Source of the DNA: Escherichia coli
GTDB lineage: Bacteria; Pseudomonadota; Gammaproteobacteria; Enterobacterales; Enterobacteriaceae
DNA: 64,000 nucleotides
NCBI RefSeq assembly: GCF_009931435.1
Contig: NZ_CP043414.1
Reading direction: 5' to 3' (one strand)
The notes under the pieces are model-generated. The model did not search any database, was not told the DNA's origin, and worked only from the letters and a program-made list of their open reading frames with translations. The translations under genes and the position numbers were made by a program. This document shows positions 1-64,000 of this stretch, piece after piece; within the stretch, counting starts at the first letter, position 1, and each line of letters opens with the position of its first letter.

Positions 1-217
1 TTTGCGCTTCCTCCAGCCACGCTTGCGGCACTTCGCGTGAACTGCGCAACGCCCGATCGCCCGCCATAAACTCCCGGCTTTGCTGGCTTAAGCCCTTCTC
101 CATGCGATCGCTGATGTTGCCCAGCGCCAGCACGCAGGCCACCGCCAGGCTTAGCGCCAGCCAGACAATTAATAGCGACGGCGAGCGCCATTCCCGCCAG
201 AACCAACGTGCAATCAT
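1..217 (-). CDS. ybbP: ABC transporter permease YbbP, N-terminal ~72 codons only (gene runs off the window start)
   Basis: Reverse-strand ATG at 217-215 overlaps the ybbA stop (ATGA). My hand translation begins MIARWFWREWRSPSLLIVWLALSLAVAC, matching YbbP as I recall it. Not in the ORF track because it is truncated by the window. Confidence 0.8.
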   Translation of the reverse strand, partial: MIARWFWREWRSPSLLIVWLALSLAVACVLALGNISDRMEKGLSQQSREFMAGDRALRSSREVPQAWLEEAQ

Positions 218-900
218 GCTTCCTCCTGCAACTGCCCGTTCACCAGCCGTAAGCAGCGGTCGCAGCGTGCCGCCAGTTGCAGGTCGTGGGTCACCATAAT
301 CAACGTGGTGCCATGTTCACGGTTGAGGGAAAACAGCAGGTCGGCAATTTTATCGCCCGTCTGGCGGTCAAGGTTGCCGGTGGGTTCGTCGGCAAACAGC
401 ACATCAGGTCTACCGTTAAAGGCTCGGGCCAGCGCCACTCGTTGCTGTTCACCGCCGGAAAGCTGTGCCGGAAGATGATCAAGACGTTTACCCAGCCCTA
501 ACTGTTCGAGCAACGCTTTCGCCCCATTACGACTTTCCGCGCTACTTTCACCGCGCAGCAGCGCCGGAAGCTCGACGTTTTCCAGCGCGTTAAGGGTAGG
601 AATTAACATAAACGACTGAAAAACAAAGCCTACGTGCTTCGCGCGCAACTTTGCCCGCGCTTCTTCGTCCATATTATGTAGCGGTTGTCCCACCAGACTC
701 ACTTCGCCACTGCTGCCGTCATCCAGCCCGGCGAGGATCGCCAGCAAGGTTGACTTACCCGATCCCGACTCGCCCACCAGCGCGATGGTCTCGCCACGTT
801 TGACAACCAGCTCAACTCCGGTGAGGATGGAGAGTTCATGCTCCCCCTGACCGACGGACTTCTTAAGATGATGAACTTCAACAATGTTTTCCGCTGGCAT
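214..900 (-). CDS. ybbA: ABC transporter ATP-binding protein YbbA
   Basis: 228-aa ORF with Walker A GESGSGKST, ABC signature LSGGEQQR and Walker B LFADEPTGNLD. Position and length match K-12 ybbA next to tesA. Confidence 0.9.
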   Translation of the reverse strand: MPAENIVEVHHLKKSVGQGEHELSILTGVELVVKRGETIALVGESGSGKSTLLAILAGLDDGSSGEVSLVGQPLHNMDEEARAKLRAKHVGFVFQSFMLIPTLNALENVELPALLRGESSAESRNGAKALLEQLGLGKRLDHLPAQLSGGEQQRVALARAFNGRPDVLFADEPTGNLDRQTGDKIADLLFSLNREHGTTLIMVTHDLQLAARCDRCLRLVNGQLQEEA

Positions 901-1494
901 TTGCCCTTCCTGTTCCTGGTCCTGTTAACCTTCCGTGCCGCCGCAGCGGACACGTTATTGATTCTGGGTGATAGCCTGAGCGCCGGGTATCGAATGTCTG
1001 CCAGCGCGGCCTGGCCTGCCTTGTTGAATGATAAGTGGCAGAGTAAAACGTCGGTAGTCAATGCCAGCATCAGCGGCGACACCTTGCAACAAGGGCTGGC
1101 GCGCCTTCCGGCTCTGCTGAAACAGCATCAGCCGCGCTGGGTGCTGGTTGAACTGGGCGGCAATGACGGTTTGCGTGGTTTTCAGCCACAACAAACCGAG
1201 CAAACGCTGCGCCAGATTTTGCAGGATGTCAAAGCCGCCAACGCTGAACCATTGTTAATGCAAATACGTCTGCCTGCAAACTATGGTCGCCGTTATAATG
1301 AAGCCTTTAGCGCCATTTACCCCAAACTCGCCAAAGAGTTTGATGTTCCGCTGCTGCCCTTTTTTATGGAAGAGGTCTACCTCAAGCCACAATGGATGCA
1401 GGATGACGGTATTCATCCCAACCGCGACGCCCAGCCGTTTATTGCCGACTGGATGGCGAAGCAGTTGCAGCCTTTAGTAAATCATGACTCATAA
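868..1494 (+). CDS. tesA: Acyl-CoA thioesterase I / protease I / lysophospholipase L1 (SGNH hydrolase)
   Basis: Track ORF 838-1494; I place the start at the internal MMNFNNVFRW (868) to give the 208-aa TesA precursor. GDSLSAGY SGNH motif follows a signal peptide. Confidence 0.9.
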   Translation: MMNFNNVFRWHLPFLFLVLLTFRAAAADTLLILGDSLSAGYRMSASAAWPALLNDKWQSKTSVVNASISGDTLQQGLARLPALLKQHQPRWVLVELGGNDGLRGFQPQQTEQTLRQILQDVKAANAEPLLMQIRLPANYGRRYNEAFSAIYPKLAKEFDVPLLPFFMEEVYLKPQWMQDDGIHPNRDAQPFIADWMAKQLQPLVNHDS

Positions 1495-2293
1495 AGCAAC
1501 GGAGATCCTGACAGGTAAAGTTATGCAAAAATCGGTCTTAATTACCGGATGTTCCAGTGGAATTGGCCTGGAAAGCGCGCTCGAATTAAAACGCCAGGGT
1601 TTTCATGTGCTGGCCGGTTGCCGGAAACCGGATGATGTTGAGCGCATGAACAATATGGGATTCACCGGCGTGTTGATCGATCTGGATTCGCCAGAAAATA
1701 TTGATCGCGCAGCCGACGAAGTGATCGCCCTGACCGATAATTGTCTGTATGGGATCTTTAACAATGCTGGATTCGGCATGTATGGCCCCCTTTCCACCAT
1801 CAGCCGTGCGCAGATGGAACAGCAGTTTTCTGCCAACTTTTTCGGCGCACACCAGCTCACCATGCGCCTGTTACCCGCGATGTTACCGCACGGTGAAGGG
1901 CGTATTGTGATGACCTCATCGGTCATGGGATTAATCTCCACGCCGGGTCGCGGCGCTTACGCAGCCAGTAAATATGCGCTGGAGGCGTGGTCAGACGCAC
2001 TGCGCATGGAGCTGCGCCACAGCGGAATTAAAGTTAGTCTGATCGAACCCGGTCCTATTCGCACTCGCTTCACCGACAACGTCAACCAGACGCAAAGCGA
2101 TAAGCCGGTCGAAAACCCCGGCATCGCCGCCCGCTTTACGTTGGGGCCGGAAGCAGTGGTCGACAAAGTGCGCCATGCTTTTATTAGCGAGAAGCCGAAG
2201 ATGCGCTATCCGGTGACGCTGGTGACCTGGGCGGTAATGGTGCTCAAACGCCTGCTGCCGGGGCGCTTGATGGACAAAATATTGCAGGGGTGA
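1484..2293 (+). CDS. ybbO: Short-chain dehydrogenase/reductase YbbO
   Basis: 269-aa ORF with SDR glycine-rich motif TGCSSGIG and catalytic YxxxK (YAASK). Start may instead be the downstream MQKS. Confidence 0.85.
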   Translation: MTHKATEILTGKVMQKSVLITGCSSGIGLESALELKRQGFHVLAGCRKPDDVERMNNMGFTGVLIDLDSPENIDRAADEVIALTDNCLYGIFNNAGFGMYGPLSTISRAQMEQQFSANFFGAHQLTMRLLPAMLPHGEGRIVMTSSVMGLISTPGRGAYAASKYALEAWSDALRMELRHSGIKVSLIEPGPIRTRFTDNVNQTQSDKPVENPGIAARFTLGPEAVVDKVRHAFISEKPKMRYPVTLVTWAVMVLKRLLPGRLMDKILQG

Positions 2294-2311
2294 GTTGAAG
2301 CCCGCGCTTAA

Positions 2312-3208
<897 letters not shown>

Positions 3209-3235
3209 TTTTCCGTTGAAATGCGATGTGCTGGT

Positions 3236-3322
3236 TTGTAGGCCTGATAAGACGCGCCAGCGTCGCATCAGGCATCCGCGCATAGCCGCCGGATGCGGCG
3301 TGAACGCCTTATCCGGCCTACC
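3236..3322. repeat. REP/BIME palindromic elements in the cnoX-fetB spacer
   Basis: Two inverted REP units read directly: gtaggcctgataagacgcgccagcgtcgcatcaggc and gccggatgcggcgtgaacgccttatccggcctac. Confidence 0.8.
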
Positions 3323-3342
3323 AAACCGTGCTAATTCAATAT

Positions 3343-4122
3343 TTATTTCTTCGTCAATTGCGTCACCACCAACTGGTGGCGCGAATTATAAAACTTACGA
3401 TAGGTTAAATAGCAGGCAATAATGGTCGACAAGCTGGCGGTGGAGAGCAGCATAAAGGTCACCATAATCTGATATTTAATCGCCTTCACCGGATCAATCC
3501 CGGCAAATATCAGCCCGGACATCATTCCCGGTAAACTCACTAAGCCAACCGTTTTTGCTGAATCGACCGTCGGAATTAAAGCCGCGCGAATACTGTCGCG
3601 AATCAATATCGCTGAAGCCTGTTTCGGCGTCGCGCCAAGACTCAGTTTCTCCTGAATCTGTTGTTGTTCGCTAATCACCCGTTGCCCTAAATTGTTGTAA
3701 CACAGCCCTACCGCCACCATCGCGTTACCGGCAATCATCCCGGCAATAGGAATCACCTGCATCGGGATAAACTCAATCGACCCTGAGAGAATCAGCACCG
3801 CCAGGGTAATTCCCGCCCCGACCGTAATAGCAATAAACGATGAGATAAAAGCTTTAGCAATATATTTACTGCGTTTTTGCGCATTCCACGCCGCATTAAA
3901 GCAGATAAATAACACCATCAATAATGTCAGGCTGGCATCATCCACGCTGAAAATATACTTCAGCACATAGCCGACAATAATCAGCTGAATTATCGCCCGC
4001 CCGACGCTCCAGAGAATATCTTTCTCCAGCGCCAGTTTTTCTTTATGGCTAATTAAGATTGCTACCACCACCAGCATTAATGCCAGTGCCAATGATTCGT
4101 TAGTAATATTATGCGAGTTCAT
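3343..4122 (-). CDS. fetB: Iron export ABC transporter permease FetB (YbbM)
   Basis: Polytopic hydrophobic ORF (track 3343-4149, trimmed to MNSHNITNESL) immediately downstream of and overlapping fetA. Confidence 0.85.
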   Translation of the reverse strand: MNSHNITNESLALALMLVVVAILISHKEKLALEKDILWSVGRAIIQLIIVGYVLKYIFSVDDASLTLLMVLFICFNAAWNAQKRSKYIAKAFISSFIAITVGAGITLAVLILSGSIEFIPMQVIPIAGMIAGNAMVAVGLCYNNLGQRVISEQQQIQEKLSLGATPKQASAILIRDSIRAALIPTVDSAKTVGLVSLPGMMSGLIFAGIDPVKAIKYQIMVTFMLLSTASLSTIIACYLTYRKFYNSRHQLVVTQLTKK

Positions 4123-4786
4123 AGCGTGCTTCCTGCATTTCTCCGGCATGCGGTTGCAGTGTAATCACTTTATCCGCATGATTAATTTCGTCTTTATCGT
4201 GTGTCACCCACAGCACGGCAATATTTTGCTCGCGCACATAACGGTGGATCATCTCATTAACGTTATGTTTATTACTTTCATCCAGTGCACTGGTGATTTC
4301 ATCCAGCAATAATACCTTTGGCATAAATTGCAGGTTACGAATCAATGAGATGCGTTGTTTTTCACCACCAGATAGCTCGGCGATATTCTTTGTCAAAATG
4401 CTGTCCGGCAAAGCGAAGCGTTCGAGAAAATCGAGAAAAATGGCTGGGTCAGGCTGCTGGTTACGGATCTGCCAGGGAAAGATCAGATTATCGTATACCG
4501 TATCGCCAAACAGCGTCGGCGTCTGGGCGCAGTAAGATACTTGCTGGCGGTAGATTTCTGGCTTGAGTGTACTGACATCCTCACCTTCAAACAGCAACGT
4601 TCCGCTGGTTGGGCTGATTAATGAAGCAACAATTTTCAGCAGCGTACTTTTGCCACAACCGGAAGGGCCGGTAATTAACTTAAATTCGCCAGCACGTAGC
4701 GAAAAATTGATGTTATTAAGAATCTTCGTATCACCCGCCAGATATCCTACGTTTTGTAGCTGAAGCAAAGGACTATTTTCCTGCAT
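4109..4786 (-). CDS. fetA: Iron export ABC transporter ATP-binding protein FetA (YbbL)
   Basis: 225-aa ORF with Walker A GPSGCGKST, signature LSGGEKQR and Walker B LLLDEITSALD. Confidence 0.9.
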   Translation of the reverse strand: MQENSPLLQLQNVGYLAGDTKILNNINFSLRAGEFKLITGPSGCGKSTLLKIVASLISPTSGTLLFEGEDVSTLKPEIYRQQVSYCAQTPTLFGDTVYDNLIFPWQIRNQQPDPAIFLDFLERFALPDSILTKNIAELSGGEKQRISLIRNLQFMPKVLLLDEITSALDESNKHNVNEMIHRYVREQNIAVLWVTHDKDEINHADKVITLQPHAGEMQEARYELA

Positions 4787-4931
4787 CGCTGTTCCCTTTT
4801 TCTGATTTTTACTAAAAACAGTTTATCCTTCGCAGGAATAAGGGGGAACTCTCTTTCAGTAATCAGGTATAATTTGTTTAATCAAGCAGCAATTTTGCTG
4901 ATTATGGACGGTACAACAGGAGGTTTTTCCG

Positions 4932-5849
4932 ATGCTTATCTTTATCCCGATTCTCATTTTTGTCGCGCTGGTCATTGTCGGCGCGGGTGTTAAAATCGTG
5001 CCGCAGGGCTATCAGTGGACAGTAGAACGTTTTGGTCGCTATACCAAAACGTTACAGCCGGGGCTCAGTCTGGTGGTGCCGTTTATGGATCGCATTGGTC
5101 GCAAGATCAATATGATGGAACAAGTGCTCGATATCCCTTCCCAGGAAGTTATCTCGAAAGATAACGCCAACGTTACCATCGACGCCGTGTGCTTTATTCA
5201 GGTGATTGATGCCCCGCGCGCGGCTTATGAAGTCAGCAATCTGGAGCTGGCGATCATCAATCTGACCATGACTAACATCCGTACCGTACTGGGTTCAATG
5301 GAACTTGACGAAATGCTCTCTCAGCGCGATAGCATCAACTCACGTTTGCTACGTATTGTCGATGAGGCCACCAACCCGTGGGGGATTAAAGTCACCCGTA
5401 TTGAAATTCGCGACGTGCGCCCACCGGCAGAGCTTATCTCTTCGATGAACGCGCAGATGAAAGCGGAACGTACCAAACGCGCTTACATCCTTGAAGCGGA
5501 AGGGATCCGTCAGGCGGAAATCCTCAAAGCCGAAGGTGAAAAACAGTCGCAAATCCTGAAAGCGGAAGGTGAACGTCAGTCGGCATTTTTGCAAGCTGAA
5601 GCGCGTGAACGTTCCGCTGAAGCAGAAGCCCGTGCCACTAAAATGGTGTCGGAAGCCATCGCCTCTGGTGATATTCAGGCAGTGAACTACTTCGTAGCAC
5701 AGAAATACACCGAAGCGTTGCAGCAGATCGGTTCTTCCAGTAACAGCAAAGTGGTGATGATGCCATTAGAGGCCAGCAGCCTGATGGGGTCGATAGCCGG
5801 GATTGCCGAGCTGGTGAAAGACAGCGCCAACAAGCGGACTCAGCCATGA
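4932..5849 (+). CDS. qmcA: SPFH/band-7 (stomatin-like) membrane protein QmcA
   Basis: 305-aa ORF with N-terminal transmembrane helix, SPFH core and a C-terminal coiled coil with EAEG/KAEGE repeats. Confidence 0.9.
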
Positions 5850-6304
5850 TGGAGTTAATGGTCGTTCACCCACATATTTTCTGGCTCAGTCTCGGCGGGT
5901 TGCTGCTGGCTGCCGAAATGCTGGGCGGCAATGGTTATCTGTTGTGGAGCGGCGTGGCAGCGGTGATTACCGGCCTGGTGGTCTGGTTGCTGCCGCTGGG
6001 CTGGGAGTGGCAAGGGGTGATGTTTGCCATCCTGACGCTGCTCGCCGCCTGGCTGTGGTGGAAATGGTTGTCGCGACGGGTTCGCGAACAAAAGCACAGC
6101 GACAGTCATCTTAACCAGCGCGGGCAGCAGCTGATTGGCCGACGTTTTGTGCTGGAATCACCGCTGGTCAATGGGCGAGGTCATATGCGCGTCGGCGACA
6201 GTTCATGGCCTGTCAGCGCCAGCGAGGATCTCAGTGCAGGTACGCATGTTGAGGTGATTGCGATAGAAGGGATAACGCTGATTATCCGTGCGGTCATCGC
6301 CTGA
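5846..6304 (+). CDS. ybbJ: NfeD-family membrane protein YbbJ (QmcA partner)
   Basis: 152-aa ORF overlapping the qmcA stop by 4 nt; hydrophobic N-terminus and a C-terminal OB-like soluble domain. Confidence 0.85.
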
Positions 6305-6386
6305 TGCGACGCTGGCGCGTCTTATCATGCCTACAAAATATGCCCGAATCGTAGGCCAGATAAGGTGCTTGCGCCGCATCCGGCAT
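6301..6386. repeat. REP/BIME palindromic elements at the ybbJ 3' end
   Basis: ctgatgcgacgctggcgcgtcttatcatgcctac ... gtaggccagataaggtgcttgcgccgcatccggca, read directly. This marks the left edge of the ybbJ-cueR insert. Confidence 0.75.
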
Positions 6387-6406
6387 ATAGCCGAGTAGAG
6401 GCAAAA

Positions 6407-6769
6407 TTACTCTTCCCGGCCTTTACCCATACTTTTTTGGTCTTCATCCGGATAATGTTTTTTTAGATATTCCAGGACGTTTTTATTGACCTTGTGTTGC
6501 GTATACACCCACCCTTTCCAGTAATCAGGCTGGTCCAGGTAAACTTCTGGCGGAATGGTGAAATCAGAAAGCGTTAACCATTCGGCTAATAGATCGGGGT
6601 TTCGTTTCTGGATTAACTGCAACAGCATAATCAGTGACATAGCTGAGGCAGGAGCCGTACTATCGCCACTTAAATATTTCCACACTGTTGACCGGTTCGA
6701 ACGAAAAAGGATCGGTAGCAATGCCCGGTCCAGATTCATTTCATTAAAAATCTTCTCAAATTCATTCAT
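6407..6769 (-). CDS. Hypothetical 120-aa protein (no motif I recognise), first gene of the ybbJ-cueR accessory block
   Basis: Intact ORF with an AGGAAA Shine-Dalgarno about 8 nt upstream; transcribed divergently from the autotransporter-like gene across an AT-rich spacer. Confidence 0.5.
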   Translation of the reverse strand: MNEFEKIFNEMNLDRALLPILFRSNRSTVWKYLSGDSTAPASAMSLIMLLQLIQKRNPDLLAEWLTLSDFTIPPEVYLDQPDYWKGWVYTQHKVNKNVLEYLKKHYPDEDQKSMGKGREE

Positions 6770-7135
6770 TTAAATTTTCCTGCCTGGCGTAAACCTCTTA
6801 AAAATTGAGATTTATCAAAGAAACGCATTTTAGCACACATCAGGAACTGCTTCACGTTTAGTCCAGAAACAGAATTTATTTCGCTTATCAAAACAAGTCT
6901 TTACTCTTTTTTACATTGAAAGAGCACGAAATGATTTCCTTTTTTATTTATATAAGAAACCATTTTTGTTTCTTATTGATGGTGTTTACGCTTACACCAG
7001 ACAAAAATGCGCTTTACATCACACAAATGGCGGCGTAGATTTCGATTAAATTGCAACGTAGTTTATTTCTTAAAACAATATTATTTGTTTCTTATGGAAA
7101 CATTAATGCGACTTATTTTGAACAAGAGAAAATGA

Positions 7136-8152
7136 ATGAAAACTGTAAACGTAGCTTTACTGGCACTCATAATTTCAGCAACATCCAGCCCTATTGTTTT
7201 AGCTGGTGATACCATTGAAGCGGCGGCAACAGAGCTTTCAGCCATTAACTCTGGCATGTCGCAATCGGAGATTGAGCAGAAGATTACCCGCTTTTTAGAA
7301 CGCACCGACAACAGCCCCGCTGCATATACCTATTTGACTGAACATCACTACATCCCTTCTGAAACACCTGATACCACTCTGACTCCCCCTGTCCAGACAG
7401 ATCCTGACGCAGGACAAAAAACCGTTGCCGCTACAGGTGATGTACAGACAACCGCCCGTTATCAGAGCATGATCAACGCCCGACAGTCTGCGGTAACTGA
7501 TGCCCAGCAAACGCAAATTACAGAGCAACAGGCGCAGATCGTAGCCACACAAAAAACGCTCGCCGCGACTGGAGATACGCAAAATACCGCGCATTATCAG
7601 GAGATGATTAATGCCAGGCTGGCGGCTCAAAATGAGGCTAATCAGCGCACTACCACTGAACAAGGGCAGAAAATGAATGCGCTGACAACCGATGTGGCAG
7701 CACAACAGCAATATGAAAGGACTCAATACGATAAACAAATGCAAAGTCTGGCGCAGAAGTCTGTCCAGGCACATGAGCAAATTGAAAGTCTGAGACAAGA
7801 TTCCGCACAAACGCAGCAACAGTTAACCAACACCCAAAACCGGGTCGCTGATAACAGCCAGCAAATTAACACGCTCAATAACCATTTCGATTCTCTGAAA
7901 AACGAAGTTGAGGACAATCGTAAAGAAGCCAATGCGGGAACTGCATCTGCCATCGCTATCGCCTCACAACCACAGGTGAAAACCGGTGACTTGATGATGG
8001 TGTCAGCGGGAGCGGGAACGTTCAACGGTGAATCTGCGGTGTCTGTAGGAACATCTTTTAATGCCGGAACGCATACGGTACTTAAAGCAGGTATTTCTGC
8101 GGATACACAATCTGATTTCGGTGCGGGTGTCGGCGTGGGATATTCGTTCTAA
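7136..8152 (+). CDS. Short trimeric-autotransporter-like protein with YadA-type C-terminal membrane anchor
   Basis: N-terminal signal peptide (MKTVNVALLALIISATSSPIVLAGD), Q-rich coiled-coil stalk with an internal ~40-aa duplication, and a C-terminal ~75 aa (ASAIAIASQPQ...GDLMMVSAGAGTFNGESAVSVG...FGAGVGVGYSF) matching the YadA anchor pattern with a terminal aromatic. Confidence 0.75.
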   Translation: MKTVNVALLALIISATSSPIVLAGDTIEAAATELSAINSGMSQSEIEQKITRFLERTDNSPAAYTYLTEHHYIPSETPDTTLTPPVQTDPDAGQKTVAATGDVQTTARYQSMINARQSAVTDAQQTQITEQQAQIVATQKTLAATGDTQNTAHYQEMINARLAAQNEANQRTTTEQGQKMNALTTDVAAQQQYERTQYDKQMQSLAQKSVQAHEQIESLRQDSAQTQQQLTNTQNRVADNSQQINTLNNHFDSLKNEVEDNRKEANAGTASAIAIASQPQVKTGDLMMVSAGAGTFNGESAVSVGTSFNAGTHTVLKAGISADTQSDFGAGVGVGYSF

Positions 8153-8205
8153 TTTTAACAGCAATTTCTTATTCGCAATTTTCCGCACATTATTTAAGGT
8201 TAACA

Positions 8206-8628
8206 ATGATGAATAGCTCCATTAAATCGTTTTCCCTGCTGGCGGTTATATTACTGGCTGGCTGTAGTTCACCCACTTCCGGCATCGCAGATTGCCAGGC
8301 GCAGGGCGTCAGTCATGATACCTGTTATCTCGCAGAACAGCAGCGTCAGACGGCTATTTTAAGTGCATCCGAGGCGCAGGCATTTAAAAATGCAGAAGCC
8401 GCACAACATGCCCAGGCGGCAAAGAAAGCCATTTATAAAGGATTTGGCGTCACCTTCAGAATGAGCAGTAAGAACTTTGCTTATCTCAATGATTCATTAT
8501 GTGCCATAGATGAAGATAATGCCGATGCCACGGTTTATCAGTCGGGTCTGTATAACGTCATTGTTTATCATCACACAGGAAAAATCGCCTTAATGAAAGA
8601 AGGCCAGTTTGTGGGTTATTTAAAATGA
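8206..8628 (+). CDS. Putative lipoprotein (140 aa)
   Basis: Signal peptide ending in lipobox L-A-G-C (LLAGCSS); same strand and immediately downstream of the autotransporter-like gene. Confidence 0.6.
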   Translation: MMNSSIKSFSLLAVILLAGCSSPTSGIADCQAQGVSHDTCYLAEQQRQTAILSASEAQAFKNAEAAQHAQAAKKAIYKGFGVTFRMSSKNFAYLNDSLCAIDEDNADATVYQSGLYNVIVYHHTGKIALMKEGQFVGYLK

Positions 8629-8816
8629 AACTCACGCTTATACATATTATGATTATTGGCGCTTTTATCTTTGCATTCTTGCAAGTGGTATTATTAGCCT
8701 CCCTGGTTCACGCTATGAATGTTAACAACGAAATCCAGGAAGGCTTATTTCAGTCGGGGCGCATTATGGTAGAAAGTTTGCAGCATATTCTTTCGGTGCA
8801 AACGGGGATTAACTGA
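8625..8816 (+). CDS. Putative small membrane protein (63 aa), translationally coupled to the lipoprotein gene
   Basis: ATGA start/stop overlap with the upstream ORF; one predicted transmembrane helix (IMIIGAFIFAFLQVVLLASLV). Its stop lies 3 bp from the convergent cueR stop. Confidence 0.4.
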   Translation: MKLTLIHIMIIGAFIFAFLQVVLLASLVHAMNVNNEIQEGLFQSGRIMVESLQHILSVQTGIN

Positions 8817-8819
8817 TTT

Positions 8820-9227
8820 TCACCCTGCCCGATGATGACAGCAGCCAGAGAGATTTTCGATAATCGGGCAATCGGCGCTGTCATCACCGGGGCAGGCATT
8901 CGCCAGCGCCAGTAGCTGGTCGCGCATGGATTGCAGCTCCTCAATGTGCCGTTCGATCTCCGCCACCTTCTCCAGCGTGCGCCGTTTTACATCGGCGCTA
9001 TGCCGCTGCGGGTCGTTAAACAGATTTACCAGTTCGCCGCTCTCTTCCAGGTTAAAGCCCACCTGGCGCGCCTGGCGCAGTAAGGTCAGTTCGTTGAGAT
9101 GCTGCTGCGTGTAGGTTCGATAACCATTTTCGCTGCGCATCGGCGGCGTCACCAGCCCCTTTTCTTCATAGAAGCGAATGGCTTTGCTGGTCAGGCCGGT
9201 AATTTTTGCTACATCGCTAATGTTCAT
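8820..9227 (-). CDS. cueR: Cu(I)-responsive MerR-family transcriptional activator CueR
   Basis: 135-aa [29 protein letters not shown]..., with the MerR HTH and the C-terminal metal-binding [10 protein letters not shown] motif. Confidence 0.95.
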
Positions 9228-21500: not shown

Positions 21501-24500
21501 TGGCGCTGACCGTATAGTTAGCCTGGCCTAAGGCCGCCAGATCGCTCACCGGCACGGTTAACGTCCAGTTGCCCGCCGCGTCGGTGGTAGCGTTATAGTT
21601 GTGACCGTTGAGCGTGACGGTGACCTGTGCGCCGGTCGTCAACCCCGTACTGCCGCCGCTGATGGTCAACGGCTGGCCTTTTTCATCGGCGTTCAGGACG
21701 TTATCGCTGCTGATGGCGTTAAAGGTAATGGTCGGCAGCCCGGTATTGACTGTCACCTGATGGCTGGCGCTGCCGCTGTTTCCTCCGACATCAGTGACGC
21801 TGGCGTTAATGGTCACCGTGCCGTTTGCCAGTGTCGAAACAACGCTTGCCGGGACGCCGACGCTCCAGTTGCCGCTGGCATCCAGCACCGTGGTGAAGGT
21901 ATTTGAGCCGATAGTCACCGTCACGGTGCTACCGGTTGCCGCTCCCGTGGAAGAGCCACTGATGATCTGCGCCTGGGCGTGTTCCGTCGCATTGATCACA
22001 TCATCGCCTGCCACCGTGTTGATGGTGACGACCGGAACGGAAGTATCCACCGTCAGGTTGTGGTTAACCGAGGTCGGGTTTCCGGCCTTGTCGCTCACCG
22101 CCGCGCTGACGGTGTAGTTGCTGGCGGTCAGGGCGCTTAAGTCGGCTGGCGGTACGCTGATACTCCAGCTGCCGTCCGTTTGTACCGTGCCAGTATAGTT
22201 TGCGCCATTGAGCGTGACGGTCACCGTCTGCCCGGCTTCCGCCGTGCTGCTGCCGGTGATGGTCAGCGCCGCACCCGCTTCGGCGGCGTTAAGAATATCG
22301 TCGCCCGCAATGGTGTTAATGGTCACCGTTGGCGCGGTGGCATCGACGCTGTAAGCGTGGGTAGTGGTGGCACTGTTGCCGTTAACGTTGCTGACGCTGG
22401 CCTGCGCGCTGGCATCACCATCACGCAGGGCTGCCATATCCGCCGCCGGAACCGTGGTGCTCCAGGAACCATTCGCCGCGACACTTGCAATATAGGTTTT
22501 ACCGCCAAAGGTCACGGTGACCGTTTGCCCGGCCTCCACGCCAGAGGTGCTGCCGGAGAGCGTTAATGCCGCGCCTTTTTCAGCTGCGTTAATCACATCA
22601 TCGGCGGTAATGGCGTTGATGCTGACCGCCACCGCCGAGAGATCGACTGTCACCGGATGCGTAACGCTCACCGGGTTTCCGGCTGTAGTGCTGCCGCTCG
22701 CCGTAATCGTCACCGCCCCCGCAGGCCAGGCGCTGACATCCACCGCCGGAACGCCGACGCTCCAGGTGCCATCCGCCAGCACTGCCGCAACATAGGTTTG
22801 CCCGTTAATGGTCAGCGTGACATTGCTACCCACCGCCAGCCCAGAGCTGCTGCCGGTTATCACCAGCGCCTGACCATGCTCGATGATATTGACCACATCA
22901 TCGCCCGCCACGGTATCGACCCGCAGACCGGGGAGATTCGCGTCTATGGTGATTTCGCGCGTGCCGTTACCGGTATTGCCTACGCTGTTCGTTACCGAAG
23001 CCGAAATGGTCAGCTCTCCGTTGCCCAACGCCTGTAACGCCGAAGCCGGAACATCGACACTCCAGCTTAAGTCTGCCTGTACCGTAGCGGTGTAAGTCGC
23101 CCCACCGAGCGTCACGGTCACCGTATCGCCCGCCGCGGCCCTCGTGACCTGCCCGCTGATAGTTTGAGTTGCCCCCGCTTCGGCGGCGTTAATAATATCG
23201 TCCGTTGCCACAACGTTAATGGTGACGCCCGGTAGCGCGGTATTAACCTGCACGTTATGGCTGGCGGAACCGCTATTGCCATCAACATCGGTTGCGGCGG
23301 CAGTCACCGTATAAGTCGCTTCACCGAGCGTACCAACCGCAGACGCCGGAACAGTCACGCTCCAGTTCCCGGAAGCATCGGCAGTGGTGGTGTAATTTTG
23401 CCCGTTGAGCGTAACAGTTACCTGCGTGCCCGCAGGCTGGTTGCTGGTGCCGGAAATCGACAGATCCGCGCCTTTCTCCGTGGCGTTGATGATGTCATCG
23501 ACGGCGATGGTGTTAATGGCGAGTATCGGTGCACCGAGCGCCACGCTGACAGTGTGCGAGGCCGTGCCGCTGTTGCCTGCGGAGTCGGTAACCGTGGCGG
23601 TAATGGTCACATCGCCCTGGGCCAGCGCGGAAATCACGCTGGCAGGCACACCGATGCTCCAGTTGCCGTTGGCGTCCAGCACGGTGGTGTAGGTGGTCGT
23701 GCCAATCGTCACGGAAACCGTGTTACCCGTCGTCGCGCCCGTTGCCGAGCCGCTGATAATCTGCGCCTGAGCATGTTCCGTGGCGTTAATGATGTCATCG
23801 CCCGCTACCGTGTTAATGGTGACGACCGGAGCGGCAAGATCCACCGTCAGGTTATGCGTTGCCGAGGTTGGGTTGCCCGCTTTGTCGCTGACCGCCGCGC
23901 TCACCGTATAGGGGCTGGCGGTAAGGTCGGCTAAATCGCCAGTTGGTACGCTGACGCTCCAGCTCCCGTCTGCCTGCACGTTGCCGCTGTAATTGACGCC
24001 GTTTAGCGTCACGGTCACTGTCTGCCCGGCTTCTGCGGTGCTGGTGCCGCTGATGGTCAGCGCCGATCCCGCTTCGGCGGCATTAAGAATATCGTCGCTG
24101 GCGATGGTGTTGATAGTAACGGAGGGCGCGGTGGCATCGACGCTATAAACATGCGTTGCCTGGGCGTTGTTACCCGCGACGTTGCTGACGCTGGCCTGGA
24201 TGTTTGCTGCGCCATCCGGCAAGGTTGCGAGATCGGCGGCTGGGATCGTCAGCCCCCAGGTATTATCCGCGGCAACCGTGGTGGTGTAGCTTTTGCCACC
24301 GAAAATAACGGTAATAGTCTGCCCCGCTTCCACATCTGAGGTGGTGCCGGAAAGCTGCAAATCAGTGCCTTTCTCGGCGGCGTTTATCACATCGTCAGTG
24401 GAAAGGGTGTTGATGGTAATCGCCACGGCCGCAAGATCGACGGTCACCGGATGAGTAATGCTGGTTGTGGTTCCGGCAGTGTTAGTGCCAGAGACGGCAA

Positions 24501-27500
24501 TATTGACCGTCCCCGCAGGCCAGTTTGTGACATCTGCCGCCGGAACACCGACGCTCCAGGTGCCATCGGCGAGTACCGTTGCGCCATAGGTGACGCCGTT
24601 GATAACTACCGTCAACGCCGCCCCCGCCGCCAGTCTGCTACTGCTACCGGTGACCACCAGTGCCTGAGTGTGCTCAATGCTGTTAATCACATCATCGCCT
24701 GCCACGGTATCGACCCGCAGACCTGGCAAGTTGGCGTCTATCACGATATCGTGCGTCGCGGTGCCGGTATTATTTGCGGAATTGGTCACCGAGGCGCTGA
24801 TGGTCAGTTCACCGTTACCCAGCGCCTGCAAATCTGCCGCAGGCACGCTGACGCTCCAGCTTAAATCTGGCTGCACGGTGGCAATGTATTGATTACCGCC
24901 GAGCGTGACAGTGACCGAATCTCCTGCTGCTGCCGTCCCCGTAACCTGTCCGCTGAGGGTCTGGTTAACGGCGATTTCAGCGGCGTTGATAATGTCATCA
25001 CCCGCCACAGTATTAATGATTACCCCTGGCAGGAGCGATTCGACATTCACCGTATGGGTAGTACTACCGCTGTTACCCGCGCTGTCGGTGGCGCTGGCGC
25101 TAATCGAATAAACCGCCTCGCCCAGTGCGCCGACCGCCGAAGCCGGCACGGTAACGCTCCAGTTGCCGGAGCCGTCGGTGGTGGCGCTGTACGCCAGGCC
25201 GTTCAACATCACGGTGACCGTAGTGCCTGCCGCCAGGCCGCTGGAGACGCCGCTGATGATCAGATCCTGGGTCTTCTCCGCATTATTAATAATGTCATCA
25301 CCGGAGACAGTGTTAATGGTCAGCGTCGGGCCACTGAGATCAACGGTCACGTCGTGAGTCGTGCTGTCGCTGTTGCCCGCGCGATCGCTCAGGCTGGCGG
25401 TGATGGTCTGGCTACCGGTTGCCAGTGCCGTGACATCCGCCGCCGGAATACCCACACTCCAGTTACCGGAGGCGTCCAGCGTTGTGGTGTAGTTTTTACC
25501 GTTCAGATTAACCGTGACCACATCGCCCGCCGCCGCGCCCGTACTGGTGCCGCTCACCACCAGCGCCTGACCATGTTCGATGGCGTTGATAATGTCATCG
25601 CCCGCGACGGTATTAATGGTGAGATCCGGCGCGGTAACGTCCACCGCCAGTGCATGATCCGCGCTTGCCGGGTTGCCCGCTTTGTCGCTCACCGTGGCGG
25701 TCACGGTATAACTGCTGGCGGTTAATCCGCTTAAATCTGTCGCCGGAACGTTCACACTCCAGGTGCCATCGGCCTGGACGGTAGTCTGGTACGTGTTGTT
25801 ATTGAGCGTGACAGTCAGCGTCTGCCCGGCCTGCGCCGTGGTGGTGCCGCTGATGGTTATCCCCGCGCCCGCTTCACTCACGTTGAGAATATCGTCGCTG
25901 GCGATGGTGTTGATGGTCACAAGCGGCGCGGTGGCATCGACGCTGTACGCGCGATCGGCCTGGGCGCTGTTGCCGTTAATGTTGCTGACACTCGCCTGCA
26001 CGTTGCCCGCGCCGTCCGGCAACGCAGCGAGATCGGCAGGCGGCACATTCACCGTCCAGCTACCGTTGGCTTCCACAGTGGTGGTGTAATTTTTACCGCC
26101 AAAGGTGACGGTCACCGTCTGCCCGGCTTCTACACCGCTGGTACTGCCGCTCACCACCAGCGTTTCGCCTTTTTCGACGGCATTGATCACATCATCGCCG
26201 GAGAGAGTGTTAATGGTTATGGCGACCGCCGCCAGATCGACGGTAACCGGATGGGTAATGGTGGAGGTTGTTCCGGCGCTGTTGGTGCCGCTTACCGTGA
26301 TATCCACCGTACCCGCAGGCCAGTTGCTGACGTCTGCCGCCGGAACGCCGAGGTTCCATGTACCGTCAGCTAACACCGTGGCAGCGTAAGTGACGTTGTT
26401 AATCACGACCGTTAATGCCGTTCCTGCCGTCAGCCCGGTGCTGCTACCTGTTATCACCAGCGCCTGATTGTGCTCAAGGCTGTTAATAACATCATCGCCC
26501 GCCACGGTATCGACCCGCAAACCAGGCAGATTGGCATCGATCGTAATATCGCGCGAGCCGCTGCCGGTATTACCAACGTCATTGGTGACCGAGACGTTAA
26601 CTGTCAGGTCGCCGTTACCCAGCGCCTGAATATCCGCCGCTGGAACGCTGACACTCCAGCTTAAATTAGCCTGCACCGTAGCGGTGTAGGTGTTGCCGCC
26701 CAGCGTGACGGTGACCGTATCGCCCGCCGCCGCGCCCGTCACCTGCCCGCTGATGGTTTGCGCACTGCCCGCTTCGGCGGCATTAATAATGTCATCGGTT
26801 GCCACTGCGTTAATGGTAACGCCAGGTAAGGCGCTGTTGACCAGCACATTATGGCTGGCGGAATTACTGTTGCCTGCCGTGTCGGTAACGCTCGCCGTTA
26901 CCGTGTAGTTGGCTTCACCCAACGCGCTAGCTGCCGAGGCTGGAACCGTAGCGCTCCAGTTGCCACTGCTATCGGTGGTAGCGGTGTAATTTTGCCCGTT
27001 CAGCGTCACCGTTATTGTGGTGCCTGCGGGCTGATTACTGGTGCCGGTGATTTGCAGATCCGCGCCTTTTTCTGTGGCGTTAATCACGTCATCGCTGGCG
27101 ATAGTGTTGATGCCAATGGTTGGCGCGGTGAGATTTACGGTGACCGTGCGGCTGGCATCATCGCTGTTGCCTGCCGTATCGGTAATTGCCGCAGTGATGG
27201 TTTGCGGGCCGCTGCCCAGCGCAGTGACGTCTGCTGCCGGAACGCCGACGCTCCAGTTGCCGGAGGCGTCCAGCGTGGTAGTGTAGGTTTTACTGTTTAA
27301 CGTGATGGTGATGACATCGCCCGCTTCCCCGCCAGTACTGGAACCGGAGATCACCAGCGCCTGCCCGTGTTCGGCGGCATTAATGATGTCATCGCCGGAG
27401 ACGGTGTTAATGGTTAAAACTGGCACGGTGAGATCCACCGCCAGGCCGTGAGTGGCGGTCGCCGGGTTACCCGCTTTGTCGCTTACCGAGGCGCTGACCG

Positions 27501-30500
27501 TGTACGGGCTGGCGGTCAGATTGCTGAGATCTGTTGTCGGCACGCTGACGCTCCAGCTACCGCCCGCCTGAACGGTGCCGATGTAAGCCACACCATTAAG
27601 CGTGACGGTTACCGTTTGCCCCGCTTCGGCGGTGCTGGTGCCGCTGATGGTTAACGGATTGCCCGCCTCAGCGGCGTTAAGAATATCGTCGGTGGCGATG
27701 GTGTTAATGGCAAGCGTCGGTGCCGTGGCATCGACGCTATAGGCGTGGGTTGCCGAAGCCGTGTTGCCGTTAATATTGCTGACACTGGCCCGTACCGTGG
27801 CGTCGCCGTCACGTAACGCGCTGAGATCGGCGGCGGGTACGGTGGTTGTCCAGCTGCCATCGCCCGCTACGGTAGCGGTATAGGTTTTGCCGCCAAAGGT
27901 GACGGTGACGGTTTGCCCCGCTTCCACGCCGGAAGTGCTGCCGGAAAGGGTTAAATCTGCCCCTTTTTCGGCGGCGTTAATCACATCGTCGCCGGAAACG
28001 GTGTTAATGGAGATCGCCACCGCCGCCAGATCGACGGTGACCGGATGGGTGATGGTGGAGGTTGTTCCGGCAGTGTTAGTGCCGCTTACCGTGATATCCA
28101 CCGTCCCCGCAGGCCAGTTGCCCACGTCTGCCGCCGGAACGCCAACGCTCCATGTGCCATCGGCTAATACTGTCGCGCCATAGGTGACGTTATTGATCAC
28201 CACCGTCAGCGCCGCGCCCGCCGCCAGCCCGCTGCTGCTACCGGTTATCACCAGTGCCTGACCGTGCTCGATGCTGTTGACCACATCATCGCCCGCCACG
28301 GTATCGACGCGCAGACCCGGCAGGTTGGCGTCTATCACAATATCGCGCGAACCGCTGCCAGTATTACCCACGCCGTTGGTTACCGAGGCGTTAACTGTCA
28401 GGTCGCCATTACCGATGGCCTGAATATCCGCCGCCGGAACGTCCACGCTCCAGCTAAAATTGCCCTGCACGGTAGCGGTGTAGGTTTTCCCGCCAAGCGT
28501 TACGGTAACCGTATCGCCCGCCGCCGCGCCCGTCACCTGGCCGCTGATGGTCTGCGCCACGCCCGATTCCGCCGCGTTAATAATATCGTCGGTCGCCACC
28601 GGATTAATGGTGACACCCGGCAGCGCGGTATTCACCTGCACGTTATGGCTGGCGGAATTGCTATTGCCCGCGCTGTCGGTGACGTTCGCCGTCACCGTGT
28701 AGCTGGCTTCGCCCAGCGCACCGACGGCAGAGGCTGGCACCGTGGTGCTCCAGTTGCCTGCGGCGTCCGTCGTGGCGGAGTAATTTTGCCCGTTAAGCGT
28801 CACCGTTATTGTGGTGCCTGTTGGCTGATTACTGGTGCCGGAAATTTGCAGATCCGCGCCTTTTTCGGTGGCGTTAATTATGTCATCGGTAGCGATGGTA
28901 TTAATGCCAATAGTCGGCACGGTAAGGTTGACGGTGACCGTATGCGTCTCGTTGTCGCTGTTACCTGCCACATCGGTAACGGTGGCTGTCACGGTTTGCG
29001 GGCCGCTGCCCAGCGCAGAGACATCCGCAGCCGGAACGCCGACGCTCCAGTTTCCGGAGGCATCCAGCGTCGTGGTGTAGGTTTTACTATTTAGCGTGAC
29101 GCTGACAACATCGCCCGCTTCTCCGCCGGTGCTGGAACCGGAAATCACCAGCGCCTGCCCGTGTTCGGCGGCGTTAATAATATCATCGCCCGCAATGGTG
29201 TTAATGGTCAGTACCGGAACGGTGAGATCCACCGCCAGATTATGCGTGGTGCTCGCCGGGTTGCCCGCTTTGTCATTGACCGTCGCCGTCAGGGTATGGC
29301 TGCCATCGGTCAGAGCGGCAAGATCTGCCGCCGGAATATTAATACTCCAGCTGCCGTCGGCCTGTACCGTTGCCTGATAGGTCTGCACAGTTGGGCTGTT
29401 AAGCGTTACCGTAACAATCTGCCCCGCTTCAGCGGTGGTGCTGCCGCTCACCGTCACGCCCGTATCGGCTTCGCTGGCGTTAACGATATTGTCGCTGGCA
29501 ACGGTATTGATAATGATGGTTGGCGCGCTGCTGTCGACGCTGTAGTTATGCACCGCCGAGGCGCTATTGCCATTGATATTGCTGACGCTGGCCTGCGCGG
29601 AGGCGCTGCCCTCAGGTAATGCTGCCAGATCGGCGGCAGGAACGGTGGCAGTCCAGCTACCATCGCTCGCCACGCTGGCGGTGTAATTTTTCCCGCCAAA
29701 GTTGACGGTGACGGTTTGTCCTGGCTCTACATTAGTGGTGGTGCCGGAAAGGGTTAAATCAGCGCCTTTTTCTGCGGCGTTAATCACGTCGTCCGTGGCG
29801 ATGGTGTTGATTGTGATCGCCGCCGGCGTGAGATCCACCGTTACCGGATGCGTAATGCTTATCGGATTTCCGGCGCTACTTTCCCCGGATACAGCAATAG
29901 ACACCGTCCCCGCAGGCCAGGCGCTAACCTGCGCCGCCGTGACGCCCACGCTCCAGCTACCATCGGCCTGCACCGCAGTGGTGTATTCCACATTATTAAT
30001 CGTAACTGTAAGCGGGGTGCCTTCAGCCAGCCCCGAGCTGCTGCCGGTGACCACCAGCGCCTGCCCGTGTTCGATGATATTGACCACATCATCGCCCGCT
30101 ACCGTATCGACCCGCAGACCGGGCAGATTGGCGTCGATGGTGATATCCCGCGTGCCGCTGCCGGTGTTGCCGTTTTGATTGGTGACCGAGGCGCTCACCG
30201 TTAAATCACCATTACCCAGCGCCTGAATATCCGCCGCCGGAACGCTCACGCTCCAGCTTAAATTGGCCTGCACGGTGGCGGTGTAAGTATTACCGCCCAG
30301 CGTAACGGTTACCGTGTCGCCAACGGCAGCTCCGGTAACCTGCCCGCTGATGGTTTGCACTACGCCCGCTTCGGCGGCGTTAATAACATCGTCGGCTGCC
30401 ACCGGGTTAATGGTCACGCCGGGCAGCGCGCTGTCGACCAGCACGTTATGGCTGGCGGTGGCGCTGTTGCCGATATCGCTGGTCACCGCCGCCGTTACCG

Positions 30501-35134: not shown

Positions 35135-36427
35135 TTATACGGCTTTATTGCGCTTCATGACCATTGCCACAATAAGGCTGAGTAAGAGCGCGCCAATAAT
35201 CCATATCAGCGCACGACTGCCCTGGGACCACAGACTGTAGATGAAGCCAACGATCACCAACAACATAACCAACGTGCCAACGATAAGAATCGGCAACGAG
35301 GCATGGATATCATGACGCAGGCGGATCGCCACCACAAACACCGCCAGGTAGCAGATCAAAAAGGTGGCACTGGCAACGCTGGCGAGTGAGCCTAAATTTA
35401 GCGCCGCCGTCATCAGCATAATCAACACCACGACGATGATGTTGCCCCAGGTACTCTGCCGCCACAGAGATTTATTCATTAGCTTCGGCAGTTCGCGTTC
35501 GCTTCCCATGTTGTCCATGATGTTAAACACGGCGAACAGGTTCGCGTTGATGGCTGAAGCCGTCGCCAGTAAAGCACCGATGACAACGATCACATAACCC
35601 ACATGCCCGAGGAGCGGAGATGCGGCCTGCGCTACGGCGGTATCGGCATATTTTTCTAACTCTAATGCCGATACATCGCTAAGCAGTACCAGCGCCAGCG
35701 CGATGTAAAGCAGTGTGGTAACGCCAATCGCCACCAGAAACGCCCGTGGCATAATGACCGCCGGATCTTTCACTTTATCCGCCGCGTTCGCCATCATGCC
35801 AAAGCCCGCATAGGCAAGGAAGGTTATCCCGATACAGGAGAAGAACGCACCGGAGCTGGGAGGCGCAGAGACGGAAATATGCGCCGGTTGTAGCGACCAG
35901 ACACCGGCAATAATCAGCAATAACAGGATCATCATTTTAATGCCGACGAGGATCACTTCCAGCCGCCCTACCGCATGGTTGCTTAAGGAGTTGAAAAGCG
36001 TCATCACCGCAATGATCCCCAACGCGTAGAGCAGAATAAGGTGCTCCTCCTGGCTGCCTTCATGCAAAAACTGCACGGCATAAGCGCCAAAAGCACGGGC
36101 GACCATGGCGATGCTTACCGCCAGCGTCAACAGGTACAGTAACGAGAGCGCCAGCGAAAAGACGCCGTTGCCTAATCCGCGACGAAAGAAGTCGATAATA
36201 CCGCCATTGCTGGGATAGCTCGCCCCCAGACGCGCATAGGCATAACCAGAAAACATCGCCACAATACCACCAAAAGCAAAGGCGACCCAGGTCGAGGCTT
36301 CCATTAGCAACGCAGCCTGCCCCAGCAGCGCGAAGATCCCCGCCCCCACCATTGCCCCAATGCCAATGGAAACGACGTTCCATAGACCGAGGGGTTTGTT
36401 ACCGTTATTACCTTCCGTGTTCATCAT
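35135..36427 (-). CDS. ybaT: APC-superfamily amino-acid transporter YbaT
   Basis: 430-aa polytopic membrane ORF, co-oriented with and directly downstream of glsA as in K-12. Confidence 0.85.
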   Translation of the reverse strand: MMNTEGNNGNKPLGLWNVVSIGIGAMVGAGIFALLGQAALLMEASTWVAFAFGGIVAMFSGYAYARLGASYPSNGGIIDFFRRGLGNGVFSLALSLLYLLTLAVSIAMVARAFGAYAVQFLHEGSQEEHLILLYALGIIAVMTLFNSLSNHAVGRLEVILVGIKMMILLLLIIAGVWSLQPAHISVSAPPSSGAFFSCIGITFLAYAGFGMMANAADKVKDPAVIMPRAFLVAIGVTTLLYIALALVLLSDVSALELEKYADTAVAQAASPLLGHVGYVIVVIGALLATASAINANLFAVFNIMDNMGSERELPKLMNKSLWRQSTWGNIIVVVLIMLMTAALNLGSLASVASATFLICYLAVFVVAIRLRHDIHASLPILIVGTLVMLLVIVGFIYSLWSQGSRALIWIIGALLLSLIVAMVMKRNKAV

Positions 36428-36429
36428 GA

Positions 36430-37362
36430 TCAGCCCTTAAACACGTTATAGCCGAGTTGATTAGCGACCGATGCCACCATTTTTTGACCGCGAACACTGT
36501 TGCCTTCTTCGTCCAGTGGTGGTGAAAACGCGGCAATTCCCATCACGCCAGGGACAACCGCCAGAATACCGCCACCTACACCGCTTTTGCCCGGTAAACC
36601 AACGCGATATGCCCAGTCACCGGAGCGACCATACAGCCCTTCCATCATCATTTCGGCCAGAATGCACGGCACGTTGTCGGCCTGAAGAACGCGTTTATGC
36701 GTCAGCGGATTCACACCACCCGCCGCCAGCGTCGCGCCAAGCGTTGCCAGTTCAATAGTATTGAGGAGCGTGGAGCACTGACGGGTATACACGTCACAGG
36801 CTTCCATTGCATCACAATAGAGATATCCGGCGGAGTACAGCAGCCAGGCTATGGCCCGGTTATGGAAGTTGGTTGTTTGTTCCGACTGGTTGACTTCATC
36901 AGAGAGCGCTACCTGCTCACCAGCCAGTTGTTGTTGGATATGTAAAATTCGCTGCCAGCGTTGTTCAGTATTTTCAGCGTTAATCAGGCTGGTGGTGGCA
37001 ATAGCGCCAGCATTTACCAGTGGCGAAAGCGGTTTGCCGCCATGCAACTCTAAGGCGATAACGGAGTTAAAGGGCAATCCGGTCGGGTCAGCGCCAACTT
37101 TGTCCTGTACCGCCTGCGGGCCGACATCTTCTAACGCAAGGGCTAACGTACAGACTTTTGAGATGGATTCCAGCGCAAAGCGGTAATCACTGTCACCCGC
37201 GCTAAAGACTTTACCATCGCAGGTCACGATAGCCACTGCCGCCAGTTGACTGGGCACATTCGCCAGAAAGGGAATGTAATCGGCATTTTGTCCGCCGTTA
37301 AGTGAGTGAAATTGGGTGTAAGCCTGATCCACTGCCTGCTGTAATGTGTTTGCATCTAACAT
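36430..37362 (-). CDS. glsA: Glutaminase 1
   Basis: 310-aa ORF MLDANTLQQAVDQAYTQFHSLNGGQNADYIPFLANVPSQL..., serine-dependent glutaminase family. Confidence 0.9.
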   Translation of the reverse strand: MLDANTLQQAVDQAYTQFHSLNGGQNADYIPFLANVPSQLAAVAIVTCDGKVFSAGDSDYRFALESISKVCTLALALEDVGPQAVQDKVGADPTGLPFNSVIALELHGGKPLSPLVNAGAIATTSLINAENTEQRWQRILHIQQQLAGEQVALSDEVNQSEQTTNFHNRAIAWLLYSAGYLYCDAMEACDVYTRQCSTLLNTIELATLGATLAAGGVNPLTHKRVLQADNVPCILAEMMMEGLYGRSGDWAYRVGLPGKSGVGGGILAVVPGVMGIAAFSPPLDEEGNSVRGQKMVASVANQLGYNVFKG

Positions 37363-37553
37363 CTTTTGTTAACTCCTTTTTATAGATGCGGGAGGGGATT
37401 CCTCACCCCGGTGCCGATTTTCAGGCATCCTGATTTAACTTAGCACCCGCGACTTAACTACAGGAAAACAAAGAGATAAATGTCTAATCCTGATGCAAAT
37501 TGAGCCGATTTTTTAATCTTTACGGACTTTTACCCGCCTGGTTTATTAATTTC

Positions 37554-37584
37554 TTGACCTTCCCCTTGCTGGAAGGTTTAACCT
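37554..37584 (+). promoter_or_regulatory. copA promoter with CueR operator (MerR-type 19-bp spacer)
   Basis: TTGACC (-35, 37554-37559), dyad ACCTTCCCCTTGCTGGAAGGT within a 19-bp spacer, TAACCT (-10, 37579-37584); AAGGAG RBS at 37611-37616 ahead of the copA ATG. Matches the known copA promoter architecture as I recall it. Confidence 0.8.
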
Positions 37585-37623
37585 TTATCACAGCCAGTCA
37601 AAACTGTCTCAAAGGAGTACGTT

Positions 37624-40128
37624 ATGTCACAAACTATCGACCTGACCCTGGACGGCCTGTCCTGCGGTCACTGCGTTAAACGCGTGAAAGAAAGTCTCGA
37701 ACAGCGCCCGGATGTTGAACAGGCGGATGTGTCTGTCACTGAAGCGCACGTTACCGGGACTGCCAGTGCAGAACAGCTGATCGAAACCATCAAACAAGCG
37801 GGTTATGACGCATCTGTAAGCCACCCAAAGGCTAAACCGCTGGCGGAGTCATCAATCCCGTCGGAAGCACTGACAGCGGTTTCTGAGGCGCTTCCGGCAG
37901 CGACCGCCGATGACGATGACAGCCAGCAGTTGCTGCTGAGCGGCATGAGCTGCGCCAGCTGTGTCACCCGCGTACAAAATGCGCTGCAAAGCGTACCGGG
38001 CGTCACTCAGGCACGGGTAAACCTGGCGGAGCGTACTGCGCTGGTGATGGGCAGTGCCTCCCCACAAGATTTAGTGCAGGCGGTGGAAAAAGCGGGCTAC
38101 GGCGCGGAAGCGATTGAAGATGACGCGAAACGCCGTGAGCGCCAGCAGGAAACCGCCGTCGCTACCATGAAGCGCTTCCGCTGGCAGGCAATTGTCGCAC
38201 TGGCGGTGGGTATCCCGGTGATGGTCTGGGGGATGATTGGCGATAACATGATGGTCACCGCTGACAACCGCAGCCTGTGGTTAGTTATCGGCCTGATAAC
38301 GCTGGCGGTAATGGTTTTCGCCGGCGGGCATTTTTACCGTAGCGCATGGAAAAGCCTGCTGAACGGTGCGGCGACAATGGATACGCTGGTGGCGCTGGGT
38401 ACTGGCGTGGCGTGGCTCTATTCAATGAGCGTCAACCTGTGGCCGCAGTGGTTCCCGATGGAAGCGCGACATCTTTATTACGAAGCCAGTGCGATGATTA
38501 TCGGTCTGATTAATCTCGGTCATATGCTGGAAGCGCGCGCACGTCAGCGTTCTTCAAAGGCGCTGGAGAAATTACTCGATTTAACCCCGCCGACGGCGCG
38601 CCTGGTCACTGACGAAGGTGAAAAAAGCGTGCCGCTGGCAGATGTTCAGCCTGGTATGTTACTACGCCTGACGACCGGCGATCGTGTACCGGTAGATGGT
38701 GAAATTACCCAGGGCGAAGCGTGGCTGGATGAAGCAATGCTGACGGGCGAACCTATCCCACAACAAAAAGGCGAAGGCGATAGCGTTCATGCCGGTACCG
38801 TGGTGCAGGACGGTAGCGTGCTGTTTCGTGCCAGTGCGGTTGGCAGCCATACTACGCTGTCACGGATCATTCGTATGGTGCGCCAGGCCCAGAGCAGTAA
38901 ACCGGAAATCGGCCAGTTGGCGGATAAAATCTCTGCCGTATTTGTGCCGGTAGTGGTGGTGATTGCGCTGGTCAGTGCGGCAATCTGGTACTTCTTTGGT
39001 CCGGCACCGCAAATTGTTTATACCCTGGTGATTGCCACTACGGTACTGATTATCGCCTGCCCGTGTGCGCTGGGGCTGGCAACGCCAATGTCGATTATTT
39101 CCGGCGTAGGGCGTGCGGCTGAATTTGGCGTGCTGGTGCGGGACGCCGACGCGCTGCAGCGCGCCAGTACGCTCGATACCGTAGTATTCGATAAAACCGG
39201 GACGCTGACGGAAGGTAAACCGCAGGTTGTCGCGGTGAAAACATTTGCTGATGTTGACGAAGCGCAGGCGCTGCGTCTGGCGGCGGCACTGGAACAAGGT
39301 TCCAGCCATCCGCTGGCACGGGCGATCCTCGATAAAGCAGGCGATATGCAGCTGCCGCAGGTCAACAGCTTCCGTACATTGCGTGGGCTGGGCGTGAGCG
39401 GTGAAGCAGAAGGTCATGCGTTATTGCTGGGTAATCAGGCGTTGTTAAATGACCAGCAAGTCGATACTAAAGCGATTGAAGCAGATATTTCAGCCCAGGC
39501 ATCGCAAGGGGCAACGCCTGTGCTGCTGGCGGTTGACGGGAAAGCGGTAGCCCTGCTGGCTGTACGCGATCCATTGCGTAGTGATAGCGTGGCGGCGCTG
39601 CAACGTCTGCATAAAGCGGGATATCGTCTGGTGATGCTAACCGGGGATAACCCGACCACCGCCAATGCGATCGCCAAAGAGGCAGGGATTGATGAGGTGA
39701 TAGCCGGGGTGCTGCCAGACGGTAAAGCCGAAGCGATCAAACGTCTGCAAAGTGAAGGACGTCAGGTGGCAATGGTGGGTGACGGCATTAACGACGCGCC
39801 AGCACTGGCTCAGGCGGATGTCGGTATTGCTATGGGTGGCGGCAGTGATGTTGCCATTGAAACCGCGGCGATTACCCTGATGCGCCATAGCCTGATGGGT
39901 GTTGCGGATGCGCTCGCAATTTCCCGCGCAACGCTGCGCAACATGAAGCAGAACCTGCTCGGTGCGTTTATCTACAACAGCATTGGTATTCCGGTCGCCG
40001 CCGGTATTTTGTGGCCGTTCACGGGAACACTGCTTAACCCGGTAGTAGCCGGGGCAGCAATGGCACTCTCGTCGATTACCGTAGTGAGTAACGCCAACCG
40101 GTTGCTGCGGTTTAAACCGAAAGAGTGA
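37624..40128 (+). CDS. copA: Cu(I)-exporting P1B-type ATPase CopA
   Basis: 834-aa ORF with two N-terminal CxxC metal-binding domains ([16 protein letters not shown]), CPC transmembrane metal site, DKTGT phosphorylation motif and GDGINDAP. Confidence 0.95.
37824..37830 (+). other. copA: Programmed -1 ribosomal frameshift site producing CopA(Z)
   Basis: Slippery heptamer C CCA AAG at copA codons 68-69 (...VSHPKAKPL). In the -1 frame the next codons are GGC TAA, giving a ~70-aa product ending ...HPKG, consistent with the described CopA(Z) metallochaperone. Confidence 0.7.
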
Positions 40129-40556
40129 TTGTTATTTACTTAATGCGTTTGTGAGATCCAGTTCTTGTTGCGCTCCTTTTATGAGTCATGCCATATAAAG
40201 TGACTGGCGCAAGGAGCGCGCAGGGGGCGGCCAATCGCCGCCGCCCCCTGCACCCCCGGGCTCTGGCGAACAAAATCGCCGCTGCGCGGTACCCTCGGCT
40301 TATCCCTTGCGGCTACCGGGTCGGGCGCGAGGTAACATCCCTGTAAAACGCGCCCTCAGCCCACATCCATGTGGGCTGCCCCGGCCTTCAGGGAACGCCT
40401 CGGCGATTTTGACGCCACCAACACCCGTGCAGTCTTTCGTTTCAAAGCAAAAACAATTTTTCGATCATATTTAAGCTACCACTGAACAAGCCTCATAACT
40501 CCATTTGCGCCATCCCTCACCGCGCGCTAGCATGATATTTCACAAAGGGAGGTCGT

Positions 40557-41351
40557 ATGGATCTGTTGTACCGGGTAAAAACGCTTTGGGCCGCGCTGCG
40601 CGGCAATCATTACACCTGGCCTGCTATCGATATCTCTCTTCCCGGCAATCGCCATTTTCATCTGATTGGCAGTATTCATATGGGCAGCCACGATATGGCT
40701 CCCCTGCCCCCCCGTTTGCTCAAAAAGCTCAAAAACGCCGATGCGCTGATCGTCGAGGCGGATGTTTCCACCAGCGATACGCCTTTTGCCAATTTGCCTG
40801 CCTGCGAGGCGCTGGAAGAGCGCATTAGCGAGGAGCAATTACAAAATCTGCAAAACATAAGCCAGGAGATGGGTATTTCTCCATCGCTCTTTTCTACCCA
40901 ACCGCTGTGGCAAATCGCGATGGTTCTTCAGGCAACGCAAGCGCAAAAACTGGGGCTGCGGGCAGAATATGGTATCGATTACCAGCTATTGCAGGTGGCG
41001 AAGCAACAACATAAACCCGTGATTGAACTGGAAGGGGCAGAAAACCAGATTGCCATGTTGCTCCAGCTCCCTGACAAAGGACTGGCGCTGCTGGACGATA
41101 CGCTGACCCACTGGCACACCAACGCTCGTTTGCTGCAACAAATGATGAGCTGGTGGCTGAATGCGCCGCCGCAAAATAATGAAATAACGCTGCCCAATAC
41201 GTTCAGTCAGTCGCTGTACGATGTGCTGATGCATCAGCGAAATCTCGCCTGGCGGGACAAATTACGCGCCATGCCGCCGGGACGCTATGTGGTCGCGGTC
41301 GGAGCTTTACATCTGTATGGAGAAGGGAATTTGCCGCAGATGTTGCGCTAA
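40557..41351 (+). CDS. ybaP: TraB/GumN-family protein YbaP
   Basis: 264-aa ORF positioned between copA and ybaK as in K-12. Confidence 0.8.
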   Translation: MDLLYRVKTLWAALRGNHYTWPAIDISLPGNRHFHLIGSIHMGSHDMAPLPPRLLKKLKNADALIVEADVSTSDTPFANLPACEALEERISEEQLQNLQNISQEMGISPSLFSTQPLWQIAMVLQATQAQKLGLRAEYGIDYQLLQVAKQQHKPVIELEGAENQIAMLLQLPDKGLALLDDTLTHWHTNARLLQQMMSWWLNAPPQNNEITLPNTFSQSLYDVLMHQRNLAWRDKLRAMPPGRYVVAVGALHLYGEGNLPQMLR

Positions 41352-41433
41352 AAAAATGGCCAATATCGCTATTGGCCCGTCAAAGAGGAATTTCATTTTT
41401 TTATTATTATGCCGTCACTTTAAGCGACGGTGT
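41350..41433 (-). ncRNA. chiX: ChiX (MicM/SroB) Hfq-dependent small RNA
   Basis: The reverse complement of 41350-41433 reads ACACCGTCGCTTAAAGTGACGGCATAATAATAAAAAAATGAAATTCCTCTTTGACGGGCCAATAGCGATATTGGCCATTTTTTT, matching the ChiX sequence as I recall it, including the 3' terminator hairpin and U-run, in the expected ybaP-ybaK spacer. Confidence 0.85.
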
Positions 41434-41554
41434 AACTCGATTGTCGCTCAATCTCACCATCCTGCCAATACTCTTAGGCAAGATGACTCTTTTTTTTGGA
41501 CCGCCATCAGGCGTATGCTTGCTTCGTTTTTTTGTTTAAGGCAGGAAAATTACC

Positions 41555-42034
41555 ATGACACCCGCAGTTAAATTACTCGAAAAAAACAAGATTTCGTTTC
41601 AAATCCACACCTACGAGCACGATCCGGCTGAAACCAATTTTGGCGATGAAGTCGTCAAAAAATTAGGTTTGAATCCGGATCAGGTCTACAAAACGCTGCT
41701 GGTGGCAGTGAACGGTGATATGAAGCACCTTGCAGTGGCCGTTACGCCGGTCGCAGGTCAACTGGATCTTAAAAAAGTAGCAAAGGCGTTGGGTGCCAAG
41801 AAAGTTGAGATGGCCGATCCGATGGTTGCGCAGCGTTCGACGGGGTATCTGGTTGGGGGGATTAGCCCACTGGGGCAGAAAAAACGCCTGCCGACGATTA
41901 TCGACGCCCCCGCGCAAGAGTTTGCCACTATTTTTGTTTCTGGCGGCAAGCGCGGGCTGGACATTGAACTGGCGGCAAGCGACCTGGCGAAGATCCTCGA
42001 TGCCAAATTTGCTGATATCGCTCGTCGCGATTAA
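41555..42034 (+). CDS. ybaK: Cys-tRNA(Pro)/Cys-tRNA(Cys) deacylase YbaK
   Basis: 159-aa [27 protein letters not shown]... of the YbaK/ProX trans-editing family. Confidence 0.9.
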
Positions 42035-42057
42035 GTGATGCACACGGAAGATGAGAT

Positions 42058-42858
42058 GTGGAAAGGATTACAGAGACATTAAGTATCGCTTGTGCAGATG
42101 AGATACCGGATATCGCCTTACTTCGGCAAACATCGAGAGAAAAGGTATTACATCTGCATTTTGCCAGCGAAGCAGAGAGGTATCGTGAGGAATTCGGGCT
42201 GGTGCTGAAAGCACAGCTCGATGAATTTGTTGTTGGCATGCATTCTGCCGACCCGGTTATCAGGATCGCCAGATTAATATCGCTTGAAGAGATTAACCGC
42301 CATCAGGATTTTTTCGAACACTGCGCGAAAGAATATCGTAAGCTGGCGACAGAGCTTATATTTGCATTGGCTGAACAACTGAACGTTGAGATGGCGGAAA
42401 ATAACCCGCTAGTTACCTTTGCCCCCTTCAAATGCAACCGTAAGCGAAAAGGCAAAATGGGAAAGTGGCAGTATTGTTTTCATGGTTTTCATTGTGCATT
42501 TGAGAATAAAAAAACAGAGCAAAATATTGAAGTTCCCCTCGCCTACGGCTTTGATTTCGGCGATCTGGACCCGTATTTTTTTTCCGTATTTATCAAATCG
42601 ACCCCCGCCTGGCAGCCTCTGCCAGTGGCTATTTACGATGATTACCACGACGGCAGCAGGATCATTCAACAACTGCTGGCGCTGGGAAAGTTAGAAAAAA
42701 TCCCTTCACCGATCCCACAATACACGGGTGTTGCTGCGGTAGATTGGTCCAATGTCGACATCGCAAGTTTTCGCTCAACACTGGAGAGTCGCCTGCACCG
42801 ATGCAAATTACGCTGGCTTTTGAAGCATGTAAAAAACTCACAAAGGAGCGAAAGATGA
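42058..42858 (+). CDS. Hypothetical protein A (~266 aa; start uncertain), first gene of a two-gene module between ybaK and ushA
   Basis: Track ORF begins at a GTG 24 nt after the ybaK stop; the first in-frame ATG is ~60 codons in. No transmembrane segment or NTPase motif seen. Cys/His cluster CNRKRKGKMGKWQYCFHGFHC could be a metal-binding knuckle. Its stop overlaps the next gene's ATG (ATGA). Confidence 0.5.
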   Translation: MERITETLSIACADEIPDIALLRQTSREKVLHLHFASEAERYREEFGLVLKAQLDEFVVGMHSADPVIRIARLISLEEINRHQDFFEHCAKEYRKLATELIFALAEQLNVEMAENNPLVTFAPFKCNRKRKGKMGKWQYCFHGFHCAFENKKTEQNIEVPLAYGFDFGDLDPYFFSVFIKSTPAWQPLPVAIYDDYHDGSRIIQQLLALGKLEKIPSPIPQYTGVAAVDWSNVDIASFRSTLESRLHRCKLRWLLKHVKNSQRSER

Positions 42859-43358
42859 AATTTGACCATCTTGTTGATGTTAGCTTCCACAATTTTGTCT
42901 TTAACGGAAAATTCGATTTTGTCGAACTGGGGCAAACAATGGCATGGTTGGAACAAAACTTTATTGAGCCGGACTCTAAAAATGATATGGGAAATGGTTT
43001 TTATATCTGGCTATTTGGTAATGTTGAGTTTCATTTCGAAAACAACAAGCTATATATGATTTGGTACGATTATCTGAGCCAAATCCATTTGGGCAAAGCG
43101 ATCCGATTTGATAAAGGAATATTGAATAACGTCGCTGAGTTGAACGTTACGCGTGTATTTAACATGCTTGTTAACGAAGGCGCTGATCTGCAAATCCACC
43201 GTCAATCGCCCCATACACTATTAATCCACGTCAATCGCTCAGGCGTGACACTTTGGTTTGAAGCAGATGAAGAACAGCCCGGTGAACCGCAGAATTATAT
43301 GCTGATGGCATTTGGTTTGACACATCGCGATTACGATGCAAGATTTCAATATTCATAA
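42855..43358 (+). CDS. Hypothetical protein B (167 aa), translationally coupled to protein A
   Basis: ATG at 42855 is preceded by a strong AGGAG Shine-Dalgarno (caaAGGAGcgaaagATG); the track ORF (42744) extends upstream in frame but I prefer this start. Aromatic-rich soluble protein (MKFDHLVDVSFHNFVFNGKFDFVELG...); no motif I recognise. Confidence 0.5.
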   Translation: MKFDHLVDVSFHNFVFNGKFDFVELGQTMAWLEQNFIEPDSKNDMGNGFYIWLFGNVEFHFENNKLYMIWYDYLSQIHLGKAIRFDKGILNNVAELNVTRVFNMLVNEGADLQIHRQSPHTLLIHVNRSGVTLWFEADEEQPGEPQNYMLMAFGLTHRDYDARFQYS

Positions 43359-43395
43359 ATGGCGGCGTCATATCATGACGCCGCGACAGGGTTCA

Positions 43396-45048
43396 TTACT
43401 GCCAGCTCACCTCACCTTTCGGTTCATAGACACTCACATCCAGCGGCGAGTTTTTCTGGATATACGCTTTCAGCACTTCAGCATCAATAAAGCCGGTATT
43501 CACATAGCCCGGTTTGTTATCCAGACGCGGATAGCCATCACCGCCAGTGGCATTGAAGTTTAATGTCGCCATACGGTAAGTTTTCGCCGGATCGACCGGT
43601 TCGCCTTTGATTTTCAGGTCGTTCAGTTTGCCGTCTTTCGCCACAAAGCTAACGTTGGCAAATTGCGGATAGGCACCAGAATCAGGCTTCATTTGTGCGA
43701 CGGCGGTCAGGTAATCAATCACCTCTTTACCGGTCATGTCGGCATACACCACCACATTGCCGAATGGCTGCACTTTCAGCACATTTTTATAGCTGATATC
43801 ACCTGCTTCGATAGAATCACGAATTCCGCCTCCGCTCATCACCGCAAAGTCGGCACCAGTGCGATCCATTTGTGCTGCCAGAATCAACCGCCCCATATTG
43901 GTCTGTACAAAACGCACTTTGCTGCGGTCGCCTTCCAGACGACCATTGGTTTCGCCTATTTTCACTTCCAGCTGCGCTTTGCCTTTGTTCTGGAACGGTG
44001 ATAACAGCGAAATCATTTGCTGGTTTTCGGCGATTTCAGGGGTGTAAAGCACACGCTCGCTTTTCCCGTCTTCCCAGGTCACTTTCTTCTTCAGGTTTAC
44101 CGGAATCAACTGGTAGTTGACCATTTTCATTTCGCCGTTGCGAAACTCAAAGTCGGCCCGACCCACGTACTTGCCCCACTCATGCGCCTGTACAATCCAG
44201 ATGCCATTTTGTTGATCCGGTTTGCATGGCGTACCAGGAACGTAATCGACCTGTTTTTTATTTTCTGCCGCCATACAGACTGGATCTTGCGAGTGACCTC
44301 CGACGATCATCGCCAGCGATCCGGCAGGCAGCGCGCGTGCCATCTCCACATCGCCCGGTGCATTAGAGCCGTGCTCACCATTGTCGTAATGCCCCATATG
44401 GGTTGCCGCGATAATAATGTCTGGCTTTTCTGTCTGTTGCAGCTCCTGAATCACCAGCTTCGCTTCATCAGCGGGCTTACGAAATTCGATATCAGTGAAG
44501 TATTCCGGGTTACCAATTTTGGCTGTGTCATCGGTTGTCAGCCCAATAACGGCAATTTTCAGATCCTGACGCTTAAACAGCGCCCATGGTTTAAACAGGC
44601 GCTCACCAGTGCTTTTTTGGTAGATATTGGCGGAAAGCAACGGGAACTTAGCCCACTTTTCCTGCTGGCGTAATACGGTGAGCGGGTTATCAAATTCATG
44701 ATTACCGATCGCCATTGCATCATAGCCTACCAGATTCATACCGCGAAAATCAGGTTCGGCATCCTGTAAGTCGGACTCGGGCACGCCAGTATTAATGTCG
44801 CCACCGGAAAGTAGCAGCACGCTACCACCTTCAGCCGCAACCTCTTTGCGAATACCGTCCACCAGCGTTTTTTGCGCCGCAAGACCATATTCGCCATATT
44901 CATTACGCCAGAAATGACCATGATGATCATTGGTATGCAGAACTGTAATTTTGTAGGTTTTATCCTGCTCATAAGCCAGAGCAGTTTCACTCGCCAGTGT
45001 AAATGTGGTTAACAGTGCTAACGCCACGCCCCGCTGCAATAATTTCAT
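43396..45048 (-). CDS. ushA: Periplasmic UDP-sugar hydrolase / 5'-nucleotidase UshA
   Basis: 550-aa ORF with signal peptide and calcineurin-like metallophosphatase motifs (DHHG, GNHEFD). Confidence 0.95.
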   Translation of the reverse strand: MKLLQRGVALALLTTFTLASETALAYEQDKTYKITVLHTNDHHGHFWRNEYGEYGLAAQKTLVDGIRKEVAAEGGSVLLLSGGDINTGVPESDLQDAEPDFRGMNLVGYDAMAIGNHEFDNPLTVLRQQEKWAKFPLLSANIYQKSTGERLFKPWALFKRQDLKIAVIGLTTDDTAKIGNPEYFTDIEFRKPADEAKLVIQELQQTEKPDIIIAATHMGHYDNGEHGSNAPGDVEMARALPAGSLAMIVGGHSQDPVCMAAENKKQVDYVPGTPCKPDQQNGIWIVQAHEWGKYVGRADFEFRNGEMKMVNYQLIPVNLKKKVTWEDGKSERVLYTPEIAENQQMISLLSPFQNKGKAQLEVKIGETNGRLEGDRSKVRFVQTNMGRLILAAQMDRTGADFAVMSGGGIRDSIEAGDISYKNVLKVQPFGNVVVYADMTGKEVIDYLTAVAQMKPDSGAYPQFANVSFVAKDGKLNDLKIKGEPVDPAKTYRMATLNFNATGGDGYPRLDNKPGYVNTGFIDAEVLKAYIQKNSPLDVSVYEPKGEVSWQ

Positions 45049-45265
45049 ACTTCTCTCCCTGATCAGATTTCAACGTGTTGAAAAATAGTATGACGCGACA
45101 TCATAGACAAGTCTGCGTCCGGTGAAGATAAATCTGCATCCAGATTAGAAATTCTGTATTCAGCGTTGAGACTTCCTTCAGGCGGCGCATACAGGTATGT
45201 TAGTCGGGTAATAATCACAAATAAGATCATTCTTTACATCGCAACCCTGAAAAAGTGACTTTCCT

Positions 45266-64000: not shown

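What the first reader, a model, noticed from the sequence alone, without database searches (positions are those of the whole stretch)
6387..8819. AT-rich accessory block between ybbJ and cueR: short YadA-anchor protein, lipoprotein and membrane peptide
ybbJ and cueR are adjacent in K-12 as I recall it, but here they are separated by ~2.4 kb. The block has a divergent 120-aa ORF (6407-6769, minus) and a plus-strand three-gene unit: a 338-aa protein with signal peptide, Q-rich coiled-coil stalk and YadA-type C-terminal anchor (7136-8152); a 140-aa lipoprotein with lipobox LAGC (8206-8628); and an ATGA-coupled 63-aa single-TM peptide (8625-8816). The 366-bp spacer 6770-7135 is conspicuously AT-rich with A/T tracts, as is typical for horizontally acquired, H-NS-silenced promoters. 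The autotransporter-like protein is unusually short (~240-aa passenger, no recognisable head domain). Pairing of a trimeric autotransporter with a small lipoprotein resembles the Salmonella SadA/SadB arrangement (from memory), though here the lipoprotein is downstream. The three-gene unit ends 3 bp from the convergent cueR stop with no terminator between them.
Basis: partly seen in the sequence, partly recalled or inferred. Interest (0 to 1): 0.6.

Follow-up and report, generated by a model that had tools for sequence, protein, structure and literature searches.

The report
O-island 29: adhesin with partner lipoprotein
This block is the known E. coli accessory island OI-29. It encodes a short outer-membrane "trimeric autotransporter" surface protein (published, questionably, as the transcription factor GmrA), its likely regulator, and a small partner lipoprotein that accompanies such proteins in many enterobacteria and has not been described before.

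Summary
In detail: all four ORFs, the AT-rich spacer (31% GC) and the 3-bp gap to cueR are as described. K-12 has 0 bp between the ybbJ and cueR stop codons. The block is O-island 29 of EHEC O157:H7 (z0640/z0639/z0638) and is present in about 26% of 5,426 complete E. coli genomes.

The 338-aa protein has a full-length YadA anchor (Pfam E=1.6e-11) and matches solved AtaA, Hia and YadA anchors, so it is a head-less trimeric autotransporter (TAA). Primer mapping shows it is the protein published in 2018 as "GmrA", a fliA-promoter-binding activator. That assignment conflicts with its signal peptide and β-barrel anchor.

The lipoprotein belongs to a small, unannotated family. It has a lipobox, a Cys-motif helix module and an eight-stranded β-barrel. 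It lies next to a YadA-anchor gene in 15 of 19 species found in one genome scan, and in further loci, even where passengers are unrelated. It is not related to SadB or TpgA in sequence or fold. It is therefore a candidate third kind of TAA partner; that function is inferred, not shown.

The 63-aa peptide is under purifying selection.

The parts
6299..6391 (.). REP/BIME pair (two inverted REP units) directly after the ybbJ stop, at the left edge of the variable segment
   Evidence: The sequence GCCTGATGCGACGCTGGCGCGTCTTATCATGCCTAC ... GTAGGCCAGATAAGGTGCTTGCGCCGCATCCGGCA. Sub-threshold hits to the REP-derived naRNA4 model. The segment is repeated many times per genome (median of 8 places per genome).
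6407..6769 (-). 120-aa XRE-type helix-turn-helix protein (orthologue of EDL933 z0640 / Sakai ECs_0549), transcribed divergently from the adhesin operon; the likely local regulator
6770..7135 (.). AT-rich divergent control region (30.9% GC)
   Evidence: Several blocks are invariant between Escherichia and Pseudocitrobacter although the proteins have diverged.
7013..7041 (+). Candidate sigma-70 promoter of the adhesin operon (TTTACA, 17 nt spacer, TAGATT)
   Evidence: Consensus scan, 9 of 12 matches. Most positions of both hexamers, including most of the -10, are invariant in all six aligned sequences from three species groups. Not tested experimentally.
7087..7101 (.). Palindrome GTTTC-N5-GAAAC between the promoter and the start codon; candidate operator for the XRE protein (inference)
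   Evidence: A similar imperfect palindrome ending in the invariant GGAAAC lies at the same place in Pseudocitrobacter: TTTC-TTTAG-GAAA in L010 and GTTCC-AAA-GGAAC in L008. Four GAAAC motifs in the spacer are invariant across the six sequences.
7136..8152 (+). 338-aa head-less trimeric autotransporter (type Vc); same gene as EDL933 z0639 'gmrA' and Sakai ECs_0548 ('adhesin', 'Saa-like protein')
   Evidence: Pfam YadA_anchor E=1.6e-11. Matches solved anchors of AtaA (4e-7), Hia (6e-6) and YadA (0.04). RefSeq names it 'YadA family autotransporter adhesin'. The gmrA deletion, cloning, FLAG and qPCR primers map onto exactly this ORF.
7136..7204 (+). Sec-type signal peptide (MKTVNVALLALIISATSSPIVLA|GD)
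   Evidence: Read directly from the sequence. The same layout is kept in the E. whittamii and Pseudocitrobacter homologues. No predictor was available.
7415..7618 (+). Two copies of the stalk motif QKT(V/L)AATGD.Q.TA.YQ.MINAR (residues 94-116 and 139-161); three copies in E. whittamii
   Evidence: The resemblance of V-A-A-T-G-D to the beta-layer motif M-A-T-K-D-D of trimeric coiled coils (PMC4786415) is a lead only.
7700..7969 (+). Continuous heptad-register coiled coil leading into the anchor (about residues 190-278)
   Evidence: Constant best register from residue ~190 to ~270. Only weak, generic coiled-coil profile hits: SMC, JetC, ATG16, TMF_DNA_bd.
7970..8149 (+). YadA-type membrane anchor (residues 279-338), ending in ...GVGYSF
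8206..8628 (+). 140-aa lipoprotein (EDL933 z0638, Sakai ECs_0546): lipobox LLAG|CSS, Cys-motif helical module (C30...C40), long Ala/Gln-rich helix, and a C-terminal eight-stranded beta-barrel (residues 76-139)
8625..8816 (+). 63-aa peptide, start overlapping the lipoprotein stop (ATGA): hydrophobic residues 4-29 ending in VHA, then a ~33-residue polar tail. It is either a single-pass inner-membrane peptide or a small secreted periplasmic peptide
   Evidence: Homologues of 60-68 aa with the same 4-bp overlap occur in E. coli, E. whittamii, Pseudocitrobacter and an unnamed enterobacterium, L061. dN/dS 0.11-0.14. No database family.
8817..8819 (.). Right junction: 3 bp between the peptide stop and the cueR stop. 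This is a deletion scar relative to the long form of the island, which carries a 407-aa gene here
   Evidence: The window lacks L002 7027-8344. Sakai has the same junction sequence.

Best explanation
Window 6305-8819 is the short form of the E. coli accessory island OI-29. It carries a four-gene surface-protein module found in many Enterobacterales.

(1) A small XRE-type helix-turn-helix protein is read divergently and most likely controls the shared AT-rich promoter region (inferred).

(2) The 338-aa protein is a head-less trimeric autotransporter. It is exported by Sec through its N-terminal signal peptide. Three copies each contribute four C-terminal strands to a 12-stranded outer-membrane barrel, inserted by BAM via the terminal ...GYSF. 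The barrel displays a fibre of roughly 250 residues per chain that is rich in coiled coil. These steps follow from membership of the family; they were not shown here.

(3) The lipoprotein (Ser at +2, so sorted to the outer membrane) faces the periplasm. Through its beta-barrel domain, and possibly a trimeric alanine-zipper helix, it acts on the conserved anchor part of the autotransporter as a dedicated partner, helping assembly, stability or tethering. In this it would be analogous to SadB or TpgA without being related to them. The conserved adjacency is shown; the mechanism is inferred.

(4) A translationally coupled 63-aa hydrophobic peptide is a lineage-specific add-on of unknown role.

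The published description of the 338-aa protein as the cytoplasmic transcription activator GmrA is probably a misassignment of mechanism, although the motility phenotype itself may be real.
For: Identity of the island:
- Sakai ECs_0549/0548/0546 lie in the same order at the same junction.
- The paper describes a 2,643-bp OI-29 with z0638, z0639 and z0640.
- The paper's primers map uniquely to the flanks and ends of the 338-aa ORF.

The 338-aa protein is a TAA:
- Full-length PF03895 match, E=1.6e-11.
- Matches to solved AtaA, Hia and YadA anchors.
- Signal peptide, no Cys, terminal Phe, and a heptad register running into the anchor.
- 18 of 21 related proteins match PF03895 and none has a YadA head or stalk domain.

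The partner protein:
- In one scan of one genome per species, 15 of 19 species with a homologue that keeps the beta-barrel domain have a YadA-anchor ORF next to it. These include E. whittamii, Pseudocitrobacter, six Rahnella species, Yersinia aleksiciae, Enterobacter, Phytobacter and Pantoea.
- Six further contexts found through protein look-ups agree.
- Rahnella woolbedingensis has a tandem TAA-lipoprotein-TAA-lipoprotein arrangement.
- In L063 the two modules of the lipoprotein are separate adjacent genes next to a TAA.
- The N-terminal 240 residues of the TAA are recognisable only in Escherichia and Pseudocitrobacter, whereas the anchors stay 40-59% identical. The partner therefore tracks the anchor, not the passenger.
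- In E. coli the genes co-occur almost perfectly: 1,415, 1,382 and 1,416 genomes.
- All four genes are under purifying selection.

The regulator:
- XRE fold, conserved divergent position, and conserved promoter and palindrome.

Against a DNA-binding role for the TAA:
- It has no significant DNA-binding domain. The only such hits are generic coiled-coil matches: SMC at 20.9 bits against a 567-bit cut-off, and TMF_DNA_bd at E=0.088.
- The published constructs put a His tag in front of the signal peptide and a 3xFLAG tag directly after the terminal Phe of the barrel.
Against: - Nothing here shows localisation, trimerisation, or any effect of the lipoprotein on the autotransporter.
- Multimer modelling was not available.
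- Four species have the lipoprotein without a nearby TAA: Erwinia rhapontici, Serratia silvae, Raoultella terrigena and Atlantibacter hermannii.
- Deleting OI-29 did not change adherence of O157:H7 to HeLa or Caco-2 cells (PMC5826968), so 'adhesin' is a family name, not a demonstrated activity.
- The same paper reports EMSA and ChIP-qPCR binding of the protein to the fliA promoter. It also reports complementation of motility by the gene alone, including in K-12. My reading does not explain these results.
- Sequence support for the HTH is weak (E about 0.05-0.2). The assignment rests on a predicted fold.
Confidence: 0.7

Rival explanations
1. The 338-aa protein is, as published, GmrA: a cytoplasmic transcription activator that binds the fliA promoter and switches on flagellar genes. 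On this view the YadA-anchor similarity is irrelevant, or the protein moonlights.
For: PMC5826968:
- The gmrA deletion lowers motility, flagella number and fliA/fliC/motA transcripts.
- The gene complements in trans and raises motility in K-12.
- EMSA with His-tagged protein shifts the fliA promoter but not the flhDC promoter.
- ChIP-qPCR shows 7.75-fold enrichment.
- Eight strains show the same phenotype.
The assignment is repeated in a 2024 review.
Against: - The protein has a Sec signal peptide, a full-length YadA anchor and a terminal aromatic residue.
- It has no DNA-binding domain above noise. The likely source of the 'putative DNA-binding domain' is a coiled-coil match such as TMF_DNA_bd (E=0.088) or SMC; this is my inference, because the paper's figure S3B was not readable.
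- Both tagged constructs would be expected to block normal export or assembly.
- The island's actual HTH protein is z0640.
- No paper in the searchable library discusses the conflict.
Confidence: 0.12
2. The lipoprotein is an independent periplasmic protection or binding protein, for example a PliC/MliC/ACP-like lysozyme inhibitor. It merely travels with the adhesin gene and does not act on it.
Against: - Sequence identity to those inhibitors is 8-15%, and there is no sequence-level match.
- Adjacency to TAAs persists across genera, across unrelated passengers, in both gene orders and in a tandem duplication. Hitch-hiking alone would not be expected to give this pattern.
Confidence: 0.12
3. 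The three plus-strand genes form a trans-envelope signalling chain. A surface fibre senses contact, the outer-membrane lipoprotein relays the signal, and the inner-membrane peptide passes it inwards, with motility as an output. This would reconcile the GmrA phenotype with the protein's topology.
For: The three products are predicted to sit in three successive envelope layers. The lipoprotein and peptide genes are translationally coupled. Deleting the TAA alters flagellar expression.
Against: - Deleting z0638 had no motility phenotype, and the TAA gene alone raised motility in K-12, which lacks the other genes.
- The peptide is absent or replaced by unrelated small ORFs in Rahnella, Serratia, Pantoea and Enterobacter.
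- There is no known signalling domain.
Confidence: 0.06
4. The block is a decaying remnant of a larger island with no current function.
For: The window and Sakai have lost the 407-aa gene of the long form. Many strains keep only fragments of that gene or nothing at all. Only 26% of strains carry the module.
Against: - All four genes are intact and under purifying selection, with dN/dS 0.03-0.25.
- They are intact in more than 1,400 genomes.
- They are transcribed in O157:H7.
Confidence: 0.04

Closest known systems
SadA/SadB of Salmonella (TAA plus dedicated trimeric lipoprotein; PMC3953254)
   Same: A TAA gene is paired in one transcription unit with a small lipoprotein. That lipoprotein has an N-terminal helical (possibly coiled-coil) segment followed by a compact beta domain, and it is restricted to Enterobacterales.
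AtaA/TpgA of Acinetobacter sp. Tol 5 (TAA plus periplasmic BamE-like/OmpA-like partner)
   Same: The partner gene lies downstream of the TAA. The partner is thought to bind the barrel from the periplasm. The best solved-structure match of this anchor is the AtaA anchor.
Short, largely coiled-coil TAAs such as Neisseria NadA and Haemophilus ducreyi DsrA (from general knowledge, not compared here)
   Same: A small TAA whose passenger is mostly coiled coil, with no YadA-like head.
   Different: No detectable passenger similarity to anything outside Escherichia and Pseudocitrobacter. The stalk motif QKTxAATGD...YQxMINAR is specific to this group.
Saa (the STEC plasmid TAA), the label given to ECs0548 by Ogura et al. 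2007 (PMC2323221)
   Same: Both are E. coli TAAs with a YadA-type anchor.
   Different: In the plasmid collection, only anchor-level matches were found (residues ~212-338, at most 59% identity) and no passenger similarity. The label reflects the shared anchor only.
XRE/Cro-type small regulators with a C-terminal helical extension (e.g. Aca2, HigA2, MqsA C-domain)
   Same: The predicted fold of residues ~1-60 of the 120-aa protein, and the conserved R-S-T recognition-helix motif.
   Different: Sequence similarity is below family thresholds. There is no toxin or anti-CRISPR partner gene; the conserved neighbour is a TAA operon.

Membership tests
Trimeric autotransporter (type Vc secretion) | C-terminal YadA-like membrane anchor domain (four beta-strands per chain) | tested here: met
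   PF03895 E=1.6e-11, residues 279-338, model positions 1-60 of 60. phmmer hits to the solved anchors of AtaA (4.3e-7), Hia (5.8e-6) and YadA (0.037).
Trimeric autotransporter (type Vc secretion) | N-terminal Sec signal peptide | tested here: met
   MKTVNVALLALIISATSSPIVLA|GD, read from the sequence. The layout is conserved in homologues. No dedicated predictor was run.
Trimeric autotransporter (type Vc secretion) | C-terminal aromatic residue (BAM beta-signal) | tested here: met
   The protein ends ...GVGYSF. Relatives end in F or W.
Trimeric autotransporter (type Vc secretion) | Coiled-coil stalk running into the anchor | tested here: met
   Constant heptad register from residue ~190 to ~270. 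Generic coiled-coil profile hits over residues 100-270.
Trimeric autotransporter (type Vc secretion) | Homotrimer forming a 12-stranded barrel | not testable with these tools
Trimeric autotransporter (type Vc secretion) | Surface display and adhesive activity | not tested
   From the literature: deleting OI-29 did not change adherence to HeLa or Caco-2 cells (PMC5826968).
YadA-like TAAs with a head domain | YadA head, Hep_Hag or YadA stalk repeats | tested here: not met
   No such Pfam hit in this protein or in any of the 21 lipoprotein-associated TAAs.
SadB/YajI lipoproteins (TAA export helper) | Sequence homology to SadB/YajI | tested here: not met
   No PDB hit to SadB or YajI, with either a single sequence or a 29-sequence profile, at E<=10.
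SadB/YajI lipoproteins (TAA export helper) | MATH-like C-terminal domain | tested here: not met
SadB/YajI lipoproteins (TAA export helper) | Asp at +2 (inner-membrane retention) | tested here: not met
   The mature N-terminus is C-S-S. No family member has Asp at +2.
SadB/YajI lipoproteins (TAA export helper) | Gene in an operon with a TAA gene | tested here: met
   Adjacent on the same strand, 53 bp downstream. Conserved in 15 of 19 species and in further loci. Co-transcription itself was not tested.
TpgA-type partners | BamE-like domain with or without an OmpA-like peptidoglycan-binding domain | tested here: not met
   No Pfam or NCBIfam hit. No BamE, OmpA or TpgA entry among the structure matches.
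XRE-family HTH regulators (120-aa ORF) | Five-helix Cro/cI-type HTH fold | tested here: met
XRE-family HTH regulators (120-aa ORF) | Significant match to an HTH sequence family | tested here: inconclusive
   MqsA_antitoxin E=0.12; HTH_26, HTH_3 and Xre-like E about 0.05; HigA2 E=0.22; hhalign against MqsA E=0.16.
'GmrA' transcription activator, as published | A DNA-binding domain in the 338-aa protein | tested here: not met
   Only sub-threshold coiled-coil look-alikes: TMF_DNA_bd E=0.088; SMC 20.9 bits against a cut-off of 567.
'GmrA' transcription activator, as published | Cytoplasmic location | not testable with these tools
   The sequence predicts export and outer-membrane insertion. The published constructs were tagged at both targeting ends.
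O-island 29 of EHEC O157:H7 | Same genes at the same chromosomal junction | tested here: met
   95-96% DNA identity to Sakai over the block, same order, same right-hand junction. The paper's primers map here.
PliC/MliC/ACP periplasmic lysozyme inhibitors | Fold and family sequence motifs | tested here: inconclusive

The most novel reading that the evidence does not exclude
The beta-barrel (lipo)protein is the founding member of a third, so far unrecognised class of dedicated partner proteins for trimeric autotransporters. It would be specific to a head-less enterobacterial TAA subfamily. It would have been missed by the 2026 global survey, which required a YadA head domain and concluded that further helpers are unlikely. 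In addition, 'GmrA' would be an outer-membrane fibre whose effect on motility is indirect, so the published regulatory mechanism would need revision.
Probability: 0.45. Interest if true: 0.7.

Novelty: new variant of a known kind. Interest (0 to 1): 0.55.

Why it matters
There are three reasons.

1. A protein that has entered the EHEC literature and reviews as a laterally acquired transcription activator of flagella (GmrA) has the sequence of a Sec-exported, outer-membrane trimeric autotransporter. If that sequence reading is right, the mechanism in those papers needs re-examination. The link between this surface fibre and motility then becomes an open and easily testable question.

2. Only two TAA partner proteins are known, SadB and TpgA. 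A 2026 survey concluded that more are unlikely. The conserved pairing found here offers a concrete third candidate, with a simple genetic test in E. coli.

3. The locus shows that the surroundings of qmcA-ybbJ-cueR hold a variable surface-protein cassette in several genera. This matters for interpreting strain-to-strain differences in E. coli surface proteins.

Tried and rejected
- SadB homology: rejected. No sequence or fold match and a different +2 residue.
- TpgA/BamE-like partner: rejected.
- TraV or Lpp relationship of the lipoprotein: only sub-threshold hits. TraV scored 18.4 bits against a cut-off of 44.75; Ala_zip_lipo gave E=0.047; TraV in the PDB gave E=0.87. I keep the alanine-zipper idea only as a lead for possible trimerisation.
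- Anti-phage defence: no PADLOC hit for any of the small proteins, and only coiled-coil noise for the TAA.
- Toxin-antitoxin reading of the MqsA-like ORF: no toxin partner, and the conserved neighbour is the TAA operon.
- Tandem DNA repeats in the TAA gene: none found by TRF. The two stalk motifs are diverged at the DNA level.
- Structured RNAs: only REP-derived sub-threshold hits.
- Plasmid or phage origin: no passenger-level match in the plasmid or phage collections. All E. coli copies are chromosomal and single-copy.
- Recent insertion by a mobile element: no integrase, tRNA or direct repeats at the junctions. The segment lies exactly between two stop codons. In Pseudocitrobacter and Serratia, ybbJ and cueR overlap, so abutting genes look ancestral.
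- Non-coli origin of the window: rejected. The TAA gene is 99.8% identical to E. coli MFDS1022581, and the 120-aa gene is 100% identical to strain 2013C-4282.


Full report
**1. The observation.**
All four ORFs exist at the stated coordinates: 120 aa at 6407-6769 (minus strand), 338 aa at 7136-8152, 140 aa at 8206-8628 and 63 aa at 8625-8816. The 140-aa and 63-aa genes overlap by ATGA. ybbJ ends at 6304. The cueR stop codon is at 8820-8822, three bases after the peptide stop.

The divergent spacer 6770-7135 is 30.9% GC. The block as a whole is 43.6% and the window 54.7%. A consensus scan finds no terminator-like site between the last gene and cueR.

In a K-12-type genome the ybbJ stop (TAA) directly abuts the cueR stop, with no base between them. 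The extra DNA is therefore exactly window 6305-8819, 2,515 bp. Its left edge carries a pair of REP elements.

**2. The block is a known island.**
The same genes lie at the same junction in O157:H7 Sakai: ECs_0549 is annotated 'hypothetical', ECs_0548 'adhesin' and ECs_0546 'putative lipoprotein'. They are also present in EPEC E2348/69.

This is O-island 29 of EDL933, described as a 2,643-bp island holding z0638, z0639 and z0640 (PMC5826968). It is also S-loop 43 of Sakai, where ECs0548 was listed as a 'Saa-like protein' (PMC2323221).

Among 5,426 complete E. coli genomes:

| Feature | Genomes with a match |
|---|---|
| Flanking sequence | 5,425 |
| 120-aa gene | 1,415 |
| TAA gene | 1,382 |
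| Lipoprotein plus peptide | 1,416 |

All copies are chromosomal and nearly all genomes carry a single copy.

The junction exists in a series of forms:
- empty, as in K-12;
- a long form with an additional 407-aa gene of unknown function next to cueR (L002, L007, E. whittamii L013);
- that gene alone (strain 317);
- fragments of that gene (THO-015, E2348/69);
- the short form seen here and in Sakai, which share the same deletion junction.

**3. The 338-aa protein is a trimeric autotransporter (TAA).**
Evidence for the anchor:
- Pfam YadA_anchor matches residues 279-338 over the whole model, E=1.6e-11.
- The C-terminal ~95 residues align with the solved anchors of AtaA, Hia and YadA.
- RefSeq names the orthologues 'YadA family autotransporter adhesin'.

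Other features of the sequence:
- It starts with a typical signal peptide (MKTVNVALLALIISATSSPIVLA|GD).
- It has no Cys or Trp and ends in ...GYSF.
- A constant heptad register runs from about residue 190 into the anchor.
- The composition is Ala, Thr and Gln rich, at 13.6%, 12.4% and 11.8%.
- There is no head, neck or stalk-repeat domain.
- A 23-residue motif, QKT(V/L)AATGD.Q.TA.YQ.MINAR, occurs twice here and three times in E. whittamii.

The V-A-A-T-G-D core of that motif resembles the beta-layer motif of trimeric coiled coils (PMC4786415). I record this as a lead, not a test.

The passenger is polymorphic in E. coli. About 1,027 genomes carry this allele, and about 350 match only in the C-terminal third to two-thirds of the gene at 80-84% identity. 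One example is an allele of about 594 aa in L007. Its dN/dS of 0.20-0.25 is the highest of the four genes.

Trimer formation and surface display were not testable here.

**4. The same gene is published as a transcription factor.**

Their supplementary primers settle which gene this is:
- The deletion arms end at the base before the ATG and begin just after the stop of the 338-aa ORF. They match uniquely in Sakai and in the window.
- The expression primer starts ATGAAAACTGTAAACGTAGCTTTA, which is window 7136.
- The 3xFLAG primer fuses the tag directly to ...GVGYSF.
- The qPCR primers lie in the anchor.

GmrA is therefore the TAA. I find no DNA-binding domain in it. The only such names among the sub-threshold hits are coiled-coil look-alikes: TMF_DNA_bd at E=0.088, and SMC at 20.9 bits against a cut-off of 567. 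I suspect, but could not verify, that one of these is the basis of the published domain call.

The EMSA protein carried an N-terminal His tag in front of the signal peptide and was taken from soluble extract. The ChIP protein carried a tag after the terminal Phe. By established knowledge of Sec targeting and the C-terminal signal of outer-membrane proteins, both would be expected to prevent normal export or assembly. This is an inference.

The motility phenotype itself may be real. It was complemented in trans, seen in eight strains, and transferable to K-12. My reading does not explain it. No paper in the searchable library mentions the conflict, and a 2024 review repeats the regulator assignment.

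**5. The island's real HTH protein is the 120-aa ORF.**

Homologues sit divergently upstream of the TAA gene in Escherichia, Pseudocitrobacter, Rahnella, Yersinia and further unnamed enterobacteria.

The spacer contains a promoter-like TTTACA-17-TAGATT at 7013-7041, most of whose hexamer positions are invariant from E. coli to Pseudocitrobacter. It also contains four invariant GAAAC motifs. A palindrome GTTTC-N5-GAAAC at 7087-7101 has partly conserved counterparts in Pseudocitrobacter. I infer that the HTH protein regulates this region; this is untested.

The region is not silent in O157:H7. Published RPKM values in DMEM are 20, 96 and 44 for the three genes, falling to 0 on HeLa-attached cells.

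**6. The lipoprotein is the most interesting part.**
It has no Pfam, NCBIfam or PDB sequence match. The family is tiny: 153 clusters at E<=0.001 among 1.84 billion representative proteins.

The alignment and the model show four elements:
- a lipobox with Ser at +2;
- a short helical module with two conserved cysteines (C..AQGxS.DTCYLAEQNRQ);
- a long Ala/Gln-rich helix, modelled with low confidence;
- a C-terminal eight-stranded beta-barrel of about 65 residues at pLDDT >90.

*Genomic context.* Three distant homologues (38-65% identity) each lie directly downstream of a YadA_anchor gene, in Pseudocitrobacter faecalis, Enterobacter asburiae and a metagenomic Pseudocitrobacter-like contig.

I then scanned one genome per species and analysed the loci with locally built HMMs. 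Of 19 species whose homologue keeps the beta-barrel domain, 15 have a YadA-anchor ORF next to it. These include six Rahnella species, Yersinia aleksiciae, Enterobacter, Phytobacter, Pantoea and E. whittamii.

Further observations point the same way:
- Rahnella woolbedingensis has a tandem TAA-lipoprotein-TAA-lipoprotein arrangement.
- More distant, non-lipidated versions of the barrel protein also sit beside TAAs (L060-L062).
- In L063 the N-module lipoprotein and the barrel protein are separate adjacent genes upstream of a TAA.
- The associated TAAs range from 284 to 728 aa. 18 of 21 match PF03895, none has a YadA head, and three carry collagen repeats.
- Their passengers are not detectably related to this one outside Escherichia and Pseudocitrobacter, while the anchors stay 40-59% identical.

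The partner therefore tracks the anchor. That points to an action on the membrane-proximal or periplasmic part of the TAA.

*Exceptions and variants.* Four species have the lipoprotein without a nearby TAA. The N-terminal module also occurs alone, or with a different C-domain, mostly without TAAs.

*Relation to the literature.* A 2026 preprint states that SadB and TpgA are the only known TAA helpers. It found no others and thought more unlikely, but it surveyed only TAAs that have a YadA head domain (10.64898/2026.01.22.700529). That criterion excludes this whole subfamily.

**7. The small peptide.**
It is a real gene. Homologues of 60-68 aa keep the 4-bp start/stop overlap in E. coli, E. whittamii, Pseudocitrobacter and L061, and dN/dS is 0.11-0.14.

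It has one long hydrophobic stretch ending in a conserved (V/I)-H-A, followed by about 33 polar residues. It could be a single-pass inner-membrane peptide, or a signal peptide releasing a small periplasmic peptide. I cannot decide between these.

In other lineages the coupled third ORF is different or absent: a soluble 71-80-aa protein in Rahnella and Serratia, a C-terminally hydrophobic 69-aa ORF in Pantoea, and none in Enterobacter. The peptide is therefore a lineage-specific accessory. The window's allele lacks four or five N-terminal residues, including most of the basic ones, that other E. coli alleles have.

**8. Evolutionary setting.**
The module lies next to qmcA-ybbJ in several genera, though not always on the same side:
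- between ybbJ and cueR in Escherichia;
- upstream of qmcA in Pseudocitrobacter, in Serratia silvae (there without the TAA) and in the unnamed enterobacteria L060-L063.

In Pseudocitrobacter, Serratia and L062, ybbJ and cueR overlap or abut. The K-12 arrangement therefore looks ancestral and the Escherichia position derived. I found no integrase, tRNA or target duplication at the junctions.

**9. Verdict.**
However, the block is already known as OI-29, and its TAA is already annotated.

Two things go beyond what is known:
- the conflict between the published function of 'GmrA' and its sequence;
- the conserved, previously undescribed partner (lipo)protein family.

The partner's mechanism remains an inference from conserved gene neighbourhood. 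I rate the module as a new variant of a known kind (a TAA with a dedicated partner), of moderate interest.

Noticed in passing
window 9224-33333 (minus strand): On the other side of cueR lie a type I secretion system and a giant adhesin: HlyD-type adaptor at 9224-10399, ABC permease/ATPase at 10396-12558, and a 6,923-aa ORF at 12562-33333 annotated in relatives as 'BapA-related adhesin SiiEA'. cueR is thus flanked on both sides by accessory surface-protein loci. K-12 and E2348/69 keep only a 98-bp frameshifted HlyD remnant overlapping the cueR start, so K-12 has lost this system by deletion.
   Followed up: partly
L002 7121-8344; L006 2124-3347; L013 5709-6938: The long form of the island carries a 407-aa gene with no Pfam-independent family hit (none in NCBIfam or PADLOC). 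It ends exactly at the cueR stop. It is present in 966 E. coli genomes, full-length in only 271, and sometimes without the rest of the island.
   Followed up: partly
L029, L033, L035, L036, L038-L043, L046, L051 (position about 5001 in each): The N-terminal module of the lipoprotein (lipobox plus C.AQGIS.DTCYLAEQNRQ...ENA) exists as a stand-alone 65-69-aa lipoprotein in Buttiauxella, Atlantibacter and Aeromonas eucrenophila. In Kluyvera, Lelliottia and Enterobacter soli it is fused to a different C-domain. Most of these are not next to a TAA.
   Followed up: partly
proteins P0194 (1,212 aa), P0209 (1,125 aa), P0225 (1,400 aa): Three very large proteins contain 5-9 repeats matching profile positions ~87-133 of the lipoprotein, which lie in its beta-barrel region. 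Their nature and context were not examined.
   Followed up: no
L008 1801-5532 and 8050-9936 (Pseudocitrobacter faecalis): Here the module has two YadA-anchor genes in tandem (633 and 608 aa). It lies about 1.5 kb from a large serine recombinase gene, at a chromosomal site unrelated to qmcA-ybbJ. This may be a mobile copy.
   Followed up: no
window 8123-8147: A weak terminator-like hairpin followed by a T-rich tract spans the last codons of the TAA gene and the spacer before the lipoprotein gene. It could lower read-through into the downstream genes. Published RPKM values of 96 against 20 fit that idea, but this is only a consensus match.
   Followed up: no
window 6250-6304 compared with L004 1970-2005: The last ~35 bp of ybbJ differ at about a third of positions between island-bearing strains and K-12, while keeping the same length. 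This suggests old, distinct haplotypes at the junction rather than a recent insertion or deletion.
   Followed up: no
PMC5826968 discussion, compared: The paper infers four independent gains of OI-29. The nested series of junction forms (full, minus the 407-aa gene, that gene only, fragments, empty), together with the island's presence in E. whittamii, fits repeated loss and/or exchange by homologous recombination at least as well.
   Followed up: partly

What the first reader, a model, noticed from the sequence alone, without database searches (positions are those of the whole stretch)
7420..7680. Internal ~40-codon duplication in the stalk of the autotransporter-like protein
The stalk contains two consecutive units, QKTVAATGDVQTTARYQSMINARQSAVTDAQQTQITEQQAQIVAT and QKTLAATGDTQNTAHYQEMINARLAAQNEANQRTTTEQGQKMNAL. 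A duplicated coiled-coil segment is a common way for trimeric autotransporters to vary stalk length; this points to recent length variation in a surface protein.
Basis: seen in the sequence. Interest (0 to 1): 0.3.

Follow-up and report, generated by a model that had tools for sequence, protein, structure and literature searches.

The report
Ancient two-unit repeat in autotransporter stalk
The two 45-residue repeats are real but are an old, fixed feature of the stalk of a small E. coli outer-membrane fibre protein, not a recent length change. The same gene has been published as a transcription factor (GmrA), which its sequence contradicts.

Summary
The two units are real: aa 94-138 and 139-183 of the 338-aa ORF at 7136-8152 (nt 7415-7549 and 7550-7684). 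They share 25/45 residues, with a diagonal score of 130 against 42±7 in shuffles. The protein has a signal peptide, a helical stalk and a YadA-type anchor, so it is a trimeric autotransporter by sequence.

The duplication is ancient, not recent. The units are 58% identical in DNA, synonymous sites are saturated (pS 0.79), and Tandem Repeats Finder (TRF) sees no repeat. Each unit type (A and B) is conserved orthologously in divergent E. coli alleles, in cryptic-clade and E. ruysiae genes, and in a mobile-element paralogue. No full-length relative has one unit. The 338-aa allele is the same length in 1,027 complete genomes.

Length polymorphism at the locus is real but lies elsewhere:
- a 369-bp (123-aa) module in 0-3 near-identical tandem copies, giving 338, 471, 594 or 717 aa;
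- heptad steps in unit A (38, 45 or 52 aa);
- rare recent extra A units (480, 497 and 577 aa).

The window carries the shortest form.

The parts
7136..8152 (+). [not shown]
   Evidence: ORF. It is 95.8-99.8% identical over its full length to RefSeq 'YadA family autotransporter adhesin' genes lying between ybbJ and cueR. The published gmrA deletion, cloning and FLAG primers map to 7097-7135, 7136-7159, 8131-8149 and 8153-8190.
7136..7204 (+). Predicted Sec signal peptide (aa 1-23, MKTVNVALLALIISATSSPIVLA, then GD).
   Evidence: Read directly from the sequence: Lys at position 2, a hydrophobic core, and small residues at -3/-1 (V-L-A). L8, L9, A10, S18, P19 and A23 are invariant across family alignment A1. 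AF2 pLDDT is below 50 for residues 1-24. No dedicated signal-peptide predictor was available.
7205..7351 (+). N-terminal tip domain (aa 24-72), a small three-helix bundle of unknown function.
7352..7414 (+). Pro/Thr-rich linker (aa 73-93), predicted disordered.
   Evidence: The sequence is IPSETPDTTLTPPVQTDPDAG. AF2 pLDDT is below 50 for residues 76-103. This is the least conserved region between alleles (38-48% aa identity).
7415..7549 (+). Stalk unit A (aa 94-138): QKTVAATGDVQTTARYQSMINARQSAVTDAQQTQITEQQAQIVAT.
   Evidence: Orthologous A-type units occur in all family members at 38, 45 or 52 aa.
7550..7684 (+). Stalk unit B (aa 139-183): QKTLAATGDTQNTAHYQEMINARLAAQNEANQRTTTEQGQKMNAL.
   Evidence: The B-type unit is always the last one and is 45 aa in all six sequenced alleles compared, from E. 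coli, a cryptic clade and E. ruysiae. The AF2 helix breaks at G146-D147.
7685..7930 (+). Distal stalk (aa 184-265), a continuous helix running into the anchor. It contains a weak 14-residue (42-nt) internal repeat and Asn-at-core motifs (VADNSQQI, VEDNRKEA).
   Evidence: AF2 helix 148-276 with pLDDT up to 96. A 20-nt direct repeat at 42-nt spacing lies at 7731/7773. A self-diagonal at offset 14 scores 57. In the long alleles TRF reports period 42, 2 copies, 78% matches.
7931..8149 (+). C-terminal membrane-anchor region (aa 266-338). The Pfam YadA_anchor match covers aa 279-338 (nt 7970-8149), and the protein ends in ...GYSF.
   Evidence: Pfam PF03895, E 7.3e-12, 45.6 bits against a cut-off of 22.7, profile positions 1-60 of 60. 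PDB sequence matches are AtaA 9vnj (4e-7), Hia 2gr7/3emo and YadA 2lme. The region is nearly invariant across the family and 100% identical in protein to a 471-aa allele whose passenger has dS >= 1.

Best explanation
The two units are an ancient tandem duplication that is now a fixed structural part of the stalk of a small trimeric autotransporter (type Vc secretion).

The protein would be exported by Sec. Three C-terminal four-strand segments would assemble into a 12-strand outer-membrane barrel. The rest would form a parallel trimeric fibre carrying a small three-helix tip domain.

Each unit consists of a conserved, non-helical head (K-T-[VL]-A-A-T-G-D) followed by about 36-43 helical residues. 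By hand the unit reads as 9+7+11+11+7 = 45 residues, so the head may be a nonad of the beta-layer type. That point is inferred, at roughly 0.3 probability.

The A and B units diverged before the Escherichia species and allele classes separated, and they have been inherited as a pair ever since. They no longer share enough DNA identity to recombine with each other.

Stalk length at this locus is varied by other, younger events:
- a 369-bp (123-aa) coiled-coil module present in 0, 1, 2 or 3 tandem copies;
- single-heptad insertions and deletions in unit A (38, 45 or 52 aa);
- occasional fresh duplications of unit A.

The window carries the shortest form, with no module and a 45-aa unit A.

Shown here: the anatomy, the age of the pair, its conservation, and the census. 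Inferred: trimerisation, surface display, the coiled-coil register, and the idea that length variation sets how far the tip domain projects and changes antigenicity.
For: Real duplication:
- Diagonal score 130 against 41.9±6.7 in shuffles, with 0 of 500 reaching it.
- The unit profile finds exactly two copies, at 79 and 82 bits.

Autotransporter architecture:
- YadA_anchor at E 7e-12 over the whole profile.
- AtaA, Hia and YadA anchors are the best PDB sequence matches.
- AF2 places helices at 103-145 and 148-276, with the break at G146-D147.
- The signal-peptide-like N-terminus is conserved across the family.

Age of the pair:
- Units are 58% identical in DNA, and 29 of the 45 third codon positions differ.
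- pS is 0.79 (saturated) and pN 0.31.
- TRF and the repeat finder detect nothing.
- A-type and B-type units group by type, not by allele, in E. coli 338-aa and 471-aa alleles, a 497-aa cryptic-clade allele and a 480-aa E. ruysiae allele.
- A mobile-element paralogue, 40% identical and collinear from unit A to the C-terminus, also has the pair.

Fixation:
- 1,027 complete genomes carry the allele at exactly 1017 bp.
- All listed members of the 1,187-member cluster are 338 aa.
- No full-length relative has one unit.

Younger length variation elsewhere:
- 369-bp repeat x2.9 in E. coli 042 (intact 717-aa ORF) and x1.9 in TUM20902 (594 aa), with 96% matches.
- About 76 of 5,426 complete genomes carry a module-module junction.
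- Unit spacing is 38, 45 or 52 aa in 38, 27 and 69 cases.
- Extra A units are 88% and 94% identical in DNA to their neighbours.

Surface-protein-like evolution:
- Passenger dS is >= 1 between E. coli alleles, while the anchor is 100% identical in protein with dS 0.15.
- A 345-aa mosaic allele exists.
Against: - Trimerisation, outer-membrane insertion and surface exposure were not tested, and cannot be tested here.
- The AF2 monomer model is poor over the anchor (pLDDT 26-41).
- My automatic heptad-register scan was noisy in this polar, Gln-rich stalk. The 9+7+11+11+7 register and the beta-layer idea rest on hand assignment and on a helix break in a monomer model.
- The unit head matches only about 3 of the 6 positions of the published beta-layer consensus [aliphatic]-A-T-K-[polar]-[DE].
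- Published experiments assign a different function. His-tagged GmrA shifted a fliA promoter fragment, GmrA-3xFLAG was enriched at fliA in ChIP-qPCR, and deletion of the gene reduced motility.
- Deletion of the whole island did not reduce adherence to HeLa or Caco-2 cells (PMC5826968).
Confidence: 0.85

Rival explanations
1. One reading: the pair is a recent duplication and marks ongoing copy-number variation of this 45-aa segment among isolates.
For: Tandem head-to-tail arrangement with an identical 45-aa period. Related alleles do show recent duplications of the A unit: 88% nt identity in a 497-aa form, and 94% by direct comparison (91% by TRF) in E. ruysiae.
Against: pS between the window's units is 0.79 and DNA identity is 58%. 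Nothing is detected by TRF. Both unit types are conserved across species. The allele length is invariant in 1,027 genomes and in a 1,187-member cluster.
Confidence: 0.03
2. The resemblance is not common descent. It is convergence or compositional bias between two stretches of Gln/Ala/Thr-rich coiled coil.
For: The C-terminal halves of the units are only 45% identical in DNA and are low-complexity and Gln-rich. Coiled-coil families give many weak spurious hits, for example the SMC and ATG16 matches.
Against: Composition-preserving shuffles never approach the observed score (maximum 73 against 130). The conserved head, QKT[VL]AATGD.Q.TA.YQ.MINAR, is not a heptad pattern and is identical at 17 of 23 positions. 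The same motif with the same spacing recurs in every family member.
Confidence: 0.02
3. The protein is what the literature says: GmrA, a cytoplasmic DNA-binding transcriptional activator that binds the fliA promoter. On this reading the repeated units belong to a dimerisation or DNA-binding coiled coil rather than a surface stalk.
For: PMC5826968 reports reduced motility and flagellation in the deletion mutant, complementation in trans, an EMSA shift of a fliA promoter fragment, ChIP-qPCR enrichment, and conserved phenotypes in eight strains. The primers show that the gene studied is exactly this ORF.
Against: - No DNA-binding family appears in Pfam or NCBIfam at E <= 1. The only matches are the YadA anchor and non-specific coiled-coil hits.
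- The protein has a conserved signal peptide and a complete YadA-type barrel segment ending in an aromatic residue.
- RefSeq and an earlier genome paper call it a YadA-family or Saa-like adhesin.
- The constructs used for EMSA (N-terminal His tag ahead of the signal peptide) and ChIP (3xFLAG fused directly after the terminal Phe of the barrel) would be expected to block export or barrel assembly. They would then leave an unnatural cytoplasmic or periplasmic species. This last point is my inference from primer positions and from general knowledge of outer-membrane protein biogenesis.
Confidence: 0.1

Closest known systems
YadA-family trimeric autotransporter adhesins (YadA, Hia, AtaA; type Vc secretion)
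   Same: A C-terminal YadA-type anchor with significant sequence matches to the solved AtaA, Hia and YadA anchors. A long helical stalk runs directly into the anchor, and there is an N-terminal signal peptide. Repetitive, modular stalks whose segment number differs between alleles are a general feature of the family (my own knowledge; TAA architecture is reviewed in PMC7247746).
   Different: At 338 aa it is very small. No recognised head, neck or connector domain was found: Pfam has nothing N-terminal of the anchor. The tip is a 49-residue three-helix bundle with no structural relative. Adhesion has not been shown, and deleting the island left HeLa and Caco-2 adherence unchanged.
Saa, the STEC autoagglutinating adhesin (the Sakai orthologue ECs0548 was labelled 'Saa-like protein')
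   Same: Both are E. coli trimeric autotransporters of a few hundred residues. From memory (Paton et al. 2001, which I could not retrieve), Saa variants differ in the number of a ~37-aa repeat near the C-terminus. That would be the same kind of length polymorphism as the modules described here. The 'Saa-like' label comes from PMC2323221.
   Different: The 45-aa unit is not shared. A search with the two-unit segment against 1.84 billion representative proteins returned only this family and one paralogue. The tblastn search of plasmids gave only anchor-level matches outside this family. Saa itself was not aligned directly.
Neisseria NadA and Moraxella UspA1/UspA2 (small or modular coiled-coil trimeric autotransporters)
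   Same: From my own knowledge: these are mostly coiled-coil passengers whose allelic variants differ by heptad-multiple insertions and deletions and by exchanged cassettes. That resembles the 38/45/52-aa unit A, the 0-3 modules and the mosaic alleles seen here.
   Different: No sequence relationship beyond the anchor was detected. The comparison is by analogy and was not tested with these tools.
Beta-layer / alpha-beta coiled coils (Actinobacillus OMP100 stalk, Tcar0761; Hartmann et al. 2016, PMC4786415)
   Same: A short non-helical insert in a trimeric autotransporter stalk that occupies a nonad. The published motifs are I-E-N-[K-A-D]-K-A-D and M-A-T-[K-D-D]-I-A-N. The unit head here, [VL]-A-A-[T-G-D]-x-Q-x, can be read the same way, and the AF2 helix breaks exactly at G146-D147.
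   Different: Only the aliphatic first residue, the Ala at position 2 and the acidic sixth residue match the consensus [aliphatic]-A-T-K-[polar]-[DE]. The register was assigned by hand and no trimer model or structure exists. This is a lead, not a membership claim.
[quoted passage not shown]
   Same: It is the same gene. The window ORF is 95.8% identical in DNA to the EDL933 gene, and every published gmrA primer maps onto or flanks 7136-8152.
   Different: The published function, a DNA-binding activator of fliA, is not reflected in any sequence or structural feature I could detect. Neither the original paper nor the 2024 review of it that I searched mentions the YadA anchor, and nothing in the passages I read refers to a signal peptide or to the internal repeats.

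Membership tests
Trimeric autotransporter adhesin (YadA family, type Vc) | C-terminal YadA-type membrane anchor (four beta-strands per chain, 12-strand barrel in the trimer) | tested here: met
   Pfam PF03895 at E 7.3e-12, 45.6 bits against a cut-off of 22.7, profile positions 1-60 of 60, aa 279-338. phmmer matches to the solved AtaA, Hia and YadA anchors at E 4e-7 to 0.04.
Trimeric autotransporter adhesin (YadA family, type Vc) | N-terminal Sec signal peptide | tested here: met
   By inspection only: MKTVNVALLALIISATSSPIVLA then GD, with the hydrophobic core and Ala at -1 conserved in 24 family members. No signal-peptide predictor was available.
Trimeric autotransporter adhesin (YadA family, type Vc) | Coiled-coil stalk continuous with the anchor | tested here: met
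   AF2 helix 148-276 with pLDDT up to 96, leading into the anchor. A canonical heptad register holds over aa 197-227 and 240-261. Asn-at-core motifs lie next to the anchor (read from the sequence).
Trimeric autotransporter adhesin (YadA family, type Vc) | Obligate trimer displayed on the cell surface | not testable with these tools
   Needs fractionation, SDS-resistant trimer detection, surface labelling, or a multimer structure prediction.
Trimeric autotransporter adhesin (YadA family, type Vc) | Recognised adhesive head or neck domains (common, but not strictly defining) | tested here: not met
   No Pfam domain N-terminal of the anchor. The tip domain is a three-helix bundle without a PDB relative.
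Saa-like adhesins | Sequence similarity to Saa beyond the anchor, or a shared stalk repeat | tested here: inconclusive
   The two-unit query found only its own family among 1.84 billion representative proteins. Plasmid tblastn gave only anchor-level matches. Saa itself was never retrieved or aligned.
DNA-binding transcription factor (GmrA as published) | A recognisable DNA-binding domain | tested here: not met
   [not shown]
DNA-binding transcription factor (GmrA as published) | Cytoplasmic location | tested here: not met
   The sequence predicts export and outer-membrane anchoring. This is a prediction, not an experiment.
DNA-binding transcription factor (GmrA as published) | Specific promoter binding in vitro and in vivo | not testable with these tools
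   Reported by EMSA and ChIP-qPCR in PMC5826968, using tagged full-length precursor constructs.
Beta-layer-containing (alpha/beta) coiled coil | Insertion of 2 or 6 residues into the heptad pattern (a nonad or hexad) at the motif | tested here: inconclusive
   The hand register 9+7+11+11+7 = 45 places I113, V120, I128, I135 and L142 in core positions. The automatic register scan was noisy.
Beta-layer-containing (alpha/beta) coiled coil | Consensus [aliphatic]-A-T-K-[polar]-[DE] | tested here: inconclusive
   The unit head [VL]-A-A-T-G-D matches positions 1, 2 and 6 only (consensus from PMC4786415). The AF2 monomer helix breaks at G146-D147.

The most novel reading that the evidence does not exclude
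A protein with the full architecture of an outer-membrane trimeric autotransporter (signal peptide, coiled-coil passenger, YadA anchor) might also be a transcriptional activator, as published for GmrA. For example, a non-exported or released form could bind the fliA promoter. That would couple surface-fibre production to flagellar gene expression through one polypeptide.

A more modest novel reading is that the conserved [VL]AATGD head of each unit forms a beta-layer. The stalk would then be a natural alpha/beta coiled coil built from exchangeable units. I put that at roughly 0.3 probability, with modest interest.
Probability: 0.05. Interest if true: 0.85.

Novelty: new member of a known kind. 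Interest (0 to 1): 0.3.

Why it matters
As posed, the finding matters little. An old, fixed tandem repeat in an autotransporter stalk is ordinary.

Three by-products are more useful.

1. The locus does carry a genuine length-variable surface-protein gene. A 369-bp module occurs in 0-3 copies, giving proteins of 338 to 717 aa. RefSeq largely hides this, because the long alleles I examined are annotated only as 349-431-aa C-terminal fragments without a signal peptide.

2. The gene is the published 'transcription factor' GmrA. The sequence says it should be an exported outer-membrane fibre, so the mechanism behind the reported motility phenotype needs re-examination. The phenotype might be indirect, for example through envelope stress or a surface-fibre effect, but that is speculation.

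3. The conserved unit head is a candidate new stalk connector, possibly a beta-layer, that could be tested structurally.

Tried and rejected
- DNA-level repeat detection in the window gene found nothing at the 135-nt period (TRF at minimum score 30; the repeat finder with seed 7). I took this as evidence of age, not of absence.
- A possible degenerate third unit was suggested because the offset-45 diagonal runs on to aa 157/202. The unit profile finds no third copy, so I rejected it.
- My own sliding-window heptad-register scan was too noisy in the polar stalk to locate discontinuities. The register is therefore given only as a hand assignment.
- Saa literature: the 2001 Saa paper is not held, and two STEC papers gave no statement on Saa repeats. 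One further call failed on a term that was too short. The Saa repeat comparison therefore rests on memory.
- I asked whether the downstream 140-aa lipoprotein and the small membrane protein form a conserved partner set with the autotransporter. They are syntenic across Escherichia species. However, the genes next to the mobile-element paralogue are not homologous to them, and neither has a family match. No conclusion was drawn.
- I considered predicting a linked three-chain construct to test the beta-layer idea. I did not run it: orientation could not be checked from the tool's output, and a negative result would be uninformative.
- The junction search joins non-collinear pieces in single-module alleles, so its count of 182 genomes at >= 80% coverage overstates the number with a true junction. 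I used the single-piece, >= 99% identity class (76 genomes) as the estimate for genomes with two or more modules. That figure is approximate.
Full report
**The observation**

The region lies in a 338-aa ORF at window 7136-8152 on the + strand. The two quoted units are present exactly as written, at aa 94-138 and 139-183, which is nt 7415-7549 and 7550-7684. They share 25 of 45 residues and 78 of 135 nucleotides. The similarity is uneven: the first 23 codons (QKT[VL]AATGD.Q.TA.YQ.MINAR) are 70% identical in DNA, and the last 22 codons are 45% identical.

The match is not a by-product of the Gln/Ala/Thr-rich composition. The best ungapped self-diagonal has offset 45 and BLOSUM62 score 130. Across 500 shuffles of the stalk the mean was 41.9, sd 6.7 and maximum 73. 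A profile built from family units finds exactly two copies in the window protein and no third.

**What the protein is**

- Pfam places a complete YadA_anchor domain at aa 279-338 (E 7e-12, 45.6 bits against a cut-off of 22.7, profile positions 1-60 of 60).
- The best sequence matches among solved structures are the membrane anchors of AtaA, Hia and YadA.
- The N-terminus reads as a Sec signal peptide (MKTVNVALLALIISATSSPIVLA, then GD) and is conserved across relatives.
- An AlphaFold2 monomer model (mean pLDDT 64) shows three short helices at aa 27-69 and a disordered Pro/Thr-rich linker. Two long helices follow, at 103-145 and 148-276, and run into the anchor. The only break is at G146-D147, inside the head of unit B. 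The helix of unit A starts immediately after the equivalent T100-G101-D102.

By sequence this is a small trimeric autotransporter: signal peptide, tip domain, linker, stalk, anchor. Trimerisation and surface display are inferred, not shown.

**Where it sits**

The window is E. coli. The gene lies between ybbJ and cueR in the small island called OI-29 in O157:H7. The island has a lower G+C content (32-47%) than its flanks (51-60%). The same four-gene arrangement is found at the same place in E. ruysiae and in cryptic-clade Escherichia. The arrangement is a 120-aa divergent gene, the autotransporter, a 140-aa lipoprotein and a 63-67-aa membrane protein.

**Age of the duplication**

- Within the window, 29 of the 45 third codon positions differ between the units.
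- By Nei-Gojobori counting, pS is 0.79 (saturated) and pN is 0.31.
- TRF and the repeat finder detect nothing at the DNA level.
- I aligned the units from six sequenced alleles: window, EDL933, two 471-aa E. coli alleles, a 497-aa cryptic-clade allele and a 480-aa E. ruysiae allele. They fall into two types. Type A is ...ARYQSM..ARQ... and is always first. Type B is ...AHYQEM.NARL.AQN[DE]AN... and is always last.
- Orthologous A-A or B-B comparisons across these lineages differ at 15-20 of 38 third positions. A-B comparisons within any one allele differ at 20-24 of 38.
- A distant paralogue on a mobile element is 40% identical and collinear from unit A to the C-terminus, and it also has the pair (P0126).

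The A/B duplication therefore predates the divergence of these lineages and has been inherited as a pair.

**Is the pair length-variable?**

Not in this allele class. The 1017-bp gene aligns end to end without length change in 1,027 of 5,426 complete E. coli genomes. All listed members of its 1,187-member 90% cluster are 338 aa. Among 140 family proteins retrieved, no full-length member has a single unit. Nearly all have two, and seven cluster representatives (480, 497 and 577 aa) have three.

The third units are recent copies of type A. They are 88% identical in DNA in the 497-aa form and 94% identical in E. ruysiae, where TRF reports a 156-bp repeat x2.4 at 91% matches.

**Where the length variation really is**

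Family lengths run from 338 to 717 aa. Three mechanisms account for them.

1. *A 369-bp (123-aa) module.* It is typical autotransporter coiled coil (..IDANKAAI....NIEQNRSDI..) and lies between the linker and unit A. It is absent from the window allele and single in the 457-471-aa alleles. It is present x1.9 in strain TUM20902 (intact ORF 594 aa) and x2.9 in E. coli 042 (intact ORF 717 aa), with 96% identity between copies. A query spanning the module-module junction is matched as one full-length piece in about 76 complete genomes. This figure is approximate, because the tool also joins non-collinear pieces in single-module alleles.

2. *Heptad steps in unit A.* Start-to-start spacing of successive units is 38, 45 or 52 residues in 38, 27 and 69 cases. 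TRF sees the corresponding 21-bp duplication in the 52-aa form.

3. *Recombination between allele classes.* Between the window allele and a 471-aa E. coli allele the passenger has dS >= 1. The anchor is 100% identical in protein, with dS 0.15. A 345-aa protein combines the short-type N-terminus with the long-type stalk. The window and EDL933 differ mainly in the distal stalk, which is 85% identical in protein against >= 96% for every other region except the short Pro/Thr linker (90%).

The particular pair it saw is the stable part, and the window carries the shortest form.

**How the unit may work (inference)**

Reading core positions by hand, each unit fits 9+7+11+11+7 = 45 residues. [VL]-A-A-[T-G-D]-x-Q-x forms the nonad. 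I113, V120, I128, I135 and L142 then occupy core positions. The 38-aa and 52-aa variants differ by exactly one heptad each way.

A nonad in a trimeric autotransporter stalk is the setting in which Hartmann et al. described the beta-layer. That is a three-residue non-helical crossing that rotates the chains by 120°. Their motifs were IENKADKAD and MATKDDIAN, with consensus [aliphatic]-A-T-K-[polar]-[DE]. The head here matches only positions 1, 2 and 6 of that consensus. My automatic register scan was noisy. The only structural support is a helix break in a monomer model. I rate this at about 0.3.

The two-unit segment is specific to this family. A search of 1.84 billion representative proteins found it nowhere else.

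**The conflict with the literature**

- the deletion arms end at 7135 and begin at 8153;
- the pET28a forward primer is 7136-7159, the ATG plus the signal-peptide codons;
- the 3xFLAG reverse primer ends at 8149, the codon for the terminal Phe of the barrel;
- the qPCR amplicon lies in the anchor.

An earlier genome comparison listed a Sakai gene, ECs0548, as a 'Saa-like protein' absent from K-12. I take this to be the Sakai orthologue from its genome position and strain distribution; I did not check the correspondence by sequence. RefSeq calls the gene a YadA family autotransporter adhesin. The 2024 GmrA review I term-searched contains no mention of YadA, and none appears in the passages I read in the original paper or in two other papers that cite GmrA.

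I find no DNA-binding domain. The constructs used for EMSA and ChIP would probably not follow the normal export pathway. That is my inference from primer positions and from general knowledge of outer-membrane protein biogenesis.

The genetic phenotype looks robust: reduced motility, complemented in trans, in several strains. The same paper reports that deleting the whole island did not change adherence to HeLa or Caco-2 cells. So neither 'adhesin' nor 'direct activator' is established for the native protein. I keep the published function as a rival at about 0.1, and I flag a dual-function protein as the most novel reading not excluded.

**Verdict**

The finding itself is an ordinary feature of a known protein family. 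The by-products are the hidden 369-bp module polymorphism, the truncated RefSeq gene models, and the mismatch between this protein's architecture and its published role. They are worth a note to specialists.

Noticed in passing
[not shown]
   Followed up: yes
L002 3339-4756 (AST240); L003 3224-4639 (FDAARGOS_1262); L010 301-2085 (TUM20902); L011 166-2319 (E. coli 042): RefSeq annotates the long alleles only as 349-431-aa C-terminal CDSs. Some start at TTG or at an internal Met, and all lack the signal peptide. Intact ORFs of 471, 471, 594 and 717 aa with a homologous signal peptide are present, and the 369-bp repeat region is shown as unannotated.
   Followed up: partly
L011 463-1546 (E. coli 042); L010 598-1312 (TUM20902): A 369-bp tandem repeat (x2.9 and x1.9, 96% matches) encodes a 123-aa coiled-coil module. 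This is the real length-variable element of the gene and is absent from the window allele.
   Followed up: yes
[not shown]
   Followed up: no
window 8206-8628 and 8625-8816 (+): Directly downstream lie a 140-aa lipoprotein (lipobox LLAGC) and an overlapping 63-aa hydrophobic protein. Neither has a family match beyond weak lipoprotein-signal hits. Both are syntenic with the autotransporter in E. coli, E. ruysiae and cryptic clades, so they may be accessory factors.
   Followed up: partly
L008 1413-5194 (E. coli VCSW5, CP082355.1): A mobile element with a large serine recombinase and phage-like genes is inserted next to ybbJ. It carries a 397-aa paralogue (P0126) that keeps the two-unit, distal-stalk and anchor cassette (40% identity) behind an unrelated N-terminal part.
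   Followed up: partly
window 7685-7930, compared with L001 (EDL933): Between the window allele and the O157:H7 allele, divergence is concentrated in the distal stalk: 85% aa identity and dN/dS 0.38, against >= 96% for every other region except the 21-aa Pro/Thr linker (90%). EDL933 resembles the long-allele sequence there, which suggests a recombination patch.
   Followed up: partly
window 9224-12558 (-); L003 5755-5852: Beyond cueR lie genes for a HlyD-family adaptor and a type I secretion ABC permease/ATPase. In FDAARGOS_1262 these are replaced by a short pseudogene remnant followed by ybaT-glsA. The neighbouring island is therefore also present or absent between strains.
   Followed up: no

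Follow-up and report, generated by a model that had tools for sequence, protein, structure and literature searches.

A three-base-pair convergent junction between cueR and the last gene of an O-island 29-type island in Escherichia coli

When two genes run towards each other and end almost at the same base, it has to be asked whether their transcripts overlap and whether such an overlap ties the expression of one gene to that of the other. This question is raised by a 64,000-nucleotide stretch of the E. coli contig NZ_CP043414.1 (RefSeq assembly GCF_009931435.1; hereafter the window), in which cueR faces the last gene of a plus-strand unit of accessory surface-protein genes. The initial annotation proposed that the two stop codons lie too close together for a terminator, that convergent transcription would produce overlapping 3′ ends, and that the stability of the cueR mRNA could thereby be linked to expression of the surface-protein genes.

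The junction and the genes that meet there

The ORF list and the sequence confirm that the stops of a small peptide ORF and of cueR lie face to face with 3 bp between them. The peptide ORF (8625-8816, plus strand) ends in GGG ATT AAC TGA, with its stop at 8814-8816; the spacer TTT occupies 8817-8819; and the cueR stop, which reads TCA on the plus strand (the reverse complement of TGA), occupies 8820-8822. The spacing claimed by the initial annotation is therefore correct, and a gap of only 3 bp is indeed too small for a terminator. With their 3′ ends facing each other on opposite strands, the two neighbours (8625-8816, plus; 8820-9227, minus) have the layout of a convergent excludon. RefSeq/PGAP annotations of E. 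coli genomes show the identical layout, the gene 3 bp from cueR being annotated as a hypothetical protein of 67 aa (WP_000664216.1 or WP_000664215.1), and the locus annotation of O157:H7 likewise has the 3-bp junction. A 71-bp probe over the junction matched 953 of 5426 complete E. coli genomes, a match being at least 80% of the probe length covered. Five other Escherichia loci, all obtained via two 67-aa peptide variants of which one carries the name E. marmotae, have a 4-bp spacer, TTTT.

cueR (8820-9227, minus strand) encodes a Cu(I)-responsive MerR-family regulator of 135 aa, identified by NCBIfam PRK10227 (E 3.9e-93) and the Pfam families MerR_1 and MerR-DNA-bind, and its product is 100% identical to K-12 CueR. 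Upstream lies the gene for an HlyD-family type I secretion adaptor (9224-10399, minus strand; TIGR01843, E 8e-98), whose stop overlaps the cueR start in the sequence ATGA (9224-9227), a layout shared by E. coli loci. This overlap means that cueR can be co-transcribed with the type I secretion genes; further upstream are genes for an ABC exporter and a 6923-aa adhesin and a TolC-like gene. In K-12, at least 66 bp upstream of cueR still encode HlyD residues 370-391 with 86% identity (window 9224-9330; K-12 locus slice 5929-5994), a remnant which implies that the type I secretion/giant adhesin island was lost there by deletion; the K-12 cueR promoter lies partly within this remnant of the hlyD 3′ end. 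A promoter-like site (ATGACA, 18 nt, GATAAT; 10 of 12 matches) was also observed inside the 3′ end of cueR and antisense to it (8835-8864, plus strand). It is found in K-12 as well (locus slice 6386-6357) and could be a source of antisense cueR RNA that does not depend on the neighbouring gene.

The other side of the junction belongs to an AT-rich accessory island that extends from the ybbJ stop to the cueR stop (6305-8819), has a GC content of 32-47% compared to 54-60% in the flanks, and is missing from K-12, where cueR and ybbJ adjoin directly. Published primers (PMC5826968) mapped onto the window and the O157:H7 locus assigned three of its genes as orthologues: a 120-aa ORF (z0640; 6407-6769, minus strand), a 338-aa YadA-family trimeric autotransporter (z0639, published as 'GmrA'; 7136-8152, plus strand; Pfam YadA_anchor, E 7.3e-12; PHROG adhesin, E 2e-21), and a 140-aa lipoprotein (z0638; 8206-8628, plus strand; 'lipoprotein' in RefSeq). 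The adhesin gene opens a three-gene unit of adhesin, lipoprotein and peptide. Identity to E. coli loci was 96-100% for the 120-aa, adhesin and lipoprotein proteins and 94% for the peptide. By its position between ybbJ and cueR and its gene content, the island is recognizable as the O-island 29 (OI-29) type of EHEC O157:H7, with which it shares the site, the 120-aa ORF, the 338-aa YadA-family gene, the lipoprotein and peptide genes and the 3-bp junction; in contrast to the window, the O157:H7 peptide gene is free of a 12-bp N-terminal deletion. The description of OI-29 in EDL933 lists three genes and mentions neither the peptide ORF nor the junction (Yang et al. 2018, PMC5826968), and the OI-29 genes were found by qRT-PCR to be transcribed and condition-responsive in O157:H7 (PMC5826968). 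Searches with the lipoprotein, the peptide, the 120-aa ORF and a 409-aa protein encoded beside cueR in other strains returned no significant match in Pfam, NCBIfam, PHROGs or PADLOC; two weak sub-cutoff matches to the lipoprotein were all that appeared.

The peptide gene, the last of the plus-strand unit, encodes a small membrane or secreted protein with a single N-terminal hydrophobic helix whose last residues are VHA. Its homologues form 38 clusters, all named Escherichia or Shigella only. Their alignment shows that the normal length is 67 aa and that the window copy, at 63 aa, carries the 12-bp (4-codon) N-terminal deletion with its C-terminus and stop unchanged; a search of the protein collection gave no 63-aa variant identical to it. 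The window protein begins MKLTLIHI, as compared to MKEQRKIPLTHI in the usual form (window 8625-8645), and the loss of four codons takes away most of the positive charge ahead of the hydrophobic helix. The ORF is intact in 10 of 10 Escherichia lineages, with a dN/dS of 0.17 at a pS of 0.24 (0.08 for the lipoprotein gene and 0.008 for cueR in the same lineages). A Lelliottia genome has genes for a 138-aa lipoprotein (41% identity) and, after it, a 65-aa peptide (43% identity), the start of the second overlapping the stop of the first by 4 bp as in the window. Purifying selection, the Lelliottia pair and the PGAP annotation together indicate that the 63-aa ORF is a real protein-coding gene, as the initial annotation had taken it to be; the dN/dS and the Lelliottia pair rule out a chance ORF. 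Neither the peptide nor cueR had a match in the Sakai small-gene Ribo-seq supplements. The stop of the lipoprotein gene and the start of the peptide gene share the sequence ATGA (8625-8628), so that the two genes almost certainly lie on a single mRNA, and the overlap implies translational coupling. In Lelliottia sp. V86_10 the lipoprotein and peptide pair lies near a gene for a 600-aa serine recombinase that interrupts qmcA (locus 5102-8515), so that the pair would move with a mobile element and separately from the YadA-like gene.

Other observations concern the published description of the island and its edges. The 'transcriptional activator GmrA' (PMC5826968) is this 338-aa ORF (2539-3555 of the O157:H7 locus slice); the gmrA deletion primers flank exactly this CDS. 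The protein combines a Sec-type signal peptide with a coiled-coil stalk and a YadA_anchor domain; its RefSeq name is 'YadA family autotransporter adhesin'. Direct binding to the fliA promoter is difficult to square with a trimeric autotransporter of the outer membrane; the reported 'DNA-binding domain' of GmrA may stem from weak coiled-coil matches of the SMC-like and AAA_13 kinds. The YadA-like protein (7136-8152 in the window, about 1020-2530 in the compared Escherichia locus slices) measures 338, 419, 428, 459, 480 or 487 aa across Escherichia lineages, with a constant lipoprotein and peptide, and its stalk appears variable. Directly after the ybbJ stop there is a REP-like palindrome pair (6296-6400; fold z -3.7; sub-threshold Rfam naRNA4 matches), and the last ~8 codons of ybbJ differ strongly from those of K-12 (ITLHIRAVSS in K-12), which marks the other boundary of the island. 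In the published OI-29 deletion (PMC5826968, Table S2), the forward primer reaches precisely to the stop of cueR (8820-8822) and the reverse arm stops 9 nt short of the ybbJ end (window 6290-6304). These primers remove the last two ybbJ codons and the stop, and the deletion would therefore alter both the YbbJ C-terminus and the 3′ context of cueR.

Changing partners at the cueR stop

We compared the cueR 3′ end across the family by a CueR scan with one genome per species, which yielded 80 Enterobacteriaceae loci, or 81 with K-12, counting convergent partner ORFs of at least 60 aa. In 77 of the 81 loci such an ORF touches or overlaps the stop of cueR, with a stop-to-stop distance of -14 to +5 nt in 72 of these 77. 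The tight junction is thus not peculiar to this island and, judged from these loci, is the ordinary family-wide end of cueR. The convergent partner is ybbJ in 51 of the 81 loci and another gene in the remaining 30. Overlaps with ybbJ are mostly of 4 nt, of the TTAA or CTAG type, and in K-12 cueR extends to 514400 and the convergent ybbJ from 514401, leaving a gap of 0 bp. Citrobacter, Kosakonia, Phytobacter and others have a two-gene cargo of ~2.85 kb between cueR and ybbJ, consisting of a gene of 714 aa and a last gene of the DUF3142 family whose stop shares 2 bases with that of cueR, with a 4-nt CDS overlap (locus slice 5408-8238). In E. whittamii, E. albertii and two further Escherichia species, a 409-aa gene adjoins cueR with a 0-bp gap (locus slice 5409-6638). 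Among the 5426 E. coli genomes, the probes matched cueR|ybbJ in 3204, cueR|peptide in 953 and cueR|409-aa gene in 953; the equal counts look coincidental, as the two hit lists differ. We also considered the 3-bp spacer as a simple deletion from the 409-aa-gene arrangement and rejected it: the boundaries (ATTAAC|TGATTT|TCACCC) fit no clean deletion. Four different partners, namely ybbJ, the 409-aa gene, the DUF3142-family gene and the OI-29 peptide gene, therefore occur at the cueR stop, all ending flush with it, which indicates that the junction partner has been exchanged repeatedly in evolution.

The 3-bp gap as such is unremarkable and no statistical outlier. In two 50-kb stretches of MG1655 used as a background sample, 4 of 16 convergent pairs overlap or lie at most 5 bp apart, and the window itself holds a second tight convergent pair, aes/hemH (named by position and length), with a 4-bp overlap at 51021-51024 (pair within 50065-51983). 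What is mildly unexpected is the persistence of the tightness with changing partners. Against a background of ~0.25 per pair, four flush partners are mildly more than neutral compaction predicts and could be a sign of selection for overlap; the simplest answer to why the cargo ends are flush is deletion bias, with no cis element to preserve.

Termination and predicted overlap of the transcripts

A consensus scan combined with folding detected no canonical hairpin-plus-U-tract terminator within ~400 nt on either strand. Four candidates, at 9184-9202 and 8123-8147 on the plus strand and at 8587-8604 and 8390-8404 on the minus strand, were discarded because they fold no better than shuffled sequences (z -0.2 to -1.0); that at 8123-8147 is a weak terminator-like hairpin straddling the adhesin stop (z -0.37). 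Rfam gave no family at the junction, its only matches being sub-threshold and REP-related, at 6262-6421. If there is no intrinsic terminator within ~400 nt, termination must fall inside the neighbouring gene.

The repeat search and RNA folds did reveal an imperfect inverted repeat of 22 pairs inside the 3′ coding end of cueR (its last 74 nt, 8823-8896), with hairpin z-scores against shuffles of -3.3 on the minus strand and -3.6 on the plus strand. On the cueR mRNA its 3′ arm ends at the last sense codon. No U-tract follows on either strand (UGAAAAUCAG on the minus strand and CAUUCGCC on the plus strand), and the T-run sits on the wrong side of the hairpin. In 81 sequences the hairpin displayed no covariation (71.4% of cells paired compared to 71.3% in shuffles; score 0.089 compared to 0.087), and wobble changes freely break its pairs across the 81 species. 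The hairpin appears to be a side effect of the conserved GDDSA...GCCH codons. We rejected it as a selected or canonical cueR terminator on its shuffle-level pairing and missing U-tract, features that set it apart from intrinsic and bidirectional terminators alike. The bidirectional intrinsic terminators described by Wang et al. (bioRxiv 10.1101/2022.10.23.513370) resemble it in having a stem-loop that is stable on both strands at a convergent boundary; the window stem-loop differs in lying inside the cueR CDS, with no U-tract on either strand and no covariation (bioRxiv 10.1101/2022.10.23.513370).

The RNA beyond each stop has a composition of the kind associated with Rho, with an untranslated C-rich, G-poor stretch of ~70-80 nt or more on both strands. 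The first 78 nt past the cueR stop, antisense to the peptide gene (8742-8819, minus strand), are rut-like, with 28% C, 15% G and a C/G ratio of 1.83, as is the RNA 80-210 nt past the peptide stop, antisense to cueR (8895-9024, plus strand), with 35-37% C and a C/G ratio of 1.35-1.53. These values are compatible with Rho loading on untranslated RNA, an excess of C over G being a weak predictor of such loading.

Published data on K-12 bear directly on the equivalent junction. The cueR-ybbJ pair is among the 165 convergent excludons of MG1655 (ExcludonFinder, Table 1, PMC12288877), its transcripts overlapping in at least 50% of 58 RNA-seq samples (PMC12288877). A Rho region was reported on the cueR strand at 514988 (+), with a score of 15.4 and p = 2.7e-12 (Adams et al. 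2021, PMC7815308, Supplementary file 2), the position being coarse as the scoring windows span 800 nt, and a start of this plus-strand RNA at the cueR promoter being unprovable from the score. Reads upstream and downstream of it were 61/5 in untreated cells and 68/86 with bicyclomycin (PMC7815308). The region lies ~590 nt past the cueR stop (514400), antisense to ybbJ and qmcA. The supplementary tables assign a Term-seq 3′ end to neither cueR nor ybbJ (PMC7815308), and Adams et al. report no minus-strand Rho region or 3′ end near ybaT, glsA or fetA (PMC7815308). In K-12, on these published data (PMC7815308), cueR-strand transcription crosses the junction and Rho stops it inside the opposite operon.

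The window shares with the K-12 cueR-ybbJ excludon (PMC12288877) the cueR gene, its 3′ end and hairpin, a stop gap of 0-3 bp and the lack of an intrinsic terminator between the two genes. Unlike in K-12, the partner is the 63/67-aa OI-29 peptide gene, so that the RNA past cueR differs, and the overlap was measured in the K-12 pair only. With the Rho-terminated read-through and antisense RNAs of K-12 (Adams et al. 2021, PMC7815308) the window has in common untranslated RNA with C above G right after the stop and no intrinsic terminator, a likeness to that case in base composition only. Stops that overlap or abut are also found in hemH-aes, zapC-ycbX, yccX-tusE and sxy-yccS (4-bp overlaps), all on the convergent excludon list (PMC12288877). 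These are core-genome pairs, whereas the partner of cueR in the cueR/peptide pair was acquired horizontally and varies among strains.

On balance we favour the reading that this is simply a compact junction, at which Rho-dependent termination would occur within the opposite gene and the 3′ overlap would be a by-product. The flush junction would be inherited from an ancestral Enterobacteriaceae arrangement of cueR and ybbJ tail to tail, the partner in this lineage being the last gene of the OI-29-type island (YadA-like adhesin, lipoprotein and 63/67-aa peptide). With neither gene having an intrinsic terminator of its own, RNA polymerase would run past each stop into the opposite gene. The untranslated RNA there is C-rich and G-poor, so Rho would most likely terminate transcription within a few hundred nucleotides. 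The outcome would be complementary 3′ extensions of ~100-600 nt, an overlap that would be a structural by-product of the absent spacer. Any mutual interference, whether polymerases collide or RNase III cuts the duplex, would be of a generic kind and probably slight, with no dedicated link between copper sensing and the adhesin genes. We infer that read-through of the K-12 kind occurs at the window junction, with small consequences; the AT-rich island may be silenced, in which case convergent transcription would be rare in practice. Of the two proposals made for transcription in the initial annotation, overlapping 3′ ends are thus to be expected, given that no terminator was found and by analogy with the K-12 cueR-ybbJ precedent, and the regulatory consequence found no support. 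The exchange of ybbJ, the 409-aa gene, the DUF3142-family gene and the OI-29 peptide gene at this junction speaks against a partner-specific logic in the proposed tie between cueR mRNA stability and the surface-protein genes. Because the partner is interchangeable, any effect would be generic to the compact junction and not partner-specific.

Three other accounts of the junction were weighed against this one. The least unlikely is that the junction is a selected excludon, in which the spacer is kept absent so that transcription of the neighbour lowers cueR mRNA and vice versa, through collision or RNase III. The presence of cueR-ybbJ in the MG1655 excludome (PMC12288877) is consistent with such selection, as is a tight junction that 77 of 81 loci share and that forms anew with each partner, when the background tightness is just ~25%. 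However, the identity of the partner varies, so that no specific regulatory logic is conserved, and a junction of 0-4 bp preserves itself, since nearly any indel would harm a gene, so that it can be conserved without selection for overlap. CueR senses Cu(I) allosterically, its level being low and more or less constant, which also counts against this account. Less likely still, there may be no convergence in practice, with the island silent or its transcription ending before the peptide gene, so that only cueR read-through would cross the junction. The low GC content of the island (32-47%, with flanks at 54-60%) would fit a silent island, the terminator-like hairpin at the adhesin stop (8123-8147) would fit early termination, and the peptide ORF is unannotated in EDL933, where three OI-29 genes are listed (PMC5826968). 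This must be set against the shuffle-like stability of that hairpin (z -0.37), the transcription of OI-29 measured in O157:H7 by qRT-PCR (PMC5826968), and the purifying selection on the peptide ORF together with its 4-bp overlap with the lipoprotein gene.

We give even less credence to the 8823-8896 hairpin as a boundary on both strands, pausing the polymerases and positioning their collisions or protecting trimmed 3′ ends, which would leave defined ends and little overlap. Its position exactly at the gene boundary and its stability far beyond that of shuffles (z -3.3 and -3.6) speak for such a role, and a nascent-RNA stem-loop is reported to be necessary for positioned collisions of convergent polymerases (bioRxiv 10.1101/2022.10.23.513370). 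The hairpin nevertheless lacks a U-tract on both strands, has the T-run on the wrong side and shows no covariation across 81 species (71.4% compared to 71.3% paired); in K-12, which has the same hairpin, the cueR-strand signal runs on to the Rho region ~590 nt further along, and cueR has no Term-seq end assigned (PMC7815308). The compact junction with Rho-dependent termination thus remains the reading that we prefer. Least probable in our judgement is a flush junction selected for a response of cueR mRNA to the opposite envelope/adhesin module, or created by hairpin-directed, site-specific insertion at the cueR 3′ end.

Consequences for the locus and the family

The type of arrangement is known, and cueR-ybbJ has already been catalogued (PMC12288877); the pair formed by cueR and the OI-29 peptide gene is a new example. 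As cueR appears to lack a dedicated terminator, its 3′ context would change in any construct or deletion with an endpoint at the cueR stop, the published OI-29 deletion being one example. The 67-aa ORF should be counted as a fourth gene of OI-29. If the overlap had regulatory weight, copper homeostasis would depend in part on the expression of a horizontally acquired adhesin module in about one-sixth of E. coli strains, including O157:H7. If the junction were selected or formed by hairpin-directed insertion, the cueR stop would be a conserved docking point for accessory genes in Enterobacteriaceae. Together, the evidence points to a generic consequence of a spacer-less junction over a regulatory link, and the locus offers a natural series, one gene with four convergent partners, in which to test whether tail-to-tail overlap matters.

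Follow-up and report, generated by a model that had tools for sequence, protein, structure and literature searches.

Sequence conservation points to an intact copA −1 frameshift cassette in a diverged Escherichia

Results

The copA gene, its promoter and its neighbourhood

The window analysed here, a stretch of 64,000 nucleotides taken at its full length, contains a copA gene preceded by a promoter and a ribosome-binding site.

37554–37584, plus strand: copA promoter of the MerR/CueR type, with −35 TTGACC (37554–59) and −10 TAACCT (37579–84)
37613–37617, plus strand: Shine–Dalgarno sequence AGGAG, 6 nt 5′ of the copA ATG
37624–40128, plus strand: copA, whose 834-aa zero-frame product is a copper-exporting P1B-type ATPase with two N-terminal HMA domains

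The 834-aa protein matched the NCBIfam equivalog NF007952 at 1748 bits (cut-off 1316). The gene showed 94.7% nucleotide identity to K-12-like copA, with 133 of 2505 bases differing (5.3%), and the two proteins differed at nine amino acids over their whole length. Between the Shine–Dalgarno sequence and the ATG, three substitutions relative to K-12 were found. The promoter has a 19-bp spacer between −35 and −10, together with a perfect dyad, ACCTTCC-N7-GGAAGGT (37557–77), and the entire segment 37554–37584 has the same sequence as in the K-12-like locus. From established knowledge of PcopA, we take this dyad to be the CueR operator. Both the 19-bp spacing and the CCTTCC-N7-GGAAGG dyad of CueR-regulon promoters are present at 37554–37584, which suggests that copA is a member of this regulon here. 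A sigma-70 promoter scan upstream of copA returned no match, because the scan allows spacers of 16–18 bp only.

The regulator gene itself was found at a considerable distance.

8820–9227, minus strand: cueR, 28.4 kb from the copA start

The original prediction had placed copA one gene from cueR, which proved wrong. Six genes lie between them: glsA, ybaT, an interrupted TolC-like gene and three secretion/adhesin genes, namely a 6923-aa adhesin ORF, a type I secretion ABC permease/ATPase gene and an HlyD-family adaptor gene. Relative to the K-12 neighbourhood, a secretion island is present here and ybaQ is absent. The suggestion that the promoter context of cueR is altered in this genome held loosely, in that the stop codon of the HlyD-family gene overlaps the cueR ATG. 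K-12 retains a 98-nt remnant of the HlyD-family gene; therefore, the K-12 arrangement is the derived one. The same junction between the HlyD-family gene and cueR is seen in 959 of 5426 complete E. coli genomes. The genes copA and cueR are directly divergent in Salmonella, Pluralibacter and Klebsiella, and in Cronobacter and Mixta cueR is on the same side; neither is the case in Escherichia.

A slippery heptamer, an immediate −1 stop and a 70-aa product

At the end of the region encoding the first metal-binding domain, we located the elements of a −1 frameshift site.

37624–37835, plus strand: predicted CopA(Z) coding range, in the zero frame to 37830, with base 37830 re-read in GGC, then TAA
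37824–37830, plus strand: slippery heptamer C CCA AAG (X XXY YYZ), copA codons 68–69
37833–37835, plus strand: −1-frame stop TAA, one sense codon (GGC, 37830–32) past the heptamer

The heptamer lies in frame, directly 3′ of the first metal-binding domain, and is read as the end of codon 67 (CAC, 37822–24) followed by codons 68 (CCA, 37825–27) and 69 (AAG, 37828–30). It is intact, as had been predicted, and the same as in K-12; the −1-frame GGC TAA that was expected after it was likewise present at 37830–37835. The −1 frame over the site translates as ..K P P K G *, and therefore a slipped ribosome would decode GGC and halt at TAA immediately downstream, giving a product of about 70 aa. The predicted CopA(Z) consists of residues 1–69 plus Gly (70 aa, C-terminus HPKG).

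On its own, the heptamer is unremarkable: CCCAAAG occurs four times on both strands of the window (expected, 7.96 ± 3.31), and X_XXY_YYZ heptamers in any phase number 354. Within copA, C CCA AAG at 37824–37830 is the sole in-frame X_XXY_YYZ heptamer. Transcriptional slippage at this site was considered and rejected; by general knowledge, RNA polymerase needs longer runs than C3 and A3 to slip.

The 70-aa product comprises one complete HMA domain (Pfam PF00403, residues 8–62, covering profile positions 3–62 of 62; E = 8e-14, 52 bits, cut-off 24.8) with a CxxC metal site, CGHC, at residues 14–17. It also matched PDB entries for metallochaperones and metal-binding domains, and CopZ-family NCBIfam models matched it but fell short of their equivalog cut-offs (NF047957, for instance, scored 60 vs 85 bits). 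With a full HMA domain and a CxxC motif, the predicted product fits a CopZ-like HMA metallochaperone.

The site is that of the −1 frameshift already published for E. coli copA, so that the original prediction was right to call it known biology. Meydan et al. (2017, Mol Cell 65:207) and Drees et al. (2017, Mol Microbiol 106:635) are each said to have described this frameshift as the source of CopA(Z). According to passages of PMC9548414 and PMC5009743, −1 frameshifting on E. coli copA is efficient, yields a 70-aa product beside the 834-aa one, and is backed by ribosome profiling and an independent study. Passages of these two sources, PMC7558416 and PMC6771820 treat production of the 70-aa chaperone from K-12-type copA by −1 frameshifting as experimentally established. 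The stimulators named in a passage of PMC7558416 are the slippery sequence, a pseudoknot and the nascent chain, and an excerpt of PMC6182138 states that variants in pseudoknot stem 1 and stem 2 alter frameshifting in single-molecule assays.

A predicted pseudoknot downstream of the heptamer

Two mutually crossing helices of the H type, each stable alone, can be drawn 3′ of the heptamer, in sequence that is the same as in K-12.

37837–37842, plus strand: predicted stem 1, 5′ arm CCGCUG, after a 6-nt spacer from the heptamer
37860–37868, plus strand: predicted stem 2, 5′ arm GUCGGAAGC, inside the stem 1 loop
37874–37879, plus strand: predicted stem 1, 3′ arm CAGCGG, followed by UUU in Escherichia
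37890–37898, plus strand: predicted stem 2, 3′ arm GCUUCCGGC, pairing with 37860–68

All six core pairs of stem 1 are kept in 10 of 10 distinct sequences, and the core hairpin comes to −9.2 kcal/mol and the extended one to −12.1 kcal/mol. Stem 2 has nine pairs, with 95.6% of cells paired, and as a hairpin reaches −14.2 kcal/mol. Variable columns are concentrated in the loops (22 of 32, vs 3 of 30 in the stems; Fisher P = 2e-6). The three stem changes are all one-sided and keep pairing (U.G to C-G, U.G to U-A and G-C to G.U), and a covariation count over the predicted stems in the 10 distinct sequences gave zero two-sided (compensatory) changes. The predicted pairs are thus supported by the pattern of conservation, without covariation.

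In Escherichia the 5′ arm of stem 1 extends to AAACCGCUG, from 37834. This AAA/UUU extension was rejected as a conserved feature, as it pairs in 2 of 10 distinct sequences, both from Escherichia. Nested minimum-free-energy folding of the region gave no unusual stability (z = −0.81), a value that is expected and uninformative for a pseudoknot. In an Rfam search the element had no family, every match lying far under the gathering score. No obvious Shine–Dalgarno-like element was seen upstream of the copA heptamer.

Conservation of the cassette across genera

We compared 11 related loci from Enterobacteriaceae and Erwiniaceae, and aligned synonymous sites over five genera. A contig search for copA, swamped by the universal P-type ATPase motif MVGDGIND, gave three Enterobacterales loci, and further orthologues were collected by protein searches and from their encoding contigs. 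Error-ridden assemblies (among them L085 and L088) were read around the frameshift site only. The alignment revealed one outstanding segment.

37819–37899, plus strand: frozen synonymous block, codons 66–92, in the linker between the two metal-binding domains

Among 810 windows of 25 codons in the five-genus alignment, those over codons 65–92 were the least variable at synonymous sites: their value was 0.10, the gene averaged 0.43, and the next-lowest window outside this region stood at 0.23. In 100000 random draws, so low a value never came up. Codons 66–91 include 19 degenerate codons with a conserved residue, and 18 of these are the same in all five genera, compared with 27% gene-wide (binomial P = 6.6e-10). 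Synonymous variation is thus suppressed over the frameshift signal.

None of the 11 related loci has lost the heptamer, which is exactly CCCAAAG in ten (Citrobacter, Enterobacter in two assemblies, Salmonella, Raoultella, Klebsiella, Cronobacter, Buttiauxella, Mixta and GCA_039593615) and CCCAAAA in Pluralibacter. A −1 stop occurs at the same position in 10 of the 11, as TAA or TGA, and stays while zero-frame residues 70–71 change (AK, AN, AE, SD, PD). The exception is the Pluralibacter assembly L087, in which an extra A in the heptamer makes TGA a zero-frame stop; a second Pluralibacter protein, reading ..HPKTEPL.., is consistent with the usual arrangement. As judged from these alignments, the position, phase and flanks of the heptamer are conserved far beyond chance.

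Neither Photorhabdus nor the distant CopA genes that were examined carry the cassette. A few copA genes of Firmicutes (L021, L022 and L030) have sporadic slippery heptamers beyond the first HMA domain; these were set aside as likely chance occurrences in A+T-rich DNA.

Conservation within Escherichia

The 391 nt at 37736–38126 (codons 38–168) show zero differences from K-12-like copA. Of 5422 E. coli genomes, 5404 match the 104-nt cassette at 99% identity or better, and over the last 1629 nt of copA the same number of genomes reach just 90–95%; in only 18 of the 5422 genomes labelled E. coli does the 3′ part of copA exceed 95% identity. The host belongs to a divergent Escherichia lineage, in which the cassette is unchanged though copA is otherwise about 5% diverged. 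Of the nascent chain, residues 39–69 equal those of K-12, and residue 38 is V here and I in K-12; this position (I38V, in the first domain) is at the far end of the nascent chain.

Identity also continues 3′ of the pseudoknot. In 5396 of 5422 E. coli genomes, and in this divergent lineage, the segment 37916–38126 has 99% identity or more; the 211 nt after 38126 reach that level in none. In length, the invariant Escherichia tract is about four times the frameshift cassette, and across genera only codons 66–92 are frozen. Because identity runs well past the cassette, part of the Escherichia-level identity around it may stem from recombination and not from selection on frameshifting. It is unlikely that a second, Escherichia-specific element acts at the RNA level and overlaps the sequence coding for the second metal-binding domain; a recombination sweep is the more ordinary explanation of the 391-nt tract. 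If real, such an element might tune frameshift efficiency through a long-range structure, or be the determinant of the short copA transcript.

Discussion

The elements of the cassette are all there in the right phase, strong purifying selection acts on them at the nucleotide level, and they are the same as in K-12. Heptamer, phase, codon numbers, −1 stop, 70-aa product, spacer, pseudoknot-forming sequence and promoter all agree with K-12 copA; the differences are I38V, the substitutions between Shine–Dalgarno sequence and ATG, and the overall base divergence. Every cis element that could be checked is therefore that of a K-12-type gene, which supports the original reading of the locus as a CopA(Z) frameshift site. 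On this sequence evidence, the locus very probably carries an intact E. coli-type copA −1 programmed ribosomal frameshift cassette. Because the elements match K-12 and are conserved, we infer that frameshifting takes place in this organism, at similar efficiency. CopA and CopA(Z) would then be co-produced here, and by analogy with published E. coli work, on which the expected efficiency also rests, the 70-aa product would work as a chaperone.

The proposed course of events is as follows. Copper-loaded CueR would switch on the MerR-type promoter at 37554–37584, and the first metal-binding (HMA) domain of CopA would be translated. With CCA in the P site and AAG in the A site, the ribosome would meet an H-type pseudoknot 6 nt downstream, in which 37837–42 pairs with 37874–79 (stem 1) and 37860–68 with 37890–98 (stem 2). 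In a fraction of ribosomes, the tRNAs would re-pair on CCC AAA, GGC would be read, and termination at TAA (37833–35) would release a free-standing 70-aa CopZ-like copper chaperone; the other ribosomes would go on to complete the 834-aa pump.

A different source of the small chaperone-like protein might be a separate short copA transcript, or other processing, with slippage a minor contributor and the conserved RNA block chiefly setting transcript ends or stability. A passage from Drees et al. was counted in favour of such a transcript, as was the invariant block 37736–38126, which is far longer than a frameshift cassette requires. A short transcript alone, however, would not select an in-phase heptamer, nor a TAA or TGA −1 stop amid changing zero-frame residues, and no terminator-like site was found on the plus strand 3′ of the cassette. 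Together with the efficient, ribosome-profiling-backed frameshifting described by secondary sources (in a passage of PMC9548414), these points make a mainly transcript-derived protein improbable. The short-transcript and frameshift routes are mutually compatible.

The conserved structure could also serve another role: it might pause translation for the sake of co-translational folding or membrane targeting, or affect how stable the mRNA is. The heptamer and −1 stop would then be by-products in a lineage with no productive frameshifting. Conservation of the predicted pseudoknot stems and part of loop 1 in their own right agrees with such a role. Yet the synonymous bases of the heptamer are invariant in the ten CCCAAAG loci (CAC not CAT, CCA not CCN, AAG not AAA), different codons maintain the −1 stop, and the sequence is that of K-12, where a passage of PMC9548414 has frameshifting demonstrated; we regard this possibility as highly improbable.

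Chance, with the motif following from the encoding of His-Pro-Lys-Ala-Lys and the E. coli identity reflecting a recent recombination import, is barely credible and strongly disfavoured: the heptamer is indeed common in the window (4 copies vs about 8 expected) and the identical tract exceeds the cassette and is Escherichia-specific outside codons 66–92, but recombination cannot give a five-genus synonymous freeze (P = 6.6e-10), and the −1 stop is kept without HPKAK in Mixta (RPKAE), Buttiauxella (HPKSD) and GCA_039593615 (SPKPD).

Programmed frameshifting thus remains the preferred reading, and E. coli dnaX (tau/gamma of DNA polymerase III) is a close parallel. In dnaX the signals are A AAA AAG, a stem-loop and an upstream internal Shine–Dalgarno sequence; copA here differs in having C CCA AAG and a predicted pseudoknot. 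Like copA, dnaX is a chromosomal, non-mobile gene with an X XXY YYZ −1 slip, a near-immediate stop that yields a shorter functional protein, and a stimulatory downstream RNA structure (PMC10861913, PMC6771820). The predicted product resembles the CopZ/Atx1-type chaperones of Enterococcus hirae and Bacillus subtilis (copZ), which are also HMA proteins of about 70 aa with a ferredoxin-like fold and CxxC, partnered with a CopA pump (PMC7558416). Those chaperones are encoded by stand-alone genes, whereas here the chaperone would be the pump's own first domain, freed by recoding. At locus L010, a copZ-like ORF and copA are split by a stop.

Current understanding of copA is unchanged by these results. 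The cassette is invariant in a diverged Escherichia, and the −1 stop and predicted pseudoknot stems are kept at 10 of 11 related loci. The importance of the site lies mainly in annotation, where, as had been anticipated, it is easy to miss: the RefSeq K-12-like locus carries a single copA CDS and no 70-aa product. Because annotation pipelines give one copA CDS and omit the 70-aa chaperone, inventories of copper homeostasis in Escherichia seem to lack a CopZ.

copA carries an intact −1 frameshift site

The product of the 834-codon copA ORF matched the NCBIfam equivalog NF007952 end to end (1748 bits, against a cut-off of 1316), and Pfam assigned it two N-terminal HMA domains, an E1-E2 ATPase domain and a HAD hydrolase domain. 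Counting codons from the ATG placed the heptamer C CCA AAG in X XXY YYZ phase, and the −1 frame across it reads K P P K G stop. The elements of the gene are as follows.

37554-37559, + strand: −35 element (TTGACC) of the CueR-type copA promoter
37579-37584, + strand: −10 element (TAACCT) of this promoter
37624-40128, + strand: copA ORF, encoding CopA
37822-37824, + strand: codon 67, CAC
37825-37827, + strand: codon 68, CCA
37828-37830, + strand: codon 69, AAG
37824-37830, + strand: slippery heptamer
37830-37832, + strand: GGC, read in the −1 frame after the slip
37833-37835, + strand: TAA, −1-frame stop
37837-37842 with 37874-37879, + strand: predicted pseudoknot stem 1, CCGCUG with CAGCGG
37860-37868 with 37890-37898, + strand: predicted pseudoknot stem 2, GUCGGAAGC with GCUUCCGGC

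The predicted frameshift product has 70 aa, consisting of CopA residues 1-69 plus Gly, and ends in HPKG. It is a single complete HMA domain (Pfam profile positions 3-62 of 62, E = 8e-14) with CGHC at residues 14-17, and it matches CopZ-type chaperone models as well as solved structures of metallochaperones and metal-binding domains. The original prediction of an intact copA frameshift site was accurate in its heptamer coordinates, codon numbers, −1 stop and C-terminal peptide, and is confirmed by sequence, phase and conservation. At the sequence level, its proposal that one mRNA would yield both CopA and a metallochaperone-like product of about 70 aa is also supported. Database proteins of exactly 70 aa ending in PPKG, for example from Salmonella, come from assemblies with upstream frameshift errors, in which the −1 frame is read into the same stop.

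A predicted pseudoknot lies downstream of the heptamer

Stems 1 and 2 cross each other to form a predicted H-type pseudoknot, in which stem 1 begins 6 nt past the heptamer; as separate hairpins, they had energies of −9.2 and −14.2 kcal/mol, respectively. In an 11-sequence alignment, the six pairs of the stem 1 core were intact in every row, and 95.6% of stem 2 cells were paired; an AAA/UUU extension of stem 1 was confined to Escherichia. Only 3 of 30 stem columns varied, with pairing preserved in all, versus 22 of 32 loop columns (Fisher P = 2e-6). Changes within the stems of this alignment were one-sided and pairing-preserving, with no two-sided compensatory change. Because variation is confined mostly to the loops, the predicted pseudoknot is backed by its conservation pattern and not by covariation. 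Nested folding of the region was uninformative (z = −0.81), and no Rfam family matched.

Conservation of the site exceeds chance

The bare CCCAAAG heptamer is no more than chance would give: it occurs four times on both strands of the window, versus 7.96 ± 3.31 in shuffles, and X_XXY_YYZ heptamers in any phase number 354. Within copA, C CCA AAG is the only such heptamer in frame. Compared with L001, a K-12-like locus, copA differs at 133 of 2505 bases (5.3%), giving nine amino-acid changes, with zero differences over the 391 nt from 37736 to 38126. The 104-nt cassette holding the heptamer and predicted pseudoknot (37812-37915) is found at ≥99% identity in 5404 of 5422 complete E. coli genomes, whereas the last 1629 nt of copA are just 90-95% identical to the same number, indicating a divergent Escherichia lineage with an unchanged cassette.

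We aligned copA codons from five genera (the window, Citrobacter, Enterobacter, Salmonella and Raoultella). Among 810 windows of 25 codons, synonymous variability was lowest in those across codons 65-92 (0.10; the gene mean was 0.43, and the next-lowest window outside this region reached 0.23), and none of 100,000 random draws of 25 codon columns was as low. Codons 66-91 belong to a linker between domains, where the protein itself should impose little constraint; of their 19 degenerate codons encoding a conserved residue, 18 were identical in the five genera, versus 27% gene-wide (binomial P = 6.6e-10).

The heptamer was kept at each of the 11 related loci compared (Citrobacter, two Enterobacter assemblies, Salmonella, Raoultella, Klebsiella, Cronobacter, Buttiauxella, Mixta, Pluralibacter and GCA_039593615), and the −1 stop lay exactly one codon past it at 10 of them. 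This stop alternates between TAA and TGA, and the zero-frame residues over it vary (AK, AN, AE, SD and PD). The arrangement of heptamer and −1 stop was absent from Photorhabdus, whose linker is different, and from the distant CopA genes compared. The copA frameshift elements are present, in phase, identical to the K-12 type and under selection.

How the −1 stop and the heptamer's synonymous positions behave speaks against each of three other accounts as a sole explanation. That a short transcript is the chief source of the small protein (Drees 2017) is compatible with frameshifting, and we consider it unlikely as the main route. It is highly improbable that the conserved RNA structure serves another role without productive frameshifting, and coincidence combined with recombination is the least credible of the three.

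Variant and look-alike sites

In Pluralibacter the heptamer is CCCAAAA. At 3201-3213 of L087 (Pluralibacter gergoviae, GCA_900454925.1), the slippery site reads CCCAAAAAAC TGA, with six A's; the extra A makes TGA a zero-frame stop, so the annotation gives the 70-aa product (..GHPKN) as the zero-frame ORF and calls the remainder of copA as a separate 635-aa ORF. A second Pluralibacter protein, P0056, reads ..HPKTEPL.., implying one A fewer and consistent with the usual arrangement. Either the extra A is an error of assembly, or a natural frameshift mutation has arisen precisely at the recoding site.

In a few copA genes of Firmicutes, slippery heptamers occur in frame just past the first HMA domain (AAAAAAA, TTTAAAA and GGGTTTT/TTTTTTT; L021 at 1884, L022 at 4271 and L030 at 1725-1734), with a −1 stop 0-3 codons downstream, possibly by chance in A+T-rich DNA. 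P0119, a 933-aa CopA from an ENA metagenome that is close to the E. coli type, has an internal tandem duplication of about 99 residues, from most of the second metal-binding domain to the start of the first transmembrane segment; this could be an assembly artefact or a genuine variant.

cueR lies beyond a type I secretion island

The original prediction placed copA one gene from cueR; in fact, 28.4 kb and six genes separate them.

8820-9227, − strand: cueR, 28.4 kb from the copA ATG
9224-10399, − strand: HlyD-family adaptor gene, its stop overlapping the cueR ATG
10396-12558, − strand: type I secretion permease/ATPase gene
12562-33333, − strand: 6923-aa repeat adhesin ORF with Ig-like repeats
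33442-34797, − strand: TolC-like outer-membrane gene, 451 codons, with an in-frame TAA at 33793-33795 (codon 335)
35135-36427: ybaT, between cueR and copA
36430-37362: glsA, between cueR and copA

Between cueR and ybaT is a type I secretion island about 25.6 kb long (9224-34797, − strand), whose interrupted TolC-like gene is probably a pseudogene. Given the overlap between the HlyD-family stop and the cueR start codon, cueR may share a transcript with the secretion genes or be translationally coupled to them. The same junction occurs in 959 of 5426 complete E. coli genomes, whereas in K-12 the HlyD-family gene is reduced to a 98-nt remnant annotated as a pseudogene. The proposed change in the promoter context of cueR holds relative to K-12 only, K-12 being the deleted state. 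In Salmonella, Pluralibacter and Klebsiella, cueR and copA are immediate divergent neighbours, and in Cronobacter and Mixta cueR is upstream of copA; neither arrangement is found in Escherichia.

There are other differences from K-12 in the window. ybaQ, which in K-12 encodes a HigA-family antitoxin, is missing between copA and ybaP, where the gap (40129-40556) measures 428 nt, compared with 794 nt in K-12. Part of the K-12 copA-ybaQ spacer (88 nt) matches 3234-3321 with 86% identity. Two segments have no counterpart in the K-12-like locus: about 2.5 kb between ybbJ and cueR (6305-8819), with ORFs at 7136-8152 (+, 338 aa), 8206-8628 (+, 140 aa) and 6407-6769 (−, 120 aa), and about 1.36 kb between ybaK and ushA (42036-43394), with ORFs at 42058-42858 and 42744-43358. 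Shared genes are about 95-96% identical to K-12, and the 3′ part of copA exceeds 95% identity in only 18 of 5422 genomes labelled E. coli (best NZ_AP027764.1, 99.3%), so the source probably belongs to a divergent or cryptic lineage of Escherichia, outside mainstream E. coli.

The invariant tract (37736-38126) far exceeds the cassette in length. Its 211 nt 3′ of the predicted pseudoknot (37916-38126) are at ≥99% identity in 5396 of 5422 E. coli genomes, versus none for the 211 nt beyond 38126. Codons 98-170 vary normally across genera, and the tract is frozen within Escherichia only; this would fit either a sweep by recombination or an additional element specific to Escherichia.

copA belongs to the known frameshift system

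As the original prediction acknowledged, this is known biology. Efficient −1 frameshifting in E. coli copA is reported to yield a 70-aa product alongside the 834-aa pump (PMC5009743), with strong ribosome-profiling support and independent confirmation described (PMC9548414). The truncated CopA(Z) is described as a copper chaperone (PMC6771820, PMC6747150), and stem 1 and stem 2 variants of the pseudoknot as altering frameshifting in single-molecule assays (PMC6182138). With no difference from the K-12-type sequence over 37736-38126, the window must share every mapped cis element. The CueR-type promoter, whose 19-bp spacer holds the dyad ACCTTCC-N7-GGAAGGT, is also identical to that of K-12. 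Judged by these identities, the window copA is a member of the known system and not a variant.

That frameshifting takes place in this organism, and how efficiently, is inferred. Copper would induce copA transcription, and a fraction of ribosomes would slip −1 on C CCA AAG, with the pseudoknot as stimulator, read one further codon and terminate, releasing the CopZ-like chaperone, while non-slipped ribosomes would make the CopA pump. It is very probable that copper-induced transcription and pseudoknot-stimulated slippage together supply a CopZ-like chaperone beside the pump.

What the first reader, a model, noticed from the sequence alone, without database searches (positions are those of the whole stretch)
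40129..40556. ybaQ absent between copA and ybaP; replaced by a GC-rich, hairpin-dense 428-bp spacer
In the K-12 order as I recall it, a small HTH regulator gene (ybaQ, ~113 aa) lies between copA and ybaP on the opposite strand. Here no ORF of that kind exists; the only track ORFs at 40505-40838 overlap ybaP out of frame. The spacer is unusually GC-rich for an E. coli intergenic region and contains perfect inverted repeats: cagggggcggc-caatcgcc-gccgccccctg (40221-40250) and agcccacat-cc-atgtgggct (40360-40379, approximate). It is not a canonical REP. It could be a deletion scar, a decayed ybaQ remnant, a structured RNA, or a different repeat family.
Basis: partly seen in the sequence, partly recalled or inferred. 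Interest (0 to 1): 0.45.

Follow-up and report, generated by a model that had tools for sequence, protein, structure and literature searches.

The report
Known TRIP1e/RRS repeat replaces ybaQ
The odd GC-rich spacer between copA and ybaP is a published E. coli repeat (TRIP1e, a copy of the "replication risk sequence" that makes the replication machinery leave a short single-stranded gap), and ybaQ is missing because this strain carries a minority version of a variable locus.

Summary
YbaQ is absent from the window and both inverted repeats exist.

The explanation is already published. Window 40167-40432 is TRIP1e (Li et al. 2024, PMC10888264): 38 bp after the copA stop, 124 bp before the ybaP start, 65% G+C. 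It is 94.4% identical to K-12 TRIP1a. Its 222-bp core is 98.6% identical to RRS-lysO, the "replication risk sequence" of Pham, Cox and Goodman.

The RRS G-quadruplex 20-mer is present without mismatch at 40238-40257 (minus strand). Synteny, KOPS skew and a complete genome with a 99.8% identical spacer put it on the lagging-strand template.

The interval is polymorphic in 5426 complete E. coli genomes:
- ybaQ (a HigA-type antitoxin) in 4834
- its toxin gene also present in 1266
- the TRIP1e spacer in 346

Citrobacter has neither ybaQ nor TRIP1. There is no trace of ybaQ in the window, so this is not a scar.

Three points are not in the papers I read:
- The fold is strongly supported by compensatory changes across four genera.
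- The hairpin is conserved more widely than the G4.
- The core resembles the TwoAYGGAY RNA motif below Rfam's threshold, with two CsrA-type GGA loops.

Verdict: ordinary and already known.

The parts
37624..40128 (+). copA, the left neighbour. Its last codons are AAA GAG TGA, like Citrobacter (AAA GAG TAA) and unlike the K-12 and toxin-antitoxin haplotypes (AAG GAA TAA).
40129..40166 (.). 38-bp left flank specific to the TRIP1e haplotype. It has no match in the K-12 or toxin-antitoxin haplotypes. The same flank follows copA in metagenome contig L023, whose copA is 94.4% identical.
40167..40432 (-). TRIP1e repeat, 266 bp, 65% G+C. The strand given is the G-rich one. It is 94.4% identical to K-12 TRIP1a. 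The RRS-equivalent 222-bp core, about 40205-40426, is 98.6% identical to RRS-lysO.
40171..40218 (.). Hairpin A (helix 12): arms 40171-40177 / 40212-40218. Three of its 7 pairs show compensatory changes across genera.
40219..40252 (.). Hairpin B (helix 11), a 12-bp G+C stem with an 8-10 nt loop. Nine of its 12 pairs show compensatory changes.
40238..40257 (-). Exact copy of the RRS G-quadruplex-forming 20-mer GGGGGTGCAGGGGGCGGCGG. It overlaps the 5' arm of hairpin B on the G-rich strand. G4Hunter score is 1.84, the same as TRIP1a.
40271..40411 (-). Central multi-branch domain, closed by the stem 40271-40278 / 40404-40411. It gives a sub-threshold Rfam TwoAYGGAY match over 40273-40412 on the minus strand (30.2 bits, gathering score 43).
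40357..40378 (-). On the G-rich strand the loop and closing pairs read ACAUGGAUGU (40363-40372).
40323..40355 (-). Hairpin 2 of the central domain (helices 7 and 8). On the G-rich strand the loop and closing pairs read ACAGGGAUGU (40335-40344). The letters CA.GGA.G are invariant in all 39 family members, and this site was not part of the search pattern.
40433..40484 (.). 52-bp right flank specific to the TRIP1e haplotype.
40485..40556 (+). ybaP upstream region shared with K-12. About 60 bp of it is shared by all three E. coli haplotypes and partly by Citrobacter. I presume it holds the ybaP promoter and ribosome-binding site; that is inference.
40557..41351 (+). ybaP (TraB/GumN family), the right neighbour.

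Best explanation
Shown. The spacer carries TRIP1e, one of five locus-specific copies of the E. coli TRIP1 repeat. TRIP1a and TRIP1c are the 'replication risk sequences' RRS-lysO and RRS-dusC. ybaQ is absent because this strain has a minority haplotype of a polymorphic interval: ybaQ is a HigA-type antitoxin gene, with or without its toxin gene, and is present in most but not all E. coli. The element is a densely self-pairing DNA made of two hairpins plus a multi-branch domain. Its pairings are maintained by compensatory substitutions across Escherichia, Klebsiella, Citrobacter and Pseudocitrobacter. It holds an exact copy of the RRS G-quadruplex 20-mer.

Inferred mechanism. When the fork passes, moving right to left in window coordinates, the G-rich minus strand becomes the single-stranded lagging-strand template. 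It folds into hairpin B and/or the G4 plus the branched domain. The lagging-strand polymerase stops there and restarts at the next primer. This leaves a transient post-replication gap of up to about 2 kb that binds SSB and RecA. [quoted passage not shown] Here it would act as an extra RRS well outside the Ter-flanking pair.

Second consequence. The copy is a substrate for homologous recombination with the other copies. Rearrangements between TRIP1a and TRIP1e, and between TRIP1e and TRIP1c, have been reported.
For: Identity.
- The position matches Li et al. exactly: 38 bp after the copA stop and 124 bp before the ybaP start.
- It is 94.4% identical to K-12 TRIP1a over 266 bp and 98.6% over the 222-bp core.
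- The repeat is present in 5425 of 5426 complete E. coli genomes, median 3 copies, at aqpZ-lysO, dusC-yohP and putP-efeU.
- The whole 428-bp spacer is in 346 genomes.

RRS features.
- The G4 20-mer quoted by Pham et al. is found with 0 mismatches, once in the window.
- The G4Hunter score equals that of TRIP1a.

Orientation.
- The window runs opposite to K-12, and the G-rich strand corresponds to the K-12 top strand at both TRIP1a and TRIP1e.
- KOPS motifs are 0 on the plus strand and 4 on the minus strand; GC skew is slightly negative.
- In complete genome NZ_CP169399.1 (spacer 99.8% identical, plus strand, at 3.72 Mb of 5.22 Mb), the record starts at dnaA on the plus strand. With oriC about 42 kb from dnaA (my own knowledge of K-12), the fork would cross this locus in decreasing coordinates.

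Fold.
- Shuffle z-scores are -5.4 to -6.0.
- 99.4% of cells are paired against 36-45% when partners are slid.
- 27 of 66 pairs have compensatory changes against 2-6 when slid.

Function of the family: (papers).

Polymorphism.
Against: - Nothing here measures replication, gaps or RecA/SSB binding at this copy.
- The window's own chromosome is not available, so the strand assignment rests on synteny, four KOPS sites and another strain's genome.
- By synteny TRIP1e lies about 1.1 Mb from dif (dif coordinate from my own knowledge), not 650 kb. It is therefore not part of the Ter-flanking pair for which a role in topology was proposed.
- TRIP1e is present in only about 3-6% of strains, so any function is dispensable.
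- In Citrobacter and some Klebsiella copies the G-runs are eroded (G4Hunter about 1.0-1.2) while hairpin B is kept by compensatory changes. The conserved feature may be the hairpin and not the G4.
- A conserved fold is equally what an RNA would show.
Confidence: 0.8

Rival explanations
1. The element is transcribed from its G-rich strand into a structured small RNA related to the TwoAYGGAY motif. Its two adjacent GGA-loop hairpins bind a CsrA dimer, acting as a sponge or decoy. The DNA effects are a by-product.
For: - TwoAYGGAY (RF01731) is the best Rfam match for 8 of the 14 element-bearing sequences scanned (the window and 13 loci). It is always on the G-rich strand and in 7 of the 8 covers the whole model (25.6-36.4 bits).
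- Both hairpin loops read (A/U)CANGGANG(U/A): ACAUGGAUGU and ACAGGGAUGU, 28 nt apart. Only 7 such sites occur in 64 kb.
- CA.GGA.G in loop 2 is invariant in 39 sequences.
- Gardner and Eldai proposed TwoAYGGAY as a CsrA binder.
- The G-rich strand folds better in 39 of 39 members, and G:U cells outnumber A:C cells.
Against: - All scores are below Rfam's gathering score of 43.
- No promoter-like or terminator-like site is found on either strand.
- No RNA gene is annotated at the K-12 copy examined, aqpZ-lysO.
- CsrA CLIP tables for K-12 list dusC and ybjE as not bound, although intergenic regions may not be covered.
- On pairs common to both strands the wobble asymmetry is weak (15 against 6 cells).
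- G-rich strands fold better as RNA for trivial reasons.
- Invariance of loop 1 is forced by my search pattern.
Confidence: 0.08
2. The element acts in the copA mRNA as a structured 3' untranslated region (C-rich strand), like REP/BIME elements downstream of genes. It would protect against 3' exonucleases, or insulate ybaP from copA read-through.
For: - The element begins 38 bp after the copA stop, in the same orientation in which TRIP1a, b and c follow aqpZ, putP and dusC.
- The left-hand gene reads into the element in 27 of 39 loci.
- In K-12 and Citrobacter the same position holds REP elements.
- The C-rich strand also folds strongly (z = -5.4).
Against: - The orientation rule fails in 12 of 39 loci, and many loci are orthologous, so the counts are not independent.
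- Li et al. report TRIP1a and TRIP1c in either direction in different genomes (the inverted copy L024 is one such case).
- No U-tract terminator is present.
- No expression data were examined.
Confidence: 0.07
3. The element is a selfish or formerly mobile non-autonomous repeat, like a miniature transposable element, with no host function at this locus. It arrived by insertion or by recombination from another lineage.
For: - Copy number varies: 1-8 places per E. coli genome, about 13 in one K. pneumoniae chromosome, and several in Citrobacter genomes, all at unrelated loci.
- Individual copies are present or absent within E. coli.
- Citrobacter lacks it at copA-ybaP.
Against: - I saw no terminal inverted repeats, target-site duplication or associated transposase.
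- There is no empty-site allele; the alternative alleles are different cassettes.
- Compensatory substitutions across genera imply selection on the fold.
Confidence: 0.04
4. The spacer is what is left of ybaQ after deletion and decay.
For: ybaQ occupies this interval in 4834 of 5426 complete genomes.
Against: - There is no tblastn signal for YbaQ.
- There is no DNA similarity to either ybaQ haplotype outside the copA end and the ybaP-proximal 60-72 bp.
- 266 of the 428 bp are a repeat with copies elsewhere.
- The Citrobacter spacer has no ybaQ.
Confidence: 0.01

Closest known systems
TRIP1e (Li, Liu, Ning, Li, Wang 2024, Genes 15:236, PMC10888264); TRIP1 family first described by Rudd 1999
   Same: Same locus and the same distances to copA (38 bp) and ybaP (124 bp). 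Same length within 1 bp, same G+C content (65%), the same 94% identity to TRIP1a, and a similar minority frequency (232 of 6725 there, 346 of 5426 here).
   Different: Nothing substantive. That paper did not mention ybaQ or the toxin-antitoxin alternative, the G4, or the orientation relative to replication.
RRS-lysO and RRS-dusC, replication risk sequences (Pham et al. 2023 NAR PMC10287960; Pham et al. 2024 PMC10592627; Kusi-Appauh et al. 2026 bioRxiv)
   Same: 98.6% identity over the 222-bp core, an exact G4 20-mer, and the G-rich strand on the lagging-strand template (inferred). Ectopic RRS copies in that orientation were shown to trigger gaps at every site tested.
   Different: It is not one of the pair placed symmetrically 650 kb either side of dif; by synteny it is about 1.1 Mb from dif and about 1.5 Mb from oriC. 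It is present in only a few percent of strains. Gap formation at this copy is untested. Pham et al. reported no further G4 site in K-12, and this strain has at least one more.
TwoAYGGAY RNA motif (Rfam RF01731; Weinberg et al. 2010)
   Same: Two adjacent hairpins with GGA-containing loops (ACAUGGAUGU, ACAGGGAUGU) enclosed by a long closing stem. Both are multi-copy and intergenic. The best Rfam match is to the G-rich strand.
   Different: Scores are 25.6-36.4 bits, below the gathering score of 43. The second loop is AGGGAU, not AYGGAY. TRIP1 has two extra hairpins and a third branch. The members I read in part 1 of the Weinberg alignment are from Psychromonas, none enterobacterial.
REP/BIME elements
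   Same: Intergenic G+C-rich palindromic repeats that sit after gene ends. They occupy this very interval in K-12 (three copies) and in Citrobacter (one copy).
   Different: REP units are about 35 bp and have hundreds of copies. No REP or naRNA4 match falls in this spacer. TRIP1 is 266 bp with 1-5 copies.
ybaQ / HigA-type antitoxin cassette at copA-ybaP
   Same: Occupies the same interval between the same two genes.
   Different: It is protein-coding and unrelated in sequence. It is the alternative allele, not a relative.

Membership tests
TRIP1 repeat family, type TRIP1e | Sequence identity to TRIP1a (published: 94% for TRIP1e, length 265 bp) | tested here: met
   251 of 266 positions = 94.4% against the K-12-derived TRIP1a copy, with no gaps.
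TRIP1 repeat family, type TRIP1e | Locus: 38 bp downstream of the copA stop and 124 bp upstream of the ybaP start | tested here: met
   copA ends at 40128 and ybaP starts at 40557. The family alignment puts the edges at about 40167 and 40432.
TRIP1 repeat family, type TRIP1e | G+C content of 62-65% and a very stable predicted fold | tested here: met
   65.0% G+C. Minimum free energy is -134 (plus strand) and -153 (minus strand) kcal/mol, with z = -5.4 and -6.0.
RRS (replication risk sequence) | 222-bp G+C-rich repeat nearly identical to RRS-lysO and RRS-dusC | tested here: met
   216 of 219 = 98.6% to the aqpZ-lysO copy and 93.2% to a dusC copy. The core limits 40205-40426 are my estimate.
RRS (replication risk sequence) | G-quadruplex-forming sequence GGGGGTGCAGGGGGCGGCGG on one strand only | tested here: met
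   Exact match at 40238-40257 on the minus strand, once in the window, none in shuffles. G4Hunter gives a maximum of 1.84 on the G-rich strand. Actual G4 formation was not tested.
RRS (replication risk sequence) | G4 strand is the lagging-strand template | tested here: met
   Indirect evidence only: synteny with K-12, KOPS 0 on plus against 4 on minus, and complete genome NZ_CP169399.1 starting at dnaA with the spacer on the plus strand at 3.72 of 5.22 Mb. The window's own chromosome was not seen.
RRS (replication risk sequence) | One of an inverted pair placed symmetrically about 650 kb from dif, flanking Ter | tested here: not met
   By synteny the locus is at K-12 coordinate 0.508 Mb, against 0.915 Mb for RRS-lysO. 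That is about 0.4 Mb further from the terminus.
RRS (replication risk sequence) | Triggers RecA/SSB-bound post-replication gaps on the lagging strand | not testable with these tools
   Needs ssGap-seq or single-molecule replication assays.
TwoAYGGAY RNA (RF01731) | Covariance-model score at or above the gathering score of 43 bits | tested here: not met
   30.2 bits for the window. Other family members score 25.6-36.4 bits.
TwoAYGGAY RNA (RF01731) | Two terminal loops each containing AYGGAY | tested here: not met
   Loop 1 is AUGGAU, which fits. Loop 2 is AGGGAU, or AAGGAC / ACGGAC in relatives, so position 2 is not consistently a pyrimidine.
REP/BIME | About 35-bp imperfect palindrome of the REP consensus (matches the Rfam naRNA4 model) | tested here: not met
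   No naRNA4 or REP match in 39800-40900 or at gathering level in the spacer. The REP copies of the K-12 interval match elsewhere in the window, not here.
ybaQ (HigA-type antitoxin) | An open reading frame with similarity to YbaQ | tested here: not met
   tblastn best E = 0.74 elsewhere in the window; nothing credible in the spacer.

The most novel reading that the evidence does not exclude
What selection preserves in TRIP1/RRS elements may not be the G-quadruplex. It may be a folded single strand that displays two or three GGA-containing loops. That would make these elements enterobacterial relatives of the TwoAYGGAY motif, read by a sequence-specific single-strand binder: CsrA on a G-rich-strand transcript, or an unknown protein on the exposed lagging-strand template. 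Gap formation at RRS would then be hairpin- or protein-driven.

Support is as follows. Hairpin B and the branched domain covary across four genera, while the G-runs decay in Citrobacter and some Klebsiella copies. The CA.GGA.G loop is invariant. The TwoAYGGAY match is consistent but always below threshold.
Probability: 0.1. Interest if true: 0.6.

Novelty: already known. Interest (0 to 1): 0.2.

Why it matters
For annotation it is a closed case. The spacer should be labelled TRIP1e / RRS-family repeat, and the missing ybaQ is a common presence/absence polymorphism of a toxin-antitoxin-derived gene.

It has modest value as a natural experiment. Strains like this one carry an extra, intact, correctly oriented RRS far from the Ter-flanking pair. 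The published claim that an RRS triggers a lagging-strand gap wherever it sits can therefore be tested without engineering.

The family comparison also offers a way to separate the hairpin from the G4 as the active feature, because Citrobacter copies keep the hairpin but lose the G-runs.

An extra copy also adds a target for large recombinational rearrangements.

Tried and rejected
- **Rfam.** Searches of the spacer at a permissive E-value and of the whole window at gathering level found no family above threshold in the spacer. Only a sub-threshold TwoAYGGAY match appeared.
- **Promoter and terminator scan of 40000-40700.** Nothing on either strand.
- **Tandem repeats.** None in the spacer.
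- **YbaQ and K-12 interval searches.** tblastn of YbaQ and blastn of the K-12 interval found no remnant.
- **Which strand folds.** The G-rich strand gives a better consensus energy (-99.1 against -88.7) and a better fold in 39 of 39 members. On pairs common to both strands, G:U cells are 15 and A:C cells are 6. This is not decisive.
- **Rule that the upstream gene always reads into the element.** It held for the first seven loci but only for 27 of 39 overall, with crude ORF calls and non-independent loci. I dropped it as a rule.
- **Clean insertion into an ancestral spacer.** The Citrobacter 153-bp spacer holds a REP and does not align with the TRIP1e flanks. The direction of change within Escherichia stays open.
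- **CsrA binding in vivo.** Potts et al. 2017 tables list dusC and ybjE as unbound, so there is no support.
- **Non-enterobacterial hits in the genome scan.** L018, L023 and L028 are Klebsiella- or Escherichia-like sequences in metagenome bins and probably come from enterobacterial DNA. L016 matches only the 26-nt pattern.
- **Caveat on the family alignment.** The 39-sequence alignment was gathered with an exact 21-base pattern over 40364-40388, so invariance there is by construction.
- **Small ORFs inside the spacer (38-55 aa).** Single-base indels between genera break the frames, so I treat them as non-coding.

Full report
**1. The observation**

copA is 37624-40128 (+) and ybaP is 40557-41351 (+). 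glsA lies upstream and ybaK downstream. The spacer is 428 bp.

In K-12 the same interval is 794 bp.

tblastn of K-12 YbaQ against the whole window gives nothing better than E = 0.74, and nothing credible in the spacer. Only 40485-40556 and the end of copA align with K-12.

Both inverted repeats are real:
- 40220-40231 / 40240-40251, 12 perfect pairs.
- 40357-40366 / 40369-40378, 10 perfect pairs.

The whole spacer is not especially G+C-rich: 55.6% against 54.7% for the window. The 266-bp core is 65% G+C, which is in the top 0.7% of windows of that size.

Either strand folds much better than shuffled sequence, with z = -5.4 to -6.0.

**2. What it is**

A megablast of the spacer against 5426 complete E. 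coli genomes finds the whole 428 bp in 346 of them. The central 270 bp or so is found in 5425 of them, with a median of three copies and 91-95% identity. The other copies lie between aqpZ and lysO, dusC and yohP, and putP and efeU. They are unannotated in RefSeq, including in K-12.

This is the TRIP1 repeat of Rudd (1999). Li et al. 2024 (PMC10888264) surveyed 6725 genomes and named five locus-specific types. [quoted passage not shown] The window matches on every count: edges at 40167 and 40432, and 94.4% identity to TRIP1a.

TRIP1a and TRIP1c are also the two 'replication risk sequences' (RRS-lysO and RRS-dusC) of Pham, Cox, Goodman and colleagues, who cite Rudd's TRIP1. The 222-bp core of the window copy is 98.6% identical to the lysO copy.

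**3. Why ybaQ is missing**

PGAP names ybaQ a HigA-family antitoxin. The counts among 5426 complete genomes are:

| Feature at copA-ybaP | Genomes |
|---|---|
| ybaQ present | 4834 |
| adjacent RelE/ParE-family toxin gene also kept, in the order copA, ybaQ, toxin, ybaP, no REP in the example examined (L049) | 1266 |
| whole TRIP1e spacer present | 346 |
| none of the above (by subtraction) | about 246 |

K-12 therefore has an orphan antitoxin plus REPs.

The three haplotypes share only about 60 bp upstream of ybaP. They diverge from the last codons of copA onward.

Citrobacter has a 153-bp spacer with one REP, no ybaQ and no TRIP1. Its copA ends AAAGAGTAA, like the window (AAAGAGTGA) and unlike the ybaQ haplotypes (AAGGAATAA).

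A metagenome contig whose copA is 94.4% identical carries the same 38-bp left flank and TRIP1e. The TRIP1e arrangement is therefore not a recent accident.

None of this polarises the change within Escherichia. It does exclude a ybaQ remnant or a simple deletion scar.

**4. Anatomy and conservation**

I collected relatives in two ways: a scan of one genome per species with a 21-base pattern, and blastn against mislabelled chromosomes in the plasmid collection. The family occurs in:
- Escherichia;
- Pseudocitrobacter;
- Klebsiella, with six pattern matches in K. pneumoniae ATCC 13883 and about 13 blastn places in another chromosome;
- Citrobacter, with several copies per genome.

A 39-sequence alignment of the G-rich strand gives a consensus fold of 66 pairs in 12 helices. 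In window coordinates these are:
- hairpin A, 40171-40177 / 40212-40218;
- hairpin B, 40219-40230 / 40241-40252;
- a branched domain closed by 40271-40278 / 40404-40411, which contains hairpins at 40357-40378 and 40323-40355.

The support for the fold is:

| Measure | Real structure | Partners slid by 1-3 columns |
|---|---|---|
| cells forming a standard pair | 99.4% | 36-45% |
| pairs with changes on both sides | 27 | 2-6 |
| covariation score | 0.36 | 0.05-0.08 |

The fold is therefore under selection.

Two caveats apply. The search pattern fixes 40364-40388, so invariance there is forced. The sequences are also related, so counts of cells overstate the number of independent events.

**5. 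The G-quadruplex and the replication strand**

The 20-mer that Pham et al. identify as the G4-forming sequence, GGGGGTGCAGGGGGCGGCGG, is present without mismatch at 40238-40257 on the minus strand.

The G-rich strand corresponds to the K-12 top strand at both TRIP1a and TRIP1e. In the right replichore that strand is the lagging-strand template.

Two further lines agree with this:
- KOPS motifs are 0 on the plus strand and 4 on the minus strand, and GC skew is slightly negative.
- In complete genome NZ_CP169399.1, whose spacer is 99.8% identical, the record starts at dnaA on the plus strand and the spacer is on the plus strand at 3.72 of 5.22 Mb. With oriC about 42 kb from dnaA (my own knowledge of K-12), the fork crosses it in decreasing coordinates.

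So this copy has the orientation in which RRS elements trigger lagging-strand gaps, including when they are moved to other sites.

It is not one of the Ter-flanking pair. By synteny it is about 0.4 Mb further from the terminus than RRS-lysO.

**6. A nuance not in the papers I read**

The G4 20-mer overlaps the 5' arm of hairpin B. Across genera nine of the 12 pairs of hairpin B change on both sides and stay paired. The G-runs erode over the same comparison: G4Hunter is 1.8 in Escherichia, most Klebsiella and Pseudocitrobacter, but 0.9-1.2 in Citrobacter and some Klebsiella copies.

The family-wide conserved feature is therefore the hairpin, and the G4 is specific to some clades. This does not contradict the experiments on the E. 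coli sequence. It does suggest a test.

**7. The RNA question**

The only Rfam match is TwoAYGGAY (RF01731). It is always on the G-rich strand, covers the whole model in 7 of 8 matches, and scores 25.6-36.4 bits, below the gathering score of 43. This holds for 8 of the 14 element-bearing sequences scanned (the window and 13 loci).

The two hairpin loops read ACAUGGAUGU and ACAGGGAUGU. From my own knowledge of Schubert et al. 2007 and Dubey et al. 2005, that is the CsrA/RsmE site consensus (A/U)CANGGANG(U/A). Only seven such sites occur in the 64-kb window. Gardner and Eldai (PMC4333381) had already proposed TwoAYGGAY as a CsrA binder.

Four things count against an RNA role here:
- No promoter or terminator pattern is found.
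- No RNA is annotated at the K-12 copy examined, aqpZ-lysO.
- CsrA CLIP tables list the neighbouring genes as unbound.
- The wobble-pair asymmetry between strands is weak.

I keep this as a low-probability rival and as the most novel reading not excluded.

**8. Verdict**

The element and its locus are published (TRIP1e), and the family has an experimentally supported mechanism (RRS). Interest is low.

Three points may be additions:
- the alternative allele is a toxin-antitoxin cassette;
- this copy carries an intact G4 on the lagging-strand template;
- the family-wide covariation favours the hairpins, with a TwoAYGGAY-like core.

Noticed in passing
window 9224-33333 (minus strand): A single 6923-aa ORF (12562-33333) with about 60% G+C and an internal periodicity of about 1.8 kb. 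It is followed on the same strand by 720-aa and 391-aa ORFs. It looks like a giant repetitive secreted adhesin with type I secretion genes. K-12 is not known to me to have it at this place; the K-12 counterpart of this stretch was not examined here.
   Followed up: no
window 42058-43358: Two ORFs between ybaK and ushA that K-12 lacks. The first has Pfam DUF6896 (E = 8e-14) and the second has no Pfam match. The closest complete genome annotates them as a DUF6896 protein and a hypothetical protein.
   Followed up: partly
L049 1500-2179 (E. coli WP3-W18-ESBL-07) and K-12 L001 5219-5560: ybaQ is annotated as a HigA-family antitoxin. 1266 of 5426 complete E. coli genomes keep a RelE/ParE-family toxin gene next to it. 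K-12's ybaQ is therefore an orphan antitoxin whose toxin gene was lost.
   Followed up: partly
L023 (metagenome contig JAFAEO010000008.1, labelled 'Proteobacteria bacterium'): copA (94.4% identical to the window) is followed by the same 38-bp flank and TRIP1e (98%). After that come a reversed fragment of the dusC 3' end and a second, inverted TRIP1 copy at the contig end. This is possibly a rearrangement between TRIP1 copies in a divergent Escherichia lineage.
   Followed up: partly
L018, L028 (metagenome bins labelled Desulfacinum and Sporobacter): They carry Klebsiella-type TRIP1 copies (82-84% identical to TRIP1e). This is most likely enterobacterial DNA binned into the wrong genomes.
   Followed up: no
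window 41350-41433 (minus strand): The sroB/ChiX small RNA lies between ybaP and ybaK, as in K-12 (82.1 bits, gathering score 44).
   Followed up: yes
window 36003-46962 against K-12 503000-513000: The shared genes are only about 96% identical to K-12 (copA 94.7%, ybaP 95.5%). The window therefore comes from an E. coli lineage distant from K-12.
   Followed up: no
window 40111-40127 and 40430-40446: The last 17 nt of copA are 82% complementary to the sequence at the right edge of TRIP1e, 302 nt away. This could be chance or a long-range stem that brackets the element.
   Followed up: no

Follow-up and report, generated by a model that had tools for sequence, protein, structure and literature searches.

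Between ybaK and ushA, some strains of Escherichia coli carry two overlapping genes, and the question raised by this locus is whether the two form a functional unit. In K-12, ybaK and ushA are convergent and separated by 36 bp, whereas in the 64,000-nucleotide stretch of E. coli DNA analyzed here (the window), the two are 1361 bp apart and the interval holds two co-directional reading frames, designated A and B. A preliminary description of this DNA, made from the sequence itself, regarded A and B as a coupled toxin–antitoxin (TA), toxin–immunity, or anti-phage module. Here we consider that proposal in light of the distribution and evolution of the insert, the families to which the two proteins belong, the predicted fold of B, and the genomic settings in which relatives of A and B are found.

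Organization of the locus

The gene order of the window is copA, ybaP, ybaK, A, B, ushA, fsr (Table 1). Much of what the preliminary description had read from the DNA holds. It gave the K-12 genes as convergent and a few tens of base pairs apart, which agrees with the measured spacer, and its two co-directional frames of about 266 and 167 residues, joined by an ATGA stop/start overlap, are found at the coordinates that it gave. The strong ribosome-binding site that it assigned to the second frame is present as AAGGAG, 7 nt before the ATG of B. The GC content of the insert, said to be below that of its surroundings, is 0.44 (A 0.46, B 0.39) compared with about 0.50–0.55 in the flanks. As also stated, there is no integrase and no IS element at the locus, and a repeat search found no direct repeats bracketing the insert.

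Twenty-three base pairs separate the stop of ybaK from the start of A, and no promoter-like or terminator-like site was found in this interval. The hairpin of the K-12 spacer is missing in the window, and a different hairpin is present 3' of B. The perfect stem and short loop that had been described for it are real, but the reported position, 43361–43383, is one base to the left of the true one. For this hairpin, also reported as inverted repeat I12, the energy is −18.4 kcal/mol and the z-score −3.8. It is likely to be a shared transcript end that takes the place of the hairpin of the empty K-12 site; the terminator scan did not call it because no T-run lies 3' of the hairpin. The ATGA overlap couples A and B translationally.

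Table 1. Coordinates of the features at the ybaK–ushA junction of the window
Feature	Coordinates	Strand	Description
ybaK	41555–42034	+	Probable transcription source for A and B
Accessory insert	42035–43395	+	1361 bp, in place of the 36-bp K-12 ybaK/ushA spacer; defined by alignment to the K-12 empty site
Gene A	42058–42858	+	GTG start; 266 aa; cytoplasmic DUF6896 protein
Coupling region	42840–42858	+	AAGGAG ribosome-binding site of B within the 3' end of A, plus ATGA stop/start overlap; read from sequence
Gene B	42855–43358	+	ATG start; 167 aa; acidic, cytoplasmic; family without a name; predicted tandem BLIP/YfeY-like fold
Hairpin	43362–43384	.	Between the stops of B and ushA; perfect 10-bp stem, 3-nt loop
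ushA	43396–45048	−	Convergent with ybaK

Distribution and evolution of the insert in Escherichia

The insert is an accessory element at a backbone junction, as the preliminary description had supposed. Its DNA is carried by 774 of 5426 complete E. coli genomes (14%, about 1 in 7), including those of UTI89, O25b:H4 ST131 strains, and A0 34/86, and the presence/absence comparison that had been called for at ybaK–ushA therefore gives a polymorphic rather than a universally conserved insert. Each of the 774 carriers has one copy, always chromosomal and 98.3–98.7% identical to the window, and the insertion site is constant, being ybaK/ushA in every E. coli carrier and in E. whittamii. The plasmid and phage collections searched do not contain the insert DNA. 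The genomes nearest to the window by the ushA–fsr flank have the empty site, which indicates that presence is polymorphic even between close relatives. In ST131, a type II TA pair, higBA, sits two genes upstream.

Two other Escherichia alleles keep the order copA-ybaP-ybaK-A-B-ushA: that of E. whittamii, with an A that is 92% identical to that of the window, and a third allele (locus L155), with an A that is 88% identical. The ATGA overlap is retained in all three alleles, the ribosome-binding site of B is retained across them, and the hairpin after B is conserved in L155. In strain N96 of E. coli, insertion of 1 nt frameshifts B and leaves A intact.

Divergence differs between the insert and its surroundings. 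In a comparison of the window with E. whittamii, dS is 0.08–0.13 for A and B and 0.27–0.52 for the flanking genes, with a sharp step in divergence at the right edge of the insert. When L155 is compared with E. whittamii, B is 98.8% identical and A 90.1%. The lower divergence of the insert relative to its flanks, together with the unequal identities of A and B, argues that the cassette was exchanged between lineages by recombination after their split. By these identities, the histories of A and B are partly separate inside the cassette.

In three comparisons of Escherichia alleles, dN/dS is 0.31–0.50 for A, 0.19–0.21 for B, and 0.02–0.055 for the flanks. By this measure, A and B are real genes under relaxed purifying selection, weaker than that acting on core genes. 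One could instead take the pair for decaying remnants that have no current function, given ratios about ten times those of the flanking core genes, changes at family-conserved residues in some A alleles (E213Q in ST131, R230W in the window), and the frameshift of B in N96. Yet the ratios are well under 1 in all three comparisons, 38 of the 40 E. coli insert matches sampled preserve A and B as intact frames, and conservation extends to the overlap, the ribosome-binding site, and the hairpin. We consider decay to be a very unlikely explanation.

Protein A is a member of the DUF6896 family

Both genes are already catalogued but uncharacterized: RefSeq labels A as "DUF6896 domain-containing protein" and B as "hypothetical protein," in keeping with the preliminary view of them as unrecognized. 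Residues 87–215 of A match Pfam PF21837 (DUF6896) with an E value of 1.3e-13, and all 37 aligned relatives of A (37/37) match DUF6896 and no other Pfam family. About 258 full-length relatives of approximately 260 residues were found, 38–59% identical over the full length and nearly all from Bacteroidota, plus Leminorella and Escherichia. Compared with other DUF6896 proteins, the subfamily of A has in addition a conserved N-terminal domain of about 85 residues and a variable basic tail. In some strains, RefSeq gives a shorter, 218-aa form of A; the N termini of homologues in other phyla coincide with that of the longer form, at M-x-R-x-T-E, which supports the GTG start. There is no match to A in NCBIfam, PADLOC, PHROGs, or PDB sequences, including a search of the PDB with a profile built from the family alignment, and no paper was found that mentions DUF6896.

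The preliminary description drew attention to a Cys/His cluster, C-x17-C-x2-H-x2-H-C, in A. The actual spacing is C126-x13-C140-x-H142-x2-H145-C146, and the family does not retain the cluster. Conservation is never seen at C126 or C140, H145 and C146 vary among remote relatives in Planctomycetota and in marine gammaproteobacteria, and H142 alone of the set is universal, so that these residues do not constitute a conserved metal site. A zinc-binding cluster in A was rejected for this reason. The residues that are invariant in the A family alignment are W137, H142, G143, H145, Q155, E158, and D171, along with an LDPYFF motif. Among these, W137, H142, Q155, E158, D171, and LDPYFF resemble an enzymatic or ligand site more than they do the surface of an immunity protein, and A may act alone, possibly as an enzyme.

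Neither protein has a transmembrane segment, the top 19-residue hydropathy values being 1.05 for A and 0.85 for B, and neither has a Walker A motif; the absence of both features had been noted before. No secretion or trafficking domain was found in A, for which Pfam reports DUF6896 only. A HEPN-like Rx4H motif, observed in the C-terminal extension of a DUF6896 fusion protein (L083), was considered as well and is without support from Pfam, NCBIfam, PADLOC, or the PDB.

Protein B and its predicted inhibitor-type fold

By sequence comparison, B is a member of an unnamed family of about 165 residues. A HMMER search of cluster representatives returned 172 B-family proteins at E ≤ 1e-3, mostly 150–180 residues in length, and a word-indexed search with B returned close Escherichia-type relatives only. 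None of 84 aligned family members matches any Pfam family, the models of the BLIP/PepSY clan included. B has no match in NCBIfam, PADLOC, PHROGs, or PDB sequences, and the family profile finds nothing significant among PDB sequences. A profile–profile comparison of the A family with the B family showed no relation between the two. B has no signal peptide.

The AlphaFold2 model calculated with the B family alignment has a pLDDT of 94.4 and a pTM of 0.88 and consists of two tandem helix-plus-antiparallel-sheet repeats; an AlphaFold model from the single sequence is poor (pLDDT 44). The structural matches to the model of B, with their scores, are YjgB/DUF4309 (8.8), the N-terminal domains (CAP_assoc_N) of two SCP proteins (8.2 and 8.1), YfeY (7.7), the type VI secretion system (T6SS) immunity protein TsiN (7.5), BLIP-like proteins (5.9 and 5.2), BtiO (5.4), YdcD (5.2), and OsmE and BamE (about 5). 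The predicted fold is a tandem BLIP/YfeY/cystatin-like inhibitor fold and not an HTH or RHH fold. ECOD has a BLIP-like/yfeY-like group that contains DUF4309, CAP_assoc_N, DUF1131/YfeY, BLIP, and SmpA_OmlA and that is now placed inside the cystatin/monellin homologous group, and several BLIP-like families have been described as enzyme inhibitors (PMC11836899). This superfamily, which is related to the Pfam clan PepSY and to which YjgB, BamE, and OsmE also belong, matches B in structure. Its members are secreted or are lipoproteins, whereas B lacks a signal peptide.

TsiN from Acidovorax citrulli (PDB 9j9w), the immunity protein to the T6SS DNase effector TseN, is cytoplasmic and sterically blocks the active site of TseN (PMC12574953). 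It shares its fold with the model of B at a sequence identity of 8%. Most near-invariant positions in the B family are occupied by hydrophobic residues, glycine, or proline, with E58 and D72 as the only conserved polar residues, and conservation of this kind is more in keeping with a binding scaffold than with an enzyme. Literature searches returned nothing on DUF4288 (the largest cluster among the neighbors described below), on the RefSeq protein accessions, on the YdcD double-wing, or on orphan immunity with BLIP, and no expression or phenotype data were found for A or B.

Genomic contexts and linkage of A and B

If A and B were a conserved unit, their relatives would be expected side by side. 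The A family was scanned in one genome per species, giving 70 loci, and a B-family gene lies near A at 1 of them, that of Escherichia, also at a relaxed threshold; the other 69 have no B-type neighbor. No neighbor of A is kept across genera, beyond synteny within a genus. In Leminorella, A stands alone between ubiB and yaeQ without a co-directional partner. In another enterobacterium, the YbaK of which is 92% identical, a 58%-identical A likewise lies 3' of ybaK and is followed by GC-rich, REP-like sequence, with no start of a B gene in the 64 bp left on the contig. With A 3' of ybaK in two genera, a functional tie between A and YbaK was considered; the different location of A in Leminorella and Bacteroidota leaves this idea unsupported.

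For the B family, contexts were obtained for 6 loci by exact look-up and for 61 metagenome loci (59 with a recognizable B gene) from a scan that used a 15-sequence alignment, and none of them holds a homologue of A. B-family genes are mostly found 3' of housekeeping genes, those tightly linked upstream being genes for GalT, a PrkA kinase, RecQ, a nicotinate phosphoribosyltransferase, Rho, 6-phosphogluconolactonase, and a transporter. The small co-directional neighbors encode DUF4288 proteins, AraC regulators, Arr, a GNAT enzyme, and others; no toxin or immunity family occurs among the 20 Pfam families listed for them, and ten further small neighbors have no meaningful NCBIfam match. None of about 65 B-family loci adjoins a recognizable toxin, the upstream genes being housekeeping genes or unknowns, and no secretion genes lie nearby. 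The GC content of the B-family loci ranges from 0.28 to 0.69, which indicates that the family is taxonomically broad. Neither family was found on IMG/VR viral contigs or in phage records.

Homologues of both proteins do occur together, unlinked, in two other lineages. A Leminorella-like sample contains both, and Fulvitalea axinellae has distant homologues of A and B on different plasmids, the sole B match and one of two A matches among 72,556 plasmids. This co-occurrence hints at a possible link between A and B.

These contexts allow the proposal of a self-contained TA or enzyme–inhibitor pair to be weighed, in which A would be an enzyme that is harmful or kept under tight control, with B binding and blocking it. 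Such a pair would account for the retention of the ATGA overlap and strong ribosome-binding site in three alleles, for the inhibitor-type fold predicted for B, for the resemblance of the invariant polar residues of A to an active site, and for the presence of both families within one genome or sample in the Leminorella-like organism and Fulvitalea. It is difficult to reconcile with 69 of 70 A loci lacking B, with the solitary A of Leminorella, with 0 of 61 metagenome B loci holding an A homologue, and with N96, one natural case in which A persists with a frameshifted B. No known toxin, antitoxin, or DNA-binding domain is present in A or B either, and we judge a pair of this kind to be quite unlikely. 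What A and B have in common with type II TA systems such as higBA is their small size, shared orientation, overlap, and accessory position; they differ from these systems in having no conserved linkage and no toxin or antitoxin domain and in the loss of one partner alone in N96.

The comparison with polymorphic toxins and effector–immunity pairs (T6SS, CDI, and Rhs) is similarly divided. The position of B 3' of A fits that of an immunity gene, but A has no toxin features and is found alone elsewhere. A also lacks a trafficking domain, and its neighborhood consists of ybaK and ushA, without secretion genes. TsiN, by contrast, is encoded directly 3' of its toxin in a VgrG/PAAR operon, and B and its relatives have no such setting.

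Being compact, accessory, and low in GC, and lying at a variable site, the pair might also be a new two-gene anti-phage defence system. No family in PADLOC-DB 2.0 matches A or B at E ≤ 1, an answer to the annotator search that the preliminary description had recommended, and domain searches showed neither protein to have a nuclease, NTPase, or sensor domain. The genes are unlinked across taxa, their neighbors elsewhere are housekeeping or miscellaneous small genes rather than defence islands, and, as noted, neither family is seen in phage sequences. A defence system is, in our view, highly improbable. Linkage of the two genes is not conserved, neither protein has a domain of the toxin, antitoxin, trafficking, or defence kind, and A seems to tolerate the loss of B in N96. 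Each of the TA, toxin–immunity, and defence readings fails on one or more of its defining features, and the coupled module first proposed is not supported: linkage is confined to Escherichia, B is frameshifted in N96, and defence HMMs give no match.

A partnership need not involve a toxin. A and B could be, for example, an enzyme and an accessory or regulatory subunit, linked in Escherichia and scattered elsewhere. Translational coupling, unlinked co-occurrence in two other lineages, and purifying selection on both genes are consistent with this idea, whereas the differing recombination histories of A and B inside the cassette, the absence of A–B linkage outside Escherichia, and the apparent dispensability of B in N96 are not. 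The co-occurrence, moreover, amounts to three cases in which taxonomy is uncontrolled. A non-toxic partnership of A and B strikes us as unlikely.

Discussion

The reading that we prefer is that the insert is an exchanged accessory islet with two independent, stand-alone genes that are joined only in Escherichia. Taken whole, it has about an even chance of being correct; its structural and evolutionary part is quite probable. A small islet would have been exchanged horizontally at the 3' end of ybaK, bringing with it two evolutionarily independent genes for stand-alone cytoplasmic proteins. Read-through from ybaK would then transcribe A and B and end at the hairpin, and A would work independently of B.

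For B, the predicted fold, its conserved hydrophobic core, and the near absence of conserved polar residues suggest a cytoplasmic protein-binding inhibitor. Such a protein would most likely be of the orphan immunity type, covering the active site of an incoming enzyme toxin in the manner of TsiN. No B-family gene was seen beside a recognizable toxin at about 65 loci, so the argument for immunity is one of fold resemblance, and an orphan-immunity or cytoplasmic-inhibitor role for B is a tentative and somewhat doubtful assignment. The same fold is found in lipoproteins and secreted proteins with other roles (BamE, OsmE, and YfeY), which counts against our reading of the islet as two independent genes and an inhibitor. 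Two other observations count against it: retention of the ATGA overlap by three Escherichia alleles would be in line with A and B acting as partners, and the unlinked co-occurrence of their homologues in the Leminorella-like sample and Fulvitalea axinellae hints at a link between the two.

A further proposal would join these observations in another way. B could found a new cytoplasmic family of BLIP/cystatin-like inhibitors with A, as an uncharacterized enzyme, for their native target, the two making up a dispersed enzyme–inhibitor system whose parts are usually encoded apart but are co-inherited. We regard this as decidedly unlikely. The cases cited for it are Escherichia, where the genes are linked, the Leminorella-like organism, where they are unlinked, and Fulvitalea axinellae, where they lie on separate plasmids.

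Overall, we return to an islet of two independent genes at the 3' end of ybaK. With B, a sequence family that has no name joins an inhibitor fold already known, and A falls in an established DUF. In practical terms the outcome is mainly negative: this locus should not, without experiments, be treated as a candidate two-gene defence or TA system. The islet marks a large set of E. coli lineages of clinical importance, ST131 and UTI89 among them. If B is indeed an orphan immunity protein, it would represent one more chromosomal protection against interbacterial toxins, and a protein family not described in any current database would gain a name and a fold.

Annotation and Neighboring Intervals in E. 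coli

In E. coli strain N96, gene B is broken by a 1-nt insertion and appears as two annotated fragments, and the gene A beside it is intact. RefSeq gives gene A 218 aa in an ST131 genome (L002), whereas the UTI89 entry (L152) has 266 aa. The sequence upstream of gene A is intact in both genomes, and the two lengths are a matter of inconsistent start-site choice.

On the ybaK side of the cassette, the sRNA ChiX lies between ybaP and ybaK in the window, the same place that it occupies in K-12, and its terminator was also detected (see table). The copA–ybaP interval of the window contains neither the HigA-like gene ybaQ of K-12 nor the higB/higA pair present in ST131 and in L155, the third Escherichia allele of the A-B cassette. 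A GC-rich non-coding stretch stands in their place, and N96 shows the same copA–ybaP state.

Coordinates of features in the window and in the comparison loci
Feature	Locus	Position	Strand	Detail
sRNA ChiX	window	41350–41433	−	Rfam sroB, 82 bits
ChiX terminator	window	41377–41358		terminator scan
GC-rich non-coding stretch	window	40129–40556		~430 bp, GC 0.59
Split gene B, N96	L001	3956–4460		
Gene A, ST131	L002	3303–3959		
Gene A, UTI89	L152	1519–2319		
DUF6896 core with extension	L083	6007–7272		Bacteroidota MAG
DUF4288 neighbor of B-family gene (example)	L111	1042–1812		
Six-ORF run after prkA and B-family gene	L130	5508–9155		

Relatives of A and B Outside Escherichia

Several genomes, including those of Flavobacterium sp. 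14A and F. jejuense, carry two A-family loci each. In the Bacteroidota locus L083, the DUF6896 core is fused to a C-terminal extension of ~280 aa. An RCNITH motif within this extension resembles the Rx4H motif of HEPN proteins; a HEPN-type reading is unsupported, as the extension has no match in Pfam, NCBIfam, PADLOC, or PDB.

Among the B-family metagenome loci (L091–L151), the largest cluster of co-directional neighbors consists of small DUF4288-containing proteins (27 ORFs); a literature search found no mention of DUF4288. Tandem pairs of B-family matches occur in four of these loci (L109, L110, L139, and L145). Those of L139 are two short adjoining fragments of 62 and 67 aa, which may be one split gene. 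In L130 and L138, prkA is followed by a B-family gene and then by six co-directional ORFs of ~200 aa with minimal gaps. This run has no NCBIfam match, and several of its ORFs are paralogues that form a cluster of 8.

Homologues of A and B also occur unlinked. Fulvitalea axinellae DSM 100852 carries a distant B homologue on pFA3 and a distant A homologue on pFA10, two different large plasmids; the A-like gene is flanked by small acidic hypothetical genes and adjoins umuDC and a type I restriction-modification system. Outside Escherichia, the B homologue nearest in sequence (65% identity) comes from sample SRR29134153, and the same sequencing run yielded a Leminorella-type A homologue on a separate contig and in an unrelated context (L011 and L012).

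Divergence of the Cassette

Between Escherichia species, the flanks of the A-B cassette show four to five times as much synonymous divergence as the cassette itself (E. whittamii L016–L019 and L021; L155). Because two lineages with a 10% difference in gene A have nearly identical B genes, the cassette is a mosaic made by recombination.
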